NCBI GenBank assembly: GCA_010015585.1
Contig: ML975150.1
Length of the DNA: 64,000 nucleotides
DNA from: Eremomyces bilateralis CBS 781.70
Lineage: Eukaryota
Reading direction: 5' to 3' (one strand)
Part shown: piece by piece, positions 1-64,000 of the stretch
Position numbering within the stretch: position 1 is the first letter of the stretch
Layout of the letters: every line of letters starts with the position of its first letter
Notes under the pieces: generated by a model
The model's database searches: none
Told to the model about the DNA's origin: nothing
Seen by the model: only the letters and a program-made list of their open reading frames with translations
Made by a program: the position numbers and the translations under genes

Positions 1-30
1 CAGTAGCGGAACTTGCAGGGGCCAATCAAC
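1..30 (+). repeat. Left terminal inverted repeat
   Basis: 29/30 match to the reverse complement of 7341-7370. Confidence 0.95.
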
Positions 31-225
31 GGTGGATCAACGGTTGAATGGAATCAACGGTGGATGGATGGTTGAATCTTGGACGACGTATAGAAATGAT
101 ATACGTGGAAGGTGCTATACCGTGGATTACGAAATACCGTGGATCAACGGTAGATTCCGGTACACGAAGTTGAAAATTCCTCGAGGATTCCGATAAACCG
201 TTAATTCACCGTTGATTCACCGTTA
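25..225. repeat. Left subterminal repeat array (ATCAACGGT / ACCGTTRA)
   Basis: ATCAACGGT at 25, 36, 53 and 143; three reverse-oriented ACCGTT(G/A)A copies at ~197-225. Confidence 0.85.
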
Positions 226-396
226 AACTTCAACCACTGAATGAGTTCTTCTATGGATGCCACCACTCTGAACTGTGTGTCGTTTTATCTAAAAGCCCAT
301 TCTACCATCTGTGCCGCCATCGTCAAGCGCATTTAGCTTAGAGATCTCTGTCTGTAATCATTGTAAAACACTTTCCTTGCAATGAAGCTATAGAAA

Positions 397-1802
397 ATGT
401 CTACTGGACAGCAGAACTCGGTCTTAGATGCGCAGGCTCCTTATCCTCTTCTCGATTCTGACGATGAGAATCCCTCTGTTCGGGAAGATTCCCTTTCTCC
501 ACGCGTAAGTTTACTTGTTTTTATATCCCTATGAATCATTTACTATGATTTCCGAGTAAATCCCATATATATTGTAGTAATTGATTCATTTGGTGGTGAA
601 GGCACACAAGCGACAGCGCCGCGAAGAACTCTCTGCGCCGAAGAAGCGCAGTAAGGGGACGAAGAACGGACAAGCGTCCCAGTCCGAGCTTGATTTCCTG
701 TCTCAAGCAAAGAAATTTGGGCGCGAAACTCGGTGGAGTTGGTTCCTCAACCATGACACCGATGCCTATCCTTCGTTGATCCGGAAGGTATATGGCCAGG
801 ATTTTCCAGCCGAAATGACTGCGGATTCTGCCCTCTGGCGCCGGGCCAAACAGGTCTTTAAAGACCAAGTCAAAACGTTCAAGGCCCAAACCATCGAGAA
901 GATGAGAGTAAGTTCAAAATTCTAAGTCCCCAAGTCTAGATTTCCATTTCCCCCTTCTAGATCCCATTTTCAAGTCCAGATCTCATTTCCCCCTTTAGAT
1001 TTCTCTTTTTAAGTCCATATTCCATATCCCAAGTCCAGATCTACATTTCCAAGTCCATTTCAAGTTCAAATCAAGTTTAAATCTCCAGAACGCTATATTT
1101 AACTCCAGATCTATTTGTCCAAATCTAGAATTCAATGTTTAAGTATTTAACTACTATGTATGTAGGACTGGCTCGAGCAGAACGTACTCCTGAATCAAGT
1201 CTTGTCTCGACTAGATTCCGCTGGTGTTGCCCTCCATCTCGGCGAAAAGTTCTCTTCGGAGGATTTCCTTAACGTATGGTATTATATGAAGGGATATCTA
1301 GATGTAGATAAATCCTCTCAATTGGGGGAATTTTATTGCAAGTGTAAGTTATATATTTCATATATCCGCGTTTTATCTCTTGTGTTTTGTCGAACTATGT
1401 TTTATCTAGTTGTCCTTTGAATCTGGATTTTATCCATCTAGATGTATATTCTGTCTAACTGTGTCCTGGCATTTGTCCATTTAAAGCCGCATTTTGCCCA
1501 TAATCTAACGTAAAATAGCCATGTTTATGTCCCTGGGCTCGTTCGTGTGGGGGATTGTTCGGGCGGAGCGTATAGAGAAGACTGGCTCCGAAACGGCGAA
1601 ATCCAAGCTTCATAAAGCTTGGTATTCAATGTGCCTTGCGGAGCCGTTTGAGGACGTGGATAGGGAGTGTTTTAAAGAGCTATTTAATATTAGCTCTGGG
1701 CAGAGGGACCCTACACCGCGTCAAAATGACGCTACACTAGCGACAATGTCGTTTGCACTTATAGCCCCCCCTCCTCACCCCCGCGACTCTAGGTCCGGTT
1801 AG
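397..1802 (+). CDS. Transposon ORF1: four-exon orphan protein (~290 aa), candidate TnpA-like accessory factor
   Basis: ATG 397 (MSTGQQNSVLDAQAPY...). GTAAGT donors at 505, 908 and ~1343; acceptors at ~601, 1165 (ttaac..tgtag) and 1518 (ctaac..aatag). Splicing joins the ORF-track fragments 581-925, 1202-1420 and 1521-1802. Basic NLS-like KRQRR...KKRSK. Confidence 0.65.
925..1130. repeat. Degenerate tandem repeats (CCAAGTCCAGATCT(A)CATTTCC-like) inside ORF1 intron 2
   Basis: Recurrent caagtc[ct]agat...catttcc units. Confidence 0.55.
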
Positions 1803-2758
1803 TCCCCGTTCTTCTCCCCCCTCTCCTCTCTCCTTTCTCCTCTCCTCCCTCCTCTCCCCCCTCTCTCCCCTTCCATTCGCGCTGTTTCGTTTTCTATGGT
1901 CTGTAGGACCGTGTGGTTGTTTTCTGTAGTCTGGTGTTTGTGGTCTGGTTTCTGTTTCCTATTTTCTTATGTAGTGTGTTTAGAACTGTGTTTTCTGCTC
2001 TGTATTTTATATTCCTGTGCTTTTCTATCAGATGCTCCGTTTTCGTGCAATATTTCTATAGTATAGTACTGCTTACACAGCCGCTAGGTGGCATTGTGCC
2101 TGGACTTCTAGATCTTTGGGATTCCCAACGTATTCTTGGGTATAGGATACATACACGGTATGTGGTTCTTAGACAACCAAACCCAGTTCCCTAACCCCTT
2201 AATATGTCTTGGCTTCTAGTTCCTCTAGGTCATCTCTACCGCCAATAGAAGACCTACTCCCTAATCTATATCTTTATAACCTAGTAGATGATGATCCGTT
2301 GCTAAGGATGGTTCCTAGTATACTTCTTATTCCGGCACGTATTGTCTACCTGCTATAGTGGATCCTACTACCCGCCTACCTGCCTGTCTGCCCGGAATGT
2401 AATTTCCTTTACTAGTTTTCTTTTGAATGATAAAGTAAATAGAATAGAATACGATACTATGTCTAATAGCCTACTGTATTCTCAATTGCGAGAACAACTT
2501 AGGTGCATACCGGTGGTGGATTTCGAAAATTGCAAAGTCCTGATACGCCAGTGTGCCTTCCATTTCTTATATTCCGTACCTGCTACAAACGTACTTAACA
2601 CATTAAAATTCCCACATGCAACCTCTTATCTACCACAGCCTCACCTGCTACAACAGAACTTACACTTACACTCTTCATTCTTAATCTTATCCTTATTTCC
2701 TATTCTCACTCGTATCATCAATCATCTCTATATACCCATTAGATCCGACCTCGTTAAG

Positions 2759-5700
2759 ATGTCTCGTATCCCTATTCGAGGCCTAGCGGATATACTCCTT
2801 GCCAAAACGACACAAAGGCATAGTAGGGACCAAGAAGGAAGCTCTTCAAAGAAGAGGAAGATTAAGGAAGAACTTGTGGACGATAGAGAATTCCTAGCTG
2901 GGTTTAGTGATGACGAAAGTGATTATAACGTCAGTCCTGACCTACATGCCGTAAGTATAATGGATATAATAAATCTGATAAATATTCAACAGAATGACTT
3001 ACAGGTAAATAGGATCTTGCCTCTGATGACCTTACAGAGAACCTCATTGGCCTCCAGACTGACCAGGCTGAAGTCGTTGACGATAATGAGACAACCCTTC
3101 TAGATCTACACGATCTTCGGCTGCTCGAGCAGTTCCAGGATCCTGAAGAGGAAGATATAATACCAACGGTTCCTGTCGATACTATCGATGAGGACGATAT
3201 AGAGACTGTTATATCTGCCACAGTTGGATATCAGCCATCTTTCACTGCCGCACCTTCTACCGCTGTATTTGACACGGTCGCTGGTCCTAGTCACGTCACT
3301 GCTGAGGCCACTGCGGCCATCCAACCGCCTGCGGACTTCGACGACTCAACACCTGTCCCCAACCCTCGAGCAGCCCCTACATCAGACTTTGAGGTTGCAC
3401 TCGGCCTATGGTGTCAAGAGGCAGGTATCTCACGCGCTCAGTGGACAGGCCTTCGAGAAATCCTTAATATGCTGAGCGATGACGCTGTAAAGAAGCTGCC
3501 AAAGGCCCTAGATACCCTGAAGCTACATGCTGTTGGCCAACTCCCTCTCCTTGAGCTCCGTCAGACCCCCATCAAGCTTAATATTGCCAAGCTGCCTGCC
3601 TCAAGGAGGAAAATCATTATGAGCAGAGCATTAGCAGCGGGTCAGGTTGCCACTGCGCCTGACAACCTCTTCTTCTTTAACCCTATCTACCTCTTCCAAG
3701 CTATTCTCTCATCAACGATCCGCGAGCGTATGCATATCGGAATGGCCCATTTCGTTGATGAGCCGGCAGAGCTCTGGCACTCTACCGCCTGGGCCTCTTC
3801 AATCCGCTACTCCTCCGGCGAGTTCCCGCGTCTCCCCGAAGGCCAGGTAGTCTTTCCGTCTGATATTGTACTATACCAGTGCAACGAAGCTATATGCCGC
3901 TGCCACACAGACGCTGACAAAAATCACATCGGTCGCATTCTCTCGTTTGGTAGAGACTACCGTAGCCAACGTGAGCATCGTGGCCCTATTGGATCGGTCG
4001 TCGTCGAGGTCCAAAAGATCGTTCCGTTCATCGATCTTATGGATACACGCCGGGATCTCTTGCTCATGATCATCAAGCTTGACCCTCTGCCAGAAAATAA
4101 GGAACTAGTGATCCTAGAGGATGATATTTCTATGGTTCTCGAGAGTGCTCTTACTCCATATACCTTCAACTTTGACATCTTCCTTGACTATGCCTTCGAG
4201 AGCAGCGTTAAGCTTAGAGACGACAAGAGCCATATTCAAGGCCAGCTCTTTATCCGCCGTATTTTCCGTGGGGACAATATCCGCCCTCTAAACCAGTCTA
4301 GGGCTATCCGTGGCCAGATAGAGATAGCGGAATATGGTCGCCAGTATCTCGTTGACAAGTTTAGCAAAAGTTCTAACATTATCTCTATTCCCCTGCTCGC
4401 CTTTCTTGACGGGTTCGGCTTATTTCGGAACATGTACCGTACGATTATGGGGTTCTATCTCTTATTAGCGCCTCTCCGCAGTTCAGACCGTAATAAGAGG
4501 CAGAATGTCTTCCCACTTACACTCGGCCCGCATGGCAGCAACTTTACAGAGGTTACCGATGCCCTTAGAGGTAGAATAACACAGCTCGAACGAGGCATTG
4601 ATATGCTTATCACCGGTAAGCAGTTTACCGTCTGCGTCTCTGTTATGGCATATATTGGTGATATGCCCCAGCAGCAGACCAATTCAGGCTTCCGATCTGT
4701 CGCCGCCGAATCTACTTGCAGGATGTGTCTTGTCGAGACTGCCCAACGTGGCCTCCTTGATTTTGATATCGAAGCCCGCGGCCGATACCACTATGAAGTT
4801 ATACGTCAGAGGGCTTCTATCCGAAGCAGACCTAACAAGATCCAGAGGAAGATTACGGCCGATAAGTTAGGTATGGAAGCAGAGGACCCGGCATTGATGA
4901 AACTGAGTCCTGCTCTTGATCTCGTCCTCTCCCGTCCTCCCGATCCTTTCCACTCTGAACTCAATGGCATCACGAAGCTTACGCACCTTCTGTGGAATGG
5001 AGATCTCTTGACAAAAAAGGCCGCAGCCGAATATGGTCGGTTGCTCCGCTCTTTTCCGTTCCCTCCCGGATGGGGTCGTCTCCAAGCTCCTGAGCACTAC
5101 ATCGGAAGCTACTCCCTTCAAGAGCACGCCCGATGGAGCGTTATTGCCCCCTGCCTGGCTCGAGTTTGGTTACGCGAAAAGCATATCCAGAATGCGTACT
5201 TCGAGGGCGTCCATATTGCGTTTAAAGATATTATGGTCGAGATTGGTGAATCTAGCAAGAACCCCAGCAGACAGCTTGTCCCAAACTTGATCGTTACGGC
5301 GTTATCGGCGATTGCCAAGTCTAACATGCTCTGCACTGCTTCTCACCTGACGCAAGGAGAGCGTCAAACTTTCGATACGGATATCAAGCGGTGCCGTGAC
5401 ATGTTTAAGCGGCTCTGCAGAGCTGCTGCTCTTGCGTCGTCGAGTCGTCGGACATCTGTTAATCCGCCTGCCTCAGATACTGCCCCCCAGGTAGGCGGAA
5501 AATCAACTGCTAGCCAGATAGTCGTCTCATCGATCGAGACGCCAGGGCCAATGCAAGGACAGACAGCCATAGATGGTGCCCTCACCACAAAAAAGGCCAT
5601 CCAGTTCCAACGGGATCAGCAGAGGCCAAATGTCCATATTGGTTTACATTTTCAAGAGGTTCTCCGTGAGTATGCCATCCCTGCTAACGCGGGTGTCCTG

Positions 5701-6609
5701 CCTGGTGAGAACAAGCATAAGGAGTACAAGAATGCCATCCTCCTTACAAATAAGCGCAACCCTGAGAAGGACCTCCTCTAGCGCGAGAATATTCGTCAAA
5801 CCCTCCGCCTCGCCCTTACCGGTGCCTTTCCTAATGCCAAGATCACTAAGCAGCTCCAAGACATTGACCAAGCCTGTCCAACGCTCTTCCGCACTCTGTT
5901 TCCACAGGAGACTATGCGTCTGGCGATCGATGAAGATAATACCGGCGATACCGTCGAGAACATCATCTTTGACGATGGTCATCGTAATCCTACAGCGCAG
6001 TCTAAGATCCAGCAGAAGTATTGCCGCGAGACGCTCAAGCTCCCTACACGCCCGTCACATATGACAGCAGGTTTCCGTGGTAATTTATCCTCTGCCTATC
6101 TCCGAGACTATGGGCGGAACGTACACCATATGGGAACCAGTGTCGTCGAGTGGTGGAAGAAGTTCTCGTTTGATGCCAATAATAAGAGGACTACTTTTGG
6201 ACGAGGTGACTTCATCCAGGTCCGTGGTACCACCCTTAAGGTATGCGGTATCGACGATATCTTCACGCATGAAGCGCTGCCCGGCTATAAGCGCCTGTTC
6301 CTCATCCTGACGCCCACCTTGCAACCCACCGAACGTGTCGATCCTGCGCCTACCTCACAACACACCGGATGCGTCAATCCTGTATCGACCTCGCAAGCCA
6401 CCGGACGTATTGACCCTATTCTCAAGCTCCCTCTCCTGCGTATTGAAGGCGAGGAGCAGCAGTTCTTCGTCGGCCTTCCTGCTATCGAAGCTACCAAGCT
6501 CTTTATCCTCCCCGTCAAGGAACACGACGGACATGACAATGAGATACCGTTGGACAAGGATTCGGACACGCTGCTATATGTAAACTGGAGCAAGATCCAC
6601 TTTATGTAG
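2759..6609 (+). pseudogene. CMC/Plavaka-like DDE transposase (~1,260 codons) interrupted by a single in-frame TAG at 5779-5781
   Basis: Exon 2759-2950, intron 2951-3012 (GTAAGT...TGAC...TAG), then one frame 3013-6609 that includes ORFs 3469-5781 and 5914-6609. Motifs: FLDGFG..RN (D1), GDMPQQ (D2), CRMC, DPFH, RPNVHIGLH...GENKHK (E). Confidence 0.82.
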
Positions 6610-6710
6610 TGCCTGGCGCCAGACAAGCTTAAGATAGCTGGCTGTCAGGAGAGATAGATGAGACGGATCTGTGTAATAAGAAGGGCGCTCTGGTGGCTTG
6701 CAAACTATAC

Positions 6711-6832
6711 GATAGATGGATGGATGGATGGATGGATGGATGGATGGATAGATGGATGGATAGATGGGTGGATGGATTCTGATGGCTTACAAAGTGTATG
6801 ATGGATGGACGAGATGAATAGATGGATAGATC
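6711..6832. repeat. (GATG/GATA)n microsatellite inside the transposon 3' region
   Basis: gatagatggatggatggatg... run. Confidence 0.95.
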
Positions 6833-7149
6833 GCTGCACTGATGGCATCAAATGGGTGTCTGGGACCGATGGGACGAAAACAATACACCGGCATACACTT
6901 CCTACCGTGGGAGGTAAAGTCTCTCTACACCGACCACAGGAGCGCCGCACTACCTCTAACCCACCCAACTCTGTTCGACTCTTAACATGAAGGGGATTTT
7001 ACACGCGATACAGCGATGTATGTATAATACACAGGCTTTCCGATAAGCTTAGCAAAACATTCAAGCAGCATGGGGGGCTGGTTGTAACGAGTAAAACATT
7101 CCTGCAAGTGAACCACGTGATTAGTAGTCGATCTGCGGTGGACAAACCA

Positions 7150-7346
7150 ATCAACGGTATAGACCCCGATCAACCGTTGATATACCGTTGAATAAGTCTA
7201 TACGTATAATGAAATCAACGGTGTAGGCGAAAATCAACCGTTGAATGCGTTATACGAAGATGCGAAATCAACGGGGAAACTTCGGTTGATTCGTATCAAC
7301 GGTTGATTTCTTTCAACGGTGGATCAACGGTATATCAACGGTTGAT
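7150..7346. repeat. Right subterminal repeat array (TCAACGG / TCAACSGTTGA)
   Basis: About 10 copies, at ~7150, 7169, 7183, 7214, 7233, 7267, 7295, 7312, 7323 and 7334, in both orientations. Confidence 0.9.
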
Positions 7347-7370
7347 TGGCCCCTGCAAGTTCCACTACTG
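7341..7370 (-). repeat. Right terminal inverted repeat
   Basis: gttgattggcccctgcaagttccactactg. Confidence 0.95.
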
Positions 7371-7688
7371 ATCTACCCATCCCTTCTGCCTTAGGCCGCA
7401 AGGCCACAACATACAGACTGGGCGAAGCCCAAGACTGTCACAAATATTCATATTATTCATATTCGTGAAGAGCGAATATGAATAAGGGCCATATTCGTAT
7501 TCATTTATTCATTTCGGAGCTCTAGTACCATCCCATCGCCAATTTGATTTCAAAGCATTTGCATTACTAATCAAACATTACTTATCAGCTGTCGCCACTT
7601 ATACTGTTCGTCCAGTATATAATGACTTCATCTGCAGGGGAGGTAGGCGGGGAGGAGGCTGAAGAAATCTTGAGAAAGCTTGGGAAAG

Positions 7689-10600
7689 TTATCGAGCAAA
7701 TTCCATCATCGTAACTCTTCCAGACGCGTACCCGAATGCAACTACGCCTCCATAGACAGCAATGCGGCTTGGCCTATGCTCAAGAGGAAGCCAAAGGATT
7801 CGCTCGGTACGGCGACTCACCCATTGGTCCTGGACAAAGATAGAAGACGGAAGCTGTGAGCTAATTACAGGCGTAATATTAGAGGGAGTTTGTAAAATAG
7901 GTAAGGATCCTCGGTTGGTCTGAAGAGAGGTGCCGTCATTGGAGAAAGACAGAGTTTCGAGGACGGCCCCAACCTCGAGCGTCTGCAGCACTGCGCCCGA
8001 CCCGGCGTCCCACAGCCTGGCCGTCCCGTCACCCGAAGCCAACGCCAGCGTCTTGCCGTCCGGCGAGAACGCCATGGCCGTGATGGTGCCCGAATGGCCC
8101 TTGAGCCTCTGCAGCGCCGCGCCCGACCCGGTGTCCCATAGCCGGACGGTGCGGTCCCCCGAAGCCGACGCCAGCGTCTTGCCGTCCGGCGAGAAGGCCA
8201 CGGCTGTGACGTCGTACCCATTGCGCTTAAGCATTTGTAGTACAGCGCCCGACCCGGCGTCCCATAGCCGGACAGTGCCGTCCTCCCAACCCGACGCCAG
8301 CATCTTGCCGTCTAGCGAGAACGCCATGGCCATGACGGCGCCCTTATAACCCCTGAGAATCTTCAGCGCGCCGCGCTTATGACCCATGAGCCTCAGCAGC
8401 GCGGCGCCCGACCCGGCGTCCCATTGCAGGACGGCGCCGTCCCACGGAGCCGACGCCAGCATCTTGCCGTCCCATCGCAGGACGGTGCCGTCCCACGAAG
8501 CCGACGCCAGCGTCTTGCCGTCCGGTGAGAAGGCCACGGCAGAGACGGTGTCCGAATGACCCTTGAGTGTCTGCAGCGCGGCGCCCGATCCGGTGTCCCA
8601 TCGCCGGACGGTGCGGTCCACCGAAGCCGACGCCAGCGTCTTGCCGTCCGGCGAGAAGGCCACGGACAAAACGGGGCACTTATGGCCCTTGAGCATCTGT
8701 AGCGCGGCACCCGATCCGGCGTCCCATAGCCGGACGGTGCGGTCCCCCGAAGCCGACGCCAGCGTCTTGCCGTCCGGTGAGAAGGCCACGGCAAAGACGG
8801 GGCGCTTATGACCCTTCAGCGTCTGTAGCGCGGCGCCCGACCCAGCGTCCCATCGTCGGACGGTGCCATCGCACGAAACCGACGCCAGCGTCTTGTTATC
8901 CGGCGAGAAGGCCACGGCCGTGACGCAGCGCTCATCGAACTCGAGCGTCTGTAGCGCGGGGTCCTCATCGCCATCGAGCTTCTGTAGCGCGGCGACCCAG
9001 TAGCCCTTGAGCGTCGGTAGCGCGGCGTCCCCATGGCCCTTGAGCGTCTGTAGCGCGGCGCCCGACCCGGTGTCCCATAGCCGGAGGGTGCCGTCCCACG
9101 AAGCCGACGCCAGCGTCTTGCCGTCCGGCGAGAACGCCACAGACATGACGGGTCCCGAATGGCCCTCGAGCGTCTGGAGTGCGGCACCCGACCCGGCGTC
9201 CCATCGCCGGACGGTGCCATCCCACGAAACCGACGCCAGCGTCTTGTTATCCGGCGAGAAGGCCACGGCCGTGGCAGCGCCATTATCGACCTTGAACTTC
9301 TGTAGCATGGCGCCCCCATGGCCCTCGAGCGTCTGTAGTGCGGCGCCCGACCTGGCGTCCCATAGCCGGATAGGGCCGTCCCACGAAGCCGAGGCCAGCG
9401 TCTTGCCATCAGGCGAGAAGGCCACGGACGTGACGGGGCCCGAATGGCCCTCGAGCGTCTGTAGCAGCGCGTTCCATTTCTCCGAGACCCGGGGCAATTG
9501 CAATATCTCCCCGGATATGCGCCCTTCGAACTGCTTCCTTATTACGCTAGTTGTTGGTACGAATATGAGGCAACTCCAGTACGTCTGAAGTGGAGCCTGC
9601 TCGATCGCTGGCCGGTTATAGAGTATAAACCGCTTGGCGTCATAAATGAAATCCGAGAAACCAGGGGGATTACGCTCAGTAGCATGAACGACCTGGCGTT
9701 GATACGCAGGAATTGAAGCTGATGGTACGGAGCCGGAGATCCATTTCAACATGTGCTGGAACTTCTTCGGAAAGGTCTTCGAGCGGTTTATCCGGCTCGG
9801 AGGTATATTGACAGCGGTCAACGACTCTAAAGAAGTAATTGCGTGTACTCCTTCCGGAACCTTCCCCATCCATCCAAGAGCTTCAAGCCAATGAAGAAGA
9901 TGCTCCTGCAGGAACTGGTGTATATAGTCATTATCGGATGGTTGGATCTCGCTCCTTAAAACATGCTCGACCCAAAAGAGGCATGCGTACTGGACTTCGG
10001 GAGGAAGACTTTGCTCAATTTGGGTTCTCTCGACCTCGCTCGCAAGCAGGCCAGGCGCATCTAAACCGCAGATGTCTTGCTTAAGCCACTTCGACATAAC
10101 TTGTATACAGCTGGCTGCCAAAATCTGATGGGCTTGCTTCTTATCTATAAAGAGATTTAGATCCCGGCATCTTTCGCTATTAAGTAGAAAGTCGCGAAAC
10201 GAGGGGTGGTGTAGACGAAGCGGACGACTGTCAACTTTCGGGACGTCTAGGATAGCATGAAGATTCTTTAATATCTGATCGATATTTTGCCTAGAGACAC
10301 CGAGCAATAGGTAAAGCGATCTAGTAGAGAGCGGTGAGAATAGAATCGCAATACTTCCAAGGATATGCCGTTGCATATGGTATAACCTCTCCTGCTCTTC
10401 TGTAGAGTATTTTGGCCGGATGGCTTTCTTTAGAACGGTAGTGTATAGCTCATTGAGGTGCTCCTCTGGTGCGCCAGTTGATAAGCTACCTTTTAGGAGG
10501 GTTTGTAGTCTCTCATCGGCGAAGGGGCCATCTTGAATAAATCGGTAGGCAGTTGCCGCCCAAATGAACAATCCACCTGCCATCTTAACTAGGCGCCTGA

Positions 10601-11020
10601 TAATCTCTTCGCCTGGCCAGTAGGTATCGAGAGATCGTTCCTTCCTAAGAAGCTTGAGTTTATGCTCGAAGAAGATAGTGATGTCGTGGTCTATAATCGA
10701 CGGTGATATATCATGGAGTATAAAATCTCGGTGTTCTACATCCGGTATCTGGCCAAATTTATACTTGATTGATACCTCGGGGCGGCTTGTTAGAAAGATC
10801 CGCAGTCGAATCGTCTTTAATGCTCGAGCTTCAGCCAATAGGCTAATAATGATCCGGATATTATCATCATTATCGCACTCATCGAGGGCATCAACGATAA
10901 GAACGTACGAGGATTGGCAACCATTTTCGCGTAGCTTTAACAGCGGATGTAGGATAAGTTGCTGCCACTGGTCGCGGAGAGACTGGCTCGTAATATCGCG
11001 GCGCTTTTCAATAGCCTGCA
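7689..11020 (-). CDS. NACHT-WD40 (NWD, HET-E/HET-D-like) fungal NLR, 5'-truncated: Walker B present, Walker A and N-terminal domain absent
   Basis: Frame extends upstream of 10838 as AIEKRRDITSQSLRDQWQQLILHPL...VLIVDALDEC (Walker B), followed by FLTSRPE, GLFIWA, HPSFRDFL, HLLHWLE and 10 near-identical WD40 repeats (LQTLxGH..V.AVAFSPDGKTLASAS.D.TVRLWD). In-frame TAA at ~11064-11066 and no GxxGxGKS upstream. Confidence 0.9.
7930..9465 (-). repeat. High-internal-conservation WD40 tandem array (~126-bp unit, 10 units) with nested 33-bp and 51-bp duplications
   Basis: Repeated gaagccgacgccagcgtcttgccgtccggcgagaa; visibly more GC-rich than the NACHT part. Confidence 0.95.
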
Positions 11021-11128
11021 GCGGCTGTGTCAGTTTAGCCCTATCACTATCGCGATGAATACCTTACACATTCCGCCCCCAGAGCACTGGCAGATGAGCT
11101 GGGATTCGCATCCTCTCCAGGCTCGCAG

Positions 11129-14100
11129 ATGGCTATAAGTACATGGACATTCCTTCTACATCCGCTGCGCTTGCTATGCTCGGGTCATTTGAAGGCCCTA
11201 AACAGACGGTTTGCCGAGGACCGCAAAGGCTACTGCGATTTCAATCCCATCTCCATGATGGCCTCCAACGGAAGCGAGCCAAGCGACCCCGATTGCGTTC
11301 TCATCGACCACGACGACGTCAGTAACTACAACCCGGAGCAGATACTGCCGGAGCCCCCTGAAATTATTCGGCACATTCGCATGTGGTTGCAACCAACTGC
11401 ATACGACCTCGATAATGGTGAATACCGCAAGCATCAATCAACGTACTTACCCGGTACTGGGGTCTGGCTTACCTCCACCGACACGTACCAAGGGTGGCTG
11501 CACGGTGAAGAGAATGGGATGTTATGGATTAGAGGGATTCCTGGATCGGGCAAATCTGTAATGGCGTCGAAGTTGATCGATGACCTATCACAATCCCAAC
11601 CAGGAGTCCCGGTGCTGTACTTTTTCTTCCGTCAGATCATTGATGCTAACCATGAGCCTGTCGCGTTGCTAAGGGATTGGCTAGATCAGGTGATTCGTTA
11701 CAGCCCTCCTCTGCAGAAGCGGTTGAAGACGCACATATTGGGCCCGTGGTCCAGCCGGCCAGTTGGCGAGATATCAATGGACGATCTCTGGGGAGATCTG
11801 CGCATCGCCCTTTCCGGATTGCCAGGCAGAGTCTATTGCATCGCGGATGCCCTAGATGAAATGGATCAAGGTAATGACAGGTTTCTCGAGGCATTAGCGG
11901 CTCTCGGTAGCTGGAAACCAGACAAAGTCAAGGTTCTGATCACAAGTCGTCCAATCCCAAGTCTCGGGACCCCTTTGCTGAAGGCCAAGCCGCTTCAGAT
12001 TCGGCTTGATGAGGATATGGTTAATATTGACATATCCAAGTATGTTCGGCATGTCCTAGCAGCTTCGCCGATCACTCCTAGTGATCAGAAGCTAATCCAA
12101 GACGCTGTCCCTGGACGAGCGAGCGGGCTCTTTCTCTATGCAAAGTTTGCAATGGATGTATGTCTTGAACCTGGAGCAAACATTAAAGAAGCGTTGAGGA
12201 AACTCCCTGCGGGCCTGAACGCTCTCTACACAGACCTTCTGCGCGAACACGCTCGTAGATCGGGTGTTCCTGATGACACCCAGCTGCTCATTCTTCAGTG
12301 GGTTACTCATGCTACTCGTCCGCTGCGACTTCTCGAAGTCGCCGAGATGATCAACGTCACCTATAAGTCAAAGGTTGAGCGAGACCTCAAGGCTACTAAG
12401 AACCTTGTCAGACTTGCGTGTGGCCCCCTCTTGGAAATTCTACCGGATGAGACCGTTAGCGTGGTTCATCATTCTTTCACAGAATACCTCAAGGGCTCCA
12501 CTAGGCCGAATGGGCCCTCTGGATACCCCATTCTCGACCATGGCACGACACATGGGCGTTTTGCCCTTGCTTGCCTGGCATATTTGCAATCTGGTTGTCT
12601 TGACGAGGACAACATAGGTTGGAACTTTCGTCGTGAGGCGTCTCCGCTGTGGCTGAAATATCCCTTTCTCAAATACGCAGCTACCAACTGGTACACTCAT
12701 GTTGCAAGATCTGCTGCTGCCGAGTATCAACAAGCCGACGTCAACAGAGCCCTCGACAGACTCTTCGAAAACCGCCAACGACTGAACGCGTGGCTCAATA
12801 TCGGCTTGCCATTTGATGAGCGCGTACTTCACAACTGCCCCGGAATGCGATCAGCTCCATTGCACATTGCTGCTTACACTGGGCTTACGCGATACGTCAA
12901 ACATCTCCTCGATTTTGGATCTGTTGACGTTGACGCCGAAGATGAAAACGGCAGGACTCCGCTGTGGTGGGCAGCTAGTCGCGGCAATGCAGAAATTATC
13001 CGCCTCCTACTGAACGCTGGATCTAACCCCGACAAGGATGACAGTGAATTCGGACTGAAGCCCCTGCACAAGGCTGCAAACCAGAATCACTTCCAGGCCG
13101 TCAAACTCCTGTTAAATGCTGGAGTGCACCCCCTGACTGAAAAAACGAAAGAGGATTCAGGGAATTTTTGTGGCAATGCCCCGAGAACGGTTGGCCATAC
13201 GCCACTCATGGTAGGTTGCTGCCCAGGTTTTAATACCTGAAATGATGCCTTCGGGTTGCTCTTTATCTAACTCCGTTTATGTAGTACGCATGCCATGCTG
13301 GCCATCTTGAGACTGTTGAGGTCTTCCTGTCCTTCGTCAAAGACTTTGACACCGTACATCGTGCTTTGGCTTGGGCAGTTCGGGCATCCCGCTCTGAACT
13401 TGTAGAATTGATTCTCCGACATCCTGGTGTCAATGTCAATGCGAAAATTCGCGGGGACACGCCGCTGTTCCTAGCGTGTTGCGTCGGCGATGCTCAGTCC
13501 ATCGCGCTCCTCATTAATGCAGGAGCGGACCCTAATATCCACTGCGCCCAAAGCGGAGACGAATTTGCGGGGTTTCAGCTCAGTGTTCCTTCTTCCCGGA
13601 GACGCGACCATTCTCGTGGTTTCACGGCCTTACACAGCTTGTGTAGCGGGCAGGAGAGTGGCAGCTCGCGAGGTTGGGACCTTGACGAGTTGCAGAGCGC
13701 CATTCGCCTTGTCGTGAGAGCTGGTGCCGATATCAACCAACGAGACACTTATGGGGACACACCGCTGTATAATACATTAAGAAGTCCCGTTCTTGTCCGC
13801 CTTCTTCTTGATGAGGGAGCGGATGCAAATGTCGAAGCCGAGGATGGGTCTGTCCCTCTTCATCATGTAACCTCGACGGATTCAATGTGTCTCCTAATCG
13901 AGCACGGCCGAGCCGACATCAACAAGCGCCAGGCAGACGGCCGAACGCCGCTTCTTTGCATGCTCCGTACAGCAGGCACGGATGCGATCTCCAAGTTCTT
14001 GGAATACAACCCAGACTACAATGTCGTTGATAAGGATGGAAACGGAGTACTGCATACGCATCTACTTGGAGGGTACGCTGCTGCGTCTACCATGAAGGCG

Positions 14101-17100
14101 TTGCTCAAAGTGGGTGCGGATCCCAACCTAAAGAACCGGTTCGGCCAGACCCCGATGCATGTCCTTGTTCAACGCTACGACGATATGCACGAGAAGATCG
14201 ACGTTTTGCTGGAGGCGGGCGCTGACATAAACGCAAAGGACAGATTTGGCGCTTCAGCACTGCATTTCGTCCTCCCTCGTACTTCTACATATAAACCTGG
14301 AAAGGAGCCGCATAGTGATATCAAGCTACTTTTGGGCAAAGGCGCATCGCCAGTTGTGCGCGACTTCAAAGGCCGTACTCTCCTCCATGAAGCGATGAAG
14401 AATCTGGAGAACCCCCATTCAAATATCAATTATAAGCTAGATACCAGACGATTTGAATTTCTGCTCAGCTTGGGCCTCGATCCTCAAACCGTCGATTACC
14501 GCGGAAACAATCTACTTCACGAGCTCGCACGGCTACGGGCTAACAACAATAGCTATGTTGGTACAGCACTCGTTCCCGTCTGGAAACAGTTCATCGCGCT
14601 GGGAATCAAAGCAGACCAGTGCAACGACTATGGACGGACGCCATTGCATATTCTATGTATCCAACGGCCAGACCATGCCAGCTCAAAGCTTGGAGAGGTC
14701 AGTGTGATGGACTTCATGACTTCTTTGACTGAAAATATCAATATGGCCGATAGGGATGGCATTACGGCCTTGCATTTGGCAGTCACAGTGTCTGAGAGCC
14801 TTACCAAGAAGCTTCTCGCTGCTGGCGCTAATCCGGAAGCCCGGACATTGGAAGGGTTGACCCCACTGCATCTTGCTGCTCGTGCAAGACAAAGCAATAT
14901 CGTAGGGATGCTACTTGATGCTCTTCACCAGAGGGATCGCGGAACAGATCCTATGACAGAGCTCTGGTCAAGACGCAGTGGCACATCGGCATCGCGAGGT
15001 ACGCCTGGGCAATTGGACTATGCCCCTAACGGCATTGATGCAGAAGATGGACATGGATGGACGCCACTCTGTTACGCGTGTCGGTCTGGGAGGCCAGAGA
15101 CCGTTGCCTTGCTACTTCAGGCCAGCGCCCACGTCAAAGATGAGCATGTCTTTGAGGCTTGTGCCGGTTTTGAGGACGAGCAAGCGCTCTGGACGAAACT
15201 CGCTCACGAGGCTGACAAAGAGGTCAATATCGATGCAGGCGGCCTCAAACTTAACGATATAACTCGCCCAGTTGTCCGTAAACATCCGAGTCAAGACCCC
15301 TGTGACTTAGATTCAAACAACGAGACGACGAGGTTGGAAGAGATCCTCGACATGCTTGGGAATAGAGGTGCTAACATTTCCCGCCTAATACGCGGAGCGA
15401 TGCCGATGCGTTGGCAAGAGGGCAATATTAGCCCTCTTGGAGCTCCTGCGGCTCATCATCAAGACAATACCGTTTCACGTCTTACGAACGTCCGCGGTGA
15501 AAGCCCTACATACGATACAACAGCCAGCACTATGGCGTTGTTTGCTGAGCATGCTAACAAAGATCAGCAGAGTGCCGCCCCCAATGTCTTGCGCGAATTT
15601 ATGCCTATCGAAAAGGGAAGCAGTAACCAAGCGATCTTTTACTCGGTCCTGAAGCGGCGAGAGTACACTCTGGTCGAGGAGCTATTCCGGCTAGGAGTCG
15701 ACTTTCTTGCTGTGGACGGCCATATAGTGGTCCCCACTGTGTTCAACGGCGTGGATGTCGAGCTTTATTGCTCCGTGAAAATTAGCAACCTTGGCCTCCT
15801 TGTTCGACACGGATTCGCCTTTCTGGTCGAAAGGATAGGCAGTCTCGAAGCCGAAGCAAAGCTCAACGAAAGTTCATCGCATGTGGCAGGAAGCGAGTCT
15901 CCCCATGGTCTGGGATGCTACACGGAGAATGATCTCCAGGGTTCCAAGTCTGGTAACGCCCGACCAGCTCCATTGTTGCTCGAAGCCGTCCGCCGTACTT
16001 TGCCTAATATGGATGTCGTTCGCTTGCTCGTAGAGAAGTTCGGCGTTAACATCAACGAACTCTTTTACGTCGAGAAGTATGCCGACAACGACTATAAATC
16101 GGTGCCATCTGATAGTGCGCTGCATTCTCTCGCAAAAGGCTGCGCTTGGTGGCATGTCGCGTTGGCACTTCCGTACCTCGTCGATAAAAAAGCGAATCTC
16201 GAGATCCGCAACTGCGAGGGGCAAACTCCCTTGCACATCGCCCTTAGTGGACAGTATGGCCACCACGAGCCGTTCTACATGGAAGCGGTACGTGTCCTTG
16301 TTGCTGCTGGTGGGGATGTCAATGCTGTGGATCGAGATGGACGAAGCTGCCTTGCCTATGCGGGTGGTGACATGGACATGACTTGTCTGCTTCTGTCTCA
16401 CGGAGCTAAGCAGACCGCTGATGCCTTGTTAACGGCAGTCCACAACATGCAGATCAAGGTGGTCGAGAGCTTGCTATGCGCTGGCGCCAACCCCAATTTA
16501 CGGCTCGAACACAATCTTAAGCCTTCCAAACGGAGGACTTATGGAAGCTTTGAGGGGTCGAACGTTGGCCGCAAAATGGACAGGCATGAGTGGTACGCTG
16601 TGTATTATGCTGCCAAAAATTACAAACCCTCGGGCAATTGCTCTACAGAAGTGGAGAAAGAGAAAAAACAAAATGTTGTTCGTCTCGTTGAGACGCTTCT
16701 GGCGCATGGAGCGGATCCATTTGCGGAATTCAGGATGTCCCCGAGGCGGGGGTTTATGCCTACCGGCATACTTGAAGAACCTGAAGGCAAAACCAAAAAT
16801 CCACAGGCCTCATCAACTATCGCACAAGCTGCGGAGCAGAGTCTTAAGCCTGTCCTCAAAAGCTACGAGGAATGCACGGTCCTGCACCAGCTTCTGATAA
16901 CTGGTGGCCTTGTGCGTCCCTTCCTTACTCTCCCTGGTCTGAATCCGAATTGCCTAGACCCTCACGGTAGGACCGTCCTACATGCGGCATGCCAGAGCAT
17001 GCTCGGTCCCGACGTGCCCATTGATGTCATTGACGAGGACGAGTGGGATGGTACACAAATGACATGCCCGTCACTACTGAGCCATTTGCTTTCTCTCGGC

Positions 17101-17838
17101 GCAGATCCAATAGCCCGCGACATTTTCGGGCGGAACGCTTTGCACCACATGGTCGAGCTACGCAGAGCCCCCCATCCCAGGCCCAACCCAGCCGTTGCTA
17201 CCTCGTTGGAGGAGCTGGCAAGGAGTCATCCTATGTTAATCAACCAGCGTGACACTTCCGGACGGACACCACTCTACATAGCACTCGTACACGCCGTCAC
17301 CGTCTCTGATCCAGTACCGGCGCAGATATTGCTTGCCGCTGGCGCAGACCCGTTTTTGGCTGACTACAACAATAACACATTGCTTCACGTTACGGCACGG
17401 CGCTACTGCCCTAGATTGATGGCTCTGCTTAAAGAGCTGCTGTCGCGTGGCCTGGACGTGCATGCTCGCAATAACCATGGTGAGACGCCACTATTTTCCT
17501 TCTACAAGGCCCCTGACCATTACCACGCCCATCCTGGGAATGGGGCCGAGATTCTCACGGCCCTAGAGTCCTCAGGGGCAGACTTCAGTGTCCGGGATAA
17601 CAGAGGACGAGGCCTGCTGCATGTTGCTGCTAGCGGGCGGTATGCCTCAAAGTTCAAGGAGTTGCTTGCAAGGGGACTGGACCCTATGCTCGAGAATGAC
17701 AATCATCAGACCGCTCTGGATGTCGCAGCTGCATGTAATAACAGAGACGTGTTGGAGCTTTTCGAGCATAAGTTCAAATCGGAGCAAGTCCCCTTGTCCG
17801 AAGGGCGGCGAGAAGGGGAAATGGAGAACAAAGAATAG
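11129..17838 (+). CDS. NACHT-ankyrin repeat fungal NLR (~2,170-2,210 aa, two exons)
   Basis: Exon 1 11129 (or ATG 11255)-13210; intron 13211-13284 (GTAGGT..CTAAC..TAG); exon 2 13285-17838 in frame. PGTGVWL, Walker A GIPGSGKS, Walker B IADALDE, LITSRP, GLFLYA, HHSFTEYL, many ankyrin G.TPLH/GAD.N motifs. Confidence 0.93.
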
Positions 17839-17974
17839 CGCCATCATCAACCGGTGGTTCAACACGAATCAATGGATGCCACTGATAGGATATGAGCAAT
17901 TGCTATTATGCGACCCTTCGTGGTCTTCTGTAATTTTGCGAAGGACGATATCTGCTTTTGAAATTTTGCTTTTC

Positions 17975-18490
17975 CTATGCACTTATCCATTCCTTCATCC
18001 ATCCAGTCATCCATTCATCTCTCAGTGGTTCCAACCCCCTAAGTGTTTCACTTGACTTCAGAGTCTTTTCCATGGCCAGTTTCATTCTTAGTCCTCGGTC
18101 ACCTTGATATTGCAGACCCTCATAGAAATCGAGCAGCTTCATGGCGGGATTCTTTCGCGCCAACGTCGCAGCGTCAACCCCACCAACATTTTCCGCTTCT
18201 GCACTCTTCGCCTTCAACGTCGAAAGCCAGTCGGCGTACGGAACAACCTTGATCGGCTCCGGAGATGGAGCCGGATCTTCGAGCGTCTTCTGTATGGGAA
18301 GGAGAAGGGACGACCAAGGCACAGGGTTCGGATGCAGAATCTGGAAAACGGACACGCCCGACTCTGCTTTTTCTTCGTCACCGGGCTTCGAATTCAACCC
18401 CAGCTCGATGACCACGTCGGCCAGCTGATCAATCGGCACCCAATTGATTTCCTCTCTAGCCGCGGGAACATCGCCCAATGTCTCGGGGAC
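17975..18490 (-). pseudogene. C-terminal fragment of an NRPS-like/thioester (NAD-binding) reductase domain
   Basis: INWVPIDQLADVVIEL...HPNPVPW...VPYADWL...NPAMKLLDFY...LRGLEPLRDEWMTGWMKEW* resembles reductase-domain C-termini; no upstream part is present. Confidence 0.7.
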
Positions 18491-18539
18491 TGCAAAATAT
18501 ATTGATATCCACCGATAGTCCTCCTCTCAACCATCTGAA

Positions 18540-19738
18540 ATGACTCGATTTGCCCTAAATCATGTCATCAACGAAGCCCGCAACTCGTATAAAATTATCA
18601 AATCCCTCTCCCCTTAGCCTCCCAAGCCAAAATAGTCGGGTCCTCCACATTGTGAGTTGAATCCACAAGCTCCACATCGACCGCCATCCCCATCGCGACT
18701 AGTTATCCCAAGCGCTGCGATCAAACAACCCCCGAGGAAGAGACCGTCATCCTGTATTTCCACAGCGAGGCGTTGATCTACTCCTTCTCGTCGATCGCAG
18801 AGTCGCCGTATATCTTCCAACTACTTGAGGAGATCGAAGAGCCGGAAAAGCGATGTATGCTCTTCGAATGGATGGACACGACGCTCTGGGACGCGCGGAC
18901 GGAGCCGTTCGATGCGAAACTAAAGATATTCAAGTCAGTGGCGCGGTTGTGCTTGAAGGGTTACTTGCGTTCCACCACTAGGACATAGGATAGTATGGAC
19001 CGTACTGTCACGCATGTGACCGGCGACGGCAGAAATTCTCAGATACGCGCGCTTAAAGTACCGATGTTATGATAGAACTTCACCCAAAAAAGGTTGTCCT
19101 CAGTGGCTTCTCAAGCCCTTCGCCAACCGTCAAGATTTCTGACCTGGGCTGGAGTAAGTCTCAATCCGTCCTTGTTTACATTTCCAAAGCTTACTCGTCT
19201 AGTCATGTCGATGAATTCTCCCGATGGGTCCCGAAAGTCCTATTACCAATGGATCCAAGGGCCGTCTCTTCGCGCACCCGACGTGTGGCGAGGAGCGGAG
19301 GACTACTCCACCGTCATGGACGTGTGGTCCATCGGCGTTCGTGTACGTTTCCCCTTCGACTTGTAGGACCTGACTCTCACCAAGTATCCAGCTTGCGGAT
19401 TGGATGGGCGACAAAGCTCACTTTGGGCCCCGTGGATGCATAATCGAGACTGACGAGCCGATCGAAACTACCCAAGCTGTGTGGGCCATTGTGAAGCTTC
19501 ATAAGACCCTAAACCAGCCCCTTTCTGAGTCGCTGAAGGACAAGTTTGACATGGCCTGGGGCATCGCTGAACACGTCCTTGAAGAGAATATGTTCTTAAA
19601 GCGAGTCTTCGGGAGCAGATGGAACAGCTGCAGATGCCGTCCGGGAATATCGGCTTCCTAGAGACATTGCTCACAGTGAATCCGGATAGACGACCGTCGC
19701 CGGCCGAAGCACTGGATTTGCCGTTCGTCAAGGAATAG
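18540..19738 (+). pseudogene. Degenerate fungal Ser/Thr protein kinase
   Basis: ATG 18540 followed by in-frame TAGs at 18615 and 18633. Kinase motifs are scattered over several frames: MLFEWMDTTLW, LHPKKVVL..VKISDLG, LRAPDVWRG, DVWSIGV, LLTVNPDRRPSPAEAL. Confidence 0.75.
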
Positions 19739-19897
19739 GGCACAGATTGCTGGAATAGCAGCGAACTTGATGATTTACGAAGAATAGAAGAGTATACCCG
19801 TCTCTCCACTTATGAAATGAATAACAATAGACGCTGGAATGGTGGATAAGGCGTTAAAGGTAGATGAGGACAGCGAACTGGGAACGTCCGACAATTA

Positions 19898-19996
19898 GAA
19901 CTCAACTCAGTGTATAAGTACGGAACTTTTATATGACTTGCTTCCGAACTCAACTCAATGTATAAGTACTGAACTTTCATTTGATTTGCCTCTGAA
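19898..19996. repeat. 48-bp tandem duplication
   Basis: gaactcaactca[ag]tgtataagtac[gt]gaacttt at 19898 and 19946. Confidence 0.85.
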
Positions 19997-20243
19997 TGCT
20001 TTCATAAGGCTCGGGCTCAAATCGACCTTGGAGCTATATTAGCTCACCCGAAACGCGGTTTTACCTGGCCCGTTTTATGCCAATTCCACTCCGTGCGAAC
20101 CAATCGTGTCTATCATTGCGCCTAACGCCATGAATGCATCTGTTGATACTGCGCGATTTCTCCATGCGCAGGCTAACGTGATCCGATTTCTCACGCTTTA
20201 ACGGCGTTCATCATTCCCTTGCCATCAACCCATTTTCCACCCC

Positions 20244-21378
20244 TCACCTCCCCCCCGCCGCAAACTGCTGCCTCAACATCATCAACTGCGCCTTCTCCGC
20301 CGGCGGCATCGCTTCGATCTGCGCCGGCGACAGCGACATCACCTGCCGAATCAAATCGTCCCGCCCGCCTAGCGCTGGCGCCGGTGCCTGCTGCGGTGGC
20401 GGAGCCTGCATTCCGTATTGTGGGGGCGGGGTCGGGGCCGCGCCCATTATGGGGTTGGACATCGGCGGGTATTGTACTTGATACTGCTGCTGTTGTTGGT
20501 GTTGTGGGGGAGGGGGGTATCCCTGCATGGGGGCCGGCATGGGGGCCTGCATATTCGGTTGCGGCGTCGGCAGCGGCTGCGCGAGCACGGCGGCGGCCTG
20601 CTGCTGCTGCTGTTGCGGGGCGCCGGCGACGTTGATGTGTTCGAGGACGGAGGCGAGGACGTCCTGCTCGACGAGGCCGAGGAGGAGGAGGGATTGGAAC
20701 ACCGCGTAGGAGAGCTGCGGGGCGGCTTTGAGGAGCTCGGTGGCCTTGGATGGGTCGGAGGCCACGAGGCCTTTCATCTGCGAGAGGATATCGAGGAGTT
20801 GGGCGGGGGGGAGGGTTTTGAGGGTAGTGGAGATGACGTCGATGGCGAGGAGGTTGGGGGGGACATCGGCGCCGGGCGGGAGGGGGGGGAGGGAGGGGAC
20901 GCCGGACATCTGCTGGAGGAGGGACGGATCGGGGTGGGTGGTGAGAGGAGGCGGCGCGGTGTAGTTGGACGGGACGGAGTGGGACTCGTGGGCGGCGCCG
21001 TCGTTGGAGTAGTCGACGCGGAGCTTGCGGCCCATCATCTCGTAGTCGTTGAGGTTGCGGACGGCGGAGGCGGCGGCATCAGCATCGATGAATTCCGCGA
21101 AGCCGAAGCCTTTGGGCTTGCCGGTTTCTTTGTCGTAGACGAGGCGGAAGTTGAGGACTTGGCCGACGCGGGAGAGGGTGTCGATGATGGTTTCTTCGGT
21201 GACGCCTGGGGATTGTGAGTGGATGCGATAGGAAGGGAAGTGTTGGGGGGAGGGAGAAGGTAGAAGGTAAGATGTTTGTGAGAATTCACTCCTTGCAGTA
21301 TGTTTGCGGAAGGGGGAAGTGAAACTCACCGTAGGGGATATTCCCAATGAACACCACACGACCAGCTTTCGACGCCAT
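20244..21378 (-). CDS. RNA15: Cleavage stimulation factor 64-kDa subunit / RNA15 homologue
   Basis: ATG 21378 MASKAGRVVFIGNIPY; intron 21329-21206; RRM (LVYDKETGKPKGFGFAEF), hinge (QLLDILSQMK...PQLSYA) and C-terminal LIRQVMSLS..QI..MPP. Confidence 0.92.
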
Positions 21379-22129
21379 CTTCGTACGTGCTTGTTCGGTC
21401 AATCCCTTCAAAATTCTGACGTCCAACCAAAGGAGATTCTAAAATTAAAGGTGGAAGAGCAATGGCCAATGTTGAGCGAGCGGAGCGGCGAGGGGATCAG
21501 TCCATTGTTGAATGCTCGGCGGGTGTCGATCAAAGTTGAAGTTGAAGCAATGAATTCATCACCATTTGTTGATGCCTGACGATTGCAATTTTCGCCTTAG
21601 GAATTGAGATGACAAGGGTAATGCGAATATGGACCAATCACCGTTGGTTAAAGTTGCTTGCCTGACGATTGAATGATGCCTGAGGAACTCACACAGACAC
21701 AACATAAACACAAGACATCAATTGATCGATCAGGGACCGAGAATTCCATCGCTGGGGTGACTGAACTGGGTACGCAGTATTGAGGTTGATATTGATATGC
21801 TAGATAATAGAGAACATCCATCCTTCCTATCCACACAACTGTGTATAGCAGCACCTATTATTGAAACGATCTCGCCAAACTTTTCCCAATACCAGACAAT
21901 AAGCATCGCAGTATCGATTCTTCAATACGTTAAAGATGTCACATCGAATACCGAGCGACATTGTAATAGATATACAGCCATATAGCAGAGCCAACAGAAT
22001 CCCTACACACAAAAACAATGCAGAGATCCATTCTGTCGCACAACAATATACCTACATATCCACCGAACCCTAAATAATATCCTGCAATCGTCCGTCTGCA
22101 ATATCCAAAACACTTCTTAGGTAACCCTC

Positions 22130-24529
22130 TTACCCCTTCCCCTCCTCCCTCCTTCCCCCCCCACCCCACCCACTCCCATACCCCGGCGCAAACCCCCGAT
22201 ACCCCCCCTGCCCATACGGACTCTGCACCACCATCTGGTACCCCGGCGGCGGCGGTGGATATGGCCCCGCGCCCGAAAGCACGATCTGGTATGGTTGCGG
22301 GTAGGAGTGCTGCTGATGGAAGGGGGGCTGGTGCGGGTCGAAGGGGGGGAGGAGCGAAGGGTGGGGTTGCGGTGGGTGAGAATGAGGGGGGTGAGAATGA
22401 GGCGGAGGTGGGAGGGACGATGGGGGGAGAGAGGTGGGGTAGGTGGAGGCNNNNNNNNNNNNNNNNNNNNNNNNNNNNNNNNNNNNNNNNNNNNNNNNNN
22501 NNNNNNNNNNNNNNNNNNNNNNNNNNNNNNNNNNNNNNNNNNNNNNNNNNNNNNNNNNNNNNNNNNNNNNNNNNNNNNNNNNNNNNNNNNNNNNNNNNNN
22601 NNNNNNNNNNNNNNNNNNNNNNNNNNNNNNNNNNNNNNNNNNNNNNNNNNNNNNNNNNNNNNNNNNNNNNNNNNNNNNNNNNNNNNNNNNNNNNNNNNNN
22701 NNNNNNNNNNNNNNNNNNNNNNNNNGGGAGGGTGGTGGAGTTGGATCGCGAGTGGGGAGGTTTCCGCTCCGCGTCGAGGCGGGTGCGCTCGTCTTGCGCG
22801 GCGGCTTGCTCGGCTTTGCGCTTTTTCCACCAGAGCGTCATGCTTTCGGAGCGGCTTTCGGACTTGATTTTGGCGGCTTTCTGGACGGCTGGGAGGGGTT
22901 AGATACGTGGTGGGGGATCACACTGGTTCTGGATGACTTACCGTCGTCACTTGGTTTCGCATCCGTTTTTATTCCGGGGATCTTCTCGGGTGGCTCCCTC
23001 GCCATGACGTTCCCCGGCACCGTCTCCTCCAGACTCACCAGCTTCTTCCTCGGTCCCTTCTTGATCCCCGCGTCGCTCCGTGGATACAGGTTCTTGCTCC
23101 CAGGAGGCCGGCCCCTACGTTTCGTCGGCTTCTCCGGCGTCGATCCACGGTCCTCATCATCGCTCGTCGTGACCGAGGTAGATGCGGTGCTTTGCTCGCG
23201 CATTGCGCGCATGGCCTGGATGCGCGGCGGAAGGAGCGCGTTTGGTGGAGCTTTGAGTGGAGGACGTCCGCGTCGCCGAACATGGACCGGATCTGGGGTC
23301 TGTCTCATCCGCTTTCGCGATCCATCTTCTGGGGTGGCATCATAGCGATGCACGGCTTTTCGCTTCCGCTTCCCTGTTTCGGTGTTCGCAGCGTCATCGT
23401 CGCTCATAGCGTATTCGTTATGCGGCTTCCGTCGTCGCAGCAAGCGACCCTCCGCATGATCTTCATCATCGAAGAAACGCTGCAGCTCAGGCACCTGCAT
23501 TCCTGGACCTCTCCGAGCATCGTACCGATATCCATAGATGTCCGCCTCTTTCATCGCATCCGCCACCTCGGCGCCGAGTTGCTGGCGTCCACCCGTCGCT
23601 CGTTTCCGCGGCGGGTTGGTGTTCCTCGCGATGAATGCGTCGAGCTTGAGAAATTCATCCTGCCAAGCCACCAAGGCTTCCTGTGCATTTTCAGCCAGAC
23701 GATAGAGCACATCGGAACTTCGGTTCTTCGCAGGAAACCTCGTCAGCTCTTGCACGAACGCGTGTGGGTTCGGTAATCTTTTAAATCGGGATTTGAGGAG
23801 GGCGACCACCTCTGCATCGAGGTCCGGCTCCTCCTCGAAGTCGGCAGCTTCCCGATCGGATAGATAGGGAGGAGGGAAGGCTTCGGAGGGCAATTCTTCC
23901 TCGATGATCTCAATATCTTCCTCGTCTTTCGCAGTCTCATGCTCGGGGACATCTGATCCACGCTTGGTATTCCCGATTTCTCTGGTCCCAACTGCATCCG
24001 CATCGGGTGTAGGAAGTGCTTCCGCCCGGACTCCGTTATTGCAATCAACCGATGTCTCAGACAGTTTCGATTGTTGCGAATGGTTTCTCGTCGCAGATTC
24101 ATTCTTCACGGCTGGATGTGTGGATTGAGAAGAGTTCGCACTCAAAGCCGGGCCATCCAAATCTTTGTCAGGCTCGTACAATTCTTGGTCATATCCCTGG
24201 TCACCGTCATTGTGGTCGGTGACAGGATGTGTGCCATTCACATCAAATGACGACTGGGTCGATGAACCAAACGGATCATCTCTTGAGTCCTCCGAGCCAG
24301 CCCCAAAAATCCGAGCTAATCGAAAGCGATCCAGGCCTTTGATTCGGAAGACCTGATGGTCCCATGAAGTCTTTGGTGGAGGTCTCTTGGCATTCCTCTC
24401 CGCCTGTACTCGTTTTGGCAGATGAGAAAAATCGCGAGCTTGCCTTCTCTTGGACGGCGATATTATCTTCTTCGGATCCGGTTCCACCGGCTCCTCTCCC
24501 TCCTCATGCTTTCCTCGTCGGGTCCGCAT
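22130..24529 (-). CDS. Hypothetical AT-hook-containing nuclear protein; 3' part crosses the assembly gap
   Basis: 563-aa ORF with RRRGRPP and KRRGRPPGSKN; intron 22941-22889 (GTAAGT..CTAAC..CAG) continues into SMTLWWKKRK; probable P/Q/Y/G-rich tail ending TAA at 22130-22132. Confidence 0.7.
22451..22725. other. Assembly gap (275 N)
   Basis: Run of N. Confidence 1.
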
Positions 24530-25507
24530 GTCGCGGAAAAAGTCTGCCAGCGTGGCTGCTGACGGATGCTAGCCGCGGAAAGCAATATGTAACGAAAAAG
24601 GCAACCGACAGCACGAACCAAACGAAGGATAGGGAATTTATCTACAATTTAAAACATGTTGATGACATCCAACGAAGAGGATTACCGGGTTCGATTGCCT
24701 CGTAATCCTTTGGTGGGAGACCCGTATTTCGTGGCTGGTCGAGCGTGAAAAGGAGCAGCGATGTGAGAAGTAGGCGGCGAGTTATGCAGGTCTCCGGATG
24801 GGGCGGGATATCAAATCAGTAACAACGGATGGGCCAAAAGCATTCAAGAAGGGAGAATGGGGAGGAGCGGTAGATATACGGAGGAGGGCAACAGCATTGA
24901 TGGTGAAGAGACTTTATTGTTCAGAACTGGAGAGCGAAACAAGAAGAGTTGGTGATGGACGATGGATCGACCAATCAGAGCACAGGATTTCTGAAGGCGG
25001 CCACCAGGGTGGAACCATCTCGTGGCCCAAGGGAGGGAGAAGGTTAAAATGGATCACATATTATCACCTTTTTGTAAGGGGATAATGAATTTGAAACCGT
25101 CGAGAAAATTTAGATGGTATTCACAGCCTGAGACAGTAGAGGATTATTCTATATAAACACAGTACGATATTTGATTCTATTACTTGCATTCGTAGGGTGT
25201 GTGGATGATGGTGAACTGTGTCGTGGTGGCACAAGGGAACAGAGAGACGGAGAGAGAAGTGTTCACAACCAAGCTACCGGGAAGAGACTAGCGCGGCTGA
25301 AACAGGCAACGGCTCCTTCCTCTCTCTCTCCGCCGCTGCTGGTCGCGCTTTCCCTGACATCAACACTTACTCTGCACCTCTATAGTCAGATATTCAACCA
25401 TCGACACTTTACGCTTCACTTAGACTGTCTGTATACTGTGCACTGTGCACTCTACACCTCCACATCTCTATTCTTATCTCTCCAACACCACCTCCCCCAA
25501 CCCAACC

Positions 25508-27100
25508 ATGTCCGAAAAGGGCCCCAGCAAAGAAGACCTCCTCGCCCAACTCGACCTCATCGAATCCGAAGAATACAAGCCCCCCCCCAAATCCTCCCTC
25601 AAATCCACCCGCCCCGCCCACCCCCGCTCCTCCACTGACAAACCCGCCTCCAACCCCCCCACCGAAGCCGACGACTTCCCCGACTTCCCCGACCTCGCCA
25701 AACCCCTCCGCCCCATCACCCCCCAGCTCGCCCGCACCCGCTCCCCCAAGGTCGCCACCCCGCCGTCCACCGCCGCCCCGTCCGCGCGCACGAGCGAGGA
25801 GCGCGGGGCGGTCGGGAGGAAGAGTGCGGAGAGTGGGCGGTCGTTGAGGGCGGTGGGGACGCCGGGGTCGGAGGGAGAGCCGGGGACGGAAGGGGAGAAG
25901 GTGGTGACGGAGGGGGAGCAGGGAGGGGGGTGGTGGGGAGGGTTGTTTGCGACAGCGACAGCGGCGGTGAAGACAGCGGAGGCGGCGGTAAGGGAGGTGC
26001 AGAGGAGTGAGGATGCGCAGCGGTGGGTGGGGCAGGTGAGAGGGAATGTGGGCGTGTTGCGGGGGTTGGGTAAGTGGTGCATTTCGTTACAGTTTGTCCT
26101 TCGACAGTTCGACAGTTCATGTTTACAGGGTATATTGATTTTGGGGTACTGGTACTAATATTGATCGACAGGCGGCGAACTCACGTCCCGCGCCCTCCCA
26201 ACCTTCACCAACATCCTCCACACCCTCGCCCCTCCTATCTCCCAACACGAACGACTCCAAATCCACATCACCCACGACCTTGTCGGCTACCCCGCCCTCG
26301 ACCCCATGATCTACCAGGTTTTCTCCCGCGTCATGTCCCAAGTCGAAGGCGGCGACCTCCTCGTCATCCAGCGCGGCTCCGAATCTGCCCATCGCCGCTC
26401 CTCCTCCGCCGGCGTCCCCGCCTCCGGCCCCTCCGGCTGGAACGACGGCCCCTGGTGGCGCCAGGCTGACGTTAAGCGGGACATAGGCGCCGTCAAGGGG
26501 CTGGTCGAGGGGACGAAACTGGTGGTTGCCGGAGCCGAGGCGTTCGCGCATGAGTTCTTCGCGCAGCGCGGCGGGGTCGAGGAGGCGGCGAAGCAGGCCA
26601 CCGAGGTGCTGAGCGCGTCGAACCCCGTGCGGAGCAGCGATATCTTCCTGGCGATTCAGGCGGTGTCGTATGCCCAGCCGGGCGACCTGTTCACGCGGTC
26701 GGCAAGCGAGGAAGGCCAGGAAACCGGCGGGGTGGAAGAGCCAAAAGAGAGCGAGGAGCTGGTGGTGTTCGCGATCTATCTCCACGATCCGATCCACAGC
26801 ATCAGCTTCCGGTCGCTGAGCCAGGCGGTGCCGTTGAAGTGGATCGAGTGGTTGGATGCCGCGGCGCCGGAGGATGGGACGCCGCCCGAAGAGATTTGGG
26901 AGATCATGGAGAGCGGGGGGCTGGATCCGCGGGAGTGGGTTGCCGAGTGGGTGGAGGAGGTGATTAGTCTTGCGGTCGGCGTCGTGGCGCAGCGGTATGT
27001 TGCAAGGCGGATGGGGGTCGGTGAGGGTGGGTTGGGTCGAGGGAAGGCGAGGCAGGCGGCAGTTGAGTCTGGTGCTGGGGAGCTGGCTCGCGCGTTGTAG
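25508..27100 (+). CDS. MTC1: Maintenance of telomere capping protein 1 family
   Basis: GGWWGG..A.AAVK.AE motif; intron 26070-26171; then TNILHTLAPPISQHERLQIHITHDLVGYP..FSRVMSQVEGGDL and DPREWVAEW..LAVGVVAQRYVARRMG. Confidence 0.82.
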
Positions 27101-27343
27101 TGCGGTTGCGTCTCTTGCCCTGACTTTATGAACGTCCGAATCTGTATGGTTGTCGTTGGAGTTTCTCGTGGGTATCGAATCCGGCGGCCCTCGGTTGGAT
27201 TGACGTCTTTCCCGAGTCTGTGAAAGAAGTCCTCATGGCGTTCGACATCGTGTAATAGCGTCACTTCAGAATATCAAAACATCGACAAACGCCCCTCGCA
27301 CCCATCCCGTCATTACTCGTCTGGAAATTCCACCCCGCCTCCC

Positions 27344-27726
27344 TCACTTCTTCTCCGCTGTCAATGGACCCTTCTTCTCCCCCTTCTTCGCGTTCTTTCC
27401 CACCCGCAGCAGCTCCAGATGTCCCGCCTTCGCCCCCAATCGCTCCTCCGTCACCGCGCAAAGTCCGCCTGAATGTTTCTACACGCTCCGTTAGTTGTTC
27501 AGTCGTTGTTGCGGGTAACGATTCGTAGCATACTTTCATCAACTTCTTCTTCTGGATCAGCTTCGCTTTCTTAGGGGCGATGATTCGAGACCCGCGTTTG
27601 GGGGTGGTGCTGGCCGATCTTTTCGGTGTGTCAACTATGTCCTCCGCATAATCCGAGTGTATGGATGGCTAACTTCTGACCCTTCTTCGCCTGTGCCGCG
27701 CTCTTTTTGATTGCGCCTTGAGCCAT
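27344..27726 (-). CDS. Small basic UPF0390/DUF2462-like protein (three exons)
   Basis: MAQGAIKK...RGSRIIAPKKAKLIQKKKLMK|KHSGGL..TEERLGAKAGHLELL; two GT-AG introns; not in the ORF track. Confidence 0.75.
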
Positions 27727-28499
27727 TTTGCTTTTGATTCGAGGATAACCGGGAATATTTCTTGGGTTTAAGGGTATATGAACTGGAGGTTCCCGATTCT
27801 TGACAGTCCAAAAATTTCGTCAATTTCATGAGAAACGGTGAGACGTGGGGTTGGGGGAGGGCACGTGATGGCGCCGCTTCTCTGCGCTGGCGCCTGGCGC
27901 CAGATGTCAGGCCATAAGGCAACAAGGTATTATCATGGGTTCGGGATCGGATTGATATCCCATGGCTGTCAACTGCCACTGAGAAGGAATACTGAATGCT
28001 CAAGCACGAACTTCTGTTTGACCTTTCCCAATATCGCTCCCACATCAGGTGTAGTGCGGTATCAAGATGTCGTCTGTCATCGCCATGTTCAGACCTCTCT
28101 CCATGCCGGAATTCTCGTCGATATCCTTTGAAAGCCCATTACATGACCCCCATCGCGTTACGGTATGACCTGGTAGCCTCCTATTACGTACTGGTTGACT
28201 GACATTCAATAGCCTCAAAAGACTATAATACGACCGGCGTAAACAGCGGTCTAGGAAGTTCCTAGTGCTATGTAAGAGACATTCCGTATGCTTTATTCTT
28301 TTGCAATTGTCCGCTTGCGGCTACTATACTCGAGTCTTTTTGTTTATTCCTCTTAGCACGAGTCTCCTTGTCCACCACTCCAGCCACGAGTCTCATTATC
28401 TCGGACTTCGTCCAAATACTCTCTCTATGGCTTTCCTTCATGATCACACATCATTCTTGCCCATTCTATACTCCCTAATCCAACCTCCTGCTAACCACC

Positions 28500-29550
28500 A
28501 TGACTCCCAGGCCAATCAACCGCGCCGACTCTAAGGCCTCTAAAGCCTCTAAAGCCTCTACAGCCTCCAAAGCCTCCAGCAACTCCAAGGCCTCCAAACA
28601 CTCTGTCTTGTCCAGCAAATCCAACCTCCGCCACTTCAGCGTCGACACCCTCCGCGGCATGCAGCAGCCTACCATCTCCCGCAAGATCTTCCGCCTCATC
28701 AAGTCCGAGAAGTATGCGATCCGCGCGGCCAAGCTCGCCGGGAGGGAGCGCGCGGCCATCGCACAGCAGCTGACCGAGTGGGGCGAGGACACCGATGACC
28801 ATGCGGTCAGCCAGGTGTCCGATAAGGTGGCGGTGCTGCTGTTGGAGATCGCGAATCAGGAGGAGGGGTACGCGGATCAGTTGGAGGAGTATCGCAGCTT
28901 GTTGAAGCAGATTCGAAATATGGAGAACTCGGTCGTCCCGGTGAGGGAGAAGCATGCGAAGGTGAGTTTGACGGACGACAGAGAAGGAGAATCAATGACG
29001 AGGGTTAATCGGATATCTTTAGCTCAACGACGAATTCGAAAAGCTGAAGCTTAAAGAACCCAACTCCCCCCGTGGCCCCCAACTCCAGAACGAGCTCACC
29101 CGCTCCGAAGCAGGCTATTTAGTCACGGAAGCCCAGCTCAACAACGTCGTACGCCTCCCCGCATCCCCTTCTTCCAGTCGACTAACGCACTGACCCCCCT
29201 TCCAATAGACCCGCCAAACCTTCAAAAGAGCCATCGACCTCCACATCCGCGCCGTATTCGAGCGCGCCGAAAAGCAAGCAATCCTCGCCCGCCACGCGCA
29301 TGAGATGCTCGGCCTCCTCGACGACTCGACCCTCCTGCCCAACGAGACGCGGCCGGTGTTCACTGACTTCGTGGCCGCGCGCGGCGTGCTGAACAGTGCG
29401 GAGGGCGAGTTGGCGACGTGGACGAACAGTTTGCCGGAGTTTCCGACTCCGACAAGGAGGGCGGCGGGGGCGGCGGGGACGGAGGAGACAGGGGCGGGAG
29501 AGGCGGGGAGGGGGGAGGAGGATGAGGAGACGGAGAGGGCTGCGGTGTAG
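28500..29550 (+). CDS. Eisosome BAR-domain protein, Pil1/Lsp1 family (divergent paralogue)
   Basis: FSVDTLRG.QQP.ISRKIFRLIKSEK, QLTEWGE, VSDK; introns 28962-29022 and 29149-29208; exon 2 KLKLKEPNSP..ELTRSEA..LVTEAQLNNV; exon 3 TRQ..ERAEKQAILA; N-terminal (SKA)n 9-bp repeat at 28529-28598. Confidence 0.87.
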
Positions 29551-30584
29551 ATGGGTGGGGACAGGGAGGGTAGTGAAGTATTCTATTTGTGTGTGACTGA
29601 GGTGTTGGATGGGGACTTGCACTGGTCATGGTGACCGGTCTGAGAAGTTTGGTAGGGCTTTCTGGTTTTCCATACTGTATATTATTATCCCTTTGCTGTG
29701 GCTGTCAGTCTGGTGACTGTATCAGCGGACCGAAGGCTATGTTCATAGGTAGCCTCGCAATGCGATATTCGTGTCCTTAATTTCCTGGCACCGGGTTTCC
29801 GCTATTGTGCCCAGGCTAGCATTGTGATTCCACCCCCAAACCTCCATGTAAGTCGAGGGTCTGTTTTGCCCGATTGTTGACGCCATCAACAGTCAAGGGC
29901 CCGTAGACAACATGTAACCGCCCTGTCTCATCATGTCTACTCCTGTCTCGTGTGTCGATCGAACCGCCTTGGCAGTTGGCGCGAAAAGCCGCGAGGTCGC
30001 TTGGCGGCGCCGTCATGACCGATAGCATATCATCGCGGGATTCTTCAATTGGATTATTAAACCGTTCCTCGGATTATGTATTGTGAGGCGACTGAAGATA
30101 TTAGGTATCTAGCACGTCGAGTTCGTATGTACGGTGATGACGATCTTAAGGGTATCAAAATTGGATGCCGATATGTATGTGGCATGTCTAAACAGCCTGA
30201 TCTCAATATCGTCCCTCGCACTTAATCAAATCGACCCGTCCGTTCGGTTTTATACACAATGCGCTTCATAACTGCCACGACAGGACTCATAACCATTTCG
30301 ACCACTGATACAGGCCTTTCACTCCTTCACAGGTCCATATGAACAGCTCCATCATACTCCATAGAAAAGCGCCAAACCGACCCGAGGATAATAAATATAA
30401 GGAAATATAAGCAATGAAAATGTCGTAATAGGAAAAGGAGACGGTCATGCACTCGTTTCACCTCGCGCTGAGGCCGGACCTCCCCTGCTTCAGCTGAGCG
30501 ACCCCTTTCCCAACCCCAAACCACAAACGCTTTCAAACGTCGATTTCCATCCCACCTCGCAGATAGGCGATCATCACATGACCC

Positions 30585-31903
30585 CTACTCCTTCATGCCC
30601 TCATCCTGTGACCCACGCGGACACCGATCCTCAGTAAGCAGCGACGCGATCGCCGTCCTCGGCGCCCCGCTCTCGCCATCCCTCCTTTCCGGGCTCCCCA
30701 CCGCCGATCCCCACGTGCTCGCGCGGCTCTGCGTCGCGCTGCCGTTGGATCCGGCGATGCTGCTGGCGCATGAACCGGCGCGGCTGCGGAGGGACGGGGT
30801 GGGCGGGGGGAGGGTGTAGCCGGCGCGGTCGGGGGAGACGGCGGAGCAGAGGAGGTTGCCGTCGCGAGAGAGATGGGGGGCGCAGTGGTAGAGGCCAGTG
30901 GGACGGTCGGCGGAGGCCGAGAAGGAGATGGGGGGGTAGAGGTGGGGGAAGACGGATTTGGCGGACGAGGTGGTTGTGGATGGGGTGGGGAATTGGGCGG
31001 GGTGAGGGTGGGAGGTGGGGAATTTGGAGAGGGGTTCGGCGCGGGGACTGAAGTCGGGGGTTGGGAGGCGATGGAGTGTGTGGTTGGAGGTTGTGGAGTG
31101 CCATATGGATTCAAGGTGCGCAGGGGAGACGTCGGGTCCGTATTCGGCGGCAATGACGGACCAGAAGGAGGTACGGTGCGCCTCGTAGATAGCACGCAGT
31201 CGGTCAGTGTCGACGGGGCCGGGTTTATCATGGGGTTGAGGGCCATGGAGGATACTATCGCTGGTGTTGATGCGGAGACTCTGGTTGTGGAGCGCCGGCA
31301 ACTGAAATTGCTCGGTACTGGGCTCAGGAGTCCCTTGTTGGCTTTGTTGGCTAGGCTTCGGGAGAAGCATCTTGTGATGAGATGAATGGGCCACCCCGCG
31401 ATGGGGAGATCCATTCACGGAGCAGAAACCTTGAACAGGACTAGTGGATCCAAGACTTGAGGGAGACTCTTGACGAGACGGGCTACGAGTGCCATATTCA
31501 GTCGCTTCGCTGGATGGATATTGGCCGTAGCTGACGGAGCTTCCACTTGACACCGTCGAAGAAGCCGAAGAAGATACAGAAGCCGTCCTTTTGCGGCGAT
31601 GAGAGCCGTGAGAGAGCTGATGATAGTGCAGGCGACAGGCCAGCTCGGTTTTCTTGAGGCGAGCGGCAATATGCTTGTATGGCATCTTCTGCAGGCGTGT
31701 TTGCAAGAGGTAGGTTTCCTGCGACCAGATACATTAGAAATCACGTTGATAAGCTGTGAAAGCTGTAATGGACCTACCTCTTCCTCGGACCATGACCTAT
31801 TGCCTCCGGTGGAAGACATTTTACGTCCAGAAGAGCGCATAGCTGCCCGGCCGTGAACGTCCACCTCAGAAATAGGAGAGACAACGGAGGATGTCTGCAT
31901 CAT
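30585..31903 (-). CDS. Myb/SANT-like transcription factor (Myb gene A)
   Basis: RSWSEEE|ETYLLQTRLQKMPYKHIAARLKKTELACRLHYHQL across intron 31777-31719; second degenerate repeat FWSVIAAEYG..LESIW. Confidence 0.82.
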
Positions 31904-34900
31904 TTGAAGTTCGACGGGAATCTGCCTCGTAGTAGATATACAATGACAACAACACTGTCGTCAAGGGAATATTCGGCGGAGGGTCGTGGCTGTGTGTTGG
32001 TGGATGGTTGTATAGCAATGCCGTTGGCTGCTTGAAGTTGTGGGCGGCTAACTGTGCCGCGATATTCCTCGAAAGCTCCAAACACAAGAATGACCAGGGA
32101 GAGCAATTGGCTTGGGTATGCAGCGGATAAAGGAAGGACGGATTATAATTGGCCTATTGAAGCAACAGTGACAGGAATTGGCCAGCAACAGAGTGTAGTA
32201 AGGAACGATATGCAGCCCAACCAGTGGGAAGTGAAAGAAAGTATGAGGACTGCTAAAAGAAAGACTCCTTTGCCAACGACAAGCAAGCTCTCAAAGGATG
32301 GTGAAGAGTGAACTAACCCAGAACCTCTACCAAAACACGGATGGTTCGAGGATATTATAAGACCAAGAATCATCAAGCAAACCCATTAGAAACAGCATGT
32401 TGATTAGAGTGGCAGAAGATGATGTTCAGTACGTTTTCAAACTCCATAGCTGCAAGGACTTGCGGCAAACCTGAAAAGCTTCAAAACACGATCATCACCT
32501 CGGAGAGACTCTGGGCGCTCTGCCACAATCGATGTGGACCGTACATATTGCCATATCGGGATTCTAGCGGTGTGTGAGAGGCCTGCCTGACCCTTGGCCC
32601 TTGGGATGCACTCCGTACTGGGGAAGAAACGATGATACAAACTCCAGTATCAGTGGTGCGAACGGTGGCTGTAGTGGTGAGCGGATGAACTGTGCCCCTT
32701 GGCCTTGGCGCTGTTCTGCTGCGGGGTGAGGGAGTAAGCATGGGGGTCGGTTCGAAGAAAAGTCCAAAGAGTCTAGGACGAAACCTTGTGAGCATGAATA
32801 TTCTACGAGATATGGTTTCAAAACCAGAGGGTTATGGAATACGACGGCCAGAACGAGCGATGCGGTTGGTGGTCAAGCGAAGTGTCAGACTTGGTGTCTC
32901 CGAAACCATGACGGGGCATCTGCTGAGGGCGCTAACCACTGCAACTCCGCGACCGATGGTGTTTGTGGCTGCTATCGGATCTGGATTAGGGTATGCAAAT
33001 GCCAATCTCCACCTGTTTGAGCCTTTGAGAAGAGAAAAGTAATGTTGAAAAACGCAACAGTCGATAGTTGATGTGCACATTTGGAGAAGAAGCCGCAGGT
33101 TGGGATTGGAATATCGTTGATGCCTGTCTGGGGACTTGGCGCCTTATTCCTGTCTTCACCAACATTTCTAAATCTATCAATTGCCATTGCTCTTCAAGAC
33201 TTCAGCATATTATCCACCCTTAACTGCCTTGTTGATCATGAGAAACAAATAACCCTATGTCATGATGAGGGTACTGAGTAATTTGCGTGTGTTTGGGCAA
33301 TGCTGTTTTACTATATCGGGATTCTTGCGGAAGTCTAAGTGGCGTCGGGCCTCCGACTGACACCGTCTCAGATCTGGGAAAACTTGCATGGGGAGGTTCT
33401 GTCCCAGAAACCAGGGAGTGGTCCGTTTTGGGCTTTGGCTTATCGCAGGAGTATCCCTCCATGCTCTAAAATAGAAGTTCGACGACTTGTCACTTTCACG
33501 TTTGATTGAGTCTGCTTGCTAGGAGTCTTATTCGAGTCGAGACCATCCTATCATGGACTGCAGTGCAATGATGCTAGGTGAAGATTGAAGAGTTGGGGGT
33601 GATACATCGGATCAAAGGCGCAATAGAATTCCTGCATGACATTCCAGTTTGATCGTCTTGCACTAACTTTGACAAGCGCCGTCTATTCATGACTGACAAA
33701 AGATGTTCAAATGTTTAGTACTGGAGTGTATCAAACCGGGGCGAAGTTCTTGGAAATATCTTTGAGAGTCAAAACTTGTCGCAGCGCTTGTTTTTCAAAC
33801 CTATGGGAGCGGTTGTCCCACAAAGTCAAGCTCGACTCTGGAGTCTCAACTTTCTAGGGGGAGTCGCAATATTCAAAATGTGGCTGCATAAGCGCGACAA
33901 ACGTCTGGAGGACCCATTGCCTAGCAAGTAGGGTGGGTGTAAGACACAAATGAAATAAATTGGAACTTGTAAATTACCGAATTAATGCAAGAAAGTAGCT
34001 TATTTCTTTCCATTATTTTCTTACCTAATCAGAAATCTCGTAGGAGCCCTTTGGCGGTTGGATTTCTCGCCCATAAACTTTTATGCCTTAGGCATTAAAA
34101 TATAATGCGCTAAACAAATTGGGTTAGCGATTTTGCGAAATTTACATTGTATTCTTTGTTTCTCACACAAATTTGGGGGTTTCTTCGCAACAAATGTTTA
34201 TTTCATAAATTTTACCCGCCCTACTGAGTAGCAAGGGCCCCGAAGGCTTTAGGACTGTGCACAATCGGAATATCTTCGCATTTCGTGTTTTACCAGCCAT
34301 CACATTCGGGCTGTTCTTGTTCCTCCAGCTATGCCCGCCACCTGATGATACCTCACACCAAGGAATTAGACAAACGGCTGCGACTCTGCGTGCCGGCGCA
34401 AGGTGCGTAGATCACAATACGCCAGCTTGATAGCAGGCAGCGTTCTCTTTGGTTGCCTGGACGGAAGCCACGGACGGACCCGAAAGTCAATTGCTAGCGA
34501 ACTTGAGGGGCAGGATTCATCGCGGAAAAGCCAAAACACCAGGCGACACGGGGCTAATCATCTCCCTTCATGGAGGGTTCGCTAGTTCTCCTGTCCCTGT
34601 CAGTGGCAGCTGTTTCAATCATCTGCTTGCGGTTTTCACATTCACGATTCAACAATCAACACCCTGCTCGATTTCCTGTTCATTGTTCAAGTCCTGATCA
34701 ATGATCGCTCGACCAAAACGACTCGTGGATACTGGATGCATACTATGTAGGTACCATACCCCGAATCGAGTTTGCTTGATTCTTCGCTTAACAACGGATG
34801 GCTCTCTTCCTGATCCAATGCCCCAAGGATTGTCTGTCACTCACATCTGTCATTCACGGGATAAGTGGCATGTGAGGCGTGGCCCTAGACTACAAAGCAT

Positions 34901-37900
34901 GACGTCTACGGAAAGAAGGGTTCGTGCCGGCGCTAGACAAGAAGTGGTGCCTATCATCCTTCGTCACCTTCGAAGTTGACGTTTGATTGCACCTGGGAGG
35001 GTGCTCCGATCTCCGAGTTCTGCTCGAGCTGCACAATGACACCCAATGGATTTCACTCGACCTGCATACCTGCAGGCATGTCTTCCAAACAGGTCATGGA
35101 GACACAAAAGGTTAAGGTTGGTATGAAGGCAAGAGCATGATTCCTCGTTAGAAGAATGGTTGAACAAGTAGTAGTACCTTTACTAGGTTCCAACTGGTGT
35201 AGGAAACTCTTGATGTCGAGCATACCCACACCTCCAGTCTACAGGACTCGAAGCCGTGAGCACATCCGTCAAGACTCAAGAACCATGTGGAAACTATTGC
35301 TCGCTTCGATATCAATCCAGACCCTTTTCGAGGCCGTCTTTGCGACACCCGACCTGGATACACCAGACTCACCAGCAACGTACATTGTTTTTAATGACCA
35401 ACCACATTGTAATCTGGAAAATCGGGCCTGACCTAGCTCGAGCATGTGGGGACTCGTGTTTCCATCTCACACAACGGCTCCGTGAACGAAAGGACATGTT
35501 GGCAGCACAGAGTCGGATGACCCCTCCAACCAGTACGCATTCCCTGCTCGGGGTGCGGAAGTAGAGTGCCCAGATGTCTGGTCCCGAAGTCAAACTGGCG
35601 GACGTTAGCGTGTACGAGTAGTCGAGTACATGTTTGTACCACATGGTCGCCCGTCGAGGACCGGGGCTTGCATAAATTAATAGCGGACTGGTAGGTTGGC
35701 CGGGATGGCTGCAGGAAGGGCATGAGGGGCCGAGAATCAGGAGATATTCCACGGGCTTTTCCGCGCAGTCCGTCCGAACGTATACGGTCTATGGAGTATG
35801 GGGGAATCTGTCGATAGCGAAAGCCCAAAGTCAAAAGAGAGGTCACCGAACCGTGTAGCGAGGAACTTGTACGGAACGGATGAAATTGATTGATAGACGG
35901 GAACAGAACAATGCGGAGAAACCAGGGTGGAAGATTAGCTGTTGGCTGAGCATTGCAAGGAAATTGGAGGCTGGACACTTCCACGGAGGAGAAGAACGAG
36001 ATTCCCCCCTCGCCTTCCCCCGCCTCCGGACATTTTGGCTTCGAATCGCGGGGTCAAAGTCTTGGATGTCAAGGAACTTTGGGCAGTCAGTCTCGCGAAT
36101 TTGCAAATGAAGATTAATAAGTGAAGAGATTCGCATATTACGGGTAAGAATGTTGGTTTTCCATTGGTGTGAATGTCGATCAGGTATTGCCCTAGGCTGA
36201 GGGTCAGGAAGGGTCTCGGCCAGGAAACATTGGAACCAAGTCAACCAACGGGAGAAATAAGCAAATGACATAACAAGGTCATCCATCCAGCGATAATCTA
36301 TCTGCATGAGTCCATCACACGCACCTGGGCTGCAATGGAGCACCCGACAGCCTTCGCGTTCTGTTCTGTACTCGAATCAGCACTCGTCTCCTATCGATTG
36401 GCGCCAGTACAGCTACTCCCATGGCCCATCCCCAGCACTGTTCTTCGCATCCTGTTCAGCCCTTCTGTACACCTTAAGTCTAATTGACCTCTTCTTGTCT
36501 GCAGGTTCTTCATTCTCCCTTGTCCAGCAATGCACCTACTTACCCCGCTTTTGACCTCTCAACGTCTTCGCCTGTCTTGCGCTTGACTGATAACCCAGTG
36601 CCCATCTTTCAAGCCACCATGCCTAAGAAACGGGCCGCCAGTCCACTAACACAATGCAATTTCTTAAGGCACTCTCGTACAGTGACTTGAATCCCCTAGT
36701 CCACTACCATCCCTCTACGATGAGGACCGAGAAGTGATGATGTCTCCTCCACGATACTCCTCCCCATGTACCCCATACCCGGTCACGGCAACCAGGTCCC
36801 CCGCAGGGATTTATGCTACCATTTGGTTAACATCGAGACGCTCAAATCTACTATACTTCGGCCTTCTTCGCCTTTCCTTTTAGACTCGTGTACTTCTGTT
36901 CATTTCGACCTTCGCCCGCGACGCTACGTACGTCATGAGAACCAGTAGCATTTCTGTGCTCCCCTACCATCCTTTGTTCACCTATTGACGTCCTGTCCGC
37001 TCCCCTTAGTCCGGACACTGGGCGCTTTCTCCATCCTGGCCTGCCTTGGTTTCGCGCTGTTCTGACGTGCTCCGACTGGCTGTCCATTGTCGACGAAGGC
37101 TCCTAATATCCTTCCGGTCAACCCTTCCATGTGACGCATATATCGACGTTGCTGGAGCTTGGGTCAGTCGTGGCAGCCTTCGACAACGGCTGGACTTCAG
37201 CTCCATCCGAGACAAGGACTCCCGAGAATCCGATATTCTATCCCGTTCATGGTCACCGTTCGAGTCTTATTCCTCCATTCCGCCTCTCCCTAATCCCGCT
37301 CCACTGCCTCCACTCCCCACCACCCTAGTTCCGCATGAAAGGTTGACGCACATTGATGACTTGCAGTGGCTCAGCCAACTTACTGTCGATCAACAACAGG
37401 TACGAGGTGCGAAGTCAAACGACAATCTGAACGAACCAAGCTCTTCTCCACTCGGTCACTGGTCCATCCCGGATCGCCATCGAAATCCCGGGCGGGACTA
37501 ATCTTGGAGACCTGGACCTCCCTTCTCGTACCTTCGTGTCCCTCCTTGCTCATTTATTTTTCCTAGTGTCACTATATTGAGCTGCCTCTTGTATCACTCA
37601 CCTGCCATCTCATTACGCACGTCACCCCGCCTCCCACGTCCATCAGGCTCAGCTATCCCGAAAGCCCAGCCACTGGTTTGGACCCGTTATTGGAAGTGTA
37701 ATATTATCGAGCTTCGCTTGAACTATTCAACCTCAAGAAAGCGTCCCATATTGTCTCTGCTCCGTCATTATCTCGAGTGCAGATCACTGTCGGACCGGTG
37801 TTCTATTGCCAACTCTCTTGTGCCTGAGAGGATATTCGCAGCCTACATTGTGCCACACACCGCCTTCAGTTAAACTCGAAGAAGCAAGTTCACATTTCCT

Positions 37901-38596
37901 GCACGATCCAAGTCTTATTGCTGCAGGCCAAAAGGTCGAGCTGAAATACGGACCGAGCCGGCGGTTCACCTTTTTTGACAAGTCAGTCATCTGTTCCTCA
38001 TTAAACGAACCAATCGGGCAAATCCACCGGGCAATTCTTGACTTCATTTGCGACTCATTCGACTGTTCAACACGACTGGCTCGGCGCCACTGGAGCGGAG
38101 GACCTTCCTTTTGGTGACTTGTTGTCCCTCGACAAGAACAAAAACAGCAGGTGGTCAACTTCGGCGGTGATCCAAGTACCAGGGATCAACCTTTTATGGC
38201 GGTGTGAATGCACTTGAATAGGAACGATGTCGTAAGTATAGTGCGTCTCTATATGGTACCAGTTGTTTCCAGGGCAAAGGTATAATTACCTACCCTACCA
38301 TCAATCACTTGTATCAGTGTACATCATATTCATGGTTAACACATACCCCTTACTTTGATTCAATAAAGAGCCCTCATTTGATGAGTTGAAGCCGGCTCTC
38401 AAAAGCTCAGATTACAAGATCGGTGGTTCACTATCACTTTATCGTCTTCTAAACAATCATCCCCACTTTCACTGACTGATTTCCCTCTTCACCAACCTGT
38501 GATTCAACCAGTCTTTCGTCTGAGCTTGAGTTTATCCCATCTTGTACTGAATAATCAGCCAGTTTCAGTCTCAGACGACTCGCTAACCCACTCCAG

Positions 38597-39502
38597 AAAT
38601 ACCACTCCTCGTGCTGCCAGAGCCATCAAACCATCGCCCACCACCTCCTCAACTTCTACCCCCTTTCAACCCGTTCAGGCAACCCCTCCAGGCCAGCAAG
38701 CCCTAGCCAGCGCTGCACAACAACATCTACAGCCTCAATCCACCTCGGGAAATCCTCGCAAACGGCGCGCAAGCGGCCAACCCGGCAGCACTGCACCCAA
38801 TCCCTCCATTCCGGGCTCCAGCTCCGCTTCGGGTATAGCCGAGTCAAGTATGGCGACCTCGCACGCAGGTGATCAGGGCTCGAGTGGAACAGTCCCCGGA
38901 ACGGCAGCGGGACAGCCGCCACCAGCTAAGAAAGGGAGGACGAACACGCCTTGGACTGCGGCGGAGGAACAGAAGCTGAAGCAGATGCGGGATCAGGGAC
39001 TGAGCTGGAGTGAAATTGCCAAGGTATGTCGTGTCTGGATAGGACCGTATCGGGGTTCAAGACAGGGACTAACACTGGCCGCAGAGCTTCCCTGCACGGA
39101 CAGAAGGGAGTGTGAAGAAGCACTGGTATAAGGTACATGATTGTGACGAAGTGACATGATTGAATGGAATGCTTATGATCACCACAGGACATGCACTATG
39201 CGGAATTCGCAGAAGACGAGGTAAGCAGCGGCTCTTCACCGCCCATGATATAGGCTGGAATGCCTGCTCAGATCGAGCATTACGAAGCAAGGGCGGCTAA
39301 CTAAGTCATGAGCAGAGCGCCGCTCTCCTTGCAGCCATCAAGGAATATGAAGGAAACAAATGGAAAGTGATAGGACAGAAAGTCGGAAAGCCAGCCAAAG
39401 TACGTCGAAATGACCACATCTCCTGACTTTTGTATTCTTGGCTAACAATCTCAACAGGCTTGCGAGCAATATGCGAAAGAGCATTTCGGTGGCAAGCTTT
39501 GA
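38597..39502 (+). CDS. Two-repeat Myb DNA-binding protein (Myb gene B); 5' end unresolved
   Basis: PWTAAEEQKLKQMRDQGLSWSEIAK|SFPARTEGSVKKHWYK|DMHYAEFAEDE|SAALLAAIKEYEGNKWKVIGQKVGKPAK|ACEQYAKEHF; introns 39024-39084, 39133-39187, 39221-39315 and 39400-39457. Confidence 0.88.
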
Positions 39503-42500
39503 CCGGTTCCTCGCTGTGGACCCCACGAATCTCGTCAATGCCGACAGGACGAGGTTACGCGTGTTGACATATTCTTTCGCAAACGGCGCCTTTATGACGT
39601 GCGGGATTGGGTTGTATGCTCCAGCTGTTATGATACCCAGCTGTGAAGGCTCACTGGTCGGCATTAGGACCCTCTGGCGGCATAGCTCGGTCATCAAAAT
39701 TGAAATGCGCGGCTTTTTCTTTTCAACTTGTCGGCGAGAAGGGGGTAGGAGACAGCGGGCGCCCCTCTCTCCCTTTTCGAAGGGTCGTGAGCATGGCCTT
39801 TTATTTGGCGTTGCCACAGGAGCGTTTTCTTCTCGGAATTGTAACTTGTTGATTTGCATGTTCGGCTTCCCTAACTGATGTGAATGAATGAGGTGAACTC
39901 TAGGTCCCTCTGTGCGCGCTCAGCCTTACGATTTCAATTACGGACCACGGGTTATGAGTGATAGGCAACAGCTATTCCTTAGGAGCAACGGAGGATTACA
40001 ATGAATGAGTGATACCTCTTCGTGGACGAATTACTCTGCTAACAGATGAACGTGACTGAAAATACCAACGCGCTTCATCTGGAGAGTTGTATTAGCCCAC
40101 TGTTGTATACCGACGTTAGTATAGAGGCCAATGTAGGGGTTGTGACTACGATGACGACAGACATCTAATGAAGGATACGGCGAAGACTGCAATTGAACAA
40201 GGCGAGAGGAAAACATTCAGTAATAGGAAACAGTTCAGCGGACTAAGCAGTGGAAACTGATCTCAGGGCGTAGACCCGAATATGAAATGCCCTCACTTAC
40301 TAAAAAGCCAACGCTCTACACGCTAGTCCTATATGAGACGAGAAAAAAGCAAAGCCTCTCCTCGTAGAGCAGAAGGGATAGCTGAACATTTGGTCTGCTC
40401 AGGAGTAATCTCCTTACTGTTCATAGTTGATCAGTTGTGAATGAAGATACCACCCAAAAAGAGCCCGGGTGGTGCAGTCGTGATAATTATGTGCTGACCA
40501 CCACACAGGAACACAGTGTCCTGGACAGTTCGTCTTCCCAAACGGCCTCCATTTGACCCGGAAACAGGTTGAGGCGTTTCCTTAGGTGTAGGATCCCCTC
40601 TGTTGTGCTATTTTGAGGCTCCACGGACAGTCCACGAACGTTGTGTACTGTCTTCTAGGATTTTCAGCATTGTATGATCGAACCGAATCAAACTGGGCTA
40701 TTTCGAGCTCAGAAACCAGACATGGGAGACATTCGGCATTTCGAATCACGATGGTGGTCAGACTTCCTTCTTACTGGCTTTCGATGTACTGCGACGTCGA
40801 AATGACAAGTCAGGAAAACACCACTTCACCCGGGATATGCCACTATAGCCCCATAGTGACGCTGGAGGGATGCTACGGAGGCAAGAGATAGACCATCGCC
40901 TATGTTCCGGCGATAATAAACCAGGACGGATAACCTAACATCAAATATAGTGGCCATTACCTTCTCCTGCCATCTGTCTGGTCAACTTCCATTGATGGGA
41001 AGAATAGGGGCCCTTTGGATCACGTTCCTTTCGGTTCTCGGCAATTCCGCTATCACAGTGTCGAGGCAAGGGAGTGGTCGTGGAGGGTAACGGTTACACC
41101 AATTGAGCGGGCGTATCCGATGCAGTGGAACAGTGGTCGTACAGTACGCATGCAGAAGTCCATCACATTCGCAGGACCCAGTGGGTCTATAAACCATCTT
41201 TCATCCACACCGCCTTGAAATTGGAAGTTGCCCGCAGAAAAGGAATTGGCCATCTCCTTCAAAATGGAATGGATATGAGATCCGACAGACTTGCTCGATG
41301 GCTATAAAGGAGACCGAGGAACCGGTGGGTCGGATTCGATGTCGGGACAGATGGGAGCGGGCATCGACGAATGCCGTGTCCTCGTATTACCAGTGACCTC
41401 AGGTTGGGAGTCCGGCTGGGTCACACCGAGGAATGTACGTCCGGCATTCGGTGTGTCGCGATTAGGTGCGCTGGATATAATAAGACCCGATCTCCGAGGC
41501 AATGGTCTCGTTAACATCCAGTCCAATACGAAGCGAAGGGGGTAGGAAAGTCTCATGAGTCCATCATATGCAAAGATGGAAATGTATCATCAGGAGATTC
41601 TGTTTAAAGCAAGGCAATGCAAGACTCAGAAATCAGAACGGTTTGAATGCCTCGCAGTGCAGTAAGCACATGTTGTACCTCCTGAGTGTGTGACACCATG
41701 CATAAAGGAGTCGTTGCGGCGGCCATGCTCGTGCATCAATCCTCCTCTTGCATGAACAATAATATTGGAACAAATACAGCACGTCCACCATTGAGAGCCA
41801 TAATTATTAACTGATAACACAAACTGAATGAGCCAAAATGTGGACACATTATTGAAGCCACAGCGCGACCGGACAATGGGTTCGGGAGACACAAATAAAA
41901 TTTCTTTCGCTCCGTAGTAGAAGATTGATTGAACATCACGAGTTGAACCTCGGATGCTGTTCATCGAAGCAGCGGCACGGGATACACTGTTCTGCTTTAT
42001 GTATCCGTTGAGCAGTGCGGCACATCGGTTCAACGGTTAGACAAGCGCATAGATATGCGGTCGCGGATGTAAAACCGGAGATGAGGTATCAGCCCCATGA
42101 TCGGGAATTCATGCGCCTTGAAATCCGGTCGGGGCTTTCTACTGTAAGGGTCCGAATCCCGAAGCAGGCCAGTAAGCGAGATAATACCGGAAAGCTTCGT
42201 CCATGTTGTTGAACAAGTGTCTGCTTGTCATACAAGAAATTTACCACATGTGTAACTCGTTCTTGATGATTCACATGAAGCCGGAAGGAAAATACATTAT
42301 AGAAGTATAGAGGCATTTGCCGTCAACATGAGCTTAGCCGCAAACGAGACGGGACGTTTAACCACTCGGAAATGAGGCCGACCTGAGCCTCCAACGCCCG
42401 ATGCTGCAGGCGAGATGTGAGGGATCTCCAACAGATTGGTCGAGGCTCGCGTGGTCAGCGAACTGCGACGGCCTGGCCGCTTGGGTGTCAGTCTCTTGCT

Positions 42501-45224
42501 GTCAAAGGTTGCTCTCGTTTCATGACGTGGTCGAAGCGGATGATACGGAGGTACGGATCTAGAGTCGGAGCCCAACGCGTAGCCAACCCATTAGCGCCAA
42601 GGTGGAACGAGGAAAACTCGATGGGGGTTGGAGCGAATGAGATGGTTAGGAATTGGGATTCTTTTAGAAGAAGATAATACCTTAAGTGTGAATTAATTAT
42701 TGAATGGAATTGAAGACACGAGAGGGGGAGAGGTGACGGTCTAATCGATGCCGAGATCCTCCTAACGCCGTGACGCGTCGATGTTAGCGGACGCCAGACT
42801 CAGGCTCGATCGATCCACCTTACACAAAACATTATTACAAAACATCATTAGAGTCGAATAGACAAAATAGGAATCCATGGCTTACACCCACTATTACCTT
42901 TTTCACCATCTATATGACGGCGCATATCGTTCGGATGCATTTTGCGTCCGTCCAGTCATGGTCAACCTCTGGGGCCGCCTGGACCGTGTAAGGGTATGAT
43001 GAACGATTCAACGATACGAGGACCTGTTTCTCAGCCGGACCAGGTAGCTGGATGCTCTACCGTTTTAGCATAAAATGACAAGCCTTGAGGAGCAATACTA
43101 TCCACGGTAGAGGTCGCTACACAACCTGATAAGTTCATTCAGCGGCAGGGTTGTCAGCCCGGAATTGTTGACTGATACAGCGGTCCACCACCTGGTGGGC
43201 AGTGAGTGGCGCCGCAGATATATTTGATCTCCCCTGTCTATATGTCTATGTCGGACCGCTGCGCGGCTCCAAGCTCGAAACATATCGTGCAGGAAAAGGC
43301 CTCGCTGCTGCGGAATGGTGTGAGTTGCATCAATTCTCTAGCATCCAGAAAGACCACCTGCCTTTCCCACCAAGTCGTCATGTACTTCTGTACACTGAGC
43401 TGAAATCCACAGTCGGGCGCTACGATGAGCTGGCTTGACTTTCTTTTCCGCCCCATTCTGGCGCCTTTTCATTTTCAAAGTCTATTCGTGGGCTTTCCCT
43501 TTAGATCTATCTTTTTGTTTCATGTTGGTACAGGATCTGGATCCCGGTATGCCTTTTGCGGACGGGGCTGCATCAACCGTCGCCTCTGGCCTGTCTGCTC
43601 GTGCCTTCATCTGGTTTTTGATGTCTCCCTCTGATGCTGTGTACCCCGGCCAGCAGAGGGCGCAAGGATCATCTTTGCCCAATCTTCCTTCATTCAGCTC
43701 TATTGTGTTTGTCGGGCACACTAGGGGTCCTTCGGGGTCGATCCAGTGGAACTCTACATGTTCCGGATCGCCAATCATTTCAGCCCAGGCTCTGGCGAAA
43801 CCAAGCCATCATGCCGTCTTTTCATCAAAGCAAATTGCCAATACGTCTCATTTCCTAAATCCTAAGCTCTGCAGAGATATTCTGGTTCCTGGAAGCAATG
43901 CTCCCGGATGGGTGCCCGTGTCCTTAATAATCCATGCTCGCATCACTGACTTCATTTTAGTTGGTTGATATGAGGGACGGATATGCCGAAGCAAACCCGG
44001 TCGAGGCCCATGCCAGTTTTGTAACGGTTTGAAGATCTTTCTGCACACCTTCTAGAAACTGGGGTTGCGTCGTCCGGGACCTCCTCCAATTGGCACAGGC
44101 AGAACTGCTCCTAGTCTGGCCATTTTTTCCTTTTTCTCCAATAGATGCATTTCTACCCTCGTCACGGAGTACCATATGTCAATATCGGTTCCAGTGCCGC
44201 TCAGTCGTCGGCTTGGTCACTGCCGTACGTTCGGCAAGCTGCTCCTTGAAGCTGACTGCAGTCTGTACCCACCACCATCTGCCTGTCATCTGGATCCAGA
44301 GATCCGAGAGATATTCTGCAAGGCTTGCTTTTACCGCCATTCCCTGTCAAATGATGGTACCTCGATCCCCGGCGTTGACACTGCATTATGTCCGCGGTAG
44401 AATCGGTCCATTCCTTGTTGCCCTATACGGCCAAGAACATGCGCTTCAGGAACACTGCCCGTCTCGTGCATCACTCCAAGCGCCGCATTGCGGTTCAGCG
44501 CCTGTGTCCGTGGGTCAATCGCACCGCACCAAGGGCCAGTAGCGCTTGATGTGGCGATCGGGCTTGTCGGCACCAGTTCATCTCATTCCCCATTCATCCG
44601 TATGCTACCTCGATCGCCAGCTTGTACGGCGACGGATGTAGCCCGTCGGTTTGGCATATTTCTCCTACCGGGACGCCTTTATAATGCACAACGCTCCCGA
44701 CAGAGAAGGTGAAGGAATTCTTGCAACTGTTATTAAGTTGCACGTTACGGCCGTCTCATCTGAACCAGGCTATATCGACGAACATTAAATCCATAACGAA
44801 ACGCAATAAGTTTCCTACGTCTCCAAGGATCCTCCCCACCGCCTTAATCAGTCTGCCGGATTCGCCAATATACCATCGTCAGCCACTCCGCGCCGTTCAG
44901 TCCTCCAAGGCCTGCCAACCCACCCCCCGACACGGGGAATCCCTCGAACCTGGGACTTTATCGATACGGCTCAACCGTCATCCGCTCCCATCCACACGCA
45001 GGTCCAAACACTTTACTAGACCTGGAAACGGCGCTGGGTCTTCTGCCTCACCTGCAGCACGGCCTGCTAGAGCAATCTAGCTCTGGCAGGCTCCATGCAT
45101 ATCCGCAACGCTGGCGAGATCTTATCGAGACTACTCTCTCGACTACGGTGCGCAAAATCAGCCCATCAATGTCGACGAAGACGACCCCTCTACCGTCGAC
45201 GACGGCAGCGGAGCTGGGCATCAT

Positions 45225-46411
45225 ATGCTGCAACATTATATCCCCACGGGAAGCCATGTCGCGAACCCATTTCTCCAGACTGGTCCAGGACCGCACCATT
45301 CAACGCTGGAGCATGGGATGCCTCATGGTCTTATGGAAGTTACAAATGTCGACCGTCATCCCAGCTTGACCGCACCTCTACCCGCGCATCTATTGCATTC
45401 CCAGCAGCAACAGTCTCAGCAACACGGCATGTCGCAACCGTCCTATGGCGCAACCGCCCTCGCAGCGGCGGGCGTGTCGCCGCATCATCCGCACACGCAG
45501 CACCTCGACTATACTTCCCAGGGCCACAGTCGAAAACGCTCGCGTGCCGCACGAGGAGATCTCCACCTCGATCTGCAAACCTTATCCAGCCTGTCTGCCT
45601 CCATCTCCGACCCCACCAGCGGCGACATCGCCGTCGAGCTAACCCCTCACGGCCACCATGCTCAACCCGCGTCTCTCTACCAGCCCTCTCACCGCCCGCC
45701 ATCCACCGGGTTGCACCATTCACATCATGTCCAGCAGCCCCCCCAGCATCATCATCACCGTCTCCCAAATCAACCTCCTCCAGCGAAGACCCGTCGCCTG
45801 ACCATGTCCGGTTACTCGCCGACTTCGCCGCAAGCAGGCTCCCAGCACGGCCCGCCATCAATGGTGGGGCAGGAGGGAATGCCGGCACCGGCGCTGAGAC
45901 CTCGAGGACCGAAGTTAAAATTCACTCCAGAAGACGACGCGAAACTCGTAGAACTCAAAGAGAAGAAGAATCTCACCTGGAAACAGATCTCCGAATTTTT
46001 CCCTGGGCGGAGTTCGGGGACGCTGCAGGTGCGGTATTGCACGAAACTGAAAGCGAAGACCACGGTCTGGACGTCCGAAACCGTAAGTTGCTGACTCCAT
46101 CGGGAGGGAAAGGTGATTGCTACTGACGACGGTGGCTCCAGGTTCAAAAACTGCGACACGCGATGCAAGAATACGAGAATGATCGCTGGAGGGTGATCTC
46201 GTCCAAGCTTGGCTCGGGGTTCTCTCCGACCGCGTGCAAGGAGAAATCTGACGAGATACGGGCGATCGATGCGGGAGTGTCCACGGCCGACACGTCCGGG
46301 GAGATCGACCCCTCTGGAGATGACGGCGGGGACGACGATGAAGGAGAAGGCACCAGGGAAGGAGATGGCGACGATAGCGCGGACCTCGAGCAAGTAGAGA
46401 TGGGAACATAG
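45225..46411 (+). CDS. Two-repeat Myb DNA-binding protein (Myb gene C)
   Basis: KFTPEDDAKLVELKEKKNLTWKQISEFFPGRSSGTLQVRYCTKL; intron 46083-46141; then QEYENDRWRVISSKLGSGFSPTACKEK. Confidence 0.88.
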
Positions 46412-49177
46412 CGGCGGACGCTCCTCGACATGCAGGCATTTGCCGAACCTTCGTTGTCGGGTCTGCTTTTGGCTAGCTGACGTCTTCTTATCGGTCTCAC
46501 GACTTCGAAACAATTGCTCCGATTTCTTGGTGCTGGGCGTAAACATGGCTTGTGGGTTTGGGGGTCAGGACGGAAATTCTATTTTGGGCATGAATTGGGT
46601 GGATCAACGCATTGGAGTCTTCTGGGGACGTTCGTTGTTCTTGGACGTCGGTGCTTTTCATCCCCAACAACTCTCCTGTGTTTCTTTCCATATCTCCTTA
46701 TAATGTTGTTGATGATCATGGATGAATCTACGAGGGCCATGATCTCCCAAGATACCCATTCGTTTCTCTCATTTGTAGCTTCTACTGAAAATATTGTCTG
46801 GTCACTTTTTATCATTTTTATAATTGTTTTTTTTTACCGCATTTCAAGAGGTGGAATGGTCAGCTCATCGCTACACAAACTTGCTTTCGGATCTCCAGAA
46901 GGCAACTGCTCAACGGAACTCTGCATGGTTGGGCGCACAAAAGCCTTCGCTGGAATTAGCATAGCAATTGTACGCACATACATCCTTTAGAGATGGAGAG
47001 CAATCAAAGAGCTGCTGCTTAGTGGACTGTCCGCTCCCAAAGGATTCGAGCAAAAGAGCACATGGCGTAGTTCAGATGAGCTCGAGTCAAAGCTTCATCG
47101 AAGTCATTCCTTAGCTCTTAACGGCGGGAAGGAGTTGCCCCAAATGACCAGTACTCTTGGATATTCTATCGCGTGTTCACACGGGCTACCCCCTCATCAA
47201 TCGCATGAAGCAGGGTTCGCTCAGAGGCATCTCGGATTTCGAAACCATTGCTGCACAGCTCTTCATTCGCACGGTCACCGTTCACCGTCCATATCACCAT
47301 GCCATCCCCCCACCGAAGGTCATCTCCCGCATGAAAATAAAGGCAGTTCACGAACTCATGACCAGAGTGCCGTCTGGTTCATCTCGTGAACTTCATCAAC
47401 CGGCTGAAGTTTGCGGTTCAGTCAAGCAGTTTCGCCGTTATCAGTGATGCTATGGTTTGCGGACCGCCATCGCCAAATTATCTATAGCCTGCTTGACAGG
47501 GTTATGTCGTTCATGGTTGTATTCCTTCTGGTCCGGTCGTTTCAGTCGTGATCCAATGACCAGGATGTATCATTTGTTTCGAACCAGACGCAGGATTGCA
47601 TCACCGCCTAGATGCATGATTGGCGCCAGAGGTTAATAAATCGTTCACGTGCCGCCTTTACTACACGGGAAGGAGAGCAGTGGTTGGAATAAGGTGCATC
47701 GTGAGGTTGGCACTGATTCAGGGGTTGGCCGAACCAGACGAATCCCCCGTTGCGTCCACTCTATATTCGATGACTGGGGATGACCCGTTTGCGGGCGGAG
47801 GGATATCACGGCGGCTCGTGTGAACTTGAGATATAGCGACACGACATTAAGACGTGCGGCAGATATAAGATCGACATGCTATGGCGTGCAGTAGCCCGGT
47901 TCGGGGTCGTAATCTAGGGATATGCAATATGAAACAGCGGGCAGGGGTGGAAGATTGGGTAGCACTCATAGATAGCAGAGGCTTGTGTGAAATAGGATAG
48001 AAGTGTCTCACGTATTGATTGAAGCAGATATGTGCTTCGTGAACAAACAACTGAAGGTCAATATTAGGATATCTGAATGTAGAGGCCGGTAAATTGTGGA
48101 AGAAGAAGGAAGACTGCAAAGGACATGCAGGAAACCTTGAAACGGAAAAGGACCGCACCTGCGAAGACACATGTACAGCTCCATTAGCTTTGCCATCAAT
48201 GAGGGATTCTTCCGAACAGCTTCGATCATTGAATAGATCTCGAAATGTCATCTGTTGTATTACTCTAGTCCAGATAGTCCAGCCTATTGAAAAGGAGGCG
48301 ACTCCGTATCGTTCACCTTGCCCAAGTCCAACAATCGAAATGCGAGCTCGAATGAGACCGAAGACACCACCCGAATCTCCATAGAAGAGGTTCCCAAAGA
48401 GTCCGCGATGGTTCAGGGAGTGGAATTCCGCTCCGGAAACCTAGATAATCAGCAGAACAATCCCGAAACCGTATCCGATCCTCCGCCCTTATTTCCACTC
48501 CGTCCACCAGCGGAACCTCCTCCCGAGCGGACCACCCCACCACTCCCATCCCGCTCCCCTTCCCGCTTCCCCTCCCCCGCTCCAAGTGAGCAAACACGCC
48601 ATTTCCCCATAAATTCGAAATATAGGGCCATGACCCCCTGTCGCGTCCATCCTGAGGCACTGGCGGCTCAAAAGCACTGAGCGCGCTGATTGGCCAGAAC
48701 GGCACTAGCGCGGGCGACGCGCCGACTCCCGAGATGCTGCAGATTGGGATTGTTTCAACGCGGCCGGGGCCACGCCAGTGACGTTGAAGAGTTGGAGATT
48801 TGGGATGGAGAGGTGACTCAAGTGCGTGGTTTCGGTTGGAACTGATGGGAGAGATGGGATGGGTTGGGTGGTTGACCAGTGGGATTGAATGGGAGGAGAT
48901 GGGGAATAGGGGGAGTGGAAGGGCAGGTTGGTGGGAGATAATATCTGGGTATATGGGTGAGGGCTACGTTTGAGTGTGATCCTCATGATTAGGGCAGATT
49001 TGAGGATGTTGGTGGGTGGGTGATTTTACTTCTCGTATTCCTCTCTGTCTTGTCTCCTTCTCTACTTCTCTTCTGAGTCTTCAACGTGTGTTTTTCGAGC
49101 TGTTGTAATACAGAGGGTTTTGCGTGGTGGGACACACAACCGACTGCATCTGTTGTGCCCGTACCTTAATAATAATA

Positions 49178-50281
49178 ATGCTACTGGATACGAGCAATTG
49201 CACCGATGTGCCTGATACCGCACCTTCAGACGCAGGCGTCGCTGGCGCTGGTGTAAGCATCACATCTCCTTACCTCCCCTGTTCCATCTCAACCGGATCC
49301 CCTTATAGATGATTATCCAATACTCACCTCCGCGTCTAGGTCCTCCTCTCTTTCATCCTCACCGCCGCCCTCGCCCTCATCCTCTCCGCCATCGTCATCA
49401 TCCAAGAACACCTCCGCAAATCCGAAGCCAAAATCACCCGCAAGCTCCTCCTCTCCTTCTCCGACCAGCAGATCCTCACCGGCATCGGCATCCAATGCGT
49501 CGCCATCGTCAAGTTGCAATGGATGATCCCCTACCACTTCTTCCTCGTCTGGATGCTCTCGGCCATCTCCACCGCCACCCACAGCGTGACCCTGCTCGCG
49601 CTGCACAACGACTTCCGCCGTGACTGGGTGCTGCGCTGGCTGCGCCAAGCGCTGATGTTCCTCAACTTGGTCCTGTCGTGCGCGCTGGGAATTTTCGTGC
49701 TGTTCGCGGTGATGAAGGACTTGCCCGAGACGTTACCGATCGCGTGTGCGTTCTCGGACCGGCCGTCGAAGCCGCCGTCGCGCGCGCCGCTGTCGTTTGC
49801 AGGGACGCTGGCGGTGATCGTGGGGAATTGCGTCGTGTTTGCATTCGCGGTGTGGTATCTACATCTGCGGGGGAAGAAGTGGTTGAGGGTGATGCAAGTG
49901 ATTAGTCTGATGGTCTTGATGGCGATTGGGATCGGGGCGGCGGCGAAAGTCATTATGCTCTCGCAGGCGTTTGGGACCCCTTCGGTAGCCCTTGCGGACG
50001 AAGGGGAGAAGGTGTGGAGTTTCGGACAGTTGTTGCCGCTGTTGCTATTACTGCTGCCATTCATGTCTGCCGTCGAGATCTTCAGAGGTAAGAAGCACGG
50101 CTGGATGAAGATCCGAGATATACTCACGCGTGTCATAGGTGAAATGACCGTTCCGTCACCCATGGCTGACGATCAGGTGCGTCTCGCCGATGACGACGAG
50201 CAGGCCATCCCGATCAAGCGGACATCATTCGATCCGAACCCGTTCTGGGGGAAGCAGCCCGTCAGTCGGTTCTCAAACTGA
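49178..50281 (+). CDS. Fungal multi-pass membrane protein of unknown function
   Basis: DAGVAGAG|VLLSF.., SDQQILTGIGI, YHF, WSFGQLLPL; introns ~49253-49339 and ~50088-50139; several hydrophobic helices. Confidence 0.78.
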
Positions 50282-51759
50282 ACACCAGATTCAATCGAGG
50301 GACAATAGAGCTCCATTCAGCCTTTGACCGGTTCAGAGGCTATTGAAGGAGCCACGTGACGCCACGCTGTAGCATCCGGTATCAGACAGCAAGGCAGGCC
50401 AAGGTCAACCATGCTATGACTAGAACTGGACTATTGTTAAACTAGTTGATCTGGCAGGACGCCCAAGCCCGGGTGATAAGCCTTCCTGACGACGGGCCGA
50501 ATCCTACTTGGTCCCGGTTGGGAGTAAGGCTGAAACAGGATTACCGATCGGACTGGGCAAGACTCGGAAAATATGTTTTTTGCTGCGCCCATGCATGGAC
50601 GGAAAGCTCAGGATACGAAACTTATGAACAACGGGCAGGTAGAGGATAGACATGGGAGTCGAAGTCAGTCTGGTGATACAGAATATCGATATTCGGATAA
50701 TGGCATTTCAATGATGATCGATATCATACCCACCATGTCAAGTAAATCGTGCTGCATCTCCTCTGTCGGGTCTTCAACTCGATTGAACAAGCGACCCGTC
50801 CAGAGCCACGATAGGTTAGTCACGCGTCCTGGTGCCCGCAGCAGCGCGTGAACAGCTGCTGCTGTGCAGATGATCCCCCATGCACCTTGCCGCCCTCCAT
50901 TCCAACCTTCTCGTTCCCAATCGTGGGTTTTGAACAGTCATCGAAGTTGGTATTTATTTGTCATTCGGCAGCTGGACAAAATAAGATCGGGTATGAGGTA
51001 TGACTGGTAGGATGGGTGCAGGTTGCCGTGAGCGGAGGGAAATGATGCAGGAAACCCCGTGGCTTCACGGGTCGCTAGTGAGTATGATCGGGTGGGACGG
51101 GAGGTGGCTGTTGCGGGATTGCCGCTATCGAGTACGTATTCAAAATACCCGGACGCGTTATTGCATTCACTGTTATTATTGCAGTGATAGCAGGTACTTG
51201 GAGTGATGCTTTGGTGTAAACAGAACCAGACGAACGCACGATACACGTTGCCTTGTTGCCTGGTTCAATTGTCGCCTTACTGCCTCATTGCCTCAATCTG
51301 AATCGTGCTCTCTGCTCTCACGTCAATCTTTGTGTCTCTTCATCACCACCGCCAGCGTCCACCACCGAATCCGCGCATCCGATTCACCTTCGCCTTCTTC
51401 TTCGCCTGCACGTTTCCTCCCACGTTTATCCTTTTCCTAACACTCACTCTCTTCATCTCCCTCTCTCTCTATCCCCAAATTTCCCCCACTCACAGAAAAT
51501 CCTCCTTTCCCTTGCACCATCCCCGAATGACATCTTGATGTTCTTCGGCTGCTACCGAGTGCTTACTGCAGAGATCTAATCTCCGCTCCACCAATTCCAT
51601 TCAACCCCACCATTGCTTGCCGTCGTTTTTGCGATATTGCGTACCGGTACATCGACGACATCTCTCCTCCGCTGCTTCCTCCATCGCCATATCGCAACAT
51701 CGCTACACTTTCCTTTCAGCCCTCCCTGCTGCCTTCCGTGTGCAGCTATCCTGCCAAAC

Positions 51760-54020
51760 ATGAGCGGTTTACCCCCGCCGTTTGCGCCGGGAAGCGGTGC
51801 CAATGGCCAATCTACCGGCGGTACCTCTGGGAGCGGTGCTGGGGCTGGCAACGCTCGTCAGGTCCGCCAGCGTCCCTCGGGTGACTTCCGTCGTTCCTCC
51901 ACTGGTGGTTCTCAAGGAGCGCAGCCAGTTCCAGGTGGTCGGAATTCGACCGGTGGACTTCCAGCTCCGGTTCAACGTCCTTTTGGACCCGCGAGTCCTC
52001 CAAACAAGAGTACGTGATAATTGGGACTCGAGCATTGCGAATGAGATATCACGGTGACTAACACATATCAATCGCAGACACGAAGCATGTACCCTGCAAG
52101 TTCTTCCGTCAAGGAGCCTGCCAGGCTGGAACGGCTTGCCCATTCCTCCACACCCTCGACGTCGTTACCCCGTGCAAATATTATCAAAAGGTACGAAGTC
52201 CGGTCAAGGGTGGTTGATGTGCATGGAACAGCCGATTGACAATCACATAGGGTAATTGCAAGTTTGGGATGAAATGCGCCAATCAACATATCATGCCTGA
52301 CGGCCGAATCGCAAACCGTCCAAACTACGGAATGGGTTCCTCTCAACCTCCAGTTGCTCTCGGGAACCGCGTCGCACTCCATTCACCCACTACACCCGCA
52401 CCACCGTCATCACTCCTCACCCTTCAAGCTCAGCGCAACCAAGGTCCACCCGGCGCGATTCGACCGGGACCAAATGGGGAATACACCTACGGGCCTGCTC
52501 AGCAGTATATGGGCTCCATGGGGATTGGAGGCGATATGAACTCGTTGCTCGATCCCTCCGCACACGATCTCGGTTCCTCTCCGACCTCCATGGCCCGCAG
52601 CTACACCATCCGAGACGCCCCCCTACCTGAATCATTCGATCCGCAAGGGGTCAGCGTCATCCCCCGCACTGGTCCCATGGCAGCTAGCGTTCCCGCACAT
52701 TTCGGCATCGATCTAGCCAGTCCCCAACCCGTCGCGACTGGGAATAACAAGACCGGTTCTGGCCTCAGCTTTACCTCCGGATCGCCTGCTGCAGGTCCGC
52801 TTCGTCATGGAACTGGGATTGACGCCGTGGTCAACAGCCGGAACGTCCAAAGCACCAACCGAGGATTTCCATCCTTTGGTTCATCCCCACCTACCATCAG
52901 TGATGATCTAGCTAGCGGTCGCCGCACCATGCATTCGGATCGGTACCGGAATCTGAAGCAACCTTTCCTGTCCGCCAGCCTTGGAGCGGCCGGCTCGCGA
53001 AGTCCCATGGGGTTCGGCCCCATGAACTCCATGCGCTCGCCATCCGGATACGATGCAGCTCGGGCATCCGATGCCGACGCAGGAGAATGGGACCCCGCCA
53101 TGCAGCTGGATGAAGACCTCCTCGAACGTGACCTGAGAGCAAGCCTCGACATCGACAACAAGCCCCACAAACCTCTCACCGACCGCCGCCTCTCTCGAAA
53201 CGGTGAAGACGATGCCTTCAACATGCGACCTCTGAACGCAGCGCTCAGCTCCCCCCGCCTCGACCCATCCTCCAGCTTCCGTCCTCTCGGCCACCGCCAT
53301 TCCCTCTCCGGCCTTGGCTCCGAGAACGTCCTCGGAAGCAGCTTCGGCGCTGTCGGTACCCCGGGCAGCAAAGTCGGCAGCCCCCCCAGCGGTTTCGTCG
53401 GCAGCCCTTCGCGTTTCAGCCAGTTCTTCTCGAAATCTACCACCAAAGAGTCTTCGACCACCACGAACGGCAACACCGTCGACCCCCCTTCCAATAACGG
53501 CGCCATGCCCATCAGTAAGGCCCCGAGCAACCCCGGCCCCAGCCCCTTCGGCCACGTCGGCTCCCCGCTCCGCACAGCCAGCTTCGGCGTCGGTTCGCCC
53601 GAAGGCGATCTCAACGCGGGCTTCTCGAGAAGCCCCCCACCGCATCGAAAGAACAGCGGCTCCCTAAGCGTCCTGAGCCAGCAACTCCAACGCACGAAAC
53701 GCAGCGGCTCCACGACCGAACCCAGCGACATCGCCGAGCAGCCCCCCTCCCGAACGACTGCCGACACCGCGAGTCTTGCGCCCGCGCCCGCGCCGCCGAT
53801 GAAGCGTATCACGTCGACGTCGTCGAATATCCCGAGCCATGGCATCGCGGAGACGGAGGAGGAGGAACTATTCGAAATGGATGTGGAGGAGGGGCTGTCG
53901 CCTGGGGGTGGGAAGGCGGATGCGGAGGAGAAGGGGAGGGGGAAGCGGAGTAGTTGGCAGAAGGCGTGGGGTCAGGGGTTTGATGGCGTGGGACGTGGAT
54001 TGGGCGTCAGGGGCCGCTGA
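51760..54020 (+). CDS. Tandem CCCH zinc-finger protein (Cps3/Lee1-like)
   Basis: TKHVPCKFFRQGACQAGTACPFLH and PCKYYQK|GNCKFGMKCANQH; introns 52010-52077 and 52191-52250; long S/P-rich tail. Confidence 0.85.
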
Positions 54021-54933
54021 TTGAGGCGGGGCGGAACAAGATGTGCTCGTTGCTTAATGAACGGTGCATTGCTGGAAAAGATGAACGAGCAGACGGCGGT
54101 GCTTCGACTCGGGATTATGTTGCCATCCGGCGTTTCTACCTGTCACGGCGATGGGTGGGGAGGCGATCACTGAACATTCCCATCTCTCTTTGTGCGAATT
54201 CCCCCACTATACGCTACACCCCCTTCCTGTACTCCCCCCTTTCCCTTTGCCTCCAACCTCATGGCACAATATGCTTTCCTTTTCACTCATTTCTCCATGT
54301 CCAAAGGAAAGAGACAGTCTCAACGACGAACTTCACGGGCAGCACACAGCACATCACCACAGCACATCGCATCACCACGGCGCAGCGGCCAGCATTTTTC
54401 TTTCGCATGTTTCTCACACACACCAGCATCATTATACCCTTCTTCATACACGGGGAACCGGATCATCCCCGACGCCGAGGAGGCCGATCCGACGCAGTGC
54501 GGAACGAAAAGCACATGAACGAGGAAGAAGGGACGGATGATCGGACTAGGATAGGATGAAGGGACGGGGATTGAACGGACGGGATGGATATTGTATGATA
54601 GATGAGAAAACGAGACTACATGGATATACTCGGCAATGAAACAATCCAGATTCAGTTTGGTATTGTCGGTCGGTGGAGTAGGCTAGATTCTTGGTGCTGA
54701 ACAATCGGTGGACGGCGAGGACTATCAGGTGGATATCCAGGTGCCTGTTCGGGATTCGTGGGAAACAGTTGGGTGAATCAGTCTGGCTACCATATCCTTC
54801 ATCCTGAATTCCCTTTGCTCCATCCGATTGATATACGACATACGTAAAGTACCGTGCCCCATATCCGCCGATTGGGGTTTGGTGGGCAGTGGGCACGCAT
54901 CGGATTGCCATATCCAGCTAGTGAGGGGTGTTA

Positions 54934-55540
54934 AGATAAGGGCGGGGATAGCGCAGAACCACAGTACGACTCCGGACTAACTAGAACCCATCCAGTTCGC
55001 ATTGAATTGGAGGGCATTGCAGCAATCAAAGCACGATTGTCCTAGAATTTGAATCGTAAGGGCGAGGTGGAAGTCATTACTATAGTCAACTACATAGAAA
55101 TAACCTGGCCCAATCAAAAAGCCCACCTTCCCTCAAATGATCACGATGACCGGTTCTCGCAGGATCTCCTCGCAGGAAATCCGAGACAGAGATAAGTAAT
55201 CTGACGCTTATGTTGCCTAGACGCCTAGGATATTCCCCTTATACAGAAACGGTACACTATATCCGACAAGGAGGAGACCATGATCCATGGAGGCGTTCCG
55301 GACCCCTCACCCTGCAGTTACTACGTCCCTAGAACCAGCAACCATTGTCCAATCGCCACGAACGTGGGTGGTGATGAAGGTGAGATTCTCAAATACACCG
55401 AACTGATACCACGCGTAATCGGTTGCCGTTTGTGTATTGATAGATACGCTGATGGACGAGTTGCTTGTTGGATGAGGGGGCAATTCTGTACTACTGGCTA
55501 GCATCGGTACTATATATAACGGGAGGCGAACTCCCTTATC
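54934..55540 (+). promoter_or_regulatory. Amine oxidase promoter: TATA-like box and HGATAR (GATA-factor) sites
   Basis: TATATATAA at 55511; AGATAA at 54934 and 55190; TTATCG at ~55536. Confidence 0.3.
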
Positions 55541-55617
55541 GTCACCTCTACGTCCTCATTGTCCCCGAACTTCATCTCCTATTGAATCTTCAAGTCATTC
55601 CCGCAAACGATCTCACT

Positions 55618-57768
55618 ATGTCTCCTCCAGCAGCCACCGAGATCAATGGCTCCTCGCCCCCCATCCGCTCCAAACCTTCCTCCACCCCTCACCCCCTCTC
55701 CCCCCTCAGCGCTGCCGAGATCCAATCCGCCGCCTCCCTCATCCACGCCCTCTTCCCCGCCACTGTCGACCTCCACTTCAAAACCATCACCCTCCACGAG
55801 CCCCCCAAAGCCTCTGTCCTCCCCTTCCTCGCCGCCGAACGCTCCGGCGACCCCACCCCCTCCCTCCCCCGCCACGCCTTCGTCAACTACTACATCCGCA
55901 ACACCAACCGCCTCCATGAAGCCATCGTCGAACTCTCCTCCGCCTCCGTCGTCCAGAACAAACTCCTCCCGAAAAATTACCATGCCCCCGCCGATAGCGA
56001 GGAGCTCATCGACCTCGAGAAGATCGCGTTGGCGGATCCGTCCGTGCAGGCGGCGATCGCGAAGCTGCAGCTGCCCGAGGGCACGGTGGTGGTGCTGGAC
56101 CCATGGATCTACGGCAGCGACGGGGTGGACGACGACGAGCGGATGCACCAGTGTCTAATGTACATGCGCGACCCTTCGAACAGCGAGGAGGTGGACTCGA
56201 ATTACTATGCGCTGCCGCTGCCAATCTCGCCGGTGATGAGCGCGGTGGATCACCGGGTGGTGCGGGTGGATGTGGTGCCGACGGGGAGGGATAATGCGAT
56301 CAAGGAGCTGGGGAAGACCACGGTGTATCCGGCGAATGAGTACTTGCCGGAGTATCAGACGCTAAGGACGGATTTGAAGCCGTTGCAGATGGTGCAGCCG
56401 GAGGGGGCGAGTTTTACGGTGACGGAGGCGGGGGAGACGAGCGTGTTAGAGTGGCAGAAGTGGAGGATGAGGGTGGGGTTCAATATGAGAGAGGGTCCGG
56501 TTCTGCATGATGTAGGTGCACCCCTTTGTGGTAGGAGGAATTTACTGACTCTCTAGATTTCGTACGAGGGTCGACCGCTCTTCTACAGAGTGGCACTGGC
56601 GGAGATGAACGTCCCCTATGCGGATCCACGAAGCCCTTTCCACCGGAAGTCGGCCTTTGATTTGGGTGATGTTGGAGCGGGTCTTATGGCGAACAACCTC
56701 AAGCTCGGATGTGACTGTCTCGGATCCATCCACTACCTCAACTCCGTGTTGTCCGACACCAAAGGCAAACCACTGCCCATGGAGAATGTGATCTGCATCC
56801 ACGAGCAAGACGGCGGCATCGGCTGGAAGCACACCAACTTCCGCACCGGCCGCGCCGCCGTCGTTCGCCAGCGCCAGCTGGTCGTCCAAACCATCATGAC
56901 CGTCGCGAACTACGAGTACATCGTCGCCTTCATCTTCAACCAAGCCGGCGAATTCACCTTTGAGGTCCGCGCCACCGGCATCCTCAGCACCCAGCCCATC
57001 GACGAAGGCCTCTCCGTCCCCTGGGGCACCGTCGTCCACCCCGGCGTCCTCGCCGTCCATCACCAGCACATCTTCTCCCTACGCGTCGACCCGCACCTCG
57101 ACGGGCAGAGCAACCGCGTTGTCTACGATGAGGCGTCCCCGATGCCCAAATCCGACTTCAACCCGCACGGTAACGGGTACGAGGTGCATACGACGCCGAT
57201 CACGCAGTCGGGCGGCTACGATCTCGACCCGCTACGCAACCGGCTCTTCAAGATCCAGAATGCCGGCGTCAAGAACCCGATCAACGGCCTCCCCGTTGCC
57301 TACAAGATCGTGCCGCCGCCGTTCCAGTTCACGCTCTCGGACCCCTCGTCCTTCAACCACAAGCGCGCCGAGTTCTCCGATCACAACATCTACGTCGTCA
57401 AGTACGTCGACCACGAGCTGTACCCGGGGGGTCAGTATACCAACCAATCGCGCGGCGGCACCGGCGTGCGCAGCTGGGCAAATCGGAAGGAGAACGTGCT
57501 CGACGAGGATCTGGTGGTGTACGTGCAGATGGGGATCAACCACGTGCCGCGCATCGAGGATTTCCCGGTGATGCCGGTGGAGACCCTGCAGTGCCATTTC
57601 AAGCCGGTGAATTTCTTCACGAAGAACCCCGCGATGGATGTGCCGCCGAGTGAGCAGCGGTTCAATCAGAGTACGCTGGTGAGTGCGCAGCATTGTCAGC
57701 CGGGGGTGGAGGGGGTGGTGACGGCGGAGGGGACGGTGGAGACGAATGGGAGTGCGTGCTGTAATTGA
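55618..57768 (+). CDS. Copper amine oxidase
   Basis: HPLSPLS, WQKW, VPYADP..AFDLG, LGCDCLG, TVANYEY (TPQ site), HQH and later GINH copper ligands; intron ~56512-56557. Confidence 0.95.
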
Positions 57769-59210
57769 CGGGGGAGATGGATTGTAGATTTTGGTGACAT
57801 GATTGCGTATATGAGATATCCTAGGGATTTAGTCATGATTTAGATTAACCAAATGGTTCAGCAGTTAGCATCATTTGTCAGTGTCATGAATCGACTTCAC
57901 CCCTGATGGACAAAGTATGACTCACTTGGTTCTGTATATAAAGCAGAGGCTGCACAACTACTACTCCCAGTGTCGCGTATCGATACATGATTGGAACTGC
58001 GTCGAAATCTAACGCAGCCATTCTGAATCAGCGACAGACAGCGAACGTATCGATACCTCGTTGGCGGAACCCAACAGTGATAGGCGTCCACGATGTGCTT
58101 CTTTGACTCCAATGAAACTAATGGACTCAGAGACTGGAACGATGAAGATTGTCCGTTTTCGATCGAGTACGGGTAACGGTAAACTAAATGAAGCATGTGA
58201 TTAAGTACCTGTAGGTCAAGGCCGTCCTTGGTCCGAGTATAACGCTGTTATAGCGTTATCGGAATACTATTAGCATGTTCGCCTAACAACTAGCATGTCA
58301 TTCCATATAACGACTGATGATACAGCAGCTGGCACCGCCGACAACTGTGTCCCCGACTCCAGAATAGCAGCATCAGTCGGTGAGCTCGACGTATCTGACT
58401 GTAAGAATTCTATCCCCTATAGTAACCACACTGACGCGTATTGTTCTGAGTATATGAGTCCTCTGGCAGCGGTTTCTCCTATAAGACCAGGCCGTTAGTG
58501 TTCTATGAACAGAAAACAAACATCCTTTTTCGGCTCTTTACAAATTTGAAAGACATCTTATTCAATCGACAGTCAGCTTAGTCGCATTCAGTGCTTGAAG
58601 GAACAATGTTCGCTCTAGGACCGCAGAAGGAGACGCGATATACCGCTTCAACGATCTAGTCGAAATTGGAACACAACACTGGTATCCGCAGACATCCTTG
58701 CCTGGTATAAGTACCATACGCACCGTCAGGACAAATATCAAGGGACTGGTAGAAAAAAGGGACTGCACGAAGCGTTATTGCATGACCTCCGAGTCGTACA
58801 GGCCTCTGAAATCATCAGTACAGATACCAGGCCAAATGAATCGGGGCCAAAGGGACCAGTGCTAGGTAATAGGACCACGCCAGGCAAAGAGGAGAGGCTA
58901 TTGTGGAGCATCCACTTCCGAAACCTGTATATGCCACGACGCCCACCTTTTACTATCTCGGCGAATGAAGAAGTTCGGTGTTCAATAAGAGATACAATCC
59001 CGTGGCTTACGAGGGCCGGCAGAATATGGCCCTTCTATTCAGCGGCCCCTCCTACGTTTTATATATCCCGCAGCATCCGACTGTATTTATCTTCCCAGTG
59101 CTGACCTTTAGATATACGACTTGAGGGATGGACTCGGAGAGATATCACGGGACTGAATGAATTAAATAGTCGCATTCTGAGGACAACAGATAGCCATATG
59201 AAGACGCATT

Positions 59211-60280
59211 CTATTTATTCGCTAGCACGTACCGGTATCTCGCCTTTCCTTTAACCATATCTTGTACGACTTGGTTTGCTTCAGCCAGTTGCCGAACATC
59301 AGCCCATGGTGTGAGATTTTCTTTGGCCGCGAACTCCAACATCTTCCTCGCTGTGCTCCGTGATCCAATCAGGCTGCCCCCCAGTTTGAGATTCTTTGAT
59401 AGTGGCGCAAAGGCCGAGAATTATGGAATCGGACCCGCCGGTGCGCCGACTTGAACCATTGTACCGTTCACATCCAAGAGGGCTAGATATTCTTCCAACC
59501 GCATGCCTGGACCTGAGACGGTTGATATGACGAGGTCCAATGAATCAGCATGTTTCTTTGACCACCCTTCTTCCTCTTCCGTTGCGATGTATTGGTCGGC
59601 CCCTATCTTCAGAGTATTCGCTCGCTTGCTTGAGGACCGCAATATCGCAACAACCTTATCTCATTTGAGAGCTTTTGCGAATAGGATGGCAAAGTGGCCC
59701 AATCCTCCAACTCCAACCACGCCAACACGTTTGCCTGGCCCAGCTCCGTTTTCAATAAAGGCGAGTACACTGTCAAGCCGGCGCATAGCATTGGGGCTGC
59801 TGCTCCCGAAGCCAGTCCGTCCGGTATGTGAAATGCGAAAGCTGCGGGACCCCGCCAGTATTTCGCGTATCCTCCGTACGACTTCTGTCCATCCATGTAC
59901 GTCGAATCGTAGGTTGCGACGAAGTCGATCTTGCAGTGGTTCTCCAAGTCCGCCGAGCATCTTTCACAGTCGGCTCGAAGGCAGGCATTGCACTGCACAC
60001 CGACACCGATCCTATCGCCAACTTTAATATCACGCACTGCTTCCCCAACGCGGATGACATGTCCAACAATTTCATGACCCACAACAATAGGGTAGTCGGT
60101 GGGGTTTCACCCTGAGCGGAGAGAACTAATGTCGCTACCACAAACGCCGCAGTGACTGATTGCAATGTCGATGTCCGTATCCGTAAAAGGTTTTGGCTCA
60201 TAGGACTCCCACTTCATATGACCATCAACTGAAGAGGCATCGTGAGCGACCTAGACTTCGAAAGAGTAGTTTGAGTTCAT
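59211..60280 (-). pseudogene. NADP-dependent (cinnamyl-type) zinc alcohol dehydrogenase pseudogene
   Basis: CGVCGSD, GHE, APMLCAG, GVGGLGH and RYRYVL motifs; stops at 60251-60253 (TAG), 60107-60109 (TGA) and 59661-59663 (TGA); frameshift near 59755. Confidence 0.9.
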
Positions 60281-61284
60281 AATGTCAGTGTAGTGATGGT
60301 GACTGTGATGATGATAGAGGGATAGACTCAAGGTTTGCCCGGTCAAGACTTATGATGGCCACTTACTACGAATGGTGTACGTGAAGATGATATCATCCTC
60401 TGCCTAATGAAATGGCATTCCTTCTCTCCGCCGAATCGAGGTACGGATTGCATAAGAGGTAAGTTACCTACATCATCATACACAGCTTGAAAGTGCTTTG
60501 GCCGGATGATCGGGACCAGCTCAGCGACTGAACCGTTCCGTTGAGCCTTAAAAGTGCCCGCCTGCAGGCCAGATCTCGCAACTCTAACCAACTCTCAAAC
60601 CTAGCCATGAGCCTCCCAGATCCAGGCGACGACCTAGTCCATCCGTCGAACATCTATTTTAACTAGATTAAGTTGTGAACTAGAAGTTTGGCTGGGGTGT
60701 GAGTCGGTAGATTTATCTGACCCTCAGGGATGGCTCCTGTGTCTGCGAGGAGAGCTCTGGCACGTGATATCACCCTGTTACATAATCATGCATCTTATCC
60801 TGTCGTCCACACATCAGATGACACAGAATCCTGATACGGAATCCTGAACGACGATCATGATCCAGTTGGAACTGTCCGACAGCAACTTGGTTATCGTCTT
60901 TTCATTGCCTTACTTCCGTAGAAAAGTGCTGTATAAATCCCATCACGAATTAACGACTTGACGACGAATGTTTACGGCTTCTTTCGGCGGTTCACCATCA
61001 GGGATACGAACCGGGATCCGCGCTATTGGCCCAGCCTCACGCCTTTTTCAGCTAGCAACGACACCAGCGTGCAGTCTCCAATTGCGAATCGTCCTTAGTT
61101 TTGCCACAACAACCCTCAGTGGAGTATCCCCATAACTAACCCGCTTTGTTGGAGAGCTCATCGCGACGAAGTTTGGTTCGCAGTACCAGTTCCTGACATG
61201 ATCCCTTAAACCCTATGTTTACTGTTTATTGCACCGCGCACTCCATCTGTTTGCCGCTGAGCAACGAAGCTCTCGCCCAACACC

Positions 61285-64000
61285 ATGTGGAGCAAGCTCA
61301 CCGGAAAGTCCTCCGACACGTCGCATGATGGTCGGAGGCGGGAGCGCGATCGCGAGAGAGAGAAAGATAAAACACGAGAGAAAGATAGAGACTGGGAGGA
61401 TGTGCCATCGTCTTCGAAACGGAGGACTGAGTCCGTGGTTACCTCATCGACGAGCAGGAAACCTGCGACGACAACGGAAGGTTGGACGAGACCTCGCGAG
61501 CCTAGTCACCGGAATTCATACCCTCCTCCGGCGCCTTCATCCGTATCCGTATCATCGTATGCAACAGCGAGAACGGGCCGGTTAGAGAGAGCAAGCACAA
61601 TGGATGATTATGTTTTGGATGCGAGAGATGACTCTGCACGATACGACAGAAGCGAAACAGGCGAGGTGCGACGATCGTCGAAGTCTGACAAACATCGGGA
61701 GCGATCGACCAGCCACGATCGCAAGAAGAGCTCGAAGAGCAGAGATCGGTCACGAAGTCGAGATAGAGAGGGGAAGCGGAGTAAAGATGACGAGAAGGAG
61801 AAGCGGCGGGATAAGAAGGAAAAGAGCGAATCTAATGGCGAGAAGAAAAGAAGCAAACGAGATTCGGAAGGTTCGAGATATGCCGGCTCTCGTGCTCCCA
61901 GCATCGTTAGCCCACGAGAAGATGATGCTCCTTCAACTTCCAGGGCTGGCTTCAGCGCGCAAGTCGGAGGTGCCGGTTTCTCGCAATTCCCTGGCCAAGT
62001 TGGCGCATCAACCAGCCCCGGCCCAATCGGTCGACCGTCCTCGACTTCATACGGAGAGATGCAACACGTCTCCTCGCAATTCCCCGGCCAGGATCCTGCG
62101 ACTTTCGCCGGACCACCGCTCCGTCCGCTGATCGCCGCATCCGAAGGAGGCCCAGGACTTGCCGCCGATTTCTACGGCGATGGCGGCGAATCCGTTCTCC
62201 GTCAACCCGGCGTTCGACCACACACTCCAGTTGTTACCGGCGCCCAGCCGCATTTGATGTCGGCGTCAGCTGTTCCAACGCCTGCGGAAGATACTGGGCA
62301 GGGAACTGCTGCGGATTACTACACGGAGCATGCAGCGGGCATGGAGGGCGCATCGAGTGCCTGGTCACAACAACACGCCAACCTACCAAGTGGACCGGAG
62401 AACGTTGTGAAGCCTGGAAAGCCTGGCAAGCCAGGCAAGAATGGCAAGCACTCATCTGCTGGCACCGCAGCAGCATTGGCTGGAGGCGCAGCCCTGGGTT
62501 ATGGATTGGGACATGGTGGACACTCGAATGGCTCAACGCAAGCTGGCGCTTTATACCAACAAGGGGCCAATTCGTCCATGTCGACAGTCATTCCTGCTGG
62601 ATCTTTGTCTGGCAAGCCTAGCAAGAACGGCAAGAATGGAAAGAAACCTTCGCGAAGAGACAGTTCTTCTTCGGACGACCACTCGAACCTCCCTGCCTAT
62701 GCGGCTGGTGCAGCTGGTCTAGCTGCTGGTGCGTATGCGCTGGGCCACCATCACAACGGATCAACCTCACCACGCTTTTCCCCCGCTCCACCGCCCGGAT
62801 CGTACATGTCTGGGGGTGCAGGTCCACCTGGGTCGCTCGGTCCGTCAGGATATGCGGCGGGGATGGGCGGCGGGGCGATGGCGTTTCAACATCACATGGA
62901 GCATCATCAGCGGCACCATGGTCCGATAGGCAAGTTGGTCGAATGGTGGAAAGATTACGAAGACATCGCGAAGATGGAAGCATATACCGAATACATTGGT
63001 GTCTGTCGATATTGCTTTGACCCTCATAGTAGCCCTGCGGATGCGCCACGCAAACATAATTCCGCAAAACGACGCAGGTCGAGAGAATTCGGTGGAAGAG
63101 TGGATAAAGACCAGCGCTACTACACGGCGGGTTCCAGCAAGATCAGTCTGTCCGGCTCGGATAGCGATTCCAGAAAGCGCAAGAAGAAGACCAGCAAGGC
63201 AGGTGTTCTCGCTACTGGACTCGGCGCATATGGTCTCGCGAAGGCCGCCAAGGGCATCTGGAACAACCAGGACTTCGATGATACATACTCCGTCAAATCA
63301 GGCAAATACATCGGAAACGATCCGCGATATGACAGCCGTCATCGAAGTCGCAGCCGAGACCGTCAATCCCGCGTGGACACCGGCATCACGCACAATGGAA
63401 AAGCATACAAAGTCCGACACGATCGGCATCGTTCGCGATCTCGGTCTAGGTCTCGCGACCGGACGAGTGGGATACTCGGTGCCGCTGCTGGGGCAGCCGC
63501 AGGTGCGACCTTTTTGGGAGCATCGTCCTCTTCGAAACATCGACATGCTTCGCGGAGCCCTGCGAGGAAGGAGCACGTGCAGGTGCGTCGACGCCATAAG
63601 AGCCGGAGTCGCAGTCGAAGCCCGAATAAGCTGGCAGCCATTGGCGTGAGCCATCCGCGGCACGGTCACAGCGGCTATTCTCTTGCATCTTCATCTCGGT
63701 CGCACGGCGAGCATCGAAAATCTCCAAAGGGAAAGAACGCCGGACTTGCTGCGCTTGGTCTTGGAATGCTAGGTGCCTCTGCTGCGTCGAGTTCAGGACG
63801 GAAGAAGTCGAAGGCAAAGAAGAAGAAGAAGACGAAAACTGGTTTCTTCAACTTCGGCAACGGCTCCAACTCCTCCGAATCGTCCGACGACGGCCTTATT
63901 TACGGTTCCAAGCTCGACCTCAGTCGCCACTCTAGCAACCGATCCTCCAAAGGCCGCAAAGCCAAGCGCAAGTCCTCCCATGAAAACCTCAACGCCACTC
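61285..64000 (+). CDS. lah: 5' part of a very large low-complexity protein, probable Woronin-body tether leashin (involucrin-repeat protein)
   Basis: Frame open from ATG 61285 (MWSKLTGK..) to the window end, which is why it is absent from the ORF track. Contains FSQFPGQ, GLAADFYGDGGESV..QPGVR and GPIGKLVEWWKD...EAYTEYIGVCRYCFDP..APRKH, which I recall from leashin N-termini. Confidence 0.65.
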   Translation, partial: MWSKLTGKSSDTSHDGRRRERDREREKDKTREKDRDWEDVPSSSKRRTESVVTSSTSRKPATTTEGWTRPREPSHRNSYPPPAPSSVSVSSYATARTGRLERASTMDDYVLDARDDSARYDRSETGEVRRSSKSDKHRERSTSHDRKKSSKSRDRSRSRDREGKRSKDDEKEKRRDKKEKSESNGEKKRSKRDSEGSRYAGSRAPSIVSPREDDAPSTSRAGFSAQVGGAGFSQFPGQVGASTSPGPIGRPSSTSYGEMQHVSSQFPGQDPATFAGPPLRPLIAASEGGPGLAADFYGDGGESVLRQPGVRPHTPVVTGAQPHLMSASAVPTPAEDTGQGTAADYYTEHAAGMEGASSAWSQQHANLPSGPENVVKPGKPGKPGKNGKHSSAGTAAALAGGAALGYGLGHGGHSNGSTQAGALYQQGANSSMSTVIPAGSLSGKPSKNGKNGKKPSRRDSSSSDDHSNLPAYAAGAAGLAAGAYALGHHHNGSTSPRFSPAPPPGSYMSGGAGPPGSLGPSGYAAGMGGGAMAFQHHMEHHQRHHGPIGKLVEWWKDYEDIAKMEAYTEYIGVCRYCFDPHSSPADAPRKHNSAKRRRSREFGGRVDKDQRYYTAGSSKISLSGSDSDSRKRKKKTSKAGVLATGLGAYGLAKAAKGIWNNQDFDDTYSVKSGKYIGNDPRYDSRHRSRSRDRQSRVDTGITHNGKAYKVRHDRHRSRSRSRSRDRTSGILGAAAGAAAGATFLGASSSSKHRHASRSPARKEHVQVRRRHKSRSRSRSPNKLAAIGVSHPRHGHSGYSLASSSRSHGEHRKSPKGKNAGLAALGLGMLGASAASSSGRKKSKAKKKKKTKTGFFNFGNGSNSSESSDDGLIYGSKLDLSRHSSNRSSKGRKAKRKSSHENLNAT

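Follow-up and report, generated by a model that had tools for sequence, protein, structure and literature searches.

Organisation of the locus

Two NLR genes lie side by side on opposite strands of the 64,000-nucleotide stretch of the Eremomyces bilateralis CBS 781.70 contig ML975150.1 (assembly GCA_010015585.1) analysed here, hereafter termed the window. The minus strand carries the remainder of a 5'-truncated NACHT-WD40 (NWD-type) gene, encoding a partial NACHT domain and ten WD40 units, while the plus strand carries a NACHT-ankyrin (ANK) gene composed of two exons (Table 1). The original prediction of divergent NLR genes with a short gap is confirmed, the two being arranged head-to-head with 65 bp from 11063 to an ATG at 11129, or ca. 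220–236 bp when measured between the point where NWD homology ends (ca. 11018–11033) and the family-conserved ANK start at 11255. Stops or truncations had also been proposed for nearby accessory genes. This holds for a transposase-like ORF (3013–6609), which has one in-frame stop, and copper amine oxidase ORFs (55453–57768) are a second candidate case.

Table 1. Coordinates of the features described at the NWD/ANK locus (positions in the window).
Feature	Position	Strand	Basis or remark
NWD remainder, 5'-truncated NACHT-WD40 (NWD-type) gene	7689..11063	-	open frame, 1124 codons + stop
Tail after WD array	7692..7988	-	C-terminal; conserved in homolog P0004 (alignment)
WD40 array of ten 42-aa units, four with in-frame insertions	7989..9464	-	Pfam + repeat analysis
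C-terminal part of NPHP3_N/NACHT NTPase domain	10782..11021	-	Pfam, profile positions 91–164 of 164
Walker B of NWD remainder, VLIVDALDE, conserved aspartates kept	10878-10904	-	motif in NWD ORF
Homology breakpoint, end of similarity to full-length NWD proteins	11019..11045	-	tblastn + alignment
Spacer, NWD breakpoint to ANK start codon	11034..11254	.	must contain ANK promoter + 5' UTR
NACHT-ankyrin exon 1	11255..13210	+	Walker A + Walker B; Pfam
Walker A of ANK gene, GIPGSGKS	11534-11557	+	motif
Walker B of ANK gene	11831-11860	+	motif
ANK intron, 74 nt, GT..AG	13211..13284	+	removed by splicing in X3 contig record 21
NACHT-ankyrin exon 2, ankyrin repeats, to stop	13285..17838	+	Pfam

The NACHT-ankyrin gene

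The spliced ANK product (11255–17838, plus strand) comprises 2169 amino acids, in which Pfam recognises only an NPHP3_N/NACHT domain, a winged-helix domain and ankyrin repeats. As predicted, motif searches and Pfam find both Walker motifs and no recognisable N-terminal effector domain in this protein. The intron is kept in DNA contigs of two runs, X1 and X2, and is removed in a contig of X3, with the cut fitting equally well one base to the left. X3, labelled 'RNA?', was treated as RNA, being the only run in which the spliced junction is seen. Two other runs bearing the same species label, X4 and X5, contain almost none of the sampled words and do not count as evidence of absence. The X3 depth in the bin containing the intron, 8.8, equals 10.7 x 343/417, and this arithmetic suggests that no X3 contig covers the intron.

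Residues 2–2146 of the product align with residues 1–2063 of the 2075-aa protein P0124, and colinearity with P0124, P0125 and P0148 extends over nearly the full length. In a comparison with 11 family members the start codon coincides with that of 10, the exception being P0152, with a longer modelled N-terminus. Among the 120 relatives listed, identity in the NACHT region ranges from 54 to 63%, and 117 have lengths of 1945–2206 aa. This family of ca. 2100-aa proteins is spread over Dothideomycetes and Sordariomycetes. With its Pezizomycotina members (P0124, P0125 and TRIREDRAFT_104180, which is P0156) the ANK gene shares the N-terminal motif D-V-S-N-Y-N-P-E-Q, both Walker motifs, the winged-helix domain, a long ankyrin array, length and colinearity, and no structural difference was observed. 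The ANK gene is a complete, expressed and ordinary member of this conserved family. An amyloid-type partner sharing the N-terminal motif was also considered and rejected, the motif being found at a single place in the window and no locus having two copies of it.

Structure of the NWD remainder

The NWD frame had been described as retaining ca. 1,100 open codons while lacking an effector domain and Walker A, and this description stands, with GxxxxGK[ST] absent from all 1124 residues in a motif scan. WD40 dominates the Pfam result (E 7.9e-119), the best 25 of 56 matching families all being WD40 or beta-propeller. For the N-terminal 528 residues, Pfam returns NPHP3_N together with a weak winged-helix match and a further match at chance level, and in the ORF as a whole it finds no integrated extra (decoy) domain. 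Positions 1–90 of the NPHP3_N profile are missing; the paralog P0006 from the same genome is matched at 12–164, compared with 91–164 here.

No translatable start codon is present upstream of the NTPase domain. The earliest ATG in frame is codon 161, at 10583, and a TAA (11064–11066) stands between the ORF and a further in-frame ATG on the minus strand (11109–11111). A candidate upstream mini-exon, in which the ATG at 11111 would be joined by removal of a 45-nt GT..AG segment (11025–11069) that takes out the TAA in frame, was discarded owing to a weak donor, a branch point too close and the lack of any such joint in the contigs.

Over its NACHT and post-NACHT region the remainder resembles NWD proteins in 1253 matches (E <= 0.001), with 57–62% identity to the full-length homologs P0004 and P0006. 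This homology starts abruptly, at residue 122 of P0004 or residue 153 of P0006. By tblastn the similarity begins at 11015–11018, and by eye it possibly reaches ca. 11033, with the conserved columns Q-L-A just upstream of the breakpoint reading H-R-D. A relic of the lost N-terminus (120–150 residues) was found in no frame upstream of the breakpoint, nor by tblastn against both strands of the 64 kb window, where the only other matches at E < 0.01 are to the P-loop region of the ANK gene itself. The remainder is without about half of its nucleotide-binding fold, rather than the P-loop alone.

The junction

Misassembly at the junction had been named as a possible source of this arrangement, as could be a full-length gene with its 5' exon elsewhere. 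The WD region does break short-read contigs into repeat-collapsed pieces, but an artefact of either kind is barely credible, since an X1 contig (record 7, 9244–16095) crosses the junction with zero differences, an X2 contig (record 16, 10960–19000) crosses 11.0–11.3 kb without differences and the window holds no coding sequence for the NWD N-terminus. X1 and X2 possibly derive from the sample behind the assembly, and hence are independent of the assembler but not of the sample. Because DNA contigs bridge it, the NWD/ANK junction is real and not a misassembly. An RNA contig (record 20) begins at 11187, inside the spacer.

Integrity and transcription of the NWD remainder

The NWD remainder contains no stops in 1124 codons, no frameshifts, no loss of conserved residues as would signal neutral decay, and no RIP signature as judged by RIP indices. 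After the breakpoint, 5 of 137 family-conserved columns are mismatched, the median of 109 homologs being 5 of 141. Under neutral drift the probability of a stop-free frame already falls to P = 0.05 at ca. 0.023 substitutions per site. In the WD array the four insertions (11, 33, 17 and 11 aa) are all in frame, and the ten units have a mean nucleotide identity of 82%, with variation concentrated at few positions within this one genome. Spacings of 50–79 aa occur in 3 of 10 cases here, compared with 7 of 546 across 65 homologs (Fisher p = 0.0005); this irregularity is ambiguous, as diverged 33-nt copies (76–82% matches) may predate the truncation.

The check for NWD transcription gave a positive result, with exact RNA contig matches at 7667–8069, 8177–8516 and 9107–9909 from contigs that carry no strand. 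X3 has no long contig listed over 9910–11186 or 11639–12168, where bin depths are 0.9–5.4, and its contig depths give no firm transcript start, strand or expression level. Set against the features of a pseudogene, the remainder has a disabling lesion and RNA contigs, and signs of decay are absent. Without decay, either the loss is recent or the remainder is still useful, and a very recent event and retained function fit the intact frame equally well.

Some residual function is possible given the bridged junction and the RNA contigs over the remainder. The gene could be truncated yet functional; expression beginning at or after codon 161 would give a helical region with a WD40 propeller that acts alone, for example as a decoy or a dominant-negative modulator of full-length NWD paralogs. 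The open frame, normal conservation, in-frame insertions, WD-unit variation at few positions and RNA coverage are all consistent with this, and candidate targets exist: at least 9 of the best 120 matches are from the same species, of which 8, besides the publicly annotated protein P0007 of this locus itself, are paralogs with 52–58% identity. A precedent is NRG1C, an N-terminally truncated Arabidopsis helper NLR reported to antagonise NRG1A/B (bioRxiv 10.1101/2021.01.27.428547). NRG1C has lost its N-terminal part and adjoins intact NLR genes, as the NWD remainder does, but it reportedly antagonises its own full-length paralogous neighbours, whereas the neighbour here belongs to a different NLR family. 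Function of this kind nonetheless appears unlikely. The RNA contigs carry neither strand nor start and the protein product is only putative, intactness is equally expected of a recent relic, the WD spacing is irregular, and the WD arrays of NWD pseudogenes are also reported to remain nearly intact through repeat exchange (PMC13449251).

A more elaborate version would have the remainder kept as a working truncated NLR, transcribed divergently from the ANK promoter region and yielding a winged-helix and WD40 protein that titrates ligands or poisons the oligomers of full-length NWD paralogs in the manner of NRG1C; this is quite improbable, and that such a protein might instead feed recognition into the ANK NLR is less likely again. 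In plants, truncated NLRs that serve as regulators are on record, and a limited literature search found none described in fungi.

Conservation of the gene pair

A profile of the ANK family retrieved 79 metagenome loci. Identity reaches 46% or more in 26 of them, and upstream DNA of at least 1 kb is available for 23 of the 26. The proposed check for conserved adjacency turned out negative: NWD-type NACHT or WD40 sequence lies upstream of the close ANK relative in 0 of the 23 loci, all on metagenome contigs, and none of the 22 upstream ORFs scanned has a NACHT or WD40 domain. Among the neighbours are a P450, a cytochrome b5 reductase-like protein, DUF3433 and an amidase. The NWD/ANK adjacency is not conserved among these metagenome loci.

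The geometry itself invites comparison with the plant pairs RRS1/RPS4, RGA5/RGA4 and Pik-1/Pik-2, which are likewise divergent with a very short spacer and include one partner without P-loop function. Plant sensors, however, possess a whole NB domain and usually an integrated decoy, while the NWD remainder is short of half its fold and of a start codon, and no additional domain is found in it; furthermore, unlike in the plant pairs, relatives of the intact partner do not show the pairing. Random orientation of two adjacent genes would alone place 25% of them head-to-head. Plant head-to-head pairs are summarised in a survey of Sordariales, which reports 13 head-to-head pairs in 225 two-NLR clusters and judges such NLRs to be rare, without convergence on the plant type (PMC12258605). 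The head-to-head adjacency of the two NLR genes is not beyond chance.

These observations bear on the suggestion that the genes form a plant-style sensor/helper unit on one bidirectional promoter, in which the P-loop-less NWD protein would sense through its WD40 domain and signal through the NACHT-ANK protein. Divergent genes at most ca. 236 bp apart, both covered by RNA contigs, are what such a unit would look like. The suggestion is unsupported all the same, and very improbable: the ANK family is by itself both conserved and complete, none of the 23 informative loci is paired, the NWD partner has lost half its NTPase fold and its start codon rather than just P-loop activity and carries no additional domain by Pfam, and the survey of Sordariales speaks against convergence on the plant type.

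Origin of the NWD remainder

HET-E, HET-D and NWD2 are names within the NWD/HNWD family of Podospora anserina, in which an NPHP3_N-type NACHT is followed by 42-aa WD40 units, as in the NWD remainder. Raised unit identity with variation at few positions is a further shared feature, as is transposon-related DNA beside the gene. Compared with the P. anserina family, the closest full-length relatives here (P0004–P0006) are without a Pfam-recognised N-terminal effector, the first ca. 70 residues of P0006 matching no Pfam family even at E <= 1. Relics without minimal NACHT motifs have been described in P. anserina (PMC13449251). In contrast to pseudogenised P. anserina NWD genes, no RIP, stops or frameshifts are found here, and the lesion is a clean 5' truncation.

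The locus is probably best understood as a recently 5'-truncated NWD relic beside an ordinary, complete NACHT-ANK gene, with the head-to-head geometry as a by-product. The original prediction had offered as its second option that a recent rearrangement cut the front off an NWD gene, and this fits the sharp breakpoint, the missing start codon, the lack of any relic of the lost part and the absence of decay. A rearrangement, for instance a deletion, that broke the sequence ca. 220–236 bp upstream of the ANK start codon would have removed the NWD promoter, the start codon and the first 120–150 codons, and with these codons the P-loop and the N-terminal half of the NTPase fold. The head-to-head layout would then be a consequence of the rearrangement and not a functional pairing. 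The remainder would be incapable of nucleotide binding and, with no ATG before codon 161 either, could not operate as an NLR switch, so that the relic is presumably non-functional. The truncation appears to be recent, in keeping with the absence of decay, and the RNA over the relic probably stems from cryptic or bidirectional initiation.

Were this the case, the locus would represent another instance of the rapid birth-and-death turnover of NWD genes in fungi, and would matter in itself only if the remainder were functional. Caution is also warranted with regard to annotation. The public gene call at this position, P0007 ('WD40 repeat-like protein', 894 aa), takes the internal methionine at codon 161 as its start and splices out 70 conserved residues.

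5′ truncation of the NACHT-WD40 gene

The likeliest reading of the head-to-head locus, and quite a probable one, is that a recently decapitated NACHT-WD40 (NWD) gene faces an intact, conserved NACHT-ankyrin (ANK) gene. In BLASTP comparison with the closest full-length proteins, P0004 (Phaeosphaeriaceae) and P0006 (a same-species paralog), the alignment starts at residues 122 and 153, respectively, with the P-loop of both proteins (GLAGTGKST) located 60–70 residues ahead of this point. The Pfam NPHP3_N profile is matched only over positions 91–164 of 164 (12–164 in P0006), while the NACHT model no longer scores. With the N-termini of four homologs as tblastn queries, homology to NWD begins at 11015–11018, and the lost N-terminus is found nowhere else in the 64 kb, where only the distantly related P-loop region of the ANK gene was matched. 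The late start of homology and this absence favour decapitation, one of the two readings offered in the original prediction. Translation of the three minus-strand frames up to 11300 revealed no relic of the lost part.

The gene has lost its promoter, its start codon and at least 110–150 codons, and the first remaining residues lie inside the NTPase fold. The earlier description as “P-loop-less” holds in that the P-loop is missing, but the loss is larger and the gene is better described as truncated. Nucleotide binding is not possible for a P-loop NTPase that lacks strand 1, P-loop and helix 1. No in-frame ATG is present in the ORF ahead of codon 161 (10583). Another ATG, at 11109–11111 (minus strand), is in frame with the ORF, but one TAA (11064–11066) lies between the two. 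A mini-exon from this ATG, in which a 45-nt GT..AG segment (11025–11069) would drop the TAA in frame, was rejected on account of poor splice signals and the absence of supporting RNA.

Coordinates and properties of the features discussed (positions in the window, except for locus L035)
Feature	Position	Strand	Properties
Transposase-like ORF	3013–6609	+	922 + 275 codons, one in-frame stop at 5779–5781; downstream of NWD stop
NWD ORF	7689–11063	−	Open, 1124 codons
Tandem micro-duplications in WD40 units	8339–8409, 8417–8523, 8940–9060	−	33 nt (2.2 + 3.7 copies), 51 nt (2.1 copies)
ANK open frames	11039–13240, 13285–17838	+	Joined by 74-nt GT..AG intron
CstF-64-like gene	20244–21398	−	RRM, CSTF2 hinge, CSTF C-terminal domain
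NACHT-ANK-like gene and NWD-type NACHT gene of metagenome locus L035	9866–12158 and 20835–22151	same strand	NWD-type 41–42% identical to queries

Preservation and RNA coverage of the remainder

The ~1,100 uninterrupted codons originally described were recovered (see table), with no stops within. They encode, from N to C, the rest of the NACHT domain, a linker, WD40 units (ten, of 42 aa each) and a tail that is conserved. Single-base changes creating a stop number 383 of the 10116 possible, and an open frame reaches P = 0.05 at ~0.023 neutral substitutions per site. A set of 141 columns is conserved across ≥90% of 109 homologs; the ORF mismatches nine of them, four upstream of the breakpoint, against a homolog median of five, and a count of nine or more is reached by 10 of the 109. 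RIP indices for the remainder were negative.

Mean identity among the WD units is 72% for amino acids and 82% for nucleotides, and the differences are found at a few positions; “polymorphic” is the one part of the original description that a single genome does not bear out. Four units contain in-frame insertions made of 33-nt and 51-nt tandem duplications; the added loops measure 11, 33, 17 and 11 aa and follow the GH dipeptide or lie within the strand B–C region. WD spacings of 50–79 aa make up 3 of 10 intervals here vs 7 of 546 in 65 homologs (Fisher p = 0.0005), an irregularity that could reflect relaxed constraint. The duplications may predate the truncation, since their copies are already 18–24% diverged.

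The sequencing run X3 holds RNA, because the spliced ANK junction is present in it. The prospect raised earlier that NWD is not transcribed does not agree with exact X3 contigs on the remainder at 7667–8069, 8177–8516 and 9107–9909, which carry no strand, start or level. That the truncated product keeps a function is rather unlikely, with the intact remainder and the RNA covering it speaking in its favour.

The public match of the ORF, P0007 (“WD40 repeat-like protein”, Eremomyces bilateralis CBS 781.70), looks wrong or cryptic as a gene model. Its first residue is an internal Met of the ORF and its residues 1–76 match ORF residues 161–236 exactly, after which ~70 residues are removed as an intron (ORF residues 237–306; 10146–10355, minus strand); beyond this, 817 of 822 residues are identical, the five mismatches lying at the start of the second block. 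The removed residues are conserved in P0004 and P0006, and the modelled splice joint is absent among the X3 contigs.

The NACHT-ankyrin gene

The ANK gene is covered by X3 contigs from 11187 onward, and its intron is removed in one of these and retained in DNA contigs, giving a spliced product of 2169 aa. As originally described, both Walker motifs are present (A, GIPGSGKS; B, VYCIADALDE) and Pfam detects no N-terminal effector domain. Among longer proteins, the 120 relatives listed are 54–63% identical over the NACHT region, and 117 of them measure 1945–2206 aa; they represent Pleosporales, Colletotrichum, Diaporthe, Trichoderma, Fusarium, Xylariales and further taxa. The N-termini of family members line up with the ANK Met encoded at 11255 and share a short conserved motif (D-V-S-N-Y-N-P-E-Q). 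Three members are matched colinearly by the spliced protein from nearly one end to the other. The gene is ordinary and complete, and a member of a conserved family rather than a fast-evolving, lineage-specific partner.

Ahead of the NTPase domain, the family has a conserved stretch of ~35 aa (11255–11360, plus strand) containing D-[VI]-S-[ND]-Y-N-P-[ED]-[QH], which matches no Pfam family. No second copy of the N-terminal motif occurs in the window or the relatives' loci, so that it does not resemble an amyloid-type motif of the kind that adjacent genes have in common. A 6208-nt X3 contig extends from 15075 across the 3′ half of the ANK gene in the direction of the CstF-64-like gene.

Conservation of the pairing and integrity of the junction

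Pairing was surveyed by a profile scan of metagenome contigs, yielding 79 loci with ANK relatives, 26 of them at least 46% identical and 23 of these informative in that 1 kb or more of sequence precedes the deduced start; several represent almost the same contig recovered from separate samples (L002/L003/L004 and L015/L016/L019). The tblastn queries were the NWD remainder (NACHT and WD parts separately) and the first 600 residues of P0006. NWD-type sequence was found in one of the 79 loci, L035, downstream and ~8.7 kb from an ANK relative only 37% identical, in tandem rather than head-to-head. Remaining matches were the ANK-like NACHT domains themselves (21–30% identity), and the WD query matched none of the 79 loci. 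None of 22 upstream ORFs (15 loci) encodes a NACHT or WD40 domain; five contain others (P450, cytochrome b5 reductase-like, DUF3433, amidase, ankyrin). The conserved adjacency proposed as a check was thus encountered in 0 of 23 informative loci. This, together with the conserved ANK family, makes a sensor/helper pair, the other original reading, very unlikely; a Sordariales survey counted head-to-head NLR pairs in 13 of 225 two-NLR clusters and considered them rare and different from those of plants (PMC12258605).

An artefactual locus is less likely still. DNA contigs X1 record 7 (9244–16095) and X2 record 16 (10960–19000) cross the junction with zero differences, contradicting the misassembly envisaged earlier. 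Both may share their origin with the assembly sample, so that an assembler artefact is excluded but a sample-specific event is not.

Genomic surroundings

An element at ~7372–7524, just past the NWD stop codon, has a DNA word depth of 34535 vs ~239 for single-copy flanks and is a very high-copy repeat. Many contigs end at 7370–7372, 7442–7446 and 7524–7526, and short palindromic ATCAACGGT/ACCGTTGAT-like repeats cluster ahead of the element at 7100–7370. Depth is roughly threefold over 6500–7333, also downstream of the NWD stop. The transposase-like ORF has no Pfam match; transposases of the Plavaka and Transposase_21 types are among its closest ESM Atlas clusters (scores 0.90–0.96, a lead only), and a DNA-transposon gene in decay is its probable identity. 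One study reports a transposon association of NLRs with high internal conservation, and many NWD relics in P. anserina (PMC13449251). The NWD/ANK locus is regarded as an ordinary product of NLR turnover. Elsewhere in the window, a copper amine oxidase is split into two abutting plus-strand ORFs (55453–56556 and 56557–57768) with an in-frame stop at profile position 40, representing either a stop-bearing intron or a pseudogene.
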